A DNA stretch of 64,000 nucleotides from Guillardia theta CCMP2712 (Eukaryota > Protista > Cryptophyta): the NCBI RefSeq assembly GCF_000315625.1, contig NW_005434598.1:214809-278808 (forward strand), given 5' to 3'. The position numbers and the translations under genes are program-made. The notes beneath the pieces were generated by a model. That model had not been told where the DNA came from, did not search any database, and saw nothing but the letters and a program-made list of their open reading frames with translations. Below are positions 1-64,000 of the stretch, one piece after another. Positions within the stretch are counted from its first letter, which is position 1, and each line of letters starts with the position of its first letter.

Positions 1-47
1 AGGTGTGGAGGGGGCAAGGATTGGGGGGAGATGGGGGAGTACACGCA

Positions 48-152
48 GAGGAGGAGGAGCAAGAGGACTAGGAGGGGAAGCTAACGAGGACGAAGAGGAG
101 GAGGAGCAAGAGGACTAGGAGGGGAAGCTAACGAGGACGAAGAGGAGGAGGA
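48..152. repeat. Intronic tandem duplication, 47-bp unit x ~2
   Basis: gaggaggaggagcaagaggactaggaggggaagctaacgaggacgaa occurs twice with period 47. Confidence 0.85.
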
Positions 153-154
153 GG

Positions 155-3100
155 AACCTGCTCTCGGATTTCTCCCACTTCGACTTGAGTAGCTCGATCA
201 ACCGACGGCGATGGGCATCTTGAGTTGGATTCTTCTTTGCGATCTTCAGGATTCTTGGATCTGATATAATGAAGTTATATCATGATGACATCATTGATAA
301 TAACGATGATGTTGAAGAGGAGGAGCAGGAGCTGCGGGAGATTGAGGAGGAGGAGAGTGAGGAGATTGAGGAGAGCAACGACAGGTGTAGCAGCAGGTCA
401 AGGAGGAGCAGCAGGAGCAGGAGCAAGAGGACAAGGAGGACGAGCAGGAGGACGAGCAGGAGGAGGAGGAGGAGGAGGAGGAGGAAGAGCAGACGGAAGG
501 AGACGGGAATGATGAGCTACAACTTGGGATATTTCTTCTTGGGCATCGGCAACTTCTTGTCTGATGGTTTCCCTTCTCGTCTCTGCCATCATCCTTGGCC
601 ATCGCAGACTCGTAGCTCTTCTTGGAAGCTGCTGTTTCTTTGGATTGGATCGGAGAAGAATGCGAAGAAGACTTGTTTCTGAAGTCAAACACGTCCCGTT
701 CCTGGAAGTAACGAGTCACGTATTGACATGTGCAGGAGAGTTTGAGAGTTTGAAGGAGAGTTTGTAAGACTTACCTTTGATCCGTTGCTGTTCTTCACGT
801 TTGCATTGCAGGACCCATCCAACAAGAAATCCTGAGGAGAGGATGGTCAAGGAGGTGTAAAGATCAAGAAACGAGTCCTTACCATTGACATCGGATTTTT
901 GTTTGCAGCCTGAACGTCATGCTCCGATTTAATGTTGGCCCACTGTGATGGAAATGAATAAAGAAGGAGAAAGGTTTGCAGATGATTGGAGAAAGCATAC
1001 AACAGGCAATAAACAACGACAACAAACACAGAAAGTGCAAGACACTTTCGAAGCGTTGCAAACAGCAAACAGCAATACTTCATTCCTCACCAGCTTTGGC
1101 GCTGTGGCCAGGACAGGAGAGTGTTGAGACGGAGAGTCCCTTGACTTCGGCTAAAGATGAAAGAATTCAGTACAGAGAACAAAATACACTTTCACCTCTA
1201 TCACCTTCTTCGCATTCTTTTCATTGCCCACCTGAAATGGCACCGAGAAAATTTGAAATTAAGGAGGAGGATACAAAGAAGAAGCAGGCACCTTAGATCG
1301 CTGCATGAATGCTGCTGAGGTTAAGAGACCGTCGTCCGTCTGCATGAAACAGATGAGAAGAAAAGACAAGACAAGAAAAGACAAGACAAGACAAGACAAG
1401 ACAAGAACGTGAAATGAAGAAGAGAAGGAGCGAAGAGAAACAAAAGGAAGGAAGGAGAAGAGGTAGGCGGAGGAGAGGAGTAGATGAGGGTGCGAGGGAG
1501 CAGCAAATGGAGAGATCAGTTGCAGCGGGAAGAGGGAAGGCAAGGCAAGAGGGAGAGAAAAATCGAACAAAAGGATTTTTCGGTAAGGTAGAGGAGTACG
1601 AGAACAAGTTTTGAGGGCACGCACCAGCACCAGGCTCTCGTCCCTCCCTCTCTTCTTGAATTGATCGGAAAAACTTTGGCTCTGCGAGATAGGAAAACGT
1701 TAAAAGCAGGAGAGCAGCCAGCGAACAAAAGGACGAGGGAAGAAGAGGACGAGAGGAAGAGGAGGGAGAGGGGGAGGGGGAGGGAGTCGGAGAGGGAGAG
1801 GGAGAGGGAGAGGGAGAGGGAGAGGGAGAGGGAGAAGAGGAGGGGGAGGAGGAGGGGGAGGAGGAGGAGACAGGGTAAACATCTCACATCATCGATCACT
1901 ATCCCAGCTGCGGTATGCTTCATACCCAACGCATTCTGCAACTTCTTGTCTTGCCCTCCTCCCGAGGCCGATGGGTGCTGAGATGGTATCGGGTACTTGA
2001 TGTGCTGAGAAGACCCCGGCACCTTCTGCTGCGATTGTTGCTGAAAACTGCTCAGACCTTTTGAGGCTTGTCCAAGGGGGTGGGAGGAGATGGCGGAAGC
2101 TGCTGAGGTTGTTGACTTGCTGAGATTGCTTCCTGCTGTTGTCTTGCTGGGCTGATTCTGGGAGGTCAGGTGGAGGATGGACATGGCAGAACTCGTAGCC
2201 ACTTTCTGCTGACCCGGCGCTGCCGGCGTTTTGCTCTGACCGCCAAGTTGCATGTGCGGTGGAGGCGGTTTGGAGGTGACAGGTTTGGAGGTTTTGGAGG
2301 GAGGAGCTGGCCGATGATGTTGGGACCTTAGTCTGTGATGACGGGGGGGTAGGCTTGGCTTGAGATTGAGCCTGAGGAGAAAGGAGAGGAGAGGAGAGGG
2401 GGAGGAGGGGGAGGGGAGGGGAGAGGCCAAGAGAGGACAGGACAGGACAGGACAGGACAGGACAGGACAGGACAGGACAGGACAGGACAGGACAGGAGGA
2501 GCTCTGTTATTTTTGTTGTACATGTGGATGCAAGAAGAAGGGTACCGATTGAAGCTGTTGGATCTGTTCAAGTTGTTGTTGCAGTTGCAGAATTTGTTGC
2601 AGTTGCTGCCAAGAGCATGAGCAAGTGCGAGGAGAAGGATAAACATACCTGTTGTTGTTGAATCTGCTGTTTGAGTTGTTGAAGCTGATGCTTTGTGTCA
2701 GACCGACGAATATTGTAATTACAATGGAGGGAAAAAGAAGGAAAACAAACAAGGAAGAAAGAAAAACCTGTTGCAAAGGTGCCTAAAACAGATGTCAGAA
2801 TGTCATCCATCGATGATTTTCTTGCAAACAAAAGGAGCAAAATTGCAAAGAAAGCAGAAGCAAGGAGGAATAGAGGAAAAGGAAGTTGAGGAGCAGCAAG
2901 AGAAGCAAGGGAGGAGGACAGGACGCGTTCAGTAAGAAGAGGCGAGGAGGAGAGGAGCAGTAACAACATCACCTGTCCTGCTAGAGCTCCTTGAAGCGCT
3001 GGAAGCAATGCGATCGCAGCGGCTGGGTTAGATTGTAGAGATTGCTGCTGATGCTAGAAGGTAACAAGCATCAGCTTTCCAGCTCGATCGAGAAAGACAG

Positions 3101-4600
3101 GAGTTATCGCAACCTGAAGTTGCAGGACAGACTGCAAGTCAATCAAGTTGTTGACACTCTGCGATTTCGGAGCTTGCGCACTGGGCGACGTCTTGGCTAA
3201 TTGTGCACGAATCTGTTTGTAGATGTGAGTTTTTCCTCTCTTGCGATGATTGCAAGTCACAAAAATGAGAACAATATAGACCTGATGGTCCAGCCAGCTA
3301 CCAGACATGCCGAGTGCAGCATACATGTCATTGAGGTTAAGCTGAAAACCAAGCATCAAAGGGATTGACATCAAATTCTCATATTGTTGGCAGAAGTTGA
3401 CCTGCTTCTGATTGGGTGACTTCTGAAGTGCAATCAGATACAGTGCAAGATGTCTTTCAACCTGCAACTGCGGTCAGCTTGCTTACAAACACAACCCTAT
3501 AGACCTGTTGAAGCGTTCTCGTGCCAACTCTCAAGAAGAGATCATGCACGTCGGGGAGAACAGATGACCCTAACCCAGCAAGAAAACGAGTGTGCTCCTG
3601 ATGTTACAAGCTTGTCAGTGTGCAAGAGTGTGCAAGGGATCGATCCTTTACCTCCGTTGACCAGAAGTTGTCGTAAGATTGTGTGGATGGACCCACAAGT
3701 TGCTGAATGAGCAGAGTCTGCGCAGAGAAGCGGATTATTATATCCAAGTAGAACAGCGCATGCGCACAACAAACCTGTGGCAACAATGATGTTTGCCCGC
3801 CAAACGGGTTGTGTAGGACAGGCTGGACGAAACAGACAAGTCAGAGTCACAAAGTTGCATGGATGTTTCAGCCGACCGTTTGTAAGTTCAGTTGTGACAG
3901 AGCTGCTGCTGCTGTTAATCCGGTAGAACTTGGAAAAGCTGAAACAAGAACATCAACTCATCCCGGTGCCTCAAATTCCCCTCTCATCCAACATCTTGAA
4001 ACAGATATCTCATCTTCCTCTCATCTTCCTCTCCTCCCTCTCCTCCCTCTTCCCCTGCTTTCTGTCACCCTCCCTCTTCGTTCTTTGCCTCTCAGCGCTT
4101 TGCGCTCTTTCCGCCAACAATATGTTTCGCACCTGTTGAAGTACGCTGCTCCGTTGAAGTTGAACCGGACGAGCTTGGCTGACCGGACACTGCAACTCAT
4201 GTGAGCGAAGACAGATTGATTTTTTTCACCCCAGAGACGAGCAAGTGGAAGACATTCAGAGGATGAAAGGAGGATGAAGGAGCCAGCAAATCACATGAGG
4301 AGGAAATCGAACGATTCATGCTATGGAAGCAGACTGCAGCCGTCCAGGAAGGTGGAACAAGATCGTTACCTTGAGAGAGCAGCATACTCCAGCTCTCTTT
4401 CAACCGTTTTGGGTCTAAATTAGACGTTTTTGATTGCCGAACAGCTCTGAAAACAACCAAAAACGGGGTTTCAGAAACTGGATATATTTGTAAAATGCCA
4501 CTCCTTCTTTGAGCTGAGCTTAACCTCGACCGAGTTCAACTACAGCAAAGAAGCAGACAAATGAAGGCATCTTCCTCATGGTCTGAACAGAACGTCGAGA
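155..4600 (-). CDS. Multi-exon Myb/SANT (SHAQKY-class) transcription-factor-like protein, Gln/Ser-rich; runs off the window start, 5' end approximate
   Basis: Spliced exons ~3400-3720 read DNFWSTE|EHTRFLAGLGSSVLPDVHDLFLRVGTRTLQQ|VERHLALYLIALQK, matching the Myb pattern W(S/T)xEEHxxFLxGL...VGTRTxxQVxxH. Further GT-AG exons with low-complexity Q/S/P sequence continue to ~155. Confidence 0.65.
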
Positions 4601-5239
4601 CAGCACAAACTGAGTAAACAGGCGACAAGAAAGGGGGCTTGACACTGAAAAGCTCAACTGAAACATTCAATTGGGAATTTTGCAGTGAACCTCACCCGAT
4701 TCTAATGACCACACATTATCATTGCTCCTACGAGACCATTAAGATTTTGATGCGTATTTCGCGGGCAATACAAATGCTGCATCAAACAAGAGGGGTGGAG
4801 AAAATAAAACTATGATGCAGGGAAAGGTTGAGCAGGTTCCAAAATGCTCAATTTTCTCCGCCAAATGGTAACGATTACGAGACCATCAGTCTTGAAGTAT
4901 GATACCATAGTACAAATTCAAACATGGAAGGAAGACATTTTCAATTGGGTATTGGTCAAGCGCACAACAGGGTATCGAATACAGCCTTTCTTACAGCATG
5001 CGTCTTGCGCTGAATTGAATGCCGCGCTAACAAAAGTTGGAACAATTGTCTTTTACGTGCATCCAATGTCATGAAACATCACAAACATCTGTATCCGAAA
5101 GCAAGAACGCTCGTTTTCCTTTCTCCTCCCCCTCAACTCCCTCACCCCCCCCCTGCCATTCCTCCTCTTCTTCATTCTACTGCCTCCCACTCTCTCCCTC
5201 CACACCCCCACCCGCAGCACACCCCCACCCCCCATGAAT

Positions 5240-6000
5240 CATCCCCACCCCTTGAGAGTTGCATCTGACCCCTGGCCATGAGGTCCAGTACCCCTACCAT
5301 CTCCCCATTGCTGTGACTTCTTTACTACAGAGTACCACTGACCATACTACCCCTACCCCCTTTTGCATCAGCTCATCCACCTCAAAAATAAAAAAACTCA
5401 TTATTATTAGTGCCACGGCTCCAACCACCATTATCCCCCACCCCCAGTTGGATACCACCCTACCCCCAAATACCCAGCAACATCATTACTAGACTACCAC
5501 CCGTGGGTATCCGAGCTATCTCGGAGGCGCCGTCACATAGAGAGATCTTCGAGTTCAACCCTACCCCCATCTTGAACTGAAATGGTACCCTACCCTTGTT
5601 CCGTTAAGATTCTACCCACCCTACCCCTCCTCTCAATTGTGGAAACTATTTAGAAGGATACCCTACCCCATTTTCAAGTCACTTCAACCCCTACCCTGCC
5701 GGGCAAACAAGACGTCCCCAGTTTACATGTATACCCTCTCAAGATATCTTGATTGTGCTTACCACCCCTACCCCTTTCGGCGATATGTATCCCCAATCAA
5801 TACCTCCTTGGACCACTACCCCACCCATGCCATAAACAGGGAAAAAGAGATGCGAGTACCCCACCCACCCTCAAAAAAAGGAACAAAACAATATGGAAGG
5901 AAAAAAGAAGATGACCCTCCCTATCCCAAATCTGTTCCACCCCTTTCCCCCAACCCTCTTTCAATCGTCAACTACCCGTACCAACTCCTATAAAGAACCC
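5240..6000. promoter_or_regulatory. TACCC/ACCCC-rich intergenic island upstream of the Myb gene
   Basis: Dense taccc/ccctaccc words, non-coding; similar islands lie upstream of other genes in the window. Confidence 0.35.
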
Positions 6001-6169
6001 TCACTTTCCCCCAGATGTCAGCAGTGATGACAGGACCCTGATGTGCGCTCAAGGTGACTACAACAAAGAAGTCTTTAAATAGAGCGTTTGGTGGAGATGC
6101 TTTAAAGAGGGCACTCGAAAAAAGTACTTATCGACACAATTCAGCTCGAATGAGGCGTATCTGCCCAAG

Positions 6170-6750
6170 ACTGCTCACACGGACCGTTACTGTCGGACGG
6201 CTCGGTTACTGAGCGCCGCCGCGGCCGGGCGCGCGGCGCCGCGGCACTGCCGCAGGCCCGGCGTTCGGACCCGGTACACTCAGACCGCCCGCCGCTCCCC
6301 CCGGGGCCCCGGCACGGGGACTCCGATCCAGTCACCGCACGGTGCCGCTGCGGCCCGGCCACCAGGCCGGGGGCCGGGGGTGTCAGTCACACGGCGGCGG
6401 CGGGGTGACTGGCACCCTCAGCGACGGTGGCACTGCCACAGTGGAGCCGGGCTGAGTGCGGCGTTGCCCGCCACCCCGGGCCGCGCCGGTCACCCGGCGT
6501 GTCGGACCGCCCGGCCACCGGGTCGGAAGTAACTTCCCGGGGAGCCCCCCCGGCCGCTCCGACGGTTACCGGCGTCCCGACAACACCGCCGGGGCCTGGG
6601 CCGGGGCGCGCGCCGGTCGGCAAACTAGCCCGGTTTGAGAGTCGGCCTGACCAACCGTCCGGCCCGTCCGACCGGCCCACTGGAATCCGGCCGCCGCGTG
6701 ACTCCGTGATGGAACGTATGCCAGCCGTGCCAGTCAGATAGCGCCGAGTT
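6170..6750. other. Very GC/CpG-rich non-coding block
   Basis: Abrupt GC-rich block with ccggg/gccgg/tgactc/cagtcac words; its ORFs have no domain. Same block type at ~26200-26750, 35380-35620, 45000-45350 and 48680-49130. Confidence 0.5.
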
Positions 6751-8475
6751 AACAAAAACTCTCCTGTAAACCAAGACGACTTACGTGGCAGGGCGGTATG
6801 TAGCGTATGTGACGAAGAGGAGGCCTTCCTAGCCGTCTTGCTAAGGTCCCCTCATGTCTGGATGCTTGGGTTTCACATCCTAGCCGCTACAGTCTATCTC
6901 TCATGTGCTCCTCAATTCTGGTTTTGTGTGCATTAAACTCGGTCTTGAGCAAAAACTGTCTTGTTACCAACGAAGGTCGATGTGATATCTGCGTGACTTT
7001 GGACTAGTACAAGTCTAACAAACTTGTATTCCGTCACTCCGAGATCACGGTCACGGCTGGTCACCCGGCGCGGCCCGGCCGGGCCCGGGTCCAACTTGGT
7101 TGGGATTAAAGTTACATTTCCTGCCAGCGCCGTGCCAACTGCTTCAGTAGATGTGCGGGCATGCGCGGGGCTTTTAGATTGTTGTCAGCATCGTTATGTG
7201 CGATTCACGCATGAGTGCAGTGGTGAAACTATGTCATCATCGAAGATCTGAACATGTTTTCAATCTATCATGTGAGAAAACGATACATCCCTCCTGAGCT
7301 ACTCAGTAGTATGCGACTGGAGTTCATGTATTGTCATAGCAATGTCCTGGTCCATCCGATGCTCACTTCATAACGTGTTTGTTCTGCTTTGGGAAAGTTT
7401 TGTGAGGTGCAATTTGGCTACGTGTTCTTGTATCATTTTGTATGGTGACATTGAAATCATAATATCAAAATATTTCATGTTGGGGACCGTTTGGATTTGC
7501 ATGCAGCTTCATTCTGTTTGTTTTGGTCAACCCTGTTTGAAACGTATGTCTCAAACGTCAGCATGCTTTGCACCTTCTCTGCTTCCCTTTTGCCTGATGA
7601 TGCAACTTGCTACGCATGCGAAGAACCACCGTAAACACCATTGAAACTAAATTTTTCTGTTGTTGATTTAAAAATCTCCGGAAAATACAGTCATGCAGAC
7701 TCGTGTTTGGCATAACAAGTTACTTGATTGCTAGTATGACAGACTAGGGGGTCAATCTTCAAACAAGGCGTTGCAAGACACTCTTATGAAACTGATTGGT
7801 TGACGTTTGACTGCTGCATTCATCAGCGTAGAAAGCATCCTTCAAGTAAACATCTGACACAAACGTCTGACACAAACACCAATCTTCCCACTACTCTCGA
7901 TATGGCGAATCACAGCACTTTAAGTAGTACAACCGATGCCACATCAACACATCTGCAGTGTTCTAAAGTCAAATCTCCAGCCATGCCGGTTGGTCCCGCG
8001 AAGGATATTAGGCCGTCAGAAACAGAGTAACACAAGAAAGACGCGATCTCATGTGAATTTTCCCTGAACTTTGCAGTTTCCAAAGACATGAAGGGATTGG
8101 GGAATACCATATCACCTACTGTCAATCCTGAATTTACACGCCCCAGACCAGTTTGAATGTATCATCGTTATGAAGTTGTCTCCTCACGTAGGATTATATA
8201 CATGCTAGCATGAAAGATTGGGTTGTCTTGAACATCATGTTGAGCTTACGCTATCTTACTCAAATGTTCTTATATACACAGCCTGGTGGTGATAGAGGAG
8301 TTGCAGTAGCTTCACCTTCAGAAAAGGTGGCAGGGCTAAAATCTATTTCTCCTTGTTGACGCTTACAGACGAGACCCAGCCACATGGACAAGTGACTTGA
8401 ACTCGTTCAACTGCATCTCGAAGCTGGTTAAACTCGACGCCTCTCAATAATCATAGCCATGCGCTTTCTATGGGA

Positions 8476-8605
8476 TCACTTCACAATATCTGTATGAAGC
8501 GATCCTTCATTTTCACTTGCATTAGCCCAAGGTGCGATCAGATGAGATACATCAAGGTTTGTGTCCAGGATGAAGCAACTCATCCAATGATATCAGTAGT
8601 ACATG
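8476..8605 (+). pseudogene. Inverted, decayed fragment of the 3' part of the adjacent JmjC/zinc-finger gene
   Basis: 8496-8564 aligns (~80% by eye) with the minus strand of 9239-9308 (KRSFIFTCISPRCDQ vs KRCSIFTCTNPKCDQ plus the intron start, donor GT>AT). 8567-8605 aligns with the minus strand of 8941-8979 (RMKQLIQ*YQ*YM vs RMKQLIQGYEYYM). Confidence 0.75.
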
Positions 8606-8937
8606 ACTTCGTTGAGGTCCAACCCCACTTTCAACTTGCCAGCCTCAACAATGACATCATGATGATTTACACTAGTCTTGTAACAGTCAGTAGCAGTCAG
8701 TGACTCTGGACTGGCAGGCTGGGAATGGTTTGAAGGCGTTTCAGAGCAAGTGACTACCATTGATTGCGAATCAACTTAGTCACCATCGACAAGTCCTACT
8801 TAGTCTTAACGTGTGGGTACCTTTTACAATCAAAAACACTATATCAAAACTTCACTTTCACTGTACAGAGATCGGATGCCGGGGAAAAACTTCAAGTTGT
8901 CGGACAAAGACAAACTTGTCTTGAAACGCAAATGCGA

Positions 8938-11324
8938 TCACATGTAGTACTCATATCCTTGGATGAGCTGCTTCATCCTTCTTCTGTACCTCTTGCAGTG
9001 CAAGTGATCTTCTTTGCAGACACTCTTGGTGCAGCAGCAGTTCCTGATAACAACACCAGAAATCAGCGAGGATTGCACTGAGTGGACTGGATAGACTGAC
9101 CTGCGACACAGCGGGCACTTCCATTCGCACTTGTCGGCTTCCTGCTGAGAGCGGAAAGAGAGAGGAGAGTTCAGATGATTCTTGCAGCATTTGTCACAGA
9201 ACATCTGCAAGACAACTCGATCAGCACAACACATCTGCACACACAACCTTCACGTGTCTGACCTGATCGCACTTTGGGTTCGTGCAAGTGAAGATTGAGC
9301 ATCGCTTCGGCGCGTGCTCACAGAAGTGACAGTTCTTGTTCTTAAGCTCCACGGGCTCACCAGCAGCCTTGGCACCATCCGTTTCATACTTCCTCTTCCT
9401 GCGCCGTCGGATTGCTCCTTCCCCTCCCCACTCCTCCGCCAAGTCTCCTTCTCCCTGGCTCGAGCTGTTCGCCTCCTCCTTGAGTGGCTCCTCAAACACT
9501 TCCCTGGCGTTGCTGTCTGCTGGGAGGGACGTCTTGGCGATCTCGATGACGCCCATGGGAGGCCTGCTGGGATCTGTGCTGGGATGGTGCTGGAGATGAA
9601 GCACCTGACAACGACGGGGTGAGGACAGCGGGGGGATGTTGGTGAGATGTACCTCGCTGCAGTTGAAGCCATGATCGATGTGGCAGTGGTAAGAGTTGCT
9701 CCAGTGAATGATGATCTCGCCTTGCTGCACGATTGTCTTGTGGAACGGAATCTCAAACCGGCGGAGAACCTGCGAGAGGAGGAGGGTGAGGGATCTTGAC
9801 ACGTGTAGGAGATGAAGAGAGTTGGAGGGGAAGAAAGAAAACGATAACAGGAAGGAGTGAAGCAGCATGGGAGGGAGGGAGGCAGGTAGGGAGGGAGGTA
9901 TGGATGGAGGAAGGGAGTAGGAGAGAGAAAAGGCAAGGACCAAGGCTGTTCCATCACACAGACGTACCACAGGGTCGATCAAACAGTCCCGGGAGATGGA
10001 AGAGAAAGGGCTCTGAGAAGACCCGAATGATGTTCTGCGAAATCAAATCAGCTTCGAGGTTTAGAGGAAGTCTGATACGCACTTGTTGATTTCTTGCGGG
10101 AGATTGTCTAACTTCTCCTTGTAGGCAGGTGGAACGACGTAGACCGTCTTGCTGGCTCCAAAGTGCAACAACAAGAGCGACTTGCTCTGATCAGATGAAC
10201 ATGTCCAACCTTCGGCCTGAAAGGATGACGAATGAGAAATGTGAACCAAAGACCCTGTCACATCAAGAGAAATTTCTTACAGCTCGGCTCATTCCCAAGG
10301 AGACCGAGTGGTGTTGTGCTTGACTTAGTTTCCCTCCAAGAAAGTTCCTTCCTCCTTCATCGAGCAGCGAGAAATCTTCATGGTGGGCGGTCTCAACCTC
10401 CTGCCCTATCGCCCCGACGTCCCTCCAGAATTCGATCTCGAGAGTCTTTCCATCCTCCCGCCACTCCTCATACTCCTCGCTCTTCTGCACGAGGGAGGAC
10501 TTGACGGTTGGAAAATCGCTAGTCTGCTGCTCTTGGCGCTTGATGGAGTACCAACCACACTCATGGTCGTCAAGGTAGACTCTGGACTGTCGACAGAACT
10601 TCCAACTGTCAAGCTTCGTTGCTCTGTGCTTGCTATTCTGCTCCAGCCAGCCAGTAGGAGGCACGATCTTGACAGCTCCATGAAACCTGCCCACAGCGTC
10701 GATCGATTTCAAAAATTCAGGAAGGTTGTTGAGTTCGGTGAACGAAGGCTTCAAGATTGGAACTTCAGTGACAGCAGGGACATGTAACATTGAGACATGC
10801 GCGTGATTTGCCTTCTTGATCACATTGACGTGCTCATGCTGCTCCTGCTCCTGCTGGTAGATGTTGTTGCTCGGTCTTGTAACGTTCTTCGAGCTGCTTG
10901 CTGCAGTGGGGGTCCATTGTTCAGAATACAGTCTGTTCATGTTGCAGAGGCTGTAGAGAGAGGGCTCGTCTTCGAAATGCTCTTCCTCCGCCTGATTGAA
11001 CTTCTCCCATCCCATCGTTGCGAGCGATGATGGACGCAGGACCAGAGAAGTCAGCGAGCTCAACGTCTCCTTGATCTCTTCGTCCGAGTGAGGCTCGTCG
11101 CAGAAGAGCTCGATGCCGAACTGACGTGATTTCGCATCATCCTGGTCCTCGATGTCTCGTTGAAACACGTCGTCCTCTTGCTGACTGTTGTCAAACTCGT
11201 AGTCGTATCGACAGACCTGCTCCAGCCCGTTCGACCAAGACTGTAGAAATTGCATTCCCGAAAGCGATTCTAATCTTTCGTACTCAATGTCAAGGTCCTT
11301 GTTAGGATTTTTCAAACGTGACAT
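8938..11324 (-). CDS. JmjN + JmjC (KDM4/KDM5-like, predicted inactive) protein with C-terminal zf-4CXXC_R1-like zinc finger; ~7 exons
   Basis: JmjN: VPILKPSFTELNNLPEFLKSIDAVGRFHGAVKIVPPTGW. JmjC: GMSRA|AEGWTCSSDQSKSLLLLHFGASKTVYVVPP and VQQGEIIIHWSNSYHCHIDHGFNCSE. Finger: CHFCEHAPKRCSIFTCTNPKCDQ|MFCDKCCKNHL...WKCPLCRR|NCCCTKSVC. Confidence 0.85.
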
Positions 11325-12278
11325 TCAAGGTCTTGCTAGGGTGAAGGGCGAATACAAGGAAAGAGGAGCTGATGAAACTACCGACTCGTACAAAGACAAG
11401 TTGACGAGTGAGATTAGATTGATGGCAGCTGCTTTGTACCAAGGGGGGAGAGACTCGGCGACAAGAAGACAAGCAAACAAAGGAAGACGTGGAAGGAAGC
11501 GAGGAGGAAGGAAGCGAGGAGGAAGGAAGCGAGGAGGAAGGAAGCAAGGAGGTGGTGGTGGTAGGGGCGGGCAGGAACAAGGGGCAGCACGAGGAGCGAA
11601 CCCTCGTAAGAGTGGGGAAGAAGATTCTCATGATTATCGTAGGGGTACAAGATGGGGAACGAGGAGGTAGGGGTACTTGGGGAGCAAACAGTGTCAGGTC
11701 ACGTAGTAAAACAATTGAAATCGAATCGATGTATTTTTGATAGACAGACCAATTGCAGTGACTGGCTAGAATACTCTAGAGATGAGGCTTCACAACGTTT
11801 CGAGGAACAATGGGGGTTAGAACGTCAGCAAATCTCCTGAAAGAGAGTCTTTTCACGAATATCTTCCAGCGGAACATGAGTGGTCTTGGCCCTCTCACGG
11901 CTGCTGAGGTGTGTAAGGCAGACACATTTGACAGGGGGTAGGGTCATACCACCTACCCTACTTTTTACCTCTTCTAATTATGTCATTATGGGGTAGTAGG
12001 GGTAGACAGCCCTCCCAACAGTCAAACACTGTCACAATCGGTTTCGGCGCAGTCGCAATACCACCCCCTAAAATCCCAGTCTTAGTACCCCCCCCAGGAA
12101 GTTCCCTGGCTCCTTGCTTCGATCGACAGGCACAGCAATATGCCGGATGATGTCCTGCGAATCTATTTATATAATTCCCTTCCCATCTCACATTTCTGAT
12201 TTGTTTTACTCAAGTGGACAGAAGCAACGGAAGGTAGCTAAATGTGAGCCTGCCTCAGGTACCACATTATGAAAAAAT

Positions 12279-12378
12279 NNNNNNNNNNNNNNNNNNNNNN
12301 NNNNNNNNNNNNNNNNNNNNNNNNNNNNNNNNNNNNNNNNNNNNNNNNNNNNNNNNNNNNNNNNNNNNNNNNNNNNNN
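12279..12378. other. Assembly gap (100 N)
   Basis: Run of N. Confidence 1.
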
Positions 12379-12554
12379 AGGAGGAGGAGGAGGAGAAGGA
12401 GAAGGAGAAGGAGAAGGAGGGAAAGATGATGATGACGGAGCTGATGATGACGGAGACGAGTAAAGGACATTAAGGTCTTGCGGCGAGGTTTCTCTTTCGG
12501 AAAGCTGTGGTGCCCCCGTCCCACATGTGACTTTTCTCGGTTAGGTGTCATGTT

Positions 12555-13855
12555 ATGCAGCCATCGCATCGAGTGTTGTTAGCACTTGTTGCTTCTTTCA
12601 TGGTAGGCTTGCGGTCGGTCGCATGCTTCAGTCAAGGCGGCCTGACTACCAACCTTGTTGCTGGGAAATGCTCCACAGGAACTCTTCCACGGTGTGGACA
12701 GCATACAGTATACAAGCATGCGAATCCTTTGCGATGTAGGAGCAGGCTGTTGTTCTGGCAGAACCTTGTTTGCACAGAGGAATCAGGTTTGGAGCGAAGA
12801 GGAGGAAAGAGCCTTCATGTGTACGCGTTCGTCACCATGGTTGGATGGGGGAAGAACACTCTCTTGAACGAGCTGTCAAGTCTTGATGCAACGTCTTGTA
12901 AGGAACATTTTGGGAGCTCAATTCCACCTGTCATCCTAGAGTCTGATGAGATTGGCAAAGACAAGTTTTGGCCAGTGGTGGAAAAGACAATAAAAGATGG
13001 AGACGACGACTTGGATCATTTGATTCTCAACAAGAACTTCCCTCCTAACTCATGGAAGGTGTTTCGAGCTCTCTGGTCTTTTCCCTCTTCTTCTCACTAT
13101 GCTGTAGGGAACAGTTAAGAGATTGAAGAGAGTTTGTGAGGAGAAGCAAAGAAATCTTTGCATACACGCTATTTTCCCCAAAAGGTATGATGGGACATGT
13201 TGATTGGTACACGCTAATGATATTCGCTGATTGCAGTGTAGGCTCGGAAAGAAATGCATTCAGCCTGTTCGACTGTGCGACGTGTTTGTATTCTGTCAAG
13301 AATCGACAAGAACACCCCAATCTTTCGTCGTCTGCAAACAACATCCCTGAAGTAGTCTCCTTGTTCTACAAGCTCTACCATGTCCCAGGTGACAACTTTG
13401 GGCATCAAATATGAATGACGTTGCAAAACAGGTGGGAGAAAGGAATTTTTGAACAATCTGCGAAACAATTTCACTGAAAGTGTCATTGAAGTCGATTGGA
13501 TAAAGTCGGAGTGTATGGTCTCTACGTCACAAGATCTCGACAGGAAGGTATTATATCTTGCCGTTATATTTCTCGCAATGATGTTGAGAATGAAGATGGA
13601 AAAACTATTCTGGGTGACGAGAAAGATCAATCGAGCGAAAAAAGAGAATCAGAATGAGATTCCCGACGATCTTCGAAGTGAGCTTGACGCTGTCGTTGTG
13701 GACATCTTTGACAGGTTCCGATCTCTGATGTATCATATTGCTCTCTAAAGTTTTTTTTGTGCAGTCAAACAAACATTCAGATGTTTGAGACATGCAGACT
13801 CGAGCCGAGCCGTGTCTTACAATCTTTCTTGGAGAACCTTCCACGTTCTACATGA
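12555..13855 (+). CDS. Stand-alone P-loop polynucleotide-kinase module related to plant/fungal tRNA ligase (Trl1/RNL), with putative signal + transit peptide
   Basis: FVTMVGWGKNTLLNEL...LESDEIGKDKFWPVV...ILNKNFPPNSWK|GTVKRLKRVCEE...|GSERNAFSLFDCATCLYSVKNRQEHPNLS...VVSLFYKLY..|GRKEFLNNL parallels the plant tRNA-ligase kinase region (KYWPKV, DKNAPN, NPYSLDAL, RVLQRVNHP, LMFYHLY). N-terminus MQPSHRVLLALVASFMVGLRSVAC|F. Confidence 0.72.
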
Positions 13856-14098
13856 GAGTCGTTCTGCTCTTTCAACATTTGAGTTTCAATTCCTTGTCAT
13901 CTCACGAGTATTTACGTCTTCTCTTCCTCTTTCATACTCTGCTCTTTTTCCTCGTGCGTTGGTAGCCCTATGACAAATGAAGAATGCAGTGATTTTTATG
14001 ACAAAAGTACACTTAAAATCATCGGCAGTCTGACAAGCATGAAACTCAACGTATGTCTTGCCCGAACATAGCGTTCTTGTGTTCGTTAAAGGTCTTCG

Positions 14099-14728
14099 TC
14101 ACCGTACCATCATCAACCTTGCTTTCAATTTCTCGATCTCCCCCTTGATAGCCTTGGCTGCTGTATAATCCTCTCGCTACACGTTGCAGTATCAGCCAAT
14201 CTCAATGTCATGTGTTCTCTTTTCACCTCAACCGCGTTTTGCTTTTCTATCTCGAGGGTCGAGAGCCTGTCTTGTAACTTTTGTCTCTCTTCTCCGTTGC
14301 TTGCCTTCGACGGTCTCCGCAAAGCATCTTTCATACACGCTTCCTGAAAGAAACACAAACAAGAGCGTCAACATGAAAAGTTCGTTTGCAGGGCGATAAC
14401 TCACCATCATAACATTGAGCTGGTCAATTTCTGACTTGACCGTCTTTGCTATCTGATAATCTGTGGACAACCTATTCAGCAAGTGTATTGCAAACACAAC
14501 ATAATGGACAACTCACCTTCTCTTTCAACTGCTGACCGCTTGTCCGCCTCTAGCTTCAAAATTTGTTCCCCTGCCACCCGAACTTTCTTCTCAAGCTCAC
14601 TCAATCTCTGTTGAAACATAATCAGTACCATCATGTCCATAATTGTTATCATCATGATCATGATCTTCAATATTATTGCTAACGTCAACATCAACATCAA
14701 CAGCATCTTACACACCATCACGATCACG

Positions 14729-14768
<40 letters not shown>

Positions 14769-14775
14769 CCATCAT

Positions 14776-14828
<53 letters not shown>

Positions 14829-15865
14829 AATGTCCACCACCACCACAATCATCCACAACAACATCATTGTCAACAACAACAACAACATTACCACCACCAC
14901 TATCATCATTTCACCATCATCATCATCATCTCCATCGACATCTCTGCTATCATCTCATCATCGTCATTGCCTGCATCTTAGATTCATCCGCATCAGGATC
15001 GTCTTATACGCATCGCTCACCATGGCCTCTTCGAAATCTTCTCTATCTTTGCTGTCATTCTTTAGTCGCTGAATGTCCCGAAGAAACTTCCCAGCCATCG
15101 TGTTCACCCCCGCCGATTTTGCTTCCGCAGACAGAAAGTCCTCCTGCAAATCATGTCTCAATGAAAAGTAAGTTGGGGTTGAGGGGGAGGGAGAGGAGAG
15201 AGGAGAGGGAAGGAGGGAGGGAGGTGGGGAGCATGGGAAAGGGAGAAAGGGAGACGAGAGGGGGTAGAGGGAGGGAGGGAGGGAGGGAACAGGACCGAAA
15301 CCAGTTCTCAAGATTGAGGAAATCTTACATGGAGGTCAATACCATGCAAGAGCATTTGGAATCCCAGCCCTTGCTGCCCAGCCTGAAGCAGTTTGCTGCT
15401 GTCCCCAACATGAATATCTCCCTCAACAGCAATATCTGCAATCCCAATCTGGTTGCACAGGTTCTTTGGATGCCCTAGAGGAGCAGACATGCACAGCTTG
15501 AGGAAGCAGCATCGAGCTTCCACCTCCAGCCTCTGCACTTGTCCTCCTTGCACGCCTGGACCAACCTTGCTGAACTTCAGGTACCCAACTCTCGCATACT
15601 TGGCCTTGGTATGCGATGGAGCCTCCCTGTATGACACGTTGCCTGCCATGAGCTCGATCTTGGAAGGTATGAAATGCTCATGGGAGAGGATAGAGATGCG
15701 ATTCACAGCCACGACACCATTGAAGGCTAGGACTATCTCCTGCGGGAAGGAAGGAAACGGAGCAGAAACCCATCCTGTGCTGTGCGGCGTAGCATCGTGA
15801 AGGTTTGAAGGAGGAGAGCCGGTGGAGAAACTGTCACAGTGTACGACTGTGAAGGGAAGCCGCAT
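14099..15865 (-). CDS. CEP104-like protein (N-terminal jelly-roll domain + UVR-like coiled-coil repeats), apparently short
   Basis: MRLPFTVVHCDS...GWVSAPFPSFPQEIVL...ILSHEHFIPSKIEL...RVGYLKF...FLKLCM...NLCNQIGIADIAVEGD matches the CEP104 N-terminus, followed by three KxxAVExEDYxxAKxxKxEI-type repeats. Confidence 0.75.
14729..14828. repeat. (CAT)n microsatellite in intron
   Basis: Near-perfect catcat run. Confidence 0.95.
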
Positions 15866-16014
15866 CTGATCCCTCCCTCCACCTCCTCTTCCAGCCTCTA
15901 CTTTCAATCTGGTTTCTTAACTTGGCTCCTGATGAAAATGTTGACCCTCTTGATCTTGCAGATTATTCCTTGATCTCGTGCTCCCTCTTGTGCTCCCTCT
16001 GCTTCTACTTCCCT

Positions 16015-16081
<67 letters not shown>

Positions 16082-16399
16082 CCTGCTCCTGATGTCCGTT
16101 GATCTCTCCGGGTATTCAGTTCACTTGGAAAGGCTAAAGTAGTAATGCAATTGCTGTCCTCTTCTGAAGAATAGTGATTCAATGAGGCAGGCCCGCATTG
16201 AATATGTCGGGTCAATGTGCCATGATCCTGGTTACACTTCCTCCCCATGACCCCTCTCCTCCTCCCTGCCCCTCTCCCTCTCCCTCTCCCTCTCCCTCTC
16301 CTAAGGCATCTCCATGACAGTTTCCATGGACATATCTGCTCCTCTTTTTGGGGCCCACTCTCTTGACTCACCCCTTCCCATTCCTCTTGCCAACCTGAT

Positions 16400-16926
16400 C
16401 AAATAACATCTCCATGAAAGGAAGAAAAATGTCGAAAGACCAAGTTTGGTGAGCCCGAGACAGAAAGGAGCTACAGGGAAATGTAACGACTACGAACCAT
16501 CCACAAATAACGATAATAGCAGTAAGGAATAAACTAACTAACATGGATGACAGCTGACTTGAACTAATTCAAAAAATCGAAGTAGTCAGGAAAGAACTCT
16601 CGGATAAACATCAATTCCAGTAATACAAGAGAATCGACTAATTCTACGATGATCACATCAGAGACTNNNNNNNNNNNNNNNNNNNNNNNNNNNNNNNNNN
16701 NNNNNNNNNNNNNNNNNNNNNNNNNNNNNNNNNNNNNNNNNNNNNNNNNNNNNNNNNNNNNNNNNNACTTGCTGATCATCTTAGCAGTCATGCAACAGTG
16801 AGCTTGTCAGGAGGAGCACATCGGTGACTTTCTCCCTGAGACAACCTGTACATTGACTGTGTTGTTGGAATCAAGCATCGGCCTCGTTGTGCCAGTATGA
16901 CAGCGTGAAGATAGATGCGAGATGGA

Positions 16927-16970
<44 letters not shown>

Positions 16971-16983
16971 AAGGACGAGGACA

Positions 16984-17024
<41 letters not shown>

Positions 17025-17944
17025 AAGCACAAGGACGAGATGATTGGGAGCAGGAATGAAGAAGAGTTGAGGAGAAGAGTTGAGATTAAGATTGAGAATC
17101 ATTGCGACGACAACGCATAGATGAATTTCATTGTGATAGGGCACTTTCAGGCACTTTCAACCTACAATCACGTTTCCAAATCCATGTGGCTGGAATACGA
17201 CATCATCTTTGTATCAGGTTGTTCCTGTTGGAATAATTGCTCCATCTTTACGTTCTGGATGCTAAAGAGACAAGCGAATCGTTGAGATCGTGCGAAGGTA
17301 CAGTCTGATTTGATCCTTTCCTTGTTGATTGCTGCATGTTGCATTGTGGTATTTGATTTCATGATGCGCAGATGCAACTGTACATAGCCAGCTCGTCTTA
17401 GATGGTGTTGTTGTGGCCAACACAACAGGAACGCAAGTGAAGCATGACTTGTGAACATTTACGATTATGATTGTTGCTCTTCAAGGTCGGAATTCTTGTT
17501 GAGGGTGTTGAACTCGGACGACATTGGATGAAGATTTTTGTTGATGAGATCGAGAATGTTAGAAACTCTCACTAGTGTCTTTCAATCTCACTCAGTGACC
17601 CGTCAGAATGTTGAGTTTTTCCTTCCGTGGCACATTCACTTTCGCATCGTCAGCCCACCGAGCAGAGCCTTCTTATCCTTTGAGGTACCTTTGTTGATCG
17701 GTAGAGCTATACTGATTGCAGACATAAGGATAACGACAAGTATTTGAGTGTTTGTTTCTACATGATTCATGGATATTTACAAGAGGACGAAGTTTTCAAG
17801 GAACTTGATGGTACAACTGGTGAGAGGGACAGCAATGCTTGTCCCAGATTTGCATAACTCGATCAACAGTGGTTGTAAGCGTTGATGGAGAGAAACAAGT
17901 TGAGCTGGCTTCAGCTTCAACCTCTGCAATTCATGTAAGTTTTG

Positions 17945-17982
<38 letters not shown>

Positions 17983-19068
17983 GGAGGAGGAGGAGGAGGA
18001 GGAGGAGGAGGAGGAGGAGGAGGAGGAGCAATGATGATGATTTTGTGATGAGACGATGATAACGATTATGGTGTAGCCGACATGTGTAGAGCTTCCGTCA
18101 GAGAAGTTGAGGAGTGCCGGAAGACATTCGGTCATCATGGACAACCGCACCTGCAACATCTATTTACATCATTTGTTTTGCATGTCAGGTTGTTGTCGAG
18201 CTTGTAGATCAAAGAGGTAAATTGGCTTGTTGCCTTTGATAACCTCTATGTAATGCAATCTTTACTTTTGAAAACAAATCATGAGTGGGACACGATGATA
18301 AGGGCTTCTGTATTCCCGTGTTTCTGGTGTGATATGATATGATATGATGTGATAATATTTGATGCGATGAGATGTATCGTGATTTGTTGGCCTGACTTTG
18401 CTACCGAGATCTTGAACTTTCCCTGACCTGATTGCTGTAGGTCAACCTCTTGGACCAATTTCTTACACACACCTCCTGGGCTCTCCTTGCAACGAGGACG
18501 TAGGTTGTAACTTGTCTCGAAGTCCTCCTGACGAGTTTCAGTGTGCAGATGGTTATCAATGGATGATGACGATGATCGATCAAGTTTCTTCTCTCCGACC
18601 AAACTGGGATTCAGAGATAGAGTTGAAAGTAACCCTCCTCCTCCTCCTCATCATCATCCTTCTCCTTCTCTTCATACTCCTTTTTCTTCTCTTCGTACTT
18701 CTCCTCCTCCTCTTTCTCTTCATACACCTGCTCCTCCTCGTAATCCTCCATGCACTTCTCTATCTCCGGCTGCTTCTCCATCTCCTCTTTCATCTCCTCC
18801 TCGTTCTCTCGTTTCTTCTTTCTCTCAAATATTCCAGCTCTCCTCCTCCTTCAACTTATCCTTCGCCTGATCACCTCTTTCTCTGCTATTTCCTATTCTA
18901 TTTCCTCTTCATCTCCTTCACACGAACCTCTTGTGCTGTTTCTTCTTGAATGTTCTCCTGCCCTCCTTATGCTTGCATCTCCAGGAATGGAAATCGATGT
19001 CAGGACATGGTGTTTACATTAATCCGAGCGTTTTCATCACAAGAAAATCTGAAAATGACAACGACGGT

Positions 19069-19157
<89 letters not shown>

Positions 19158-19400
19158 GAAACCAGTTTGGCATGTGATTTTCAGGTAAACAACAGACGCA
19201 ATGTTCACGAGAACCGTGTTGATGATGGCATCCTTTATCACAATTATCATGTTAAACTTGATATGAGAGCATTGTCATATTTTCCAGAAATCACAAGAAG
19301 ATATTCCCCCTGAGATTTGTGATTTGTACATGTCTCATCCATGAAGGAGACTGACATGAAGATTGGTCAACGTGGATATGAAGAGTTTGTCACATTCTCT
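16400..19400 (-). CDS. Hypothetical multi-exon gene with acidic Glu-rich stretch; structure unresolved and interrupted by a gap
   Basis: Several exon-like segments (e.g. VRLSMMTECLPALLNFSDGSSTH, LHELQRLKLKPAQLVSLHQRLQPLLIELCK) separated by SSR-rich introns; no domain recognised. Confidence 0.3.
16667..16766. other. Assembly gap (100 N)
   Basis: Run of N. Confidence 1.
19069..19155. repeat. (CAG)n microsatellite
   Basis: Perfect cag run. Confidence 0.95.
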
Positions 19401-19829
19401 CTAGGGAACATGAATTGACAACCCCTGGCCCTCTGGGATATCAGAAGAGACTCACGCCATCAATACAGGCGAGTGAATTTTCCTCGTCCTTTTCCCTGCC
19501 TGCGCTCTTTCCTCCTTCACTATTCTTCTTCCTCCTCCTCTCCTCTGCATCTCCTCTACTCTCCCCTCTTCCTTTTCTTCCTCTCCTCTCCTCTCCTCTC
19601 CTCTCCTCTCCTTTCTACTCCCTCTCCTTTCTACTCTTCTCATCTCCTCTCCTCTCATCTCATCTCATCTCCTCTCCTCTCCCGTCCCCTCCTCTCATCT
19701 CTTCTCATCTCCTCTCCTCTCCTCTCCTCTCCTCTCCTCTCCTCTCCTCTTCTCTCCTCTCCTCTCCTTTTGTCTTCTCATCGTTGCTCTGCTTTGCTCT
19801 TCACTGCACGTTTACTCATTCTTCTTGCT

Positions 19830-22350
19830 TCATCGAATGTTTTTCCAACAGTGGCACACAGAGCTGCTGTTTGACGATCAGACAAAACAACTCACACGAG
19901 ATGTCAGTCGAGCACTAACAAGGCAATGAAACATCTTACTGACATCTCAAATGTCTTGACATCTGGTATCAGATTGAACATCTCTTACTCTTCTGTTCCA
20001 TCACAAGAGGGCTCGCAAGGTCCGCAGGATGCCAGAGTCTTCTCGGTTGTGAACTTATATGACGTCTTCAATTACTTGCTCCCCTCCCCTCCTATCCCTT
20101 CCCTTCGCTTCTTCACTTCTCGTTTCATCTCCTTTCTATGTTTTGTTTTCTCCATTCCTCACCTGCACCCTCCTCTCTCGGCTCCTTTCCTCTACAGTCC
20201 TCATCCTTCCTCTTGTTTTCATCTTCCTCTTTGCTCTCTTCTTTGCTGCTTTATGCTGTTCTTTCCTCCCTTTCAACTCGTCTTGATTACTTCTTCTCAG
20301 TTGTCCAACGGCAAACAGTTTCTTTGGTTTAACGCAAACTCAAGATGGTAACAATTCGTGGCATTGTTCCTTGCTTCCATTCCACTTGCATGCATTCCAC
20401 TTGTTTTCCCCATTTCCTGATCTCATCCTTGTTTGCGTATGTTGCCAAAGGCATGATGTTTGTTCAGTTTGCTCTCCATCTCTTTTAACAAATCCTTTCA
20501 GTCTTAACTTCTTTCAGGTTGCCGTCTAGGGTCACTCAACAGCTGGTGGCGATTAGCCTGCAAGAAATTTCAGAATCATCGAAAGAAGAAGGAGGATCGC
20601 AAACGTTTGAACGAGAATTGATGTTGTCAGATGTTGTTGAAGTCAAGCTCTCAAAGCAGGTAGTCCCTTGCATGGCCTTTGTTGTCGCAAACACAATGCT
20701 CTGTTGTTGTGTTCTTCCTGCTGCAAAGCAACCTTGAGAAATAATGTATAATCTTGCATCAGGTGTACGAGAAAAACTTTGTAAGCTTCTCAAGTATCAA
20801 AGGCATGCAGTGACTGTTGCAGGTTGCTTTCGAGCACAATCAGAGCATCTACTTCGCTTACTCCATGTATCTCCCTTCCTCTTGTCTCGTGTCTTTCTCA
20901 AATCTCTTTGCTAGAGAACCACACGAGATCTATCATCTCGATCCTGAAAGTGGAGCAGTTGCGCATGTGAGAACAGATTGTGCCTTGTAGAAAGATGACA
21001 TGTTTGTTAGGTTGCAACCAGCAGCAACCAGCTCTTACAGGAGTCCATCTCCAGAACAGATTTGTGGCTGCATGGAGGTCAATCTGAGCTTTTGCTCCTT
21101 TTTCATCCCTTCTGTGTCCTCGAACTATTTTCCTTCCCCTCTCTCTCTCTTTCTGTCTTTCTCTCTATCTCCATTTCTTCTTTCTCTCTATCTCTCTCTC
21201 TCTCTTCCTCCCTCTTTATCTTGTTCTCTATCTCCTCTCTTCCTCTTTCTCCTCTCTCTTGCCCTCTGTTCAGCCTCCTAGCAATCTTGTCTGTCCCCCT
21301 GTATTCCTTCCTCCTTGTTCACTCATCCGCTTCCTGCCGTTGCATCTCCCTCGAACCTCTTCATCTACTGACGGTGCATGGGCTAGGTTCGGCAGCGATC
21401 CAAGTGAAGAGAAGAGGAAATCTAGAATTTCTCTCCGTATGTCATGTCAAGCAACCAGACACTGAGATGTAAATTGAACAATCTCACTTCTTGTCGTTTT
21501 TCCTTTTCTTCCCTTTGTCTCTCTGCGTGTGTTCTTCTTTCTTCACATGTGTTGTGGCAATCAGACTCTGCTCGTATCTCTATCTTGCTAATTCTCCTCC
21601 CTCCTGCCTTCTCTTTCACGGTCCTCCTCCTCATATTCTATCTCCTTATTGTTCTTTCACTCTTTCCTATTTCTGATCAGCTTTCCATGTTCTTTCATCG
21701 TTCTCACTTTCAATCGTAGGTACTTTACCTTCGCGTATACTTTCTCTTCTGCTCCTCCTTTTCAAATCTTATCATGGTAATAAGCTCCTCCTCCACCACC
21801 ACCATCACAATCACCTCCTCCTCGTCCTCCTTCCTTCTTTCCACCTTTCCTTGCTTCCCAATACGCCTCAACCTCTTCCTTTCTCTTCACCCTTTCCCCG
21901 TTTGCACTGCTTTAATTGCTCCCACTTTCTTCCTGACGCCTTTCAAGGTCTCCTAAGCTTCCTCTGCTCGGACGCATTCAGATGGCGATGTCTCTTGCTG
22001 TCCTCGACGACGAGGTGTCTCCTGCTAGCTCGTCCCACACGCTCATCATCATTATTTCTCCTCTCTTTCCTCCTCCTTCTCCTCCTGGTTCTCCTCCTCC
22101 ATCTCCCCTTTTTCTTCTGCATCAGCATTGTCACTTTCTCCTCCTCCTTCTCCATCACCGTCATCATCATTCCACTCCTCCACCACCACCTCTCCCACCT
22201 CATCAGCCCATCGATCAGCTGACCTTCATCCTCATCTATTTGCATGCACTCGATGCATCTGCCACAGGAGCTGATGATTTCTTACGGACGTGAGTTGGTT
22301 GTAGATTGCAAAAGAGAAGCTGACAGAAACTGCAGGAGACGATAAGGAGA
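19830..22350 (+). CDS. Hypothetical gene of many small exons
   Basis: Small GT-AG-bounded exons (e.g. 20518-20659 LPSRVTQQLVAISLQEISESSKEEGGSQTFERELMLSDVVEVKLSKQ) within pyrimidine-rich introns; no family recognised. Confidence 0.3.
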
Positions 22351-22567
22351 TGAGAGTCGTGTCTTTCAATCTTCCTGATTTCCTTCATAACATGCAGGAC
22401 ATCTCAGGGCTTTTATCAACATCCTCATCACTGCCATCTTGATCTTTACTGTGCTTGTCGCTATACATATGAAATTGAAGATTCGGGGAAGGAAAATATG
22501 CGTAACCACCAGACTTTCTTTAGTCATTCTTATCTGTCTTGTTCCTTCCGAGACAATCCGGATGTGA

Positions 22568-24635
22568 TTAAGCTTTCTTTGGCTTGTCATGTGGTTTGAA
22601 CCTGTCAGCCACCTGAAGACAAGAAAAGTCAGCAGAACATGATACAGGGAGCTGAAAACCCACCATCTCGATGATGATGCCTCCGAACACCATGAAGCAC
22701 CCGGTCCACTGCATCTGGTTCAATCGGTTGTCTGTTACAAGAAAACTTCAGTATGTCAACACGTCAGCATCCTTGAGGTGTACCTGGGTTCCTGAAGACA
22801 GAGTAGACAGTCGAGAAGATTTTCCTGCTCTCTTGTCATCTTTGACGCTGCAACTGAGGTGAACGGAACCTTGTGGTGGTGACCGTGGAGAGGAGAAGAG
22901 GTCCAAACTCGGTGACGGTGAAGTAGATGAAACACTGGGAAACACGCACATCACAACTCCATCTCCCGATAGTTTGAGCAGGAGGTGTATAGTATACAGA
23001 AGAGTAAGGGAGTGAATACAGAAACTTTGACTATCACAATCATCAACAAAATCTTACCTGTCCCACAGCCGAAGAGATGGAAAAAGCAGAGAGGGCATAG
23101 ATAAACTCCTCGCTGCGCTTGCAGAAGTCGATTCCTTCCTGAAGCTGACCAGTCGCAACACAGAAAGCCAGCGCGACAACAGCTCCTGTTGTGACAACCG
23201 AGCGATTCAGAGGAAGTCACATACACAGTTCCGGCCGAACCAGCAAGGTTGGTGTACATCATTGACTCGAACATCGAGGGCTTTGCCTACAAGAGCGTCA
23301 GCCATCATGTTAGAACAAGCAGGATGGCAACCTTGGGGTTGTTGTTAAGAGTCTGTGCGGTCTTCTTCACACGATCCTGTGGTTCACAACAGCTATCAGG
23401 AGGAGACGGGGGAAGGAAGCAAGTTCACCTGCAGTCCTCCAGTGACTCCGTCGAGAACAAGAGACAGAGCAATCAACGACAAGCCATAGGCCGAGTCAGA
23501 CCCGCCGCCCTTGCCTGTACTTCAACGTCAGATGCGGCGACGAATGGCTGGCGAACAAAAACTCCATGACCTGGCTTTGCGGGAGCTCCGAAGTTGAAGA
23601 TGACAACACCAGCTGTGACGGTGATAACCTGAGGAGATGAAGTCAGTCACATTCACAGCCCCGGTGATCATGACGCCATCGTCACCTGCAGGTATGTATC
23701 CCACCCGTACTTCTTCCCGCCGATGAGAATTCCCATCAAGAAGACAGGCACCATCTTGCAAGACTTCCCCAGCACCTGAGCGAGAACATGAGACACGTTG
23801 TGAGGAGGAATCGACGATCTAGCTCAACCTGAGTAGGATAGCTGACATATCGGAGGGCCTCATTCGACGCCGCCATGGCCAACATTTGCGAGGCACCACT
23901 GACGGAGATTTCCTTGATGGGGATCTGATGCACAACAATGCTATCAGGGGAGAGAAGAAAGATATCAGCATGATCAGAGATGTATATCAACATGAGAACA
24001 TGAATGCAGTTGCAAGGCATTGACGCTCACACGCACTTGTCACCTTAAGGTTCGATCCCCCAAAGATCAGCAAGAAGAAGAGAGCAACAAGCGCATTGGC
24101 TCCTACAAGACTTTAGCGTCAGCGCTCATCATGCACAACAACTCAGTGCTCTTGACCTCTCTCTGCAACCATCATGAAGAACGTTGCCTTGAACTTCTGT
24201 CCTGCATACGACTTCTTGAAAAGATCCTCCTGTGTCCGAGAGCAATTCAGCCGATCATTGCAGGCTGAGGGAAACGGACCTGAAGGACTGCAAAATATCC
24301 GAATGATCCGAAGATACCAGCAATTGCCTGCAAACGTATTCAGTGGAAAATCGAAAATGGATAAGCCGTCGGCATACCAGTGCTACTTTCACCGATTGCA
24401 TTGCTCCTTTCGATTCTGGTTTCCCAGACATCTGATAGACACGTTCAGCGACAGAGCCTTTGTCGGGATCCTCTGCAAAACAATCTTTCCTAACTTGCAG
24501 AAGCTCTAACAACAGAGTGAAGTGAATGGAGGGAGGGCATGCGAACAAGCCTGTGCTGGCATCGACGAGGAGTGCTAGGGACGCAGCGGAAATTTTACGA
24601 GGAGGAGGCAGAGATGGACAAATGTCACGATTCAT
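22568..24635 (-). CDS. UAA-family (SLC35B1/Hut1/UTR-like) nucleotide-sugar or ATP transporter of the ER
   Basis: Spliced: AIAGIFGSFGYFAVLQ|EDLFKK..., AMAASNEALRYVSYPTQ|VLGKSCKMVPVFLMGILIGGKKY, SLVLDGVTGGLQ|D, MMYTNL, TEFGPLLLSTVTTTR|K. Ends in KPKKA* (KxKxx ER-retrieval-like). Confidence 0.88.
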
Positions 24636-26875
24636 TGCATTCAGCTCGTGTTGAGCAACGCTGCGAGTTCAGCATGAGGATTGGGTGAGTGTAAGGAGGA
24701 CAGGAAAGGTGCCATCAAGCCATCCTGGGGCGCTATAGCTGCATTGCGCTGCCTCTGACTTGGGGTTGGTTGAAAGTTCTCCGTGGGGGTACCTACTCTA
24801 TTTGATTTCGACCGGATCCTTCTCAGAAAAAAAAGTTTTGGTAATTGTTCAGTATAATTCCAAATTATTATCGGTAACTTGAAACTTAAAATTCATTTTG
24901 TCATCTCTTCGGTATTTTCTTGCTCTCCAACAAGGGGAGACGCAACAAATCGAACACTGATGGCAGATCGAAAAAAAAATAAATGACTACCCCAGCATTA
25001 GCCTGAGTATGAAGAGGTAATGTCGGGGTGGGGTTACTGCTGTGTTTAAAAAATAGTAAGGTACACGGTAAACGTCAGTACATAATATGTGGTACAAAGT
25101 CTGATAATAGATTAATAGTTTTGTATATGAATATTTGTGACACGTTGTAATTTGATTATCTCTGTAAGATTGATAATAGGTGGTACAAAAATAAATTTAT
25201 GAAATATATATTAAATGAAATATAAACTTTAAAAATGCGGTTATTGCAATCATGTTGCTCATTCAGCCCGTTCGGGGTGAGATCTCCAACGATAAGGTCG
25301 AATATTTCATATTCTCTAAGTATTTCAATATATTATTATCACATACCTCTTCCCCTTGAGGTGACCCAGACCAAACCTACCTCCACCCATTCTTCCATAG
25401 ATAATACCACCCCTTCTTTCATCAATTTCTTTTTTGTATCTCTTCCTTCTATCGATCCACAGCTTGCTACCGTGAAAGGGGCTGCGAGGCTCCAACACCC
25501 CTATCGGGAAATGGTTATGGGGAGGGGTAGATGGGAGGAATCGGGTCCTATAGTGCTGATGAAGGATAGAAGGGTATGATGTATGCTATTAAAACATATT
25601 CTCTCAATTAGAAAATATTCCACCCTGACCGGCCTCTGGTAATGTCACAAGACTTGCCCTTAAAGCCCTCCCGCTGCAATCTAGCCACCCTTGGACCCTT
25701 TGTACCCCCCTTGTTATGAACATCTACAATGCACCCTATATTGTAGCTGAAAACGGAGGGGTATGATACCCCTTCTTGACTCACCCTACCCCCTCTGTTG
25801 ATACTTGACTTCAGGATTCGATCCCGAAGGGGGCCTGCATCTTTAAAAGTGTTTTTGGTGACGTAGCGACAGAAAGCAACGTTTCGATGTGCATAGTGGA
25901 TAGGATGCATGATTGGACTCTGGTCATAGGAACGACCTAGGGGTGGTTGCACTTGGTTATCTCAACAATGGGTTATAGATAAATTTGTACAAATATTGTC
26001 TAATCGATGAGTACAAATTTATGCTATATATACACAAATATGTACAAAAAGATAATAGTAGGTGTATGATATGTAAAAGCAGAGGTACAAGAAAAATGGT
26101 ACCATCCAATCTTTCCGTACTACTGTTGAAGGCTGGTACCGCGAGATTCGGGAGAGATCGTCACCTAGTTGACTAGCCTAGTAGTCAGTGTTTTTACGGT
26201 ACTGGCAATAGTACTGTGAGTGTCACCGAGTCATCCGATGATGCGGCCGCTGAGCCTAGTAATCTGATGATCGATGACTCATCCGAGACTCGAGTTATGA
26301 TCCCGCCGTCACGGTACGGTATACTACCGTACTAGGTAACAGTGACGGTGCATTTCAGTTTCATGGCATTTTTTTGAATGGTCGGCGCACTTAAAATTTG
26401 TACCAGAAACTTCGATAATGGTTGAAAGAGTCTGTTTGAATCGGGGACCGTGTCGAGCAGTTTTAGGTTTGCAAGTAGAGATCGGCGCCGGAACCAAGCG
26501 GCCTTGAAGGGCACTGCGCACTACAAGTTAGTACGGTATTCGGCCGTGATGGTGAGAGCTTGAGACCGTCACTTTGCAGCCGGCGGCCGCCGCTTACCCG
26601 GTTAGTGCGCCGCAGGGCCTCCGACTATCATCGAACTTCGGGGCGGGGCAACTTCCGAGCAAAATTGACTAACTTCGGATGCAGTTACTGTCAGGACGGT
26701 GACACGGTGCCACCACTTCCGAGACTCGAATCCGGGCCCTTTTAAAGGTGGACTCTCTGTCCTGATTATGTCAGTAAGAACCGATGATTTGTTCATTAAT
26801 GATGGACAGAATGATCAGTGCAGCGTAGCTCAGGCTTACGATTCAGGAACTTCGGAAACATCAAATTTTATGTCA

Positions 26876-28105
26876 TCAGAACTCAGTACCCGGAGCGAGT
26901 GCCTCCTGATTGCTTTGTTTGAATTCCTGAAGCATATCAAATCAGCGCACCAGAGCCATCGAGAGAAGGTTGTCAGAAATATGGGTCCTACCGAGTACAA
27001 CGTGAATAACACATGAAGCGATTCTGTTATGTTGCTGTAGACAGGAATGTCGAGGATTGCACAAACAATACGCGCATAAGCGACAGTGTCAACGTTCAGA
27101 TCTGCCGTCATATCAGGAAGATGTTAATTTCCACAGCGACTGACCTGCAGAAGGCAGCAGGGCGCCAGCAAAAGCTTCTTCCACCTCAGGACTCCACATC
27201 TGCATCAGAGTCTCCACATCAGGCATCGGCTTGGTGTAGTGCACGTTGGGGGGAGGGTTGCTTCGGTGCAGCTCCGATATGCTCTGAATCCAATTCGTAA
27301 TCTTCTGAGGATGCTGTGCTGCGTTCTCAATGTAGGGGACAGTAGTCGGCTGAAGAGAGGCTTGGGTAGAGATGGCTCTCAGCTGCAGGTCAAGGACCGT
27401 CGGATCTGTCTGTTGAGCTGCTGGTTCATCAAGCACGGTAAGGCCGAGCGTGTCCTTCTTGCCATCAGGACGAGGAATCTTGAGGAAAGGATCAATCTCT
27501 CCTATCGCTGGTATGTACTCAGGGATGAAGGGTTTCAGCTTGGTCTCCAGCTCGATCGTCTGCGGTTTGTACCTGCCGATGTACTGGAACAGCTCTCTAA
27601 TCTCATCTGAGACTTGGAGGTTGGCATAGTCCATCGGGTTGTACCCTTGCATCTTGCCGTCCTGTTCCTGCTCGTCATCATCTTCAGACGTCGTATCTGA
27701 ATGTTCCTCATCGTCGTCGTCCTCTCCTGAAGCAGATCCAACCTGCATCTGCTCTTGCCTCGGCTGAGGAGCAGGGGCTTGTCGCGGCTCCACCTTCCTA
27801 GCTTCCTGCGCTTTTTGCGGATTTTGCGGAGGGGCATCTTCCTCCACAGATTCTGAGCTGCTCACATCAACAGCCTCGTCGAAGTGTTGGTTTTCAACAA
27901 CCTGCGATTTCCTTTTGCTGGGACTCGAGTCATCCCTTGATTCAAACTCGTCTCCAAACACCAGACTCTCTTCGCCTCCCTGCCCCTGTACAGGCTGCTC
28001 GTTGTCATCATCAGATGTCTGTGACTCCTCCTCGCCGTCAGGCACAGACTCGTCGTCAGAAACTTCCACCTCCTCATCATGCGGTGCATTGTCCACCTTC
28101 GACAT
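26876..28105 (-). CDS. IFT46: Intraflagellar transport protein 46
   Basis: Acidic N-terminus, then YNPMDYANLQVSDEIRELFQYIGRYKPQTIELETKLKPFIPEYIPAIGEIDPFLKIPRPD...LDEPAAQQTDPTVLDLQLR, MPDVETLMQMW and CAILDIPVY...ESLHVLFTLYS|EFK; two short 3' introns. Confidence 0.95.
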
Positions 28106-29679
28106 GATGAAAGGAAGTTCAGATCAAGTCAACTGAAGCGACGACACTGAAAATCTACTCCAGGTAAAAGCACAGTCACGTTATAGGCGCGCAACTTTTC
28201 TTTTCGTCAAGGAGGATTGAAACAGTTCGGTAGCTCTTGATATTCGTCGACAAGAGGCAAGAAAGGGAAGGAATGAAGAAAAAGTGAATATGAACAGGTT
28301 GTTGTTCAGTGTATGTAAGCGGAAACAGCAAAGGTAGAGGATAAGGAGCAGAATCAAGTCAGTTTCTACTGCACCATTGCACAATGGCCATAGCGCTGTT
28401 GGTGCCGCAGTAGAAGTTTTTCAGAAACGGTCACTCTACTTTTTCTTTTGAAAATGTCTCATTTATTCATTTCTTTGATTTGAAATTATACCCTAAAGGT
28501 ATGAATATTCTTTTGAATTTTGATATCACCGTGACCCTGAAAGAATTTTGCTTGTCCTCTGATGCTCAACCGATTCAAATGATAACTGTCAAGTAACGAT
28601 GGAAACGAATGTAACGAACATTTATTTAACGTATGTAACCGCTAATACAATGAAAGGAAGTAAATATGTTTTAAACTGAGTTATGTCTTGGTACTAAAAG
28701 GAAAGTAAATACTCTTTATATAATAATGGTACAAATACACATACAAGAAAAAACGAGAAAAAGTCTTTTGGGACTCAAGGCTTCAGGGTTGACGGTTCAG
28801 GTATGAAACATTCAGGTGAACCATTCTGAACTTTCCCCGAATATTTTCAAATAGGAGAATAAAGTTTGGATACATTATTGAAATATACTTAGAATACTAT
28901 TTAAAAATACTAAATGTTTTAACTTCCTGGTATCTATTTATAAATTAAATTATATATAAGAACATGGCTCTAAAAGTCCAGAGGATCGCTGGGCATATTT
29001 CGATGGTTAACTTGAAATATTGAAATTGTTTGTGGATACATATTATTAATTCAAGTTAATGAATGAAAATTGGAGGATAATTCCCAAAATAACCTCCTTG
29101 AAAGTCGCCATGGCGTTGTGCCATGCATGGAAACGAAGGGGCTGATAAGGAGAGGAAGGGGGGAGGAGGAGGATGCTTGAGCGAGGAGGAGTAAGAATGA
29201 AGGGTATCGAAGGGGAAGGGCAAAGACGATCAGAATGTGTGATCTCACAAGGTTTTGAATTAGAGATGGGCACAGGAAAAGGAATAGGGAGAGGATGTTG
29301 TGGTTGTGAAGTGGCTGTAAAAGGATGGTAGACTTGTTCTTCTGAATGAGTAACATTGTTTCTATCGTTAGATCATTTTCATTGAAGTTGGAAAGTTTGT
29401 ACAGAGATTATTCTCTTTGTGAAAACAAATAACACATGTCGGCAAGTATAGCAAACGCTGTGTAGTAGACTTTCACTCGTTGCCCATTGCTGTAAGCAAC
29501 TTTGAATAGCGTGGTAATTGTTCAATCTAGAATTCCGATAATCCAATCACACATGTCAGTGTCCTGTTGCAGAATGAAACACTTAAATTTCAATCTGCAG
29601 AAGTGAAGGTTGTCAGTGCTGGATTTATGAAAAGCTCTGCACGCTTGTAGAAGAACGAGTTGAAAATCAAGGAGGCATC

Positions 29680-30140
29680 ATGTCAGCAGATGAAAATGCT
29701 GCGATCCAGCAGGTAAACTAGATGATTCTTGCAGCCTCATGATTAAAATTGCTGTAGGAGTTGGATCAGGAAATGGAACGACTGTTCCAGCATTTTGAGC
29801 AGGTGGGCATTGGGCATTATTTTTCTTCTGACATCTCAAGAAGCTGTGCTGTAAGATCAGATATTGACATGTGATGCTAGGACGAAGAGAGGACAGCAAG
29901 GTTAGCTGCAGCACTAGAACAGGAGTCAACAGCTGCAGCGTTGCATTTTGCGCTATTCCCTCGCAAAACACGAGATGGAGGGTTGCAGCCAACGTGCAGG
30001 TGATCTTGGTTGATACTGAAGATAGAAGCTCTGATGGGATTATGACCATAGGGAACCTGTGGTGTCGATGATGGCGTTCGTTGTTGACATCTTCAGTCCC
30101 CATGATGGAAGGTAAGGTTACGATGATGGTGACTATAATG

Positions 30141-30181
<41 letters not shown>

Positions 30182-30436
30182 GTTCATTGTGATGATGAGA
30201 GGATATGAGTTGTTTTACTATGATTTGTTTTCCAGCATTGATCTCAGAGTTCTTTCTGAATGTTTCGAACCGACGTGCGAGGAGGTCAGAAAATTTCGTG
30301 CATGATAATGTAATCTTACAGCGAAAGTAACGAAATTGTTGGTGACAGGGAGAAGAAGGAATTGTTGGTCTATCATATCAATACAAAGATGACACTGGGG
30401 CAACTGTCCAGTTATCCAGAGGTGATGATGAGAAGG

Positions 30437-30472
<36 letters not shown>

Positions 30473-33327
30473 AACAGGAGGAGGAAAATATTAAGGTACT
30501 GATTCTGACTCCCAGGCAAAGTGAAAGATGCAAAGAGACAGTTTGCGCATCAAGTCAGTCTTTGGTCATGATCAGTCGCGACAAGAAGGTTGATTTGACA
30601 TGACAGGTCCAACTTCGCCTGTCACTCGCGTGCAACCCGAACATTTCAGTCAAGGTGGGATCCACTACACGATCTTGTTGTGTTCCCTTCAGTGCAAGAA
30701 TCAAAAAACTTGGGCCTTGTGATCAGCACCTGTGTGAAGTGATCAGCATCTGTGAAACAATTTTTCATAAGAGAAGTTTGGTTCTTCACAGATCCACTCT
30801 GTCTTCATGAGATTCTCAACGCAGTTCATTTTTAGTTTTGCTTCTGTCCTACACAGACAAATTGCTGTTCACTGTTGTTCCACACACCTTCGCTCGCTCT
30901 TTTCTTTGTTGAAGTGAGAGAAACAGAGAGATAGAGACAGAGAGACAGTGTGTTGTGTTTGTGTGTGTGTATCTTTGCCGCCAAGTACTCGCAATGCGAT
31001 TTCCTGCTTACAAAGTCTAAATGAATCTCTGTAGGTTTTCAAGACTGGTCGACTTCAAATTGCAGGTTGCAAGGTGAGGAAAATCTGATGCTTCTGAATC
31101 CTTTGCCTATCACGCCCGAAACCTGTCTTTGCTGATGCAACCTATTGCTAAGGGAGGAATGACTTGTTTCTTGATATCTTGACATGTCGTTCCAGGACGA
31201 GGGCACTTGCAACAAGATCGTTCGGCACGTGCTCAACTGTTTGAATTCGTGAGTGAACATGTCACAACATCTGCTCCTCATGCCATACCTGCTCTCGATG
31301 TTGTATGCTCCGCATGACTTCTAAGATCACTCGGATCGCTCAGTGTGATTACAAGAATGTATTGCTTCGATGATGTGGAAGGAAGATGATGTTGAACTAA
31401 TGATTGAGATTTGTTGTTCAAAAACTTTTTGTTTTTCCTCTATCTGTTTTTTTTTGTCTTCTTTTGATTGGTTTCTACTCTTTCCTGCATCTTCTGAGCT
31501 CGTTGACAGCATTCAAGCAACACCGCAAGGGGCGCGCGTGTTTGAACGGCACGTGTGTGAGCCTTCCGGTGAGTTGGTTGCCGGAGGCGAGCAGGGGAGA
31601 AAGTTGCAGGAATAGTAGAAAAGCGTGAAGGAGGGGAGAGAGAGGGAGGGCGAAGGAGGAGGAGGGCGGGAGAGGCGAGGAGGAGTTGATAGCCAAGGAG
31701 GCTAAAAACGTGTGCAGGCCAGCATGTCGCCATTCATGGACCCATCGACTATGATGCAGTGGTAAGAGAGGAGAGGGGAGGGGAGGAAGAGGAAGGGGAG
31801 GGATGCTGAGGTCTAATATGCGGGTGAAGGTGACGCCGGAGACCGTGAACATCAACTGTACCTTTGACGCGGGCTACTCGTTTGTTGGCTACACGCTTGA
31901 CCCCCTCGCTCTGAAGGAGGTTGGAGATGCGCACATGACGATGTCTTGTTATATCATCCTCTCTCCCTCCAAACAAGTGCAACAACACCATGACGAGTGT
32001 TTTACATGTGTTACATGTCTGATCATTATTCCTACGGCTACTCTGTTGACTTTGGTCTGCAGATTGTTGAGCAACAGCAGTACTCGACTTGCGTCAAATC
32101 AGTGGAATACACTCCTGAAAAGAGGTATAAGAGGAATGATCGAATTTGTGGAGAGGAAGAGGGAAAGAGGAAGAGCTTGTGATAGAGATGATGATGATGA
32201 CGTTGTCGTCGTTTGCAGTAGCAGTAGCAGTAGCAGTAGCAGTAGCAGTAGCAGTAGCAGTAGCAGTAGCAGTAGCAGTAGCAGTAGCAGTAGCAGTAGC
32301 AGTAGCAGTAGCAGTAGCAGTAGCAGTAGCAGTAGCAGTAGCAGTAGCAATAGCAGTAGCAGTAGCAGTAGCAATAGCAGTAGCGGTTGCTGTTGTTGTC
32401 CTTGAGCAGGAGGGAGGAGGAGCAGGAATAGGAGCAGGGGGAAGAGGAAGATGGAGGAGCAGGAGCAGGAGTAGGAGCAGGAGCAGGAGGATGGAGATGA
32501 CGTCGACGATGACGATTGTCTCTTCCAGATATGCGGGTCTGAAGATTCTGTTTGTTCCTCCGCAAGCAAGCAACTCAACGGGTGAGGACGTGAGGGGATG
32601 ATCTCGATACCTGACATGAACAAGATCCCAAGAATAAGAGAGAAGTTTTCATCGGCATCTTCCCTTCCTCCAAGACCGTCATCACTGGTTAACCTCTCCC
32701 CTTCACACTCCTCTCCTCCTCATCATCATTATCATCATCATCAGTATCATCATCATCATTGCTTCCATCCGTCCGCCCTCTTTCTTCTTCTCCTCTCTCT
32801 CATTTTGTTTTTTTCCTCTCAGGCGCAGTCAACTGGGCAGAGGTAGACGACGCGTACGACTTCGCCTCTCGGCTTCTTCTACAGGTGAGGGGTGGAGAAG
32901 AAAGGAGGAGGGGGAGAGGGAGAGGGAGAAGAGGAGGGCAGATGGAGGGATCGAAGACGAGCAGATGCGGGGGGGGGCAGGGAGGATAGGAGGAGAGTGT
33001 AGAGAGCAGAGCAGAGCAAAGGAAGGGTGCTTGTGTTGTCTGATTTCATTGTAGAATTTTGAAGCGATAAGAAAGCCAATGGACGATGCGTCTGCTAGGA
33101 GAGCCAGACAGGTTCCTCTTTCTCCTTTCTTCCTCCCACCTCCTCCTCCCTCCCTTGCCCCTCATTGCGCTGACTTTCTCTCCCCCCCTCTCTCCCTCTT
33201 CTCCTCCTCCAACGTAACTTTTGTGTTGCTTGTTTCTTGAATTTTTCTCTCTGTTTCCTTTCTCTGCTTCGTCTCCTACTCATCCTGACAATCTCCTTCA
33301 TTTTTGCAGCAGCAAAAGTACAACTGA
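29680..33327 (+). CDS. TATA-binding-protein-like (two TBP repeats), giant-virus (NCLDV)-type signatures, ~20 small exons; start codon tentative
   Basis: Phase-consistent GT-AG splicing gives EPVVSMMAFVVDIF..S|IDLRVLSECF...LSRG|KVKDAKRQFAHQ|VQLRLSLACNPNISVK|VFKTGRLQIAGCK|DEGTCNKIVRHVLNCL...VTPETVNINCTFDAGYSFVGYTLDPLALKE|IVE...VEYTPEKR|YAGLKILF...REVFIGIFPSSKTVITG|AVNWAEVDDAYDFASRLLLQ|NFEAIRKP. Confidence 0.8.
32215..32384. repeat. (AGTAGC)n hexamer microsatellite in intron of the TBP-like gene
   Basis: Long near-perfect hexamer run. Confidence 0.95.
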
Positions 33328-33786
33328 AGAACAAAGAAACAATCAAATTGAAAGGGAAGTATATGTCAACAAACAGGGAGGAAGTAGGACAAGAAAGCAA
33401 GAAAGAGAAGGAAGACAAAGAAAACATGCCAGGAGAAGTCAGCATGTTTGTCGTCTACATGCATGCTGCGGTCATGGTGTCCTACTTGAATCAGACACGA
33501 TGGTATCCGATAGAATGTTGTAAATTGTAATCGAAAGCAAAATTAAAGACAAGTGTAAATATCACCAACGGGGTTGAGAACAGCAACCAGCAGACCTTTA
33601 CTCTTCTCTTCTCTAACGCAATCGCTTTCGCTCCCCTGTCTCTCTCTCAACATCCCCTTGTTCTCTCTCATTGGTCCCCCCTCCTCTCCTCCACCTTCCT
33701 TCCATCTCCTACTCCCCTCTCCTCTCCTCTACCCTCTCCTCTCCTCCCTTTGCTCGCCTCCCCTCCCCCCATCCTCCTCCTCCCAC

Positions 33787-35013
33787 TCAAGACGCTGAGA
33801 AGCTTCCTGAGCATGGGATCACACAAACAATTGCATCCTTCACCCATCTCGTCGTCTCCTTCATCTCAGGGTTGAACATCATCAGCGTCTTCACTGTCGT
33901 CCTGAACTTCATTGCGAGACTTTCAACCGTCTCCTGCTCCTTCATCCTGTACGACGACCCCACTCGCACTGCCAGCTCCTCCTCCACTATCACGTTCGGA
34001 TCCGAGAGGACGGGGAAGAGCCGGGCTGCGTTGGCGTTCCATATGTGCCGCCATTGCGCTTCCATACCGCTCCTCCGCGCTAGCAGGAAGAGACTTTCTC
34101 CCTCCCGCAAACACACAACGCACTTCTCCACCTCCACCTTCACGCAGCTCGACACTGACCGCGTACTGGACTTGTCCTGGGCATGCGAGCAGAGCTCGAA
34201 GACGCTCCCTTCCTGCCCCTGCTGTGGCCTCCAGGACACGCATCTCTCGCAGGGAGGAGGAGCGAAGACTGCCGTGCCGGTGCTGGCAGCGAAGAGGGGA
34301 GAGAGCGAGGAGCTGGACGGGTCGGAAAGGTCGCTGGAGCAAGTCCCGTCCTCCGTGAAGGAAAGGTTGCTGAAGGAGAAGGAAATGTCGACGGAGTAGA
34401 GGTCCTTGACATCCTTAGCTCTAAAGCAAGCACGGTACAGGCATCCGACGTTGGCCATGGCAGTCGCAACCCCTGAAGCGACGGGAAGGAAGGAGATATC
34501 GGGAGGCTCGACAACGAGCTCGAAGCATCCGCTCTCCCTCTCGCAAGCTGCCTCCTCCTCCAGACTCGCAAGGAAGCATGTCCGGTATGTCCCCACCTGG
34601 TCGCTCCTCGGCTCCCAGCGGAACCTCCTCGTCACGGGGTTGCAGACTCCGTCTTGCCGCAAGCATCTCTGCTCTGAGAGTGACGCGCCATTAGGAATCC
34701 CCGGCTCCTCCAGCAGCAGGATGGAAGCGTTCCTGTCCTGCAACGGAATCTCCACAGTCGCATACACGTTCACCTCCACCATGGCGCCGACAACGACCGT
34801 TAGCCTCCCGCCCGTCATAAGCACTCGCTGCGGCCCTGGAACCGGTCGGCTCGCCAGCATGCCGCTGGGATCGGTGATAGTGCCGTGGACGCCGAGCATG
34901 GCCTCGAATGATCCCAAGGACACCTTGCAGGAGGAGGCAGCACATGGAGAAAGGCGATGACTTAGGAGGAGGAAGCAACAAGTGAAGACGGAGGACGATA
35001 ATAGTGATCTCAT
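33787..35013 (-). CDS. Secreted protein with Ig-like/putative-Ig repeats and two C-terminal LysM domains; single exon
   Basis: Signal peptide MRSLLSSSVFTCCFLLLSHRLSPCAA; repeated WxP...G..Y/F..C modules; LysM-like CLREGESLFLLARR...WRHIWNAN and YRMKEQETVESLAMKFRTTVKTLMMFNPEM...VCVIP. Confidence 0.8.
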   Translation of the reverse strand: MRSLLSSSVFTCCFLLLSHRLSPCAASSCKVSLGSFEAMLGVHGTITDPSGMLASRPVPGPQRVLMTGGRLTVVVGAMVEVNVYATVEIPLQDRNASILLLEEPGIPNGASLSEQRCLRQDGVCNPVTRRFRWEPRSDQVGTYRTCFLASLEEEAACERESGCFELVVEPPDISFLPVASGVATAMANVGCLYRACFRAKDVKDLYSVDISFSFSNLSFTEDGTCSSDLSDPSSSSLSPLFAASTGTAVFAPPPCERCVSWRPQQGQEGSVFELCSHAQDKSSTRSVSSCVKVEVEKCVVCLREGESLFLLARRSGMEAQWRHIWNANAARLFPVLSDPNVIVEEELAVRVGSSYRMKEQETVESLAMKFRTTVKTLMMFNPEMKETTRWVKDAIVCVIPCSGSFSAS

Positions 35014-36262
35014 ATTTTCTCTTGCCTTGGTATGAACACTGTTGAAGAGAAAATGATCAAAGTTTTCTAACTGTGATTCCGTTCAAACGGTTTCAAGCTG
35101 AGCTGCTCAGCGGCGGTCCACTGTAACTGAAAGTTCCTAAGACTACTGCTCAGTTGGTCTCCTTCATCACTTAGTACTCGCCCCGCGGTAGTGTCCTAGC
35201 CTAGTAGTCTCTTTCCTAGAGAGAGGTATCCGACTGTTCCTCAGCCTCCTTCCTCGTTGTTCTCACCGCGAACCCTCAGCAGTCACTCACTCAGTCAGTA
35301 GTAGAGCAGAGCAGTGGGTCATGTCAAACTTGTCAATTCAATGATTAGCCGCTCAACTGAAAGCACGCCCCCCCCCTCCGTTCGCCGGGCCCGATTCATC
35401 TGTGCGGCTGACTGAGTGCCGCGTGCCGCTGAGTCACGGGCCAGGATCAGTCACTGCCTCCGGCATCTCACGACTCAGAGTCCCTCCGGGCCCCCGGTGG
35501 CGGCCCAGTCACTCGGATCTGCTCCGTCGCCGGATCCGATCGGATCGCCCGGCCCGGCCCGTCATGGTCACCACTAGTACGCCGGCAGCACTGACAGTCA
35601 CTGAGTCACCCGTACGCCTCCTTCTCATCGCCCTCATATCCATCAGGTTATCCACCCTACCTTGCAGGTTCGTACCCCTAGGGAGACAAATTGCTAGAAT
35701 AAATCAAATATTGTTCAAAAATGTAAGTGTAATATTGAAAATTAAATAGTATTTTCTGAGTATTAATTTATTTTTATGACCCCTGCCCTGAGAAAGGTTG
35801 AGCACCGCCTTGTTAGTACCCCACCCCCCTTCCCTTCCTGTACCCCTACCCCCTTTCCAAACAGTCACTACCACCGGGTTTGTGGGGGTACCTTGCTAGG
35901 CTCTTTCCTCGGGCATGGCCTAAAGGCGCTTCGAGGAGAGGAGAGGAAGAGGAGGAGAGAGGAGGAGGAGGAGGAGGAGGAGACCAAGAGGCGAGAGGAA
36001 AGAGATAGGGAAGAGGAGGAGGAGCAGATTGAGGAGAACACACGGGAGAATCCGAATCCGACGTACAAGGGACCTACGAGATCGTTTCTAGCAGCCTTTC
36101 CAATGCAATGACAGAATTTCTCTCCGATTGATCAGAAGGCAGTTGCGATTCTTTAGACTCAAGAACCCTTTCGCAAAGAACTTACTGGGCAAGTGGTCAA
36201 CGGTGCTGATGTTGTGACATATGGCCGGACAAGATTTGTTGCGTTTCTCTACAGCAAACATC

Positions 36263-38435
36263 ATGAATGAACTTTTTCTCCTTCTGCAAGTTTTGTTACT
36301 CATTGGAACTCAACTGGCAACGGTGGAGAGTTTTCTCACTGCAGCTCCTTCTCTCCACCCAGTTGCTCAACACTTCTTTCCTGCAGCGAAAGGACCATCC
36401 TCCGCTCACATGGTGTGTCGTGCGAACGTCGGGACTCAGTTGGGCAACGGACAGTATGCTCGGGCTTTCCTTGCCTTCAAGTCTCATCGGAGTGCGATGG
36501 GACGATGGAGAATGGATGTATCGAAGTTGAAACTGTCTGAAGGAGGAGGAGGAGGAGAGGAGGAAGACACTGACATCGACATGGAGGTCAAGATCTACAC
36601 AGCGATCAGTAAGATCGATCGTTTAGAGTGGAACAAGTGCTGCGAGGAGGCTGCAGGGAAGGGCAAGGAGAATCCCTTCCTCGCGTGGGAGTTTCTGAAC
36701 GCCCTCGAGGAATCTGGATCGGCTTCAGGGGCTTCGGGCTGGGCCCCCCACCACCTTGTTGTGCATGACAAGCACAGCAGTCGCATCCTTGCTTGCGCTC
36801 CTGTGTACCTCAAGGGCCACAGCTATGGGGAGTATGTGTTCGACCATTCCTGGGCTAGAGCATACAGGACGTTCTCCAGCGACAACTACTACCCGAAGCT
36901 GCAGTGCTGCGTGCCTTTCACTCCTGTGATGGGGCCGAGGCTGATGGCGAGGGGCGAGACGGAGGAGGAGGCAAGGAGAGCGAGGAGGGCGCTGGCTCGG
37001 GGGATGGTGGAACTGTGTAGTAAGTACGGGCTGAGCAGTGCGCATGTGACATTTCCCACCAAGGAAGACTGGGAGCTGATGGGCAGGCAAGGGTTCCTGC
37101 TGCGGACGGGGATACAGTACCACTGGAGGAACGAAGGGTACCAGAGTTTCGACGAGTTCCTGATGCGGCTGAAGCAGTCGAGGAGAAAGAGCATCAGGCA
37201 GGAGAGGAACAAGGTGGCGAAGGCGGGGGTGAGGGTGAAGGCTCTGACGGGAGAAGAGATTGAGGAGAGGCATTGGGATGCGTTCTATCAGTTCTACCTC
37301 AATACGGTAGATGAGAAATGGGGGCAGGCTTACCTGAACCGAAAGTTCTTCACCCTGTTGGGAAGGGAAATGGCAAACAAGGTCTTGCTCGTGGTGGCGG
37401 AGGAGGAGGAGACTGGAGAGCTGGTGGCGGGAGCGCTGAACCTCATTGGAGGAGACTGCCTGTATGGCAGGAACTGGGGATGTAGCAAGAAGTACGACTC
37501 TTTGCACTTTGAGCTTTGCTACTACCAGGTTCTTCTCCTCTCCTCCTCTCCTCCTCCCCTCCTCCCCTCCTTTCCTCCTCCCCTCCTTTCCTCCTCCCCT
37601 CCTCTCCTCCTCTCCTCCTCTCCTTTGTTTCGATTCGTCCTCAAGTTTTCTTTCCTTCCCTGCATTTCCCTTTTTCCTCTCCCCCCTTCCCCTCCCCTTC
37701 CGCCTCTCTTTCCACTCTGATCGCTACTCGTCGCCTCCTCCAGGCCATCGATGCCGCCATCCGCATGGGGCTTCAACGGGTGGAGGCAGGAGCGCAGGGG
37801 GAGCACAAGATTTCCCGCGGTTACCTCCCGACCTTCACTTACAGCGCTCACTTCATACGCGTTCCCAACTTTCGCAATGCTGTGAACCAAGCGCTGGTTC
37901 AGGTTCCTCCCTCTCCTCTCAACCCCTTCCCTCCTTCGAATCTTCCCTTCCCTTGCTCCATCTCTCCCCCCTTTTCTCAGTTGCTCCCTCCCTCCTCTCC
38001 CTCCCTCCCTTCTCCCTCCGTCCCCTCCCTCCTTCCCCTCCCCCCCTCCCTGCCTCCCTGCCTCCCTCCTTCCCATCCCTCCCTCCCTCCCTCCTTTCCG
38101 TCCTAGGACCTTATATGATCGTTTGCGGCAGGAAAGGGATCAGATCATTTATGCGTCTGCCATGCTCACACTGCAAGAGTCGCCATACAAGGTGAACCAA
38201 CACCGCAGCTCATCCTCACCGTGCTGACTCTCCTTTCTCCCCTTCCTATCATCTTCTGCTGTTACTCCACCTCCACCTCCACCTCCATCCTCTGATTCTG
38301 TCCTCCTCACGCCTTGTCCTCCCCCCCTCCCTCTCACCCTTAGTTGTACTTCTACTTATCTGCTCCCTCGGATTTCAGGAAGGAGCCGAGCAGCATCTGG
38401 AGTCTCAAGGCATTCGCATTCAGAAATCTCAATGA
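36263..38435 (+). CDS. FemAB-like / DUF482 GNAT-fold (aminoacyl-transferase-like) protein, probably plastid-targeted; 4 exons
   Basis: NPFLAWEFLNALEESGSA, YLKGHSYGEYVFDHSWA, YYPKLQCCVPFTPVMGPRL, QYHWRNEGYQSFDEFL, LYGRNWG, LHFELCYYQ|AID, EAGAQGEHKISRGYLP. N-terminal signal ...LATVES|FLTAAP. Confidence 0.92.
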
Positions 38436-38610
38436 TCTTTTCATGTCGTCGTTGTATTTAAACAGCACAAAGAAATAAAGCAAATAAACAAATTACAATA
38501 CATCCCCAGCAATCCTGTGTCTGCACTCCCTACCCTTCCACCTTCTGTTTTTTCTTGTTGTCTATCGCACGCATGTCAGTCTTTCCAACCTTTCTCTCTC
38601 TTCAACTTAC

Positions 38611-41600
38611 TCATTCAACCCAGAAGGTTTCCATGTCTCCCTTGCCTTTGATCTGCCGCACGCCTCGGCTGGTGATGCGAAACTCGCTCTCCCCTCCTTG
38701 ACTCTTGAGGAGATCAGCAGAAAACTTGGAGCAGTGGATGCGGCCAGCCTATTAAAATCATCACGATCTACAGAATTGAGAGGCAACCAACACGGCAAGA
38801 AGGAGAAGGAACATACAAAGCAGGACAACGGGGATCTTTTTGCCTACCTCGGAGTTTGACTCCATCCTAGAAGCTGTGTTCACTGTGTCTCCGAACAAGC
38901 AGTAGCGCAAGTTTCTGCTGCCTACCACGTTGGCCACGACAGGACCGGAGTGGAACCCGACACGGATCTGCACGTAGCCCTTGGAAGGATCGTCGCGGTC
39001 GATGAGGGTCTCGGACGCACACTGAACTGCGAGCTTTGCGAACTGAGCGATGCGGAGGGCGTGATCTTCCTTCTGATCCTCGACGAGGTTGGTCACTGCC
39101 ATGTAGGCGTCGCCGATGGTCTCAACTTTGAAGATCGCGTGGTCGTGTGTGATGTTATCGAATCGGGAGTAGAGACGGTCTAGCATGTCCGAGATCTTCT
39201 CAGGAGGGAGAGTCGAGCTGATGTCCGTGAAGCTGACGATGTCGGAGAAGAAGATGGTGACGCAGTCTCGGTGCTCGGGATACACCTTCTTGCCCGCCAT
39301 GAGAGTGTCTGCAATGTGCTTTGGGAACACGTCGTAGAGCATCGAAGTCACTCCGTTGTTGCTGCCAAACTCAAACTTGCGGACGATCTCACAGACCTGA
39401 GCATGTTGAACCATCTCAGAAGCGTAGGGGAAGAACGGCTGCGCGCTCGCTGAGAACATGCTGCGAAGAGCCTTGCAGATCTCTTTGAACTGGATCTTCT
39501 CGTTACGGAACAAGGCACGCGAGGCTTCGTTGAAGTTGTCGGAGAGTCCGAAGTAGAAATCATCATTCAAGTACTCGGCAAAATCAAAGTCCTTCTCGAT
39601 GGGAACTGGGATCACAGGCTTGCGTGTGCGGTACGCGTGCACAATGTGCATGATGACCTGGGGGTTTGTGAGCGTGTTGTCTGTCAACAGTACAACAAAG
39701 TTCTGAGCATTCTCCATGTGGCGCAGGAGGGAAGACATCTGAGCTTCTTCCTCTTCAAAGTAGGTGAATCCACGAGCAAAAGGGATGATCTCGTCAAAGA
39801 GCAGCTTCAAGATCCTTGCTGTGGCCCTGCCGTCTCCCTGGTCGAAGACGAGGTAGTTGGAGTAGAGCGATGGAGTATCGGAGGAAGGCATGAAAGTCCT
39901 CACTGCATCAGGTGTTGAAAGCCTCAGCTTGTACTCATTGGAGAAATCTCCGCAAGACAGCACGACATTCTTAGCCACGGCCTGCAGCTGAGACCACTGA
40001 GAAGCCTGTCGGGCGGACGGGTTGTAAACCATCCTTGGAAGCTCGAGGATCCACCTGATGACTGTCTCCACATCCTCAAAGGTCTTGTTCTGCTTGCAAG
40101 CTTGAGACACGTACACGAGTGTGTTCTCGTCGACGTGAAGATCCAGGTACTCCCTGAGGTTCTCGTTGCTGACGTTGAAACCAGCCCCTTCAATCTCAAC
40201 ACTCAGAATCGGGATGTTCTTATCAATCGCTGTGAACAGCTCACACAGGATGCCAGCACGAAACAGCACAGACTCGCTGAGAAGCACAAGGACACTTTTG
40301 GACTTGGAGACGCGATCGAGAAGGCTAGACTGGCTCTCAGAGTTGTCACTCTCGAGGAAGACCCGTGGGTTGTAGAGCTTGCCCTTGTTGTCTGATTCAT
40401 TCGAGACATCCTCCACTTGGACAAGTTTGTTCAGCATCAGCTTGATCAGACGAGCTGCCAGCCCAGACTCGTCCGTCCCGTGGCAAAGGAATGTCACATA
40501 AGGACAATTCGCGATCTCCTCTTGGAATTCGTTGAACAGAATACCATTGCCGGCGGATTTTACCGATTTTTCCAGAGCTAGATTCCTCTCGGCAAGCTCA
40601 GCAGCGTGGTCCATCAATCTGTTCTGAATCTGCACGTGGATCTCATCTTGATACAGCTTGAGCTCCGTTGCAGTCTCAGGATGCAACGTCATCCACTTCC
40701 AGATCCTCTTGACTGTGCAAAGCTCGAGAAACTTTGAAGTCTTCGCTTCGTCTTCTTCTTCGCTCTCAACTTCTCGATGCGTCTTGAAACTGAGAGTAGC
40801 AACAAGATTCCTCAAGTCTGTCCACCTTCGCCACGCGTTGTCTTCGTACTTCCTGTCTTTCTCCAAACTTGAGATCTGATCAATGACATCATCTGTTTTA
40901 GTGACTGACGCATATAGCGGAAAGATCTCTTGACAATACTGATCTTGCTCAGCCTGCGTCCTCCCGCACGTGCAGTCCTCAAGCTGATGCACGCGGAAAC
41001 CAAGCTCATGTGCAGCGCGTCCCGTGGAATCTATGCAAACGCTCGTGACGGCTCCACAAAGAACAACATCCGTCACTCGCTCTCGCTTGAGAAGCTCCTC
41101 TAGACAAGTTCCTGCAAACGCGTTCAGCCCTCGCTTCCCCGGGATCTGGATGATTCTGTCGCCGAACTGCGTGATCTCTGGGATGGTCTCGCTGCCTTTG
41201 TCTCCCATCTTGAAGGCCTGCACGTCCTTGATGACCTTGAGGATCCCGCTCGGCTCAAGGAGCTCGCTGTAGTCCTTGGTGAAGATGATCGGAGTCTCGA
41301 TGAAGAGCACGCTTGTGTCCTTGAGGCTGTTGATGATCTTGAGGGTGTTCCTTAGCACAGAGTCCGAGGATGCTTGGATGACCCCATGCAGCTTGCCATC
41401 CCTTCCGAAGTAATCTTTCTGGTATCCTATCAGCACAACGGCTGTGCGTGAAAACAGCGGCTGAGAACCAACCATGCTGTACGCTTTCTGCAAAAGAAGA
41501 TCAGAACAAGGAATGGGGGAACATACACCCTCCCAGCTTCAGCCTGCAAGATTTTGGACACAATGTCATCAGTCTTAGTGACTGACGCATATAGCGGAAA

Positions 41601-42164
41601 GATCTCATTGCAGTAGCATTCTTGCTCAGCCTGCGTCCTCCCGCACGTGCAGTCCTCAAGCTGATGCACGCGGAAACCAAGCCCATGTGCAGCGCGTCCC
41701 GTGGAATCTATGCAAACGCTCGTGACGGCTCCACAAAGAACAACATCCGTCACTCGCTCTCGCTTGAGAAGCTCCTCTAGACAAGTTCCTGCAAACGCGT
41801 TCAGCCCTCGCTTCCCCGGGATCTGGATGATTCTGTCGCCGAACTGCGTGATCTCTGGGATGGTCTCGCTGCCTTTGTCTCCCATCTTGAAGGCCTGCAC
41901 GTCCTTGATGACCTTGAGGATCCCGCTCGGCTCAAGGAGCTCGCTGTAGTCCTTGGTGAAGATGATCGGAGTCTCGATGAAGAGCACGCTTGTGTCCTTG
42001 AGGCTGTTGATGATCTTGAGGGTGTTCCTTAGCACAGAGTCCGAGGATGCTTGGATGACCCCATGCAGCTTGCCATCCCTTCCGAAGTAATCTTTCTGGT
42101 ATCCTATCAGCACAACGGCTGTGCGTGAAAACAGCGGCTGAGAACCAACCATGCTGTACGCTTT
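38611..42164 (-). CDS. Fusion protein: two isochorismatase-like (cysteine hydrolase) domains - two TIR-like domains - class III guanylate cyclase; 5' exon(s) upstream of 42164 uncertain
   Basis: Hydrolase fold: TAVVLIGYQKDYF..GKRGLNAF..GAVTSVCIDSTGRAA (x2, joined in frame across a 41-nt intron 41488-41528). TIR1: VTFLCHG..AARLIK..VFLESDN..SKSVLVLLSESVLFRAGILCELFTA..IPILSV. TIR2 degenerate. Cyclase: VTIFFSDIVSFT, FKVETIGDAYM, RYCLFGDTVNTASRMES; last exon AGRIHCS...IKGKGDMETFWVE*. Confidence 0.88.
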
Positions 42165-42190
42165 CTGCAAAAGAAGATCAGAACAAGGAA
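40890..42190. repeat. Direct tandem duplication (677-bp offset) of the isochorismatase exon including its splice acceptor
   Basis: ~41570-42190 is nearly identical to ~40893-41513; differences cluster at the coding 3' end (HGLG/HELG, ECYCNE/DQYCQE). Confidence 0.95.
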
Positions 42191-43573
42191 AACTAAAGCA
42201 ACCTAACACACAACTGCAGACAACAATGACTGCAACTAGTTTCACTGCATCCAAACAAATTGTTCTGCGATGGATTATTGTATCACAATGAAAAAGAAGA
42301 GTCAGACCATTGCTCTCTAAATCTGTTTTATACTTTGCCATTCATTTCTCTTCCTTGTCTATCTGTTCACCCCTCAAACCCTCTTCGACCATTCGCCTTT
42401 GCACTTCGTATGCCTTCTACTGTCTTCACTTCGTTTCCTCTCCTCTCTCCCTCTCATCTGCTATCGCTCGTCCTTTCCTTCTCTTGCTCATTAAACTCTC
42501 CTCGCTTCCTCCCTCCTCTCGATCCCCATCCCTGCTCTCCCTCCTCCTCACGGCCTACAGCAACATGGCGAGCGCCGTGAGGTTGGACTGTTTCGAAGGT
42601 TTTCACGGAAAGGTGGTACTATCCACTGGTCTTAGCTGAAACCAAAGAGTAAAATACTACAGATTTACTCTTATTGAGTAAACTTTAGTATTATATATTT
42701 TAGGTACTTGTGGATACTTTGTGGGTGTTTTCAAAACTTTTATCCCTAAATGTATATGCCCCCATGACCTGAACCTCACGCAGACGTCATTCTTTGTAGA
42801 TGGCTACCAAAATCTATGCTAATTTCGGGATACATATCGAAATAAGTGCAATTGATTCGAAATTTCCTTTGTAAGTGGTAGTAAAATAGTTCATATTTTC
42901 AAGTTTAAGGGTCAGATCACCTGAAAAGGAAGGGGTTAATCGACAAGACTCGCCAACTTGCGTTGGAAAGCACGGGGCAGCGGAGATTCTATCTGAAAAA
43001 AAGGGATGAGGGAAAATGTGGTCTTTTCGTTTTAGGCTTGACCTTCTTGCAGACCGGGTTCCGACCCTTTCCACTACCCCTGCCAAATCATGAACCCATC
43101 AAGCATGCCCAGATGATACCCCCCCAATAGACTAATAAATCACCGGTATATCCTACACCCCACCCCAGGATGAGGAAACTTACTATACACCACCCAGCCT
43201 GTATCAGGCTTTACCTTGTAACTATGTCCCTGTAACCCTACCCCCTTTGTACCCAGACACAATGACCCTACCAACTCTTTTTGAGATGATGGTGACATAC
43301 CCCCCCTTGTCCTCTTCAAAATCAGGTCGATACAACAGGTTCACAGCACAACATCTGCACCCCCACCCCCCCTTGTTGTACAACCACCCTACTGGAAGAT
43401 TACCTGTAACATGTGAGTGAAGCAGATGACGGTACATTGTAGCATAATGTGTGCTGGGATGGTACCTTTGACAGTACTGTGATTTTAGTCATATATCTTA
43501 TAATCTTATATAACGCTCTCACGGCACACCCTTTGAGTCACCACAGGAACTTGCTTGACGGTTAGACGGTTAT

Positions 43574-44623
43574 TCAAACCTCAAGCCCTCTCCAATAGAG
43601 GCAGAGTTGCGCTGGGGGTCTGGTCTGCTGGGAGGAAGCGACTCCGAGGCTCCATGCAGGCCTCTCAGGGCACACGGCCTTGCATACTCCCCCGCCTGTA
43701 CCGTCTGACTCATTCACCTCAAACTTGCTCTTGTGCGACGTCGGACCATCTCCTCCCGCCCTCCCTCCTGCCTTCGCCGGCGGGCTCCTCAGCGCCTCCT
43801 CGAGCCTCCTCGCTGTCGCCGTCTGCTGTAGAGCCGATAGAGCGCTCTCCGCCATACCCTGTAACCCCGAAAGAGGATTCGCCGCTCTCGGAGTCCCGCC
43901 GGGGATGCACTCGGAGGCTCCGCCGTGACGGCCTTGCACTCGAGCTCCCAGTATCTTGCGACTCTGACCTGGTCGTCGTCGTACGAGCCTGGGCTCAAGT
44001 TGTCAGGGCCTGATTGCGGCACGAGGGCCGACGCGTCCGATCGACGCGGCCGACTCGGAGCAATGCGGCTGTTGACGGTTGAGAATCGGACTGTATTCCT
44101 TTGAGTCTCGAGGGTCTGAAAGAGCTTCATGAGATCAGAGCTGATGTCGTCGGGGACAAAAGTCCAGCTTGTCGTTTGCTGAACACTAGCTGGTGGATCA
44201 GCCGTGGGATTGCTGATTTGTGATTTGATGTCGATGTTGCCTCTGTCTCGTTTGATGGCCGGGTCGTAGGGCTGGAGATGCTTGACGGGCTGGGGGATCT
44301 TTGACAGGCTGCTTTCTCACCACGGCCTCAAGCTCTGAGATCCTTCTTGTCGCTTCTTCCAACCTCTGCTTGAGTAGCGAGTCATCATGACCCTCCTCGG
44401 GCTTCGGCTTCGGACGACAGAGAAGCTGGGGAAGCAACTCATATCCCTTTCTCAGCCCAGGCCCGGAGAAACCTGCTACAGGAGCTTACATCAGCCGGCT
44501 TCAGATATCCCAGGCTCTACTGGTGACCTTCGAGAGTCCGACTCACTGCACTCTGAGGCCGCGGCTCAGCGGCACACAGTGCACCCGTGTGATGATACCG
44601 TACTCTTCCTCCCTTTTGGACAT
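43574..44623 (-). CDS. Hypothetical small multi-exon gene with a coiled-coil segment
   Basis: Exon-like DDSLLKQRLEEATRRISELEAVVRK and DLMKLFQTLETQRNTVRF; no family recognised. Confidence 0.3.
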
Positions 44624-46478
44624 GCGGGTATAGTCCAGCAACTGAGCGATAGTGCACTTAGGAGTAGAACAGATGAGGAATGAAGCTAGATTTGTTGATG
44701 TACAGCAGTAAGAGAACACACGTCAATGTTCGTGCAGTCCCACTCTGACGACGTGGCCAACGTCTAAGATGGGTTATATGTCGAGGTCAGGCTTAACTCG
44801 TAATACACCATGAGTAAATGAAACATGTGTATCGGTTTATACCAGCCTCATGCTTTCATCATACCATTTATACATCTCGCCAGCGTACGTAGCCTCTTGC
44901 GACTACTCGCATGATGCTGCCATGTCCGTTACCGTAGTACTGACGTAACGTCATCATGTGCAGGTGCAACATCACCTTTTTCTTATGTCTGCCGGAGAGT
45001 CTATTCCGAGGCTCAGCCTGCCACAGTGGCCCGGGTTCAAGTGATCGGATCATGATCAGACCTAGTATTCAGTGAATCATACTGACTTAAATTAGGCTCT
45101 CTCTTGCTGCACTGCCGAAGTGCCATACCTTATGAACTTCGGAAGGCGGAGTCAGTCTCTTTCGATGATTCCGAGACCGCCGTGGCACTGACCGCAACAG
45201 TGCTCTGCTCAGCGGCTGGGCGGCCCTGGGCCAGCTAACGGTTCAACCTCGCCCATGCCGTCATGCGCCGCGCCGCCGGGCGGGGGGCTCCGCAGGCCTC
45301 CGAGTCAACAATCGGACTGTCACTGTGAACTGCAACAAGTTGCGGCAGCATCAGTGCCTGAGGAGGGCAAGAAATTCTGCCCTTTCTGCTATCTTTACTC
45401 AAAGTTAAGTTAAAAATCAGTAGGAGGACGCTCCGACCTCTGCGATGATAACCCCTTCAAGTACAGTGGGGAAAAGAGGGTGGGTGATCTACCCCACCTG
45501 TCCCTGTGCCTCAAAATCACCCCCTTGGAACACATATCAACCCCGCCGTTGTGAGTTCTTCTTGATCACCCCATCTTTTTTCAAGGAAAACTACCGGTAC
45601 TGGATTCAAATCTACCCACCCCGGCTGGTCTCTGAGTCCGCGCCGTTATCACCCCTACCACACATACGACATCTTGAGGCCTTTCACTACCCCAAGAATG
45701 ATAGGGAACAGTATGGGTACTTCGAGTTTCCATAGGTACCCCCACCCCTTCTTGTTGAAGCCGCAGACAATCAGCAATCAATGGCTGCCGACTCATTGCA
45801 GCGCTTGACGGCATGAGGGAAGTGAAGAGAGAAATTGAGAATGTCGTCGAGAGTGCGAAACGAATACCAGAAAGACCAGGGTATGCTGAATGGTTAACTT
45901 ACGTGAATGAAAGAGGATGGAACAAGAGCGGAACTAGGCAGGAAATGAGACACGAATACTTGTCGTGGTAGTGATGCTGCTAATTAGGTGAGAAGAAACG
46001 TACAGGATAAGAGGGAGGATAGGAACACTGCAGAGCAGTTAGAAACATATTAGAGATTTAGCGAGGAGGTTTGAAATTGGCAGTGATGAAGCACTTTCAT
46101 GTGGTTGCGTTTGTCGATTGGAACAAACCATCATTTCAGATTGTTTTGGTTTGCGATGATTGTATTGGGATGAGAACCTGCTCTTGACTCAACTGTATAT
46201 TATGACAAATAATGCCTTGAGGAGTCAATGCACTACAATCATGTTTTTAAGACCTGGATGCGAAGCCCATATCCTGCACTGAATACGAGTTCATTTTTTT
46301 TTTTTGAAACCGTTGAACTGAACATTTGCAAGTCAACACTACATACTGCTACAAAACTGAGCATAACATGACGCTTGCTCACAGGATCAGCTTGTGAGTG
46401 AGGAAGAAACAGGTCGCCGGCTCAGCTCGGCGCGTATCGTCAGTCAAGCTGGATCCTTACGCTCCCGTGTCCGCGGGA

Positions 46479-46991
46479 ATGTGGACTTATCCACCTGGGT
46501 ACCCTCCACCTCCTGCAGGATGGCCTTATCCAGCTCAAATGCATGGCTATCCTCCCTATCCAGTTCCTTATCCCATGATGGTTGGTGGATATCCAGCTCC
46601 CCCGCAACCAGGGCGGCCAGGGAAGATGCCTGAAGTTCCTACAAAAGGTCGTAGAAGGAGGAAAAAGATCGCGCAGGTATTGTATATCTGCTCAGTAAGT
46701 ATCAGGCTCTAAGAGGTTTTTATCTAGGGTGGACCAAAGAAACCAGCAACGTCGTTCGTCATGTTTTCTAACGCTCACAGAGAGGAGGTGAAGGCTGCCA
46801 ACCCTGGCCTCTCGTTCATCGACGTGGGGAAGAAGCTTGGCGAGATGTGGAGGGAGATGGATCCCACTGTGAGGAAGGAGTGGGAGGATAGGGCCACAGC
46901 GGCCAAGGACGAGTATCTGGAAGCGAAGAAGATCTGGCTTGCTCAACGAGCTGCTGGAATGGCTGCAGGTGCAGAGAATCTTGAAGACTAG
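46479..46991 (+). CDS. HMG-box protein (Nhp6/HMGB-like box) with Pro/Tyr-rich N-terminus, copy A
   Basis: MWTYPPGYPPPP...RRRRKKIAQ|GGPKKPATSFVMFSNAHREEVKAANPGLSFIDVGKKLGEMWREMDPTVRKEWEDRATAAKDEY. Confidence 0.9.
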
Positions 46992-47471
46992 AAGGCGACT
47001 AAAGAGGATTTTGACGAAATCTCTACTGATATGTAACTCTGGAAGATTCCAAGGACTAATGTAATCGTAATTGAATACTTCAATTGATCAATTGCTTTAT
47101 GATATAAAACACTAATGTGTTGTTGACTGGTTGCTTGAATCAGATAACTGATATTGCAATTTACACACAAATTTGTGATGTGAATGAATAGTTTCAAATG
47201 TACAGAAATGTATATCAGAGGCACTTCAGTCTCCATAAAGTCCACTCTGAACAGAACGATGCTCGAGCCAGATCTTCTTCGCTTCCAGATACTCGTCCTT
47301 GGCCGCTGTGGCCCTATCCTCCCACTCCTTCCTCACAGTGGGATCCATCTCCCTCCACATCTCGCCGAGCTTCTTCCCCACGTCGATGAACGAGAGGCCA
47401 GGGTTGGCAGCCTTCACCTCCTCTCTGTGAGCGTTAGAAAACATGACGAACGACGTTGCTGGTTTCTTTGG
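46734..47471. repeat. 206-bp inverted repeat (46734-46939 / 47266-47471) covering the HMG boxes
   Basis: Arms identical except one visible synonymous difference (cttggc vs ctcggc). Confidence 0.95.
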
Positions 47472-47754
47472 GGCTCCCTGGGAAAGCAACTTAGTCTCGT
47501 TTCGATGTTCAGTAGATGTGAAAAAATACCTCAGCTTTCGCTTGTTTGTTTTTCCTTCTTCTCTTTGTTTTCCCGCCTGGCATTTCTTTTCCAGCTGGCA
47601 GCATGGGAATGGGTGGAGGCATCATGGGCGCATAATATGGGTAAGGAGCAAAATGCGGTGGCTGCATTCCTGGGTAAGCATACATCATAGCTTGAGGAGG
47701 GAGCCCCATAGGTGGTTGGTGCGGTGCACCAGGATGTCCAGGCCAGGCCCACAT
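47226..47754 (-). CDS. HMG-box protein with Pro/Met-rich N-terminus, copy B (convergent with copy A)
   Basis: MWAWPGHPG...KRRRKNKQAKAE|GAPKKPATSFVMFSNAHREEV..., same box sequence and equivalent intron position. Confidence 0.9.
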
Positions 47755-49657
47755 GAATGGAATGTGATGAGACAATCAAAATAATAGAAGATTCGCTCTA
47801 TTCTGCCCGGCGTTCAAACCCAGGAGGAAGCGAGAAGCGATGGGCGGAGGGCAGATATGTTGAGCTGGCAGTGGGTTCGATCAAAAGTAGGAAGTTGTCA
47901 AACAATAGCCCACGATTGGGAATAGGCTCTCGAGCTGGTAAGAGAATCTCCTACCACGCGATGTAGCTCGATTCCAATAACTCAGTTTCAAATTTCCCCA
48001 GCCACAGTTAGAGCAAACCAAGTAGGCAGATCAAGTTCCCTCGACCCAGAAAGAGGAGAAGAGAACGGGTCGGAACAGAGAGCACACGAGAACAAGTGAG
48101 TGTGGGAGGGGGGAGGAAGGGGCAGGAAGGGGGAGGCAGACAGTAGCACAGGTAGCAAGCGCACGTTCAGAGCACAAGTTTGGCACAGGGTCCGCTGGAG
48201 AAGGAAGCCAGAGGGGTACTGTTGGGAAGCGGGTGACCGACATAGGTAGGGTACTAGTTTATGACCCGTGTAAATGACATGAAACAAGGGGGTATAGATC
48301 CCAAGAGGTGTTCAGAAGTAGGGGTACTTTCTATTCAAATGGGGTGTGGAAAGCGATAAAGTGCAGGGATATTTTTTCAAGTAGGGTACCCCTTAAAAGG
48401 GTGGTGGTGAAGAAGTACCCCTGATATACCCCTGCCCAACCCTGTTTATAAAGGGAATTCATGGGGTGATAGCAACTTGTTCGATCTGCAGAATGGGGGT
48501 AGGGGGTGGGGGTGGTATTTGGGGTACTGCAGTTCAGAAGGGAGTATTAAATTATCAGGACCGGTGGGGTGTAAGTTTCTATTTAGATCTTTTTCTTAAG
48601 GGTGGGGGTCATTACCGTACCCCAGGGAGGCAGGATGTCAGGTTGTCCTCGTACTGATTTTTAACTTAATTTTGAGTAAAAGTCAGGTGCCCGGGCCAGT
48701 CACGGTCAGGGCCCGGCTACCGCGGACGCGGGGTGGCCGCGGCACTGCCGCTGTGCGGCCCGGCCCGGCCCGCCGGGCACGCGGCAGCCGGCAGCGGCCC
48801 CCCCGGGGGGCCATCCCGGCGGCGGAGTCCTGGGCCAGTGCAGTGTAGCGCGGCGGCTGCGCCGCTCGCACCGGGCCGGGCTGTCACTGTGTCGGACGGT
48901 CCCGGCGATCATGTGATGCGGCCGCCGGGATCGGACTCTGAGGCCCGGCCCCCGGTCCCATCATCGGATTCCACTGAAGTCACAGTGCCGCCGCGCTGGC
49001 TCCGACGAACTTCCGGGGGGTTACTAGAATCAGGCCTCGGTGCCTCCGGGGAGCCGTCCGAGGGCCGTCAGTGACTTCAAGTTCGGGGACCGGACTTGAG
49101 GTCGCCTGAGGCTGCCGCAGGCTAGTGCCGGGGGTGCTATACGGCACTCGCGGTACCCTACCATAGCACGAGAGCGGAATACAGAGGTGGGTGGGGGGTG
49201 GGGGTGATATTATTTCGTTTCTTTTAGAGGAGCCAGGGGTAGGTCCTGTGTTACTCTAAAAGACTGAGTACCGGTCTTTTTGTATGAATCTTGGTATCAA
49301 AGGGGGTGGGGTATGTGATCCCATTCAGCGGAGGCATCCGCGGTCTAATGTTAGGGGATGGAAGGGACGAGACACAAGCCATGATGGTTGGAGGACAGAG
49401 GAGAGGAAGGGAGCTGCTTGCTTCTTGCTTGTGAGGGGAGGGGGATGGAGAAGGGGGAGAAGGATTGACGGCTGGCACTTGGAGTGAGAGAGGGGAGGAG
49501 AGCGGGGGGGAGGGGAGGGGATAGATACAGGGAGACTCAGGGAGACAAGGAGAGCTGTGCGTAAAGCGCTACAAATACTTTGATATCTGAGGTGTACTAA
49601 TGACTTGTGTTGAATCCTAATCGCCTGTTTCTTAGAGGCATCGTGTGCGAATACTCC

Positions 49658-52600
49658 ATGGCAACGTCTTCAAAATTTTCTCTTCATGGGAAATTTTCGC
49701 GTTCGATGGATGTATCTCCCACGCCCTCACCAGGTATTCCAGAATGAACTGTATACATTCATGTGCGGTTGACATTGGGCCTCAGTCGCAACCCCGAGGA
49801 ATGGAGCATCTCCCCTTTCTCACAATCAGACGCTAGATCACGAGGTTTCGTTCCATCGGTATGTTACGTGTCTGCCTCTCGCAGCAACAAGGCTGAGGTG
49901 TTGTGCTAGCTACTTTTCCATGGGAGCGCATGGCCTCGCTAGAAGTTTTTCCAACATGTCAAAGTGAGACACGACAGGATGGTGATCCATTGGTTCATGG
50001 TGATTTGAACCTCTCAGATGGCAAGAGTCCTTCGTCTCCATGTGGCTCGCTTCACTGATCCTGCACGTCCATCCTAAGAAGCAGGTGCCAGAGCGTTGCG
50101 TGTGCTCACTGCCTGCCACTCACTTGCTCCTCCCTTGTCCTGTCTTCCTCGTGCCTTCCTCACCTCATCCTCCTCCTGCTTCCTGCTGACAGTCTGTTGT
50201 TTGTTGGCTTGTCGTGATCTCCACCTTGATCATTCTGATCCATTTGGTTTCACAACAGCCCAGAGCCATCGGATTCCTGATTGCGCGACATGTTCGGGCT
50301 GTTGCTCATGTTGTGTTGAAAGCATTGGTTGATAATGCAAGATATCAACGGGAGAAGAGCCATGCTCATGCAAAAGCAAAGAGACACTTTGTTCAGCAGA
50401 CCAGTAATGATCCGTTGACTCACAATGATCGGCTGACTCTGTGACAAGGTGTTGTTTTCTTCGAAAACTGGATGTCCAAATACAGGACAATGCGGTGATG
50501 CGGAATCGGCTCAGGACAGCCGTTTGTCGCTGGCTTCGAGAAGAGCTGCAGACCATCTACGGAGCTTGGAAGGATCAGTGCTTGTTCACGCGGTTGGTAA
50601 ACGAGCTCCTGTCTCTCCGTCTGACCTGTGCTGCCAACAGTCACTTGGCGTTGGCGTATGATCGCGTGGAGGTGAAAGCGAAGGATTCCAGCATGAGAGG
50701 CGCCATGAAGGACTGGATGAGATTTGTCGAGATGCAGGAGATGAAGAGAAAGACCATCACAAGAATCGTGCAAAGGGGGCAGGTGAATCTCGCCAGTTCC
50801 AGCTCGACGTGCGATGACGTCATGCCGAATATCAGGAACGACGGGAACTGAAAGTGCTCAACCTCTGGTTTCAAGTGACCGGGTCATTAGCAATCCTCAA
50901 CCATCTCACAAAGCAAGGAAGAAACCGACATCTCCATGCAGTCAAGAGCTGGGGATTCCAGGTGAGCACCTCACAGACCACACCCGCTGAAAGATGCGTG
51001 ATGTGTTTGAACAGAGTTGGCAAGCGATTCGACAGAAAGCTCTCAAGGCCATCGCTATGATGGACCGTTCAAACTCCAAATGGAATAGAGAGTTAGTGAG
51101 CTATGTGCTCAGAGAGTGGGCCGAGTCCATTCGGTATGCGAGTGTGTTGAGTTTGCGGTGGTCGTTTGATCGCCTTTGGCAGGTCCAAGAAACTTCGCAA
51201 GAGCCGATCGTTGTTTTTGATTCACAAGCAGGTCTCACTTGTAGTGATCTCCGACCCTCCTGACTCTCCACCAGAACTTTGCAGTCAAGAAGAAAGCGAT
51301 TGTCTTCTGGAGCCAAGAATCACACGCCAAGAAAAGATTGAACATGATACACATTATCATCCGATGGAAAGCTGGAAGGACGCTTGTGAAACAGATCTTC
51401 AAGGTTTGAATCAGCTGCTTCCCAAAGCTTCGTCTGATTGGTTTGTGCGTCAGCGATTAAGAAGCAATGCTGATGAAGAAAGAGAGAGATTTTCAAGGTA
51501 CAGGAAAATCGTTGCTAGACAAGTGGTACAGGACCAGAAATCTGCCTTCAGGAATTGGCAATTGCACTACAATGACCTGAAGGTCTGCGCTTTCCTTGCA
51601 AGTGAATTTCGCTCACCTTGACATAGCATCTAAACCTCATGCATGACCGCATCCAATCCAAAACTTCTCGCAACACCTACAAAGAATTTCTTCATCTGTG
51701 GACCTTCGTCGTCAACAAAACGTCAAAACTCATCAAGTTGCATTCCAAATTATCTTCGAAGAACAAGTATAGGCTTTTAACTGAATTCCTTCGAGAATGG
51801 AATGCACAGGTGCGAGCACTGACGCATGTTTCGATCAAACTGAGAGTTAGCAGGCGGTGCTGTCATCGACCAACCGCAATTTATCTCTTGCAAGCTTTCA
51901 AAAGGGGCGATTCTTTGGTTCCAAGTCACGTGAACGAGCTTTCAACGCCTGGACAAGCTTGCTGGCATACTTGCGAAGAACCTCTTCGTACACGTGGAGA
52001 GTGCTGAGGTATCGAGTGCAGTCAAGGGCTTTCCAGCAATGGTCGCTTACGGCTAAAGTCCTTCACTTTCAAATCTTGAGCTACAACAGGATGATTCAAA
52101 GACGCAATGTAACTTCTCCCTCCCTCCCTCACTCCCTCGCTNNNNNNNNNNNNNNNNNNNNNNNNNNNNNNNNNNNNNNNNNNNNNNNNNNNNNNNNNNN
52201 NNNNNNNNNNNNNNNNNNNNNNNNNNNNNNNNNNNNNNNNNCCTCTCTCTCCTCCTTCTCTCCTCCTTCCTTCCTCCTCCTCTCCTCCTACCTACCTCCT
52301 ACCTCCTCCCTCCCTCCCTCCCTCCCTCCCTCCCTCCATTCCTCCTCAACAAAGGCATCGCTTCAGACTGACACTTTGTCATAGAACGCAATGGTGAGCC
52401 AGGTGTTCGATGACTGGGTGCAGTCGCACAGTCACAACGTGGTCCGGGCCAACAAGCTAATGGGCCTGATGAGCCGGTGGGATCAGCGAACGTTGTTCCA
52501 TGCCTTCCAAGCCTGTGGCGCTTTCACAGGATGGAGCAAAAAGGTTCGTGATGTGATCTCAATGGGGACTGAACGCAGAAGCAACGAGCGGGGAAGACTC

Positions 52601-55000
52601 GCTCTCTCCCTGTGGTCGAGCTACAGCTCAAACCAGCGACGCCTCTTCACTCATGCAAGGCAGCTGGCGGCCAGAGTGACGGCGCGAAAAACCATCAGAC
52701 TGTTTGCAGTTTGGCACAAGTTTGCAAGAGAGAGCAAGAAGTTGGAGGTGTCGTTGAGCAGAGCTCAACTGCGACACGAGAAGAGAATGTTGCTTGCTTG
52801 CTTTCAGGTCTGGGTAGAAATCACTTCAGACACCAGTGTCAAAGCGCTTGCTATCAGCAGAAAAGATGCCAAGTACTTGTACCAACTCAGCCAAAGCATG
52901 TTCCAGTATTGGTGCTTTGTGACCGAAGAGGTCAAATCAAACCTGAAAAAGAACGCAAAGGCATATTCATACTTCGAACAAAACTCTTACTTCAAGTTCT
53001 TTGAAAGATGGCTGCAATCGTACCATTGGTACATCAAGATCAAACATTTGAAACTCCGTGTCCAATCGTCTCGCATCTTTCATGTTACGGACGATCACTT
53101 CTCAGAGTGGCTCAACATCACGCTCAGGAAAAGGGCACTTGCAATTCATCAGTCCGCCGTTGCAAAGAAGAACAAGAAGGCGCTGTTTCAAGACAGCTTT
53201 CAGACTTGGTTCGCAGAGAAATGCAGACTGCGCAAATGTCGGAATGGGTTGATTAACCTCTCTGAGAGGATGATGACGAACAGCAAGAAGTTTCACTTCG
53301 ATGAATGGACACTGGACACCTCCATGATCGCAAGGCACAGCAGACTGTCTGCCATCCGCTTTGAGAAGTACTGCGAGGGAATAGTCTCCGATGTGTTCGA
53401 TGAATGGAAAGCCGTGATGAGATGTATTGTGGCGCAATCCAAAGGTGTCGAGAGGATAAGTGCGAGGTACGCACACAAAGTCCTCCGTGCGTTCCTCGTC
53501 AGCTGGACGTTGTTTGTGGACGACAGTTCCTCAGACAAGTCAAAAGTCTCCAAGTGCGACAGGAAGAGGTTGTTCAGGAGCTGCAGGAACGTCCTGATCG
53601 GCTGGATGGAGCAAGCGCGATGCCTGCGCGTCAACTGGCAGAAGTGCATAGCGATGAGCAACAGGCTGGAACGAAAGCGCCTGAGGTCCAACTTCGTCAT
53701 CTGGAGCGAGTATACCCGGCAGACCATCGACCAGGTGCAGTCGATCGAGAAGTTCATCCTGCGACAGTCCAACGGCATGTTCAACTTGTACATGCAAGAA
53801 TGGTTCGATGCTGTCAACACGTGGAAGCAGCTGCGCAGCAAGGTCGCGCTGTATCAGCGCCGAGCTGACGCAGGGAGGAAGCACAAGGTGCTGCTCCTGT
53901 TGTGGAGCCTCGTCGTCGACAGCCGAAATGTCCGCAAGGTGGAGGAGCGAAGGAAGAGAGGAGCCCTGTCCCTCGCCGCGTCCTCGTGGGGTCAGACGGC
54001 AAGGAGCCTCGAGCATTGTCGCAAGGGGGTAGAGAAGATGATTCTGCGCCATGAGCGACGGCTCTTCCTCTGCTGCTTCGACGGATGGTGAGAACTTGGC
54101 ATGCTTCGATGTTGTCAGTGACTCGTGAGGCAGGCGCGACGAGCTGGCCTACCTGAAGAGCGCCTACAGCCGCGCACAGACGGTGCAGACGAGGACGATG
54201 ACGACGAGGGCGGGGCAGGCAGTGCGGCAGCTGGTGGACCATGCGAGGAAACAGAGGCGGCACAGGAGAATGCTCGTGACCCACTCCCGTCGGTGGTACC
54301 TGATCCGCCTCAAGAACTCGTTCGAGTCCTGGCACCACTGGCACGGCAAGAAGATGGCAGTTAAGGTGAAGTCCCTGTAATGCTGTGGAAGCTCAACACC
54401 CCTCCTCCTGTTCTCGTCCTCCTCTTCTTGCTCTTCCCCCGCCCCCTCCTCTTGTTTTCTTGCTGGCTACCTCGACCTGCTCTTCCTCTACCTCCTCCTG
54501 CTCTTCCTCTACCTCCTCCTGCTCTTCCTCTACCCCTCTCGATCGTTGGATCTCTCCAGTCCTCTTACGATATTCTCCATAACTCTCCCTGGCTCCTCAT
54601 CTCCTCACTCGTTTCCCAGGGCGTGCTTGACCAAGTTGTCGACATGATGTAAGCACCTCCTACCACAAACATCTCCGAATCCTCCCCATCCTCCTGCTCC
54701 TTCTCTTCCCTTTCCTCTCCCTCGTCTTAGTTCTTCCTCCTCGTCCCCCTCTTCATCGACAGTTGCCGGGCAATCAGCATTCTCTTGCTTTCAGTCATAG
54801 CTCCTACGTATATTTACATCGCTCTGCTGCATTTCTCTCGAATATTTTACACTCTCCTCCTCGCCTGCACCTTTCAAGCTCTGGCGGGCTCGAAAGTAGT
54901 CACCTGCGAAAGATCAGAAGAGGCAGAAGAAGACGCACGGGGAGAAGGAGAGGACGAGGAGGACGAGGAAGAGGACGAGGACGAGGATGAGGACGAGGAA

Positions 55001-55041
<41 letters not shown>

Positions 55042-55380
55042 AAGCCTCACTTGGAACTGCTTCCTGTCCTCGTAGTCGTTGAGAGGAAGTCCCTGGCAGG
55101 AAGTAAGCGGAAATCGTCGGGGCAAACAACTTGTCTTACTCCATTCCAAGCATCTCGTTCCTTGTTCCAGTTGCTATCACATGCTGTCATGAACACTGCA
55201 AGCAATCTCCCCAGCTCCATTCCCATTCTGTTTCCCATTTTCTGTCCCTCCCTCCCTCCTTCCCTCCCTCCCTCCCTTCTCCTGTCTCTTCCTTGTTCTT
55301 GTGATCATCTTCGAGTTACCTGCTAGTCAAGTCCACGTCTCCTTTCGTCCTGCCATGGCACGTCAGCAACTGTTGACGAT
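49658..55380 (+). CDS. Large Sfi1-like Trp-repeat (centrin-binding-type) protein, multi-exon; ends approximate
   Basis: Many LxxxFxxW-type repeats in a basic helical context (SQVFDDW, IRLFAVW, LLACFQVW, QDSFQTW, SDVFDEW, LRSNFVIW, KNSFESW). Confidence 0.7.
52142..52241. other. Assembly gap (100 N)
   Basis: Run of N. Confidence 1.
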
Positions 55381-55405
55381 TGAGGATGAAGGAAACACGC
55401 CAGAG

Positions 55406-55505
55406 NNNNNNNNNNNNNNNNNNNNNNNNNNNNNNNNNNNNNNNNNNNNNNNNNNNNNNNNNNNNNNNNNNNNNNNNNNNNNNNNNNNNNNNNNNNNNNN
55501 NNNNN
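55406..55505. other. Assembly gap (100 N)
   Basis: Run of N. Confidence 1.
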
Positions 55506-55627
55506 GGTTTCGAGAGGGGGGTAGAAGGAGCAGGAGCAGAAAAAATCAGGAGGGGGAGTCATTGGGGGAGGAGGATTGAAGTGGGGAGGAGTGGGAAGGA
55601 GAAGGAGAGCGAAGGGGCCGGGGAAAA

Positions 55628-58600
55628 TCACCATGAGCGGAAGCGAACGAAGTACGGGAGTGCACTGCGAACCTTGAGATCGGAGTCAGAGGCGGAGAGA
55701 AAGAGATTGACGAGAAACATGGGCAAATCACAGCTGATAGACAAGATAGAGATTCAACGACATGATCACACCATCGGACAGCTGAGACAAGATACTTCAG
55801 GTTGGCATCGACCCAGTTACATCAAGCTTGACACCGTCACGTCAATCGCTCGCCTGACTCACCACGTCAAAGTCCGGGTCGAGCTGGCGGATCAGACTCT
55901 CGGAGATCGCCATGGTCATCAGCGTGACCTGCAGGAGATCAGCTGGGAAAGATCAACGCACTAAGAGCTACCGCCACGTCACCCCGGAGGACAAGCCCGT
56001 GACCCTGAGAGGAGAGAGCGAGGGAAAGTAAGCAGAAGCAGCAGGAGGAAGAGGAAGGGGAAGAGGAACAGGAACAGGAAGAGGAGGGAGAGAGGAGGAG
56101 GAGGAAGAGGATGGACAATAAGGGATATGTATTTTGTTTTTGAATCAAGAGACAGGGAGCTCTGGAGACAAGGGGATGAAGTTGAAAGAGTTCTCAGCGA
56201 GAACAACGAATTCAAAGAAGTTGAGGGTGGTGAGATCAGACGAAGACAAGAGGACATGGACGAAGAAGACTGAAGAGACAAGAATATGGGCGATGAAGAT
56301 GAAAAAGCAACCAAGAGCAGGATAGAAAGCTTCTCTGTTCTACCTGCATGCAGCGGAGGATCGAACCGATAAGACCTCCCATGTCGATAGGCCCTGAAGG
56401 GAGGAAAACGTCAGGACGAGGGCAGGGGACGAGAAAGATAGTTCTGACCTCCCTCAGGAGAGTGCATCGAGTCGTGGCCAACATATTGTTTCTGTTAATC
56501 GACGGAGGTAAGGAGTTGAACAGCACTGTGAAGGATGTAGAGCAGCAAGGTGGAAGATGAATAGAAGGATTTTTTGCTCATGCAGTTGAGGAGAAGGAGC
56601 AGCAGCAGCAGCAGCAGCATGAGCAGGGGCAGCATGAGCAGGGGCAGGGGCAGGGGCAGGGGCAGGGGCAGGGGCAGGGGCAGGGGCAGGGGCAGGGGCA
56701 GGGGCAGGGGCAGGAGATGAGGATGATGAATATGATCATGGTGGTAGCAGGGACAGGCACTCGTCCAAAGCTCATCAATCTTGAGACAACGCACCATGAC
56801 ATCACTGAGGTCATTGTTGAAAGCTTCCGTGTCAATCTGATAGAAACTCGATGAGAGTCAAGACCAATGCGTTCTGTCGCATACCTTCTCCTTCGGGATC
56901 GTGTTGAATGTGATTAACTTCTCAGAAACCTTGTTGACACGTCAAACTCCGCCTGCTCTCATTGTGCCTTCACCTTGTCGGATCTGCCAGTGCAGATAGA
57001 GTGGAGGAAGTAGCCGAAGGGCTTCGCAGGGAAGTCAGTCAGTCGTCGACGTGTTGACGTGTGTCAAAGTTGGACCTGAGCGATGTCTTCGTTCAAAGCG
57101 GTTGTGAGACCAGCATCGAAGACCTACTGAAAGGTGACAACGAGGAAGAGGGAGAGACGGGAGGGAGAGACGGGAGGGAGAGACGGGAGGGAGGAGGGAG
57201 CGAGAGCAGGGAAGAGGGGGCAAGAGGAAGGATAAGGGGGCGAGTAAGGAGGGGAAGGTGAGCAAGCAGAGACAATTATAGATAGAGGGGAATAGAGGCA
57301 GAAAAGGTGTGTAGCAAGGAAGCGGGGGAGTGGGAGAGGAGGAGTGGGAAAAGAGGAGAAAGTTGATGAGGAGAAGGCAGGTAACGAGCTGATGAGGAGG
57401 AGGCAGGTAGCAGAGAGAGAAGAGCAGAAGACCGCGAGAGTGCCGTCATGAGCAGCCATGAGGTTTCCACCATGCAGATCGCCTGACACACAAGAATCAT
57501 CCAAGCATCCCTCCATCCATCGACTTGAAACAAGTTTGATCAGAGTCGTCACTCACCATGGATGTAGTTGTCACGAAGAAACATCTTCATGTTCATGTCA
57601 AAGATGGCCTGATCAAACAATTGTCAAGCAGCAAACACACGATCGACTGCTCGTCAACTTGTGCCATCTTCTTCTTGGTCGCGTGAACTTCATCGCTGCA
57701 GCAACAACCCTTGAGCAAGATCAAGAACAAGCCTGTCATGTCATGCCTGAAACGTTGATACGTTGCCTTTGCCTTGTCCCCAACCTGATATTTCCGATCA
57801 GTCTCGACAAAAAAGATGTCAAATGCGGAGGGTCAACACCTCGCTGAAGATGTCTTGCACGATTGTTCCGTTTACCCATGTTTCGGTCAAGACGCTGAGA
57901 AGCGACAGGATGAGAGCGAGTGAGAGGAGGAAGAGGAAAAGAAGAGGAGGAGGAGTTGAAGAGGAGGAGGAAGAGGAGGAGGAGGAGGAGTTGAAGAGGA
58001 GGAGGAAGAGGAGGAGGAGGAGGAGTTGAAGAGGAGGACAAGTCGAAGGCGTTGGGGAGGTAGGCAACATCATTGAGGAGAATTTCAAGAGCGAAGCCAG
58101 AGGGACAGTGGGGGAGGAAGGTAAGGGGGACGTAGGAGACCTCGGAGAGACAAGATGAGGAAAAACTTGAGGGAATTTGATGATCTCCTCTCCCTGTGAT
58201 TTCATCCATAAGAATCGACGCGCAGAAATTTGACAAGGTAACGACCTGGAAGTTCCAGTTGAACAGCTGAAGGTTGTAAGCCTCCCAGGTGAGATCCACC
58301 TGAAACAGAACTTTGACTAGCTGAACGTCTCAAGTCATAAAGAAACAGTTCCCACTTGTCTTCTAAGAGCAAGATTGAAAGCATCCTATGCGATCAAGTC
58401 ACCCTGGTTGTCAAAGGACTGACAAAGGATTTGAAAGGAACCTTGTCAAAAGGCTGGGAAGTCTGAAGGAGAGTCTTGCCGACCTTGTTCAACCAAGTCA
58501 GGCACAAAAGAGACGCAGGAGACTCAAACCCAGTCTAGAACGTCAAACAGCAGTCTTGTGTCGTAGTATGTCTCGTGAACGACCTGAGGGTGTCTGACCT

Positions 58601-60650
58601 GTTGCATTCTGGCATCAAACCACTCTGAGTGCTAAGAACAACATAACAATCACCTTCACTGCAACCTCGCGCTGTCCTCCTTCAAGTGCAAACTCGGGTT
58701 TCAACACTCCTTTGTGAACCTTCTCTCTCAAGTCAGACCACAAGGACAACAAGGTTGCATGTTGGACTCATGTTGTACCTGCGCAATAGTGCCGCTTGCA
58801 ACAGGAACTTTATCGAACTCATCGAAAAGTTCCTGTAGACAATCATAAGGAGGAGAAATTACAAAGAAAAACATGTCATCAACCTCAATCGTCCTGCCGA
58901 ACGATTCTTCAATCGCCTTCCTCGTGTACTCGAAATCGTGCGAAGGGGCTGAGAGATGAAACATCAGATACAGGACCATCTCTCCTCGTCATCTTGCCGT
59001 CATTTCTCAGACGAGACAAGGCCTGCAAACATTGTCATTATCATCAACGTCATGATCATCACCCTGACGAAGAATAAAAAAACTCACTCTGATAACATCA
59101 GGTGGAAACAAGTCCGGACGCATTGACAGCCACTGATCAATCAAGATCAAGAACAGTCAATTCGATCAATACAGAACAAAATATTGATCGAAAAAGATTG
59201 TTGGGATGATGTGGAAGAAGAGGATTCTAGAAGACAGCAAGACCTGCCCAAATTTCATGAAGCTGCATCCGGCCTTTTCGAGAGTCTTGACCTGCAAGAT
59301 GCAAGATGAGCATGGATAACATTACAACTCAAAACTTCACAGCTCTAACTGCAATCATCATCATGCACATCAATCATAATACAAAACATCGGACACAACT
59401 GACTTAGTCGAAGTCTCACACTCTACGAGAACAAACATGGTTTACATCTTTACCATCATCTCCAACCAATACTCTCGGAGCCAGGGATCATTCGGGTTCA
59501 AAGTCTGCAATGGCAATAAGTCAGAGGGGTTCGACCATTCAACTTGTAACATCGATCATCTTGAGTAAATAGAAACACTTTCACGCATCTCAATCGTACA
59601 ACCTGAACAAGTGAGACGGCGGTGAAAGGTGCGAACACGATGACAAGGTAGACTGCACGACGAGCAACGATGTAGAGCTGTAGAGATCAAACTTCAGAGT
59701 TCCAGAGAAAAAGCAAGCATCTAATGAGTCACCCGATACCACCATGGCAACCGCTCGAAAGGATGCACATTCCCTTCCTCGCTGGAAATCACAGATGAGT
59801 GCAGGATGACAAGATGAGAAATGACAGGAAAGAACAAAGTGAGATGGAGTGTCAGAACATGGTGAGATGGAAGTTTACACATGGTGAAGAGATAACATGA
59901 TGAACTAAGCCTCAAGCTGATAGCGAGAGCGAGGTAAACGATGGTGACAACAATGGTGGTGACCACAATCCACACCTAGGAGGACGAGGGATAGGCAAAT
60001 CAGCCGTTGTCGGCTCCTTCTTCTTATACCCGAAGATCTGAGAATGCAACATGAGCAAGCCGATCAAAGGAGAACAAGAGAGAGAGGAGGCGCAAGAGGA
60101 GGGGCAAGAGGAGGAGAAAGGGAACTGATTGGACTAACAATCTCTGAAAGCGGGATGTTCTTGTTTGCCACCCAGAGGGCAGCCGCTCCACATGACACGC
60201 CGGCACCGAGGAGAATGTATCTTCGATGAGCATGAGCCTGATAGTAATCCCGACAAGAGAAGTGTTAGACCAACTCGTTCCATGCATCATGACATCTCCA
60301 TACTTGGCTGCTGAAACTGCGGGAGGCCGGCTTGGCTCTGCTAACCATTCCTCTTGCTTTCGCCATCTGTTCATGATGACGAGCTTGTGATGACAAGAAG
60401 GAGAAGGCAATGAAGATCGAGCAGCAGTTCTTACCTTGGATGCTGCCTCCTTCAGCAGTTTGACTCGTGCGTTGGGAGTGTTGCAAAGCACCTGCCACAC
60501 GTCAGCTCCAGGTGTTTACGCTGAGTCAGTGCCACCTGCAACACTCCTCTAGTGTGCATGAAGATCGCCATGAGGATAGTGTCGAATAGTTTGTGATCTC
60601 AGAGCTTCAATGTCAAAGCACTGTCGTGCTCCCTGATGGAAACAACCAAA
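55628..60650 (-). CDS. ABC1/UbiB atypical kinase (ADCK2-like), highly intron-split; 5' end uncertain
   Basis: Exons KAGCSFMKFGQ|WLSMRPDLFP, APSHDFEYTRKAIEESFG, ELFDEFDKVPVASGTIAQ|VHKG..EVAVK, DLTWEAYNLQLF, DLHGGNL, TLMTMAISESLIRQLDPDFDV|VRSALPYF. Confidence 0.85.
56637..56714. repeat. (GGCAGG)n hexamer microsatellite, intronic, G-quadruplex-prone
   Basis: Perfect ggggca run. Confidence 0.9.
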
Positions 60651-63569
60651 TGTCACTGCTAGCCGAGAACATCAGGAGCAGAAGCCGGTGCTTTGGCCCG
60701 GATATGCAGAGGGGAAGGAAGAACGATGATTCTTGAGAGTACAAAGAAAGTATCCATCACGAACGTTGACCTAACTCATCATGATGATATGAACATTGCA
60801 AACGCATCACTGGCCCTCTTGCCGCACCGTCCCGGATATCAGTTCGTGAATCCATTGCTCTTTCACAAACAAAGAGTTTTCATCTGACAGTTCAAATCCT
60901 CCATTCTATACTGCGATCCTTGCGCACTTGAGCTCTATTTGCTTTCCTCTCACGTCTCCTCTTCATCTCTCCCTCCTCAATCCCGTCTGTTCCTCACTCA
61001 GCCCGACTGACTTGTTCGGCTCTACCTCACCATTCCTTCTACATCCCTCTATACCGACACTTCTCCTCGCTTCCATGGTTCCATTGACGCATACCATTGC
61101 TTCCTCTTCCATCTCGCATCCCATTCTCCCCTCCTCCTTCCCTCCCTTGGCTCCCGCGCTCTCCCTCTTCCCTTGCATGTGAGGCCTGCTATAGGACCTT
61201 GCATATTATACCAAATCTCCCTCGAAATATCCACCTTTAATTTCAAATACTAAGATAATATCTCAGCAGGTGGCATAATCTGTATGAAATCTTATCATGA
61301 ATTTCAAGATGCCCGGTGGAATTTTAGCACTTATCCCTCAAAATGTAAAACTTTTTAAGTTTCCCAGCCTTCCCAGAGTTGAACTTTTTCCAAATAAATT
61401 CCAGATAACAATTTCAAATTTATCAAAACCAATTAGACAGAAAATTTGAAAGAGTCATCTTTCTGCCTACGCTCCGGTAGGCAATGGACTGGACGTATCT
61501 ACAGTCGTCAAATTACTGAAGAAAATTTGAAATATTTCAAAAAGCTTGCGACCATTTCGAAAATGGTGTACCCCATGGGAATATTATCACTTACACATGC
61601 TTACGACTACCCCTGCCCCTATTTTACCAACAAGTACCCCCCATTTTCTACTCAAAAGAGTCTGTCGAGGTAGGGTACATACATTTGTGTACCCCTATGT
61701 TTTGCGTCCACATCCGACTACTCCCAGTGCACGATCTAAACTACCCCTACCCTACCATTCCACATCAAAAAGAGGTATTGATATACCCCTCCTTTGTGCA
61801 CACCAGATGGGGGTGTACACACTGACCCCCGGTTAGTCGCATACCCATGAAATCATTTAGTCTTGAGGGGGTACTCAGATAGTACCGGTACTGAGAATGC
61901 TACCCAACAATCTGGGGTACTATAGAACTATGAAGTACCGGTGCGTTTTCCTAAATACTAACACTCTGACATAGCGTCATCACCCCTACCACTTCAAAAT
62001 CATATAAGATATGGGGTAGTCTTTGAATTATTGAAGTACCCACAAATCATAGGAACTTTGATATGTAAAAATTAGGGTAGGGTACAGTACCCTCACCTAT
62101 CTGGAGGAAGGCCTAAGTAGGGGTATACAAAAGAAATGGAAGAGGCCATGCTACGCTGTGGGCGCATCCCAAGGACTGGTTCTTTGCGATGCTGAACTAC
62201 CGAACACAGCGTGTCCTGCCGCTATCCATGATGCTGCTGATGCTGCCGCTGATGATCCACTACCTCCTCATCCTCATCTTCTCCTCACTGTGCTCCTTCA
62301 ATGTGTGTCCCTGCATGGATATCCACTACAGGCCCAGGATCCGGCTACTCCCATGCTCCTGATAGTCTGCACCCCTTGTGCTCTCTCGACTGCTCTACCG
62401 ACACTCTCTTGGTCGGTGTTTTCGCTCAAGTCCTCACATTCTTTGCTTCATAATCAAATGCAGTGGGCTGGTAGAGCCTTGAGCGTCTTTCCTCCCCAGG
62501 ATCCGGACATACCTTTCTGTGTTAGTGTGTATTTTCTATCCACACGCTGTTGCGATAGAGATTTTCTTGGCTATCAGCAGCGGAGGCTGAGGCAGAGATA
62601 CAGGCAGAGTCAGGCAGAGAAAGGGACAGAGGAAAGGACCGAGGCACAGGAAGAGGCATAGGAAGAATCGATAAAACGATTCTCCGTGCATGCTGTGCGA
62701 ATATCTATATATGATCTGCAGGATGATTGTAGTTTCCAAACCTCCTTTAAACAATTATGTCAGCATGCTTCTTATTATGAAAAGAGACGATCATGACATT
62801 AGGGATGGTTCAAGTCTTGTTTCATCACAGCCTTAGCTACCTTGTTGTGTGTAGATTGACTGAAACTTTTGTTCACTGTGTTTGTCTTCATAGAGCTGGC
62901 GAGGAGGATGAAGCAATCGTGCGATGGGCCTGATGACTGGTCCCTGAGCTTTCCCAAGGAAAATTGATTGTTTCAGGTGTGTTGTCAGTGACTGAGGGCG
63001 TCGAAGATTCTAACAATATCCCATGTAGCCTCACTGTCTCAATGTTCTCCCTTCAGTCTTCCAACAAGACACCACACAACATGTCATGAAGAACGCAAGT
63101 ACAATGTTTCACTCCAGATTCCTGTTGTTGGTGAGGAATTTTTGAGCTTCCAACCGATGCTCGACTGATCGCTGCATTCAAGATTTTCTTCTTCCTCCTT
63201 CTTTCAAACTTCTGTTCTGCTCATTTTCTCGATAGCAAGTTAGTCGGTGAGGACTTGTTGTCACTACCTCTTGTCCGTGTTCAACTCACCTACTACCAAC
63301 AAGACACACGCTCACCGCAATTGTGGAAGAACGTGTTCTTGTGCGGAACAGAGCTGGAGCAGTTGGAGGAGGTGAACATGACCTGCTGCTTCATCTGAGG
63401 ATGTGAAGACGTGATTGTCAGATCTACAAGATACAATGGGACTTCTCCCACCTAGACAAGGAGTTGCAGGTTGACAATGCCCCGTCCACTCCTCCACCCC
63501 GCCGCCCCCTTTCCTCCCTCCCTCCCTTCAGCACTTCCTCCCTCCCTCTCGCTCCCAACCGCCCGCCCT

Positions 63570-63634
63570 CACTCACTCACTCACTCACTCACTCACTCAC
63601 TCACTCACTCACTCACTCACTCACTCACTCACTC
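63570..63634. repeat. (CACT)n microsatellite
   Basis: Perfect tetramer run. Confidence 0.95.
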
Positions 63635-64000
63635 CATCGCTTCCCCCTCCTTCACTACTTGGTTTGGTGAAGATCACTTTGTTGGGAAAGGTCGGAAAGA
63701 TTTGCTGCCAAGAGCTTCAGCCGTCACATATGGTAAGAGGAAGTTTGAACATGATGAGGCGTCAAAAACAACTCGTTTACTCATACTCAGCTCATAATTG
63801 ACTTGTCATACAAGGTCTATCTCTTTGGAAGCACAGAACCGCAAATGTTTCCGATTTCACCGAATCAAACGACGGTGATGACGATAGTAGTAGTGGTGAT
63901 GATGATGGTGTGAAGAGAGGAGGAGGAGGAGGAGGAGGAGGAGGAGGAGGAGATTCAAGGGGAGCGCGAGAATGATGGCAGCAGTATAAGAAGAATCTCT

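Follow-up and report, generated by a model that had tools for sequence, protein, structure and literature searches.

A conserved cryptophyte family of giant-virus-type TATA-binding proteins, probably domesticated, that includes a many-exon gene of Guillardia theta

The window, by which we mean the whole stretch of 64,000 nucleotides of Guillardia theta CCMP2712 DNA that was analysed, contains on its forward strand a gene for a protein resembling the TATA-binding protein (TBP), hereafter paralog A. Transcript contigs from five studies give a frame of 354 amino acids that spans exactly 29680–33327, in 19 exons separated by 18 GT-AG introns (Table 1). The start codon and the end of the stop codon fall on the two positions that the first-pass annotation of this sequence had given as limits, and every motif it quoted lies within the spliced frame. 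It had also announced some twenty small exons, which are indeed small (18–119 nt of coding sequence, median 53) but number 19.

The GT..AG joints of 16 of the 18 introns, at junctions that had been predicted, are listed directly in the transcript contigs: 12 come from runs X1, X5, and X7 (three studies) and 4 more from runs X1, X5, X6, and X8 (four studies). Intron 6, which adjoins a repeat, was deduced from record coordinates that run on unbroken in these contigs, and intron 14, which spans a hexamer repeat, from the same continuity together with a loose end reading into exon 15. The RNA nature of the runs is presumed (the label 'RNA?' is a guess, and no run is recorded as RNA); we took the contigs as transcripts because they skip only GT-AG intervals and leave several intron bins at zero depth. 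The raw-read run X16 provided two reads from ~6% of the run, without joints, and adds nothing to the gene model. These data confirm that the gene is real, spliced, and expressed. Contigs of a second gene of the family, paralog B, are deeper than those of paralog A; contig depth is unfit for ranking genes.

Table 1. Exons of the viral-type TBP gene (paralog A), in window coordinates
Feature	Coordinates	Strand	Content	Basis
Coding span	29680..33327	+	19 exons, 354 aa	Transcript contigs
Exon 1	29599..29712	+	5' UTR from 29599 or further upstream; start codon 29680; aa 1-11	Transcript contigs start at 29599; orthologs use same Met
Exon 2	29758..29802	+	aa 12-26; predicted acidic N-terminal helix	Joints, ortholog model
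Exon 3	29881..29999	+	aa 27-66; N-terminal helices; largest coding exon	Joints
Exon 4	30052..30111	+	Lobe 1 first strand; M72 at first TATA-contacting Asn	Joints, alignment
Exon 5	30236..30284	+	Lobe 1 first helix	Joints, ortholog model
Exon 6	30349..30421	+	~30-aa lobe-1 insertion, common with viral TBPs	3' junction deduced from record coordinates
Exon 7	30516..30553	+	Basic stretch, F136, Q139	Joints, alignment
Exon 8	30607..30654	+	Up to K155	Joints
Exon 9	31035..31073	+	F157, Q163, G166	Joints, alignment
Exon 10	31196..31248	+	Lobe 1 long helix	Joints, ortholog model
Exon 11	31510..31568	+	Extended inter-lobe linker	Joints, alignment
Exon 12	31718..31761	+	Extended inter-lobe linker	Joints, alignment
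Exon 13	31830..31919	+	Lobe 2 first strand; N227, N229, F232	Joints, alignment
Exon 14	32063..32124	+	Stirrup region (T267, E269)	3' junction deduced from record coordinates and loose end
Exon 15	32529..32581	+	Y272	Joints, alignment
Exon 16	32625..32687	+	F301, T309	Joints, alignment
Exon 17	32823..32884	+	Lobe 2 last helix, Y321	Joints, alignment
Exon 18	33055..33111	+	Basic C-terminal tail begins	Joints
Exon 19	33310..33553	+	Last 5 codons; stop 33325-33327; 3' UTR to at least 33553	Joints

The neighbours of the gene are of host type (IFT46, CEP104, JmjC, LysM, and others). No viral hallmark families were found in the 53 long ORFs scanned out of the 103 listed, a search that genes made of small exons can escape, and none of 966 viral ORFs, including two viral TFIIB loci, matched the window in tblastn searches (E 1e-5). 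The gene is not encoded by a virus, and no viral gene cluster of the giant endogenous viral element (GEVE) type was found around it. There is no canonical TBP within the window.

The proposed TBP fold is borne out by Foldseek for an ortholog (P0007) that is 87% identical to the window product. Its predicted model is a two-lobed TBP saddle (mean pLDDT 88.8, pTM 0.77) with 44 structural matches in the PDB at E≤0.001, TBPs at the top. The Pfam TBP profile (PF00352) exceeds its cut-off in two stretches in four out of four family proteins, and the family profile matches 35 PDB sequences, all TBP or TBP fusions. Single exons had no match in Pfam, the ortholog alone retrieved TBP only marginally from the PDB sequences (E 0.089), and self-BLAST of the product gave no internal repeat.

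Residue equivalences were drawn from sequence alignment. The four aromatics said to be retained (F, F, Y, F) correspond to F136, F157, Y272, and F301, and the first TATA-contacting Asn, said to be lost, is M72; the second Asn, in lobe 2, is kept (N227). F157 and F301 occupy position L5.1 of the two lobes, where Phe is a feature of the TBP superfamily (PMC7221094), and are invariant in all 18 family rows. The canonical DNA face, with two symmetric Asn, a central Val pair, and four Phe, is altered at M72, at N229 (for Val), and at Y272 (for the third Phe). The TFIIB-binding stirrup, Glu/Glu in 24 of 24 canonical-type rows, has T267 and E269 here. The core is net acidic (26 K+R versus 32 D+E), which does not favour strong DNA binding unaided.

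The likeness to TBPs of Nucleocytoviricota, put forward in the first-pass annotation, has held up in four kinds of test: profiles, Foldseek, Atlas, and trees. Among the best 150 matches in 1.84 billion proteins, 90 score best as members of the family, 60 as viral type, and none as canonical TBP. The Atlas matches were all to TBP clusters (30/30), and the three shown are 94–100% viral, at a recognition value (1730) below the level where Atlas scores count as strong. The best viral TM-scores in Foldseek were 0.55 and 0.52, depending on the query, against 0.35–0.42 for solved cellular TBPs. With a profile built only from the family, 75 viral proteins scored 39–96 bits and 58 canonical-type TBPs 5–38.5 bits; scores against the viral comparison set are partly circular, because the set was collected from the family's own matches; in it, pitho-, marseille-, and asfar-type viruses are either sparse or without labels. 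A Nucleocytoviricota capsid gene occurs in all four viral records tested.

Signature residues, defined from our own alignment, point the same way. Viral-type rows carry Q139 (24/26), K155 (26/26), Q163 (24/26), N229 (23/26), F232 (21/26), and Y321 (23/26); these six and a Tyr/His at 272 are nearly absent from 24 canonical-type rows. The first strand and the first Phe are separated by 61–67 residues in paralogs A and B, by a median of 60 in viral-type proteins, and by 23–33 in canonical-type ones. In summary, profile searches, language-model features, Foldseek, and signature residues with the lobe-1 insertion support Nucleocytoviricota TBP-like proteins as the nearest ones outside the family. 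Identity to present-day viral TBPs is only ~20–25%. Scans of IMG/VR with the proteins P0081 and P0214, an ortholog among the queries, had no match, and a scan with a deep alignment returned 8 loci at 22–26% identity and no close viral relative. The viral type is spread across many virus families, with 107 genomes (PMC7221094). Mirusviruses are reported to combine a TBP with many introns (PMC10132985, PMC12768974), and none of our comparison rows was identified as mirusviral.

The family and the viruses group together with full support (100/100 in the first tree, SH-aLRT 100 in both 53-row trees). A clade with canonical eukaryotic TBP is rejected (p-AU 1.5e-6, and 0.0055 under a site-heterogeneous model), and the family does not nest among cellular TBPs, the placement that the annotation had named as speaking against it. 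The first tree omits 20 of 93 rows (long inserts, near-copies, and one partial); the second 53-row set restores nine long-insert rows and one other that are absent from the first 53-row set. In favour of a fast-evolving copy of canonical TBP drawn to the viruses by long-branch attraction, the trees have a long branch of 1.3–1.9 changes per site between cellular and viral-type TBPs and only 172–181 columns, the lobe-1 insertion excluded. However, the rejection also holds under the site-heterogeneous model, and discrete characters agree, including that insertion, which lies outside the tree columns. Composition is not the cause of the likeness either, since the algal genes are GC-balanced and most viral rows AT-rich. 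We thus consider attraction largely refuted and very improbable.

The gene is one of several conserved cryptophyte paralogs rather than a one-off insertion, an aspect beyond the view of the first-pass annotation. There are at least four paralog groups in cryptophytes (A, B, C, and D). Paralog A is 84–87% identical to its Rhodomonas and Hemiselmis orthologs and 74–77% identical to paralog B of Guillardia theta and Geminigera. Low dN (0.11–0.26) with saturated dS in five out of five pairs indicates strong purifying selection. Each lineage has its own set of introns, with 0 to 18 introns in the family genes compared. Two intronless orthologs (L083, L087) were considered as viral and rejected as such: they stand head-to-head with the gene for mitochondrial ribosomal protein L46, in eukaryote-type DNA. 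In one family member the TBP is joined to an HMG-box-like domain and to a region rich in Gln. We found no earlier description of a cryptophyte family of giant-virus-type TBPs in the literature, and the available parts of the supplements of PMC7221094, PMC6672047, and PMC8138875 hold no cryptophyte TBP entry.

The direction of transfer is a separate matter. In the best trees, the family branches next to the sampled viruses as their sister group (81/81 in the first tree, SH-aLRT 86 with the second 53-row set); in the first 53-row tree, support does not resolve sister from nested placement. As the family stands beside and not inside the sampled viruses, the trees point to no donor lineage. The trees would fit either a domesticated viral gene or a cellular paralog borrowed by viruses. 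The latter supposes a cellular TBP paralog of ancient origin that most eukaryotes have since lost, from which (or from whose stem) giant viruses took their TBP, and which still acts as an alternative nuclear promoter factor. It accounts for the sister position and for the lack of a close viral relative in IMG/VR. The depth of paralogs A/B, C, and D implies great age, as do three eukaryote-like proteins (P0118, P0125, P0181) that join the cryptophyte family, which may therefore predate cryptophytes. Paralogs A and B also keep two canonical residues that are mostly missing in viruses, N227 (the lobe-2 Asn) and E269 (one Glu of the stirrup). Yet topologies that nest the family within the viruses pass the AU test (p-AU 0.34 and 0.43), and the long outgroup branch and the AT-rich composition of several viral rows can draw the viruses together. 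The named cellular members of the viral-type family are here all cryptophytes, so that many losses are needed, and N227 may be a later return, because in paralog C both Asn positions are as in viruses (T, M). On balance, we hold this ancient-paralog origin to be unlikely, though not far-fetched.

We favour viral origin because the viral type occurs across many virus families and, among named cellular records, only in cryptophytes. Our preferred reading, to which we give a probability of about 0.58, is that the cryptophyte lineage acquired this giant-virus-type TBP from an early giant virus, ahead of its own diversification, and now uses it as a nuclear promoter factor for a subset of genes; the family itself is an old, multi-paralog cellular one, probably domesticated. 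After capture the gene would have been duplicated, and introns would have been gained separately in different lineages. The protein presumably enters the host nucleus, as suggested by its basic tail and lack of a signal-peptide-like stretch; all A-type proteins checked have such a tail and lack a hydrophobic N-terminus, and periplastid targeting is accordingly not favoured. It would bind the DNA minor groove through F136, F157, Y272, and F301. The altered centre of the saddle (Asn replaced by M72, Val by N229, hydrophobics by K155 and Q163) suggests that its target differs from a plain TATA box, and the loss of one of the two stirrup glutamates that polymerase recruitment relies on a different partner from the usual TFIIB contact. 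Its likely action would be to bend DNA at the promoters of some host genes.

A bolder version is possible but doubtful: a second, virus-derived initiation system in cryptophyte nuclei, with several domesticated TBPs, a promoter element to match, and perhaps a TFIIB of viral type, that would be essential for normal growth and at the extreme replace canonical TBP. That viral-type proteins have already taken over the general TBP role, with canonical TBP lost or marginal, would suit the housekeeping-level conservation (171 invariant columns across 27 proteins), the expression of paralogs A and B in every contig set where a match is visible, the L5.1 phenylalanines kept in both lobes, and the two intronless orthologs paired with a mitochondrial ribosomal protein gene. 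Against this, the surfaces of the stirrup and of lobe 1 depart from the canonical form. The supplementary TAF tree of PMC6672047 lists Guillardia theta 11 times, so the alga has TFIID subunits, for which a canonical TBP surface would be needed; the same source credits every eukaryote with a TBP gene. Such a takeover is improbable.

Defence genes usually change fast. The strong purifying selection on the family is unlike this, which weighs against an antiviral use, whether as a decoy or dominant-negative TBP acting on the promoters or TFIIB of infecting giant viruses or as a driver of resident polinton-like elements. The low identity to present-day viral TBPs and transcription in apparently ordinary culture data sets also speak against it. 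In its favour, cryptophytes are reported to have many polinton-like viruses (PMC12220804) and giant viruses (PMC10960955), and viral TBP and TFIIB have been described as an orthogonal pair (PMC7221094). We consider this use even less probable than a takeover.

Comparison with known systems places the preferred reading in context. TBP-like proteins of Nucleocytoviricota (Mimiviridae/Imitervirales 'TFIID/TATA-box binding protein', such as ChoanoV1 A0A5B8IQX1 and Terrestrivirus A0A3G4ZLQ9) share with the algal protein the two-lobe fold, the lobe-1 insertion, the basic stretch before the first Phe, the Gln three residues after it, the Lys/Gln in strands 4–5, the Ile-Asn-x-x-Phe of lobe 2, the loss of the first Asn, and an altered TFIIB stirrup (PMC7221094). 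In contrast, the algal gene is chromosomal, with 18 spliceosomal introns, ordinary algal neighbours, and several paralogs, and its distant product has an acidic helical N-terminal extension and a cell-like lobe-2 Asn and stirrup Glu, and is not known to have a viral TFIIB as its cognate. Canonical eukaryotic and archaeal TBPs (PF00352) share the fold, three of the four intercalating Phe, the lobe-2 Asn, and the lobe-2 Thr-Gly motif; they differ in structural identity (13–17%), in the first Asn, central Val, and third Phe (Tyr here), and in lacking ~90 core residues. The poxvirus VITF-3 TBP/TFIIB-like pair bends AT-rich promoter DNA with low base specificity, intercalating isoleucines and serving the viral polymerase (PMC12917281); it is a weak fold match (PDB 8p0j, E 3e-3), whereas the cryptophyte protein keeps aromatics and its gene is in the host genome. 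GEVEs also bring giant-virus-type genes into algal genomes, but here there is a single, intron-rich, transcribed gene that purifying selection has kept from genus to genus and next to which no viral genes were found. Animal TRF2/TBPL1 and TBPL2 and dinoflagellate TLF arose by duplication of cellular TBP. Like the cryptophyte proteins, they are second TBP-fold factors beside or instead of TBP, have altered DNA-facing residues, and are thought to serve other promoters; unlike them, the cryptophyte family groups with viral TBPs.

Few components of eukaryotic transcription are as conserved as TBP, and the extra copies known so far stem from duplication of the gene already present in the cell. If our preferred reading is true, a virus contributed to the core initiation machinery of these algae, and the contribution has been kept through the history of the whole class and expanded into paralogs. 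Alternatively, the family would be the surviving cellular kin of the lineage from which viruses obtained their TBPs. Either direction bears on the origin of the giant-virus transcription apparatus, and cryptophytes, which can be cultured, offer a setting for the study of such a TBP together with its partners and DNA element.

The giant-virus-type TBP-like gene is real, expressed and old. Its 19 exons splice into a single open frame of 354 residues on the forward strand, which starts at 29680 and stops at 33325-33327. Transcript contigs from five studies show 16 GT..AG joints directly. Contigs of runs X1, X5 and X7 aligned to 29300-32200 supply 12 of these joints, and those of X1, X5, X6 and X8 aligned to 32360-33700 supply the other four. 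Two further introns were deduced from the unbroken record coordinates of the same contigs, and all 18 introns have GT and AG. The RNA nature of these runs is a guess, yet the contigs omit precisely the introns. The raw reads of a further run, X16, gave two reads and zero joints at the gene. The first-pass annotation, made from the sequence alone, had proposed a hidden gene between 29680 and 33327 with about 20 small exons. Both ends match the spliced frame, the motifs it quoted are correct there, and the transcripts bear out its intron-rich splicing, if not the exact count. The 5' untranslated part (29599-29680) holds a 7-codon upstream frame. One contig extends 11 letters before 29599, where an acceptor-like site precedes, so an upstream non-coding exon may exist. 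Intron 14 holds a hexamer repeat of about 28 copies at 32215-32385, and introns 4, 6 and 16 carry shorter trinucleotide and hexamer repeats.

The gene belongs to a cryptophyte family whose members are labelled in databases as 'hypothetical', 'uncharacterized' or, automatically, TBP. A query with exon 3 put a Hanusia phi protein with an identical start on top and other cryptophyte proteins beneath; between another Hanusia fragment and the window product a few residues differ, so the DNA probably comes from the Guillardia group, close to Hanusia. Within paralog A, the identity of this product to members from Rhodomonas, Hemiselmis and transcript sets is 84-87%. Paralog B, which includes Guillardia theta GUITHDRAFT_114666 and a Geminigera protein, is 74-78% identical to it, and the loose ends of a second transcript in the same runs correspond to paralog B. 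Identity to an A ortholog falls to 42-46% for paralog C (Baffinella, Proteomonas) and 25% for paralog D (Proteomonas). Against five orthologs or paralogs, the window gene has a dN of 0.11-0.26 with saturated synonymous sites.

Several lines of evidence agree on the likeness to TBPs of Nucleocytoviricota that the motifs had suggested: profile search, language-model feature clusters (Atlas), Foldseek, trees and shared residues. A profile of 27 A/B proteins gave 298 matches among 1.84 billion representatives. Among the 150 listed, the best-scoring class was the family itself for 90, the viral type for 60 and canonical TBP for none. The viral-type matches have counterparts on IMG/VR contigs and in giant-virus bins; of 601 pattern matches, 419 were confirmed and 80 were kept. 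All four viral records tested carry a Nucleocytoviricota capsid gene. All 30 Atlas matches are TBP clusters, of which the three shown are 94-100% viral, at low recognition value. With a viral profile the window product reaches 66 bits, a partly circular score since the viral set was reached via the family's own matches; archaeal and eukaryotic profiles give it 27-28 bits.

A tree built from 73 rows and 181 columns separates the family together with the viral rows from all others by a 100/100 branch; the same main split appears in both mixture-model trees, which have 53 rows each. The eukaryote-like proteins P0118, P0125 and P0181 join the family (97/95 in the 73-row tree). The family forms a single clade with SH-aLRT 96 in one 53-row tree and only 40 in the other. 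Nesting among cellular TBPs was checked: a joint clade with eukaryotic TBPs (plant, nematode, mite, brown-algal and others, some possibly viral) was rejected with p-AU of 1.5e-6 and 0.0055. The trees' viral grouping agrees with the signature residues Q139, K155, Q163, N229, F232 and Y321: each is found in 21-26 of the 26 viral-type rows, and hardly any of the 24 canonical-type rows has them. It also agrees with the aligned distance between the first strand and the first Phe, about 60 residues in family and viral-type rows versus 30 in canonical-type ones. The three eukaryote-like proteins, with P0197, P0187 and P0243, are eukaryote-like or GC-rich viral-type TBPs; P0187 groups with viral rows, P0243 sits unplaced on a long branch and P0197 is partial. 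A 29.5-kb IMG/VR contig (L198, 2344-2901, reverse strand) encodes a divergent yet canonical-type eukaryotic TBP, which could come from a different kind of virus, for example a mirusvirus.

The fold was assessed on an AlphaFold2 model of P0007, an A ortholog 87% identical to the window product (53 sequences; mean pLDDT 88.8, pTM 0.77). It has three N-terminal helices followed by two TBP lobes; a hairpin is inserted into lobe 1, and the linker is long. Foldseek retrieved TBPs from the PDB (44 at E<=0.001, with TM by query of 0.35-0.42 and 13-17% identity) and giant-virus TBPs from BFVD at higher TM (ChoanoV1 0.55, Terrestrivirus 0.52, a marseillevirus 0.53); E-values are not comparable between these libraries, and viral sequences within the folding alignment may bias the model toward a viral shape.

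Intron number varies greatly between orthologous loci: none in L083-L087, two in L089, six in L092, at least seven in L098 and L100, and 18 in the window gene. Among eight aligned loci, several of them partial, no more than four of the window gene's intron positions (26, 85, 155, 220) recur, a difference to which ordinary intron turnover may contribute. The intronless copies at L083 (455-3033) and L087 (1982-5054), on two distinct metagenome contigs with common downstream synteny, are cellular, because they stand head-to-head with the gene of mitochondrial ribosomal protein L46. In the best trees the family and the sampled viruses are weakly supported sister groups (81/81; 86); a position of the family inside the viruses is not rejected (p-AU 0.34 and 0.43). 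IMG/VR yielded no close viral relative. We favour capture of the gene from a virus by the cryptophyte lineage, because TBPs of the viral type occur across many virus families, while the organism-named cellular members are all cryptophytes, and because the introns look lineage-specific. PMC7221094 reports viral TBPs in 107 viral genomes.

The surroundings include ordinary host genes. No viral hallmark family was found in the 53 scanned of 103 long window ORFs, and 966 ORFs from giant-virus loci gave no match to the window. The FemAB-like frame is of a bacterial-type family, inside an otherwise intron-dense stretch, and the 925-residue protein looks like a signalling or immune-type protein.

Frames matched near the viral-type TBP gene
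Feature	Position	Strand	Remark
JmjN/JmjC demethylase	9221-11324	-	ordinary host gene
CEP104	15308-15916	-	ordinary host gene
IFT46	27113-28123	-	ordinary host gene
LysM frame	33787-35082	-	
FemAB-like/GNAT frame, 500 aa, uninterrupted	36218-37720	+	E 8e-120
Isochorismatase + TIR (TIR_2/ThsB-like) + adenylate/guanylate cyclase, 925 aa, uninterrupted	38761-41538	-	
Second isochorismatase frame	41430-42341	-	precedes 925-aa frame

Our literature search turned up no account of a viral-type TBP in any cell, cryptophytes included; most subscription papers were outside our reach, and supplements of virus-host gene-transfer surveys might list such genes. The accessible part of the PMC7221094 supplement yielded no cryptophyte entry. 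The family would combine two known kinds, TBP paralogs and domesticated viral genes.

TBP paralogs go by names such as TRF2, TBPL1/2 and TLF. Except where PMC7221094 is cited, the roles given here to single TBP residues are those of yeast TBP. The alignment shows aromatic residues at the intercalating positions (F136, F157, F301, with Tyr as the third). Met replaces the first Asn and the second Asn is retained; Asn stands in place of the central Val, and of the two TFIIB-binding glutamates one is lost. According to PMC7221094, Phe at L5.1 is conserved in 90% of viral lobes, a Phe-to-Tyr change alters TATA binding, and host TFIIB or host regulators are unlikely partners of viral TBPs. The poxvirus factor VITF-3 bends AT-rich DNA and discriminates little between bases (PMC12917281).

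Long forms of paralog C (P0116, P0119, P0166, P0245, P0300) start with a conserved island of three helices (pLDDT 74-90); a Gln-rich region follows, and the viral-type TBP fold comes last. Each of the island's 13 best Foldseek matches is an HMG box, though none reaches E<=0.001, and its Atlas HMG match is 0.84. The island may thus be HMG-box-like, which with the Gln-rich region would support a role in transcription; both are leads rather than findings. The N-terminal helices of the window product are acidic (12 acidic and 3 basic residues in 50) and could shield the DNA face or recruit a partner. The lack of a signal-peptide-like start in the A-type proteins and a C-terminal tail with 4-8 basic residues in 16 (16 of 16 proteins checked) suggest that they go to the host nucleus. 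There, the protein would bind the minor groove and bend the DNA, acting as a promoter factor for a subset of genes. It would operate beside canonical TBP: Guillardia theta has 11 entries in the TAF tree supplement of PMC6672047, which makes coexistence likelier than replacement.
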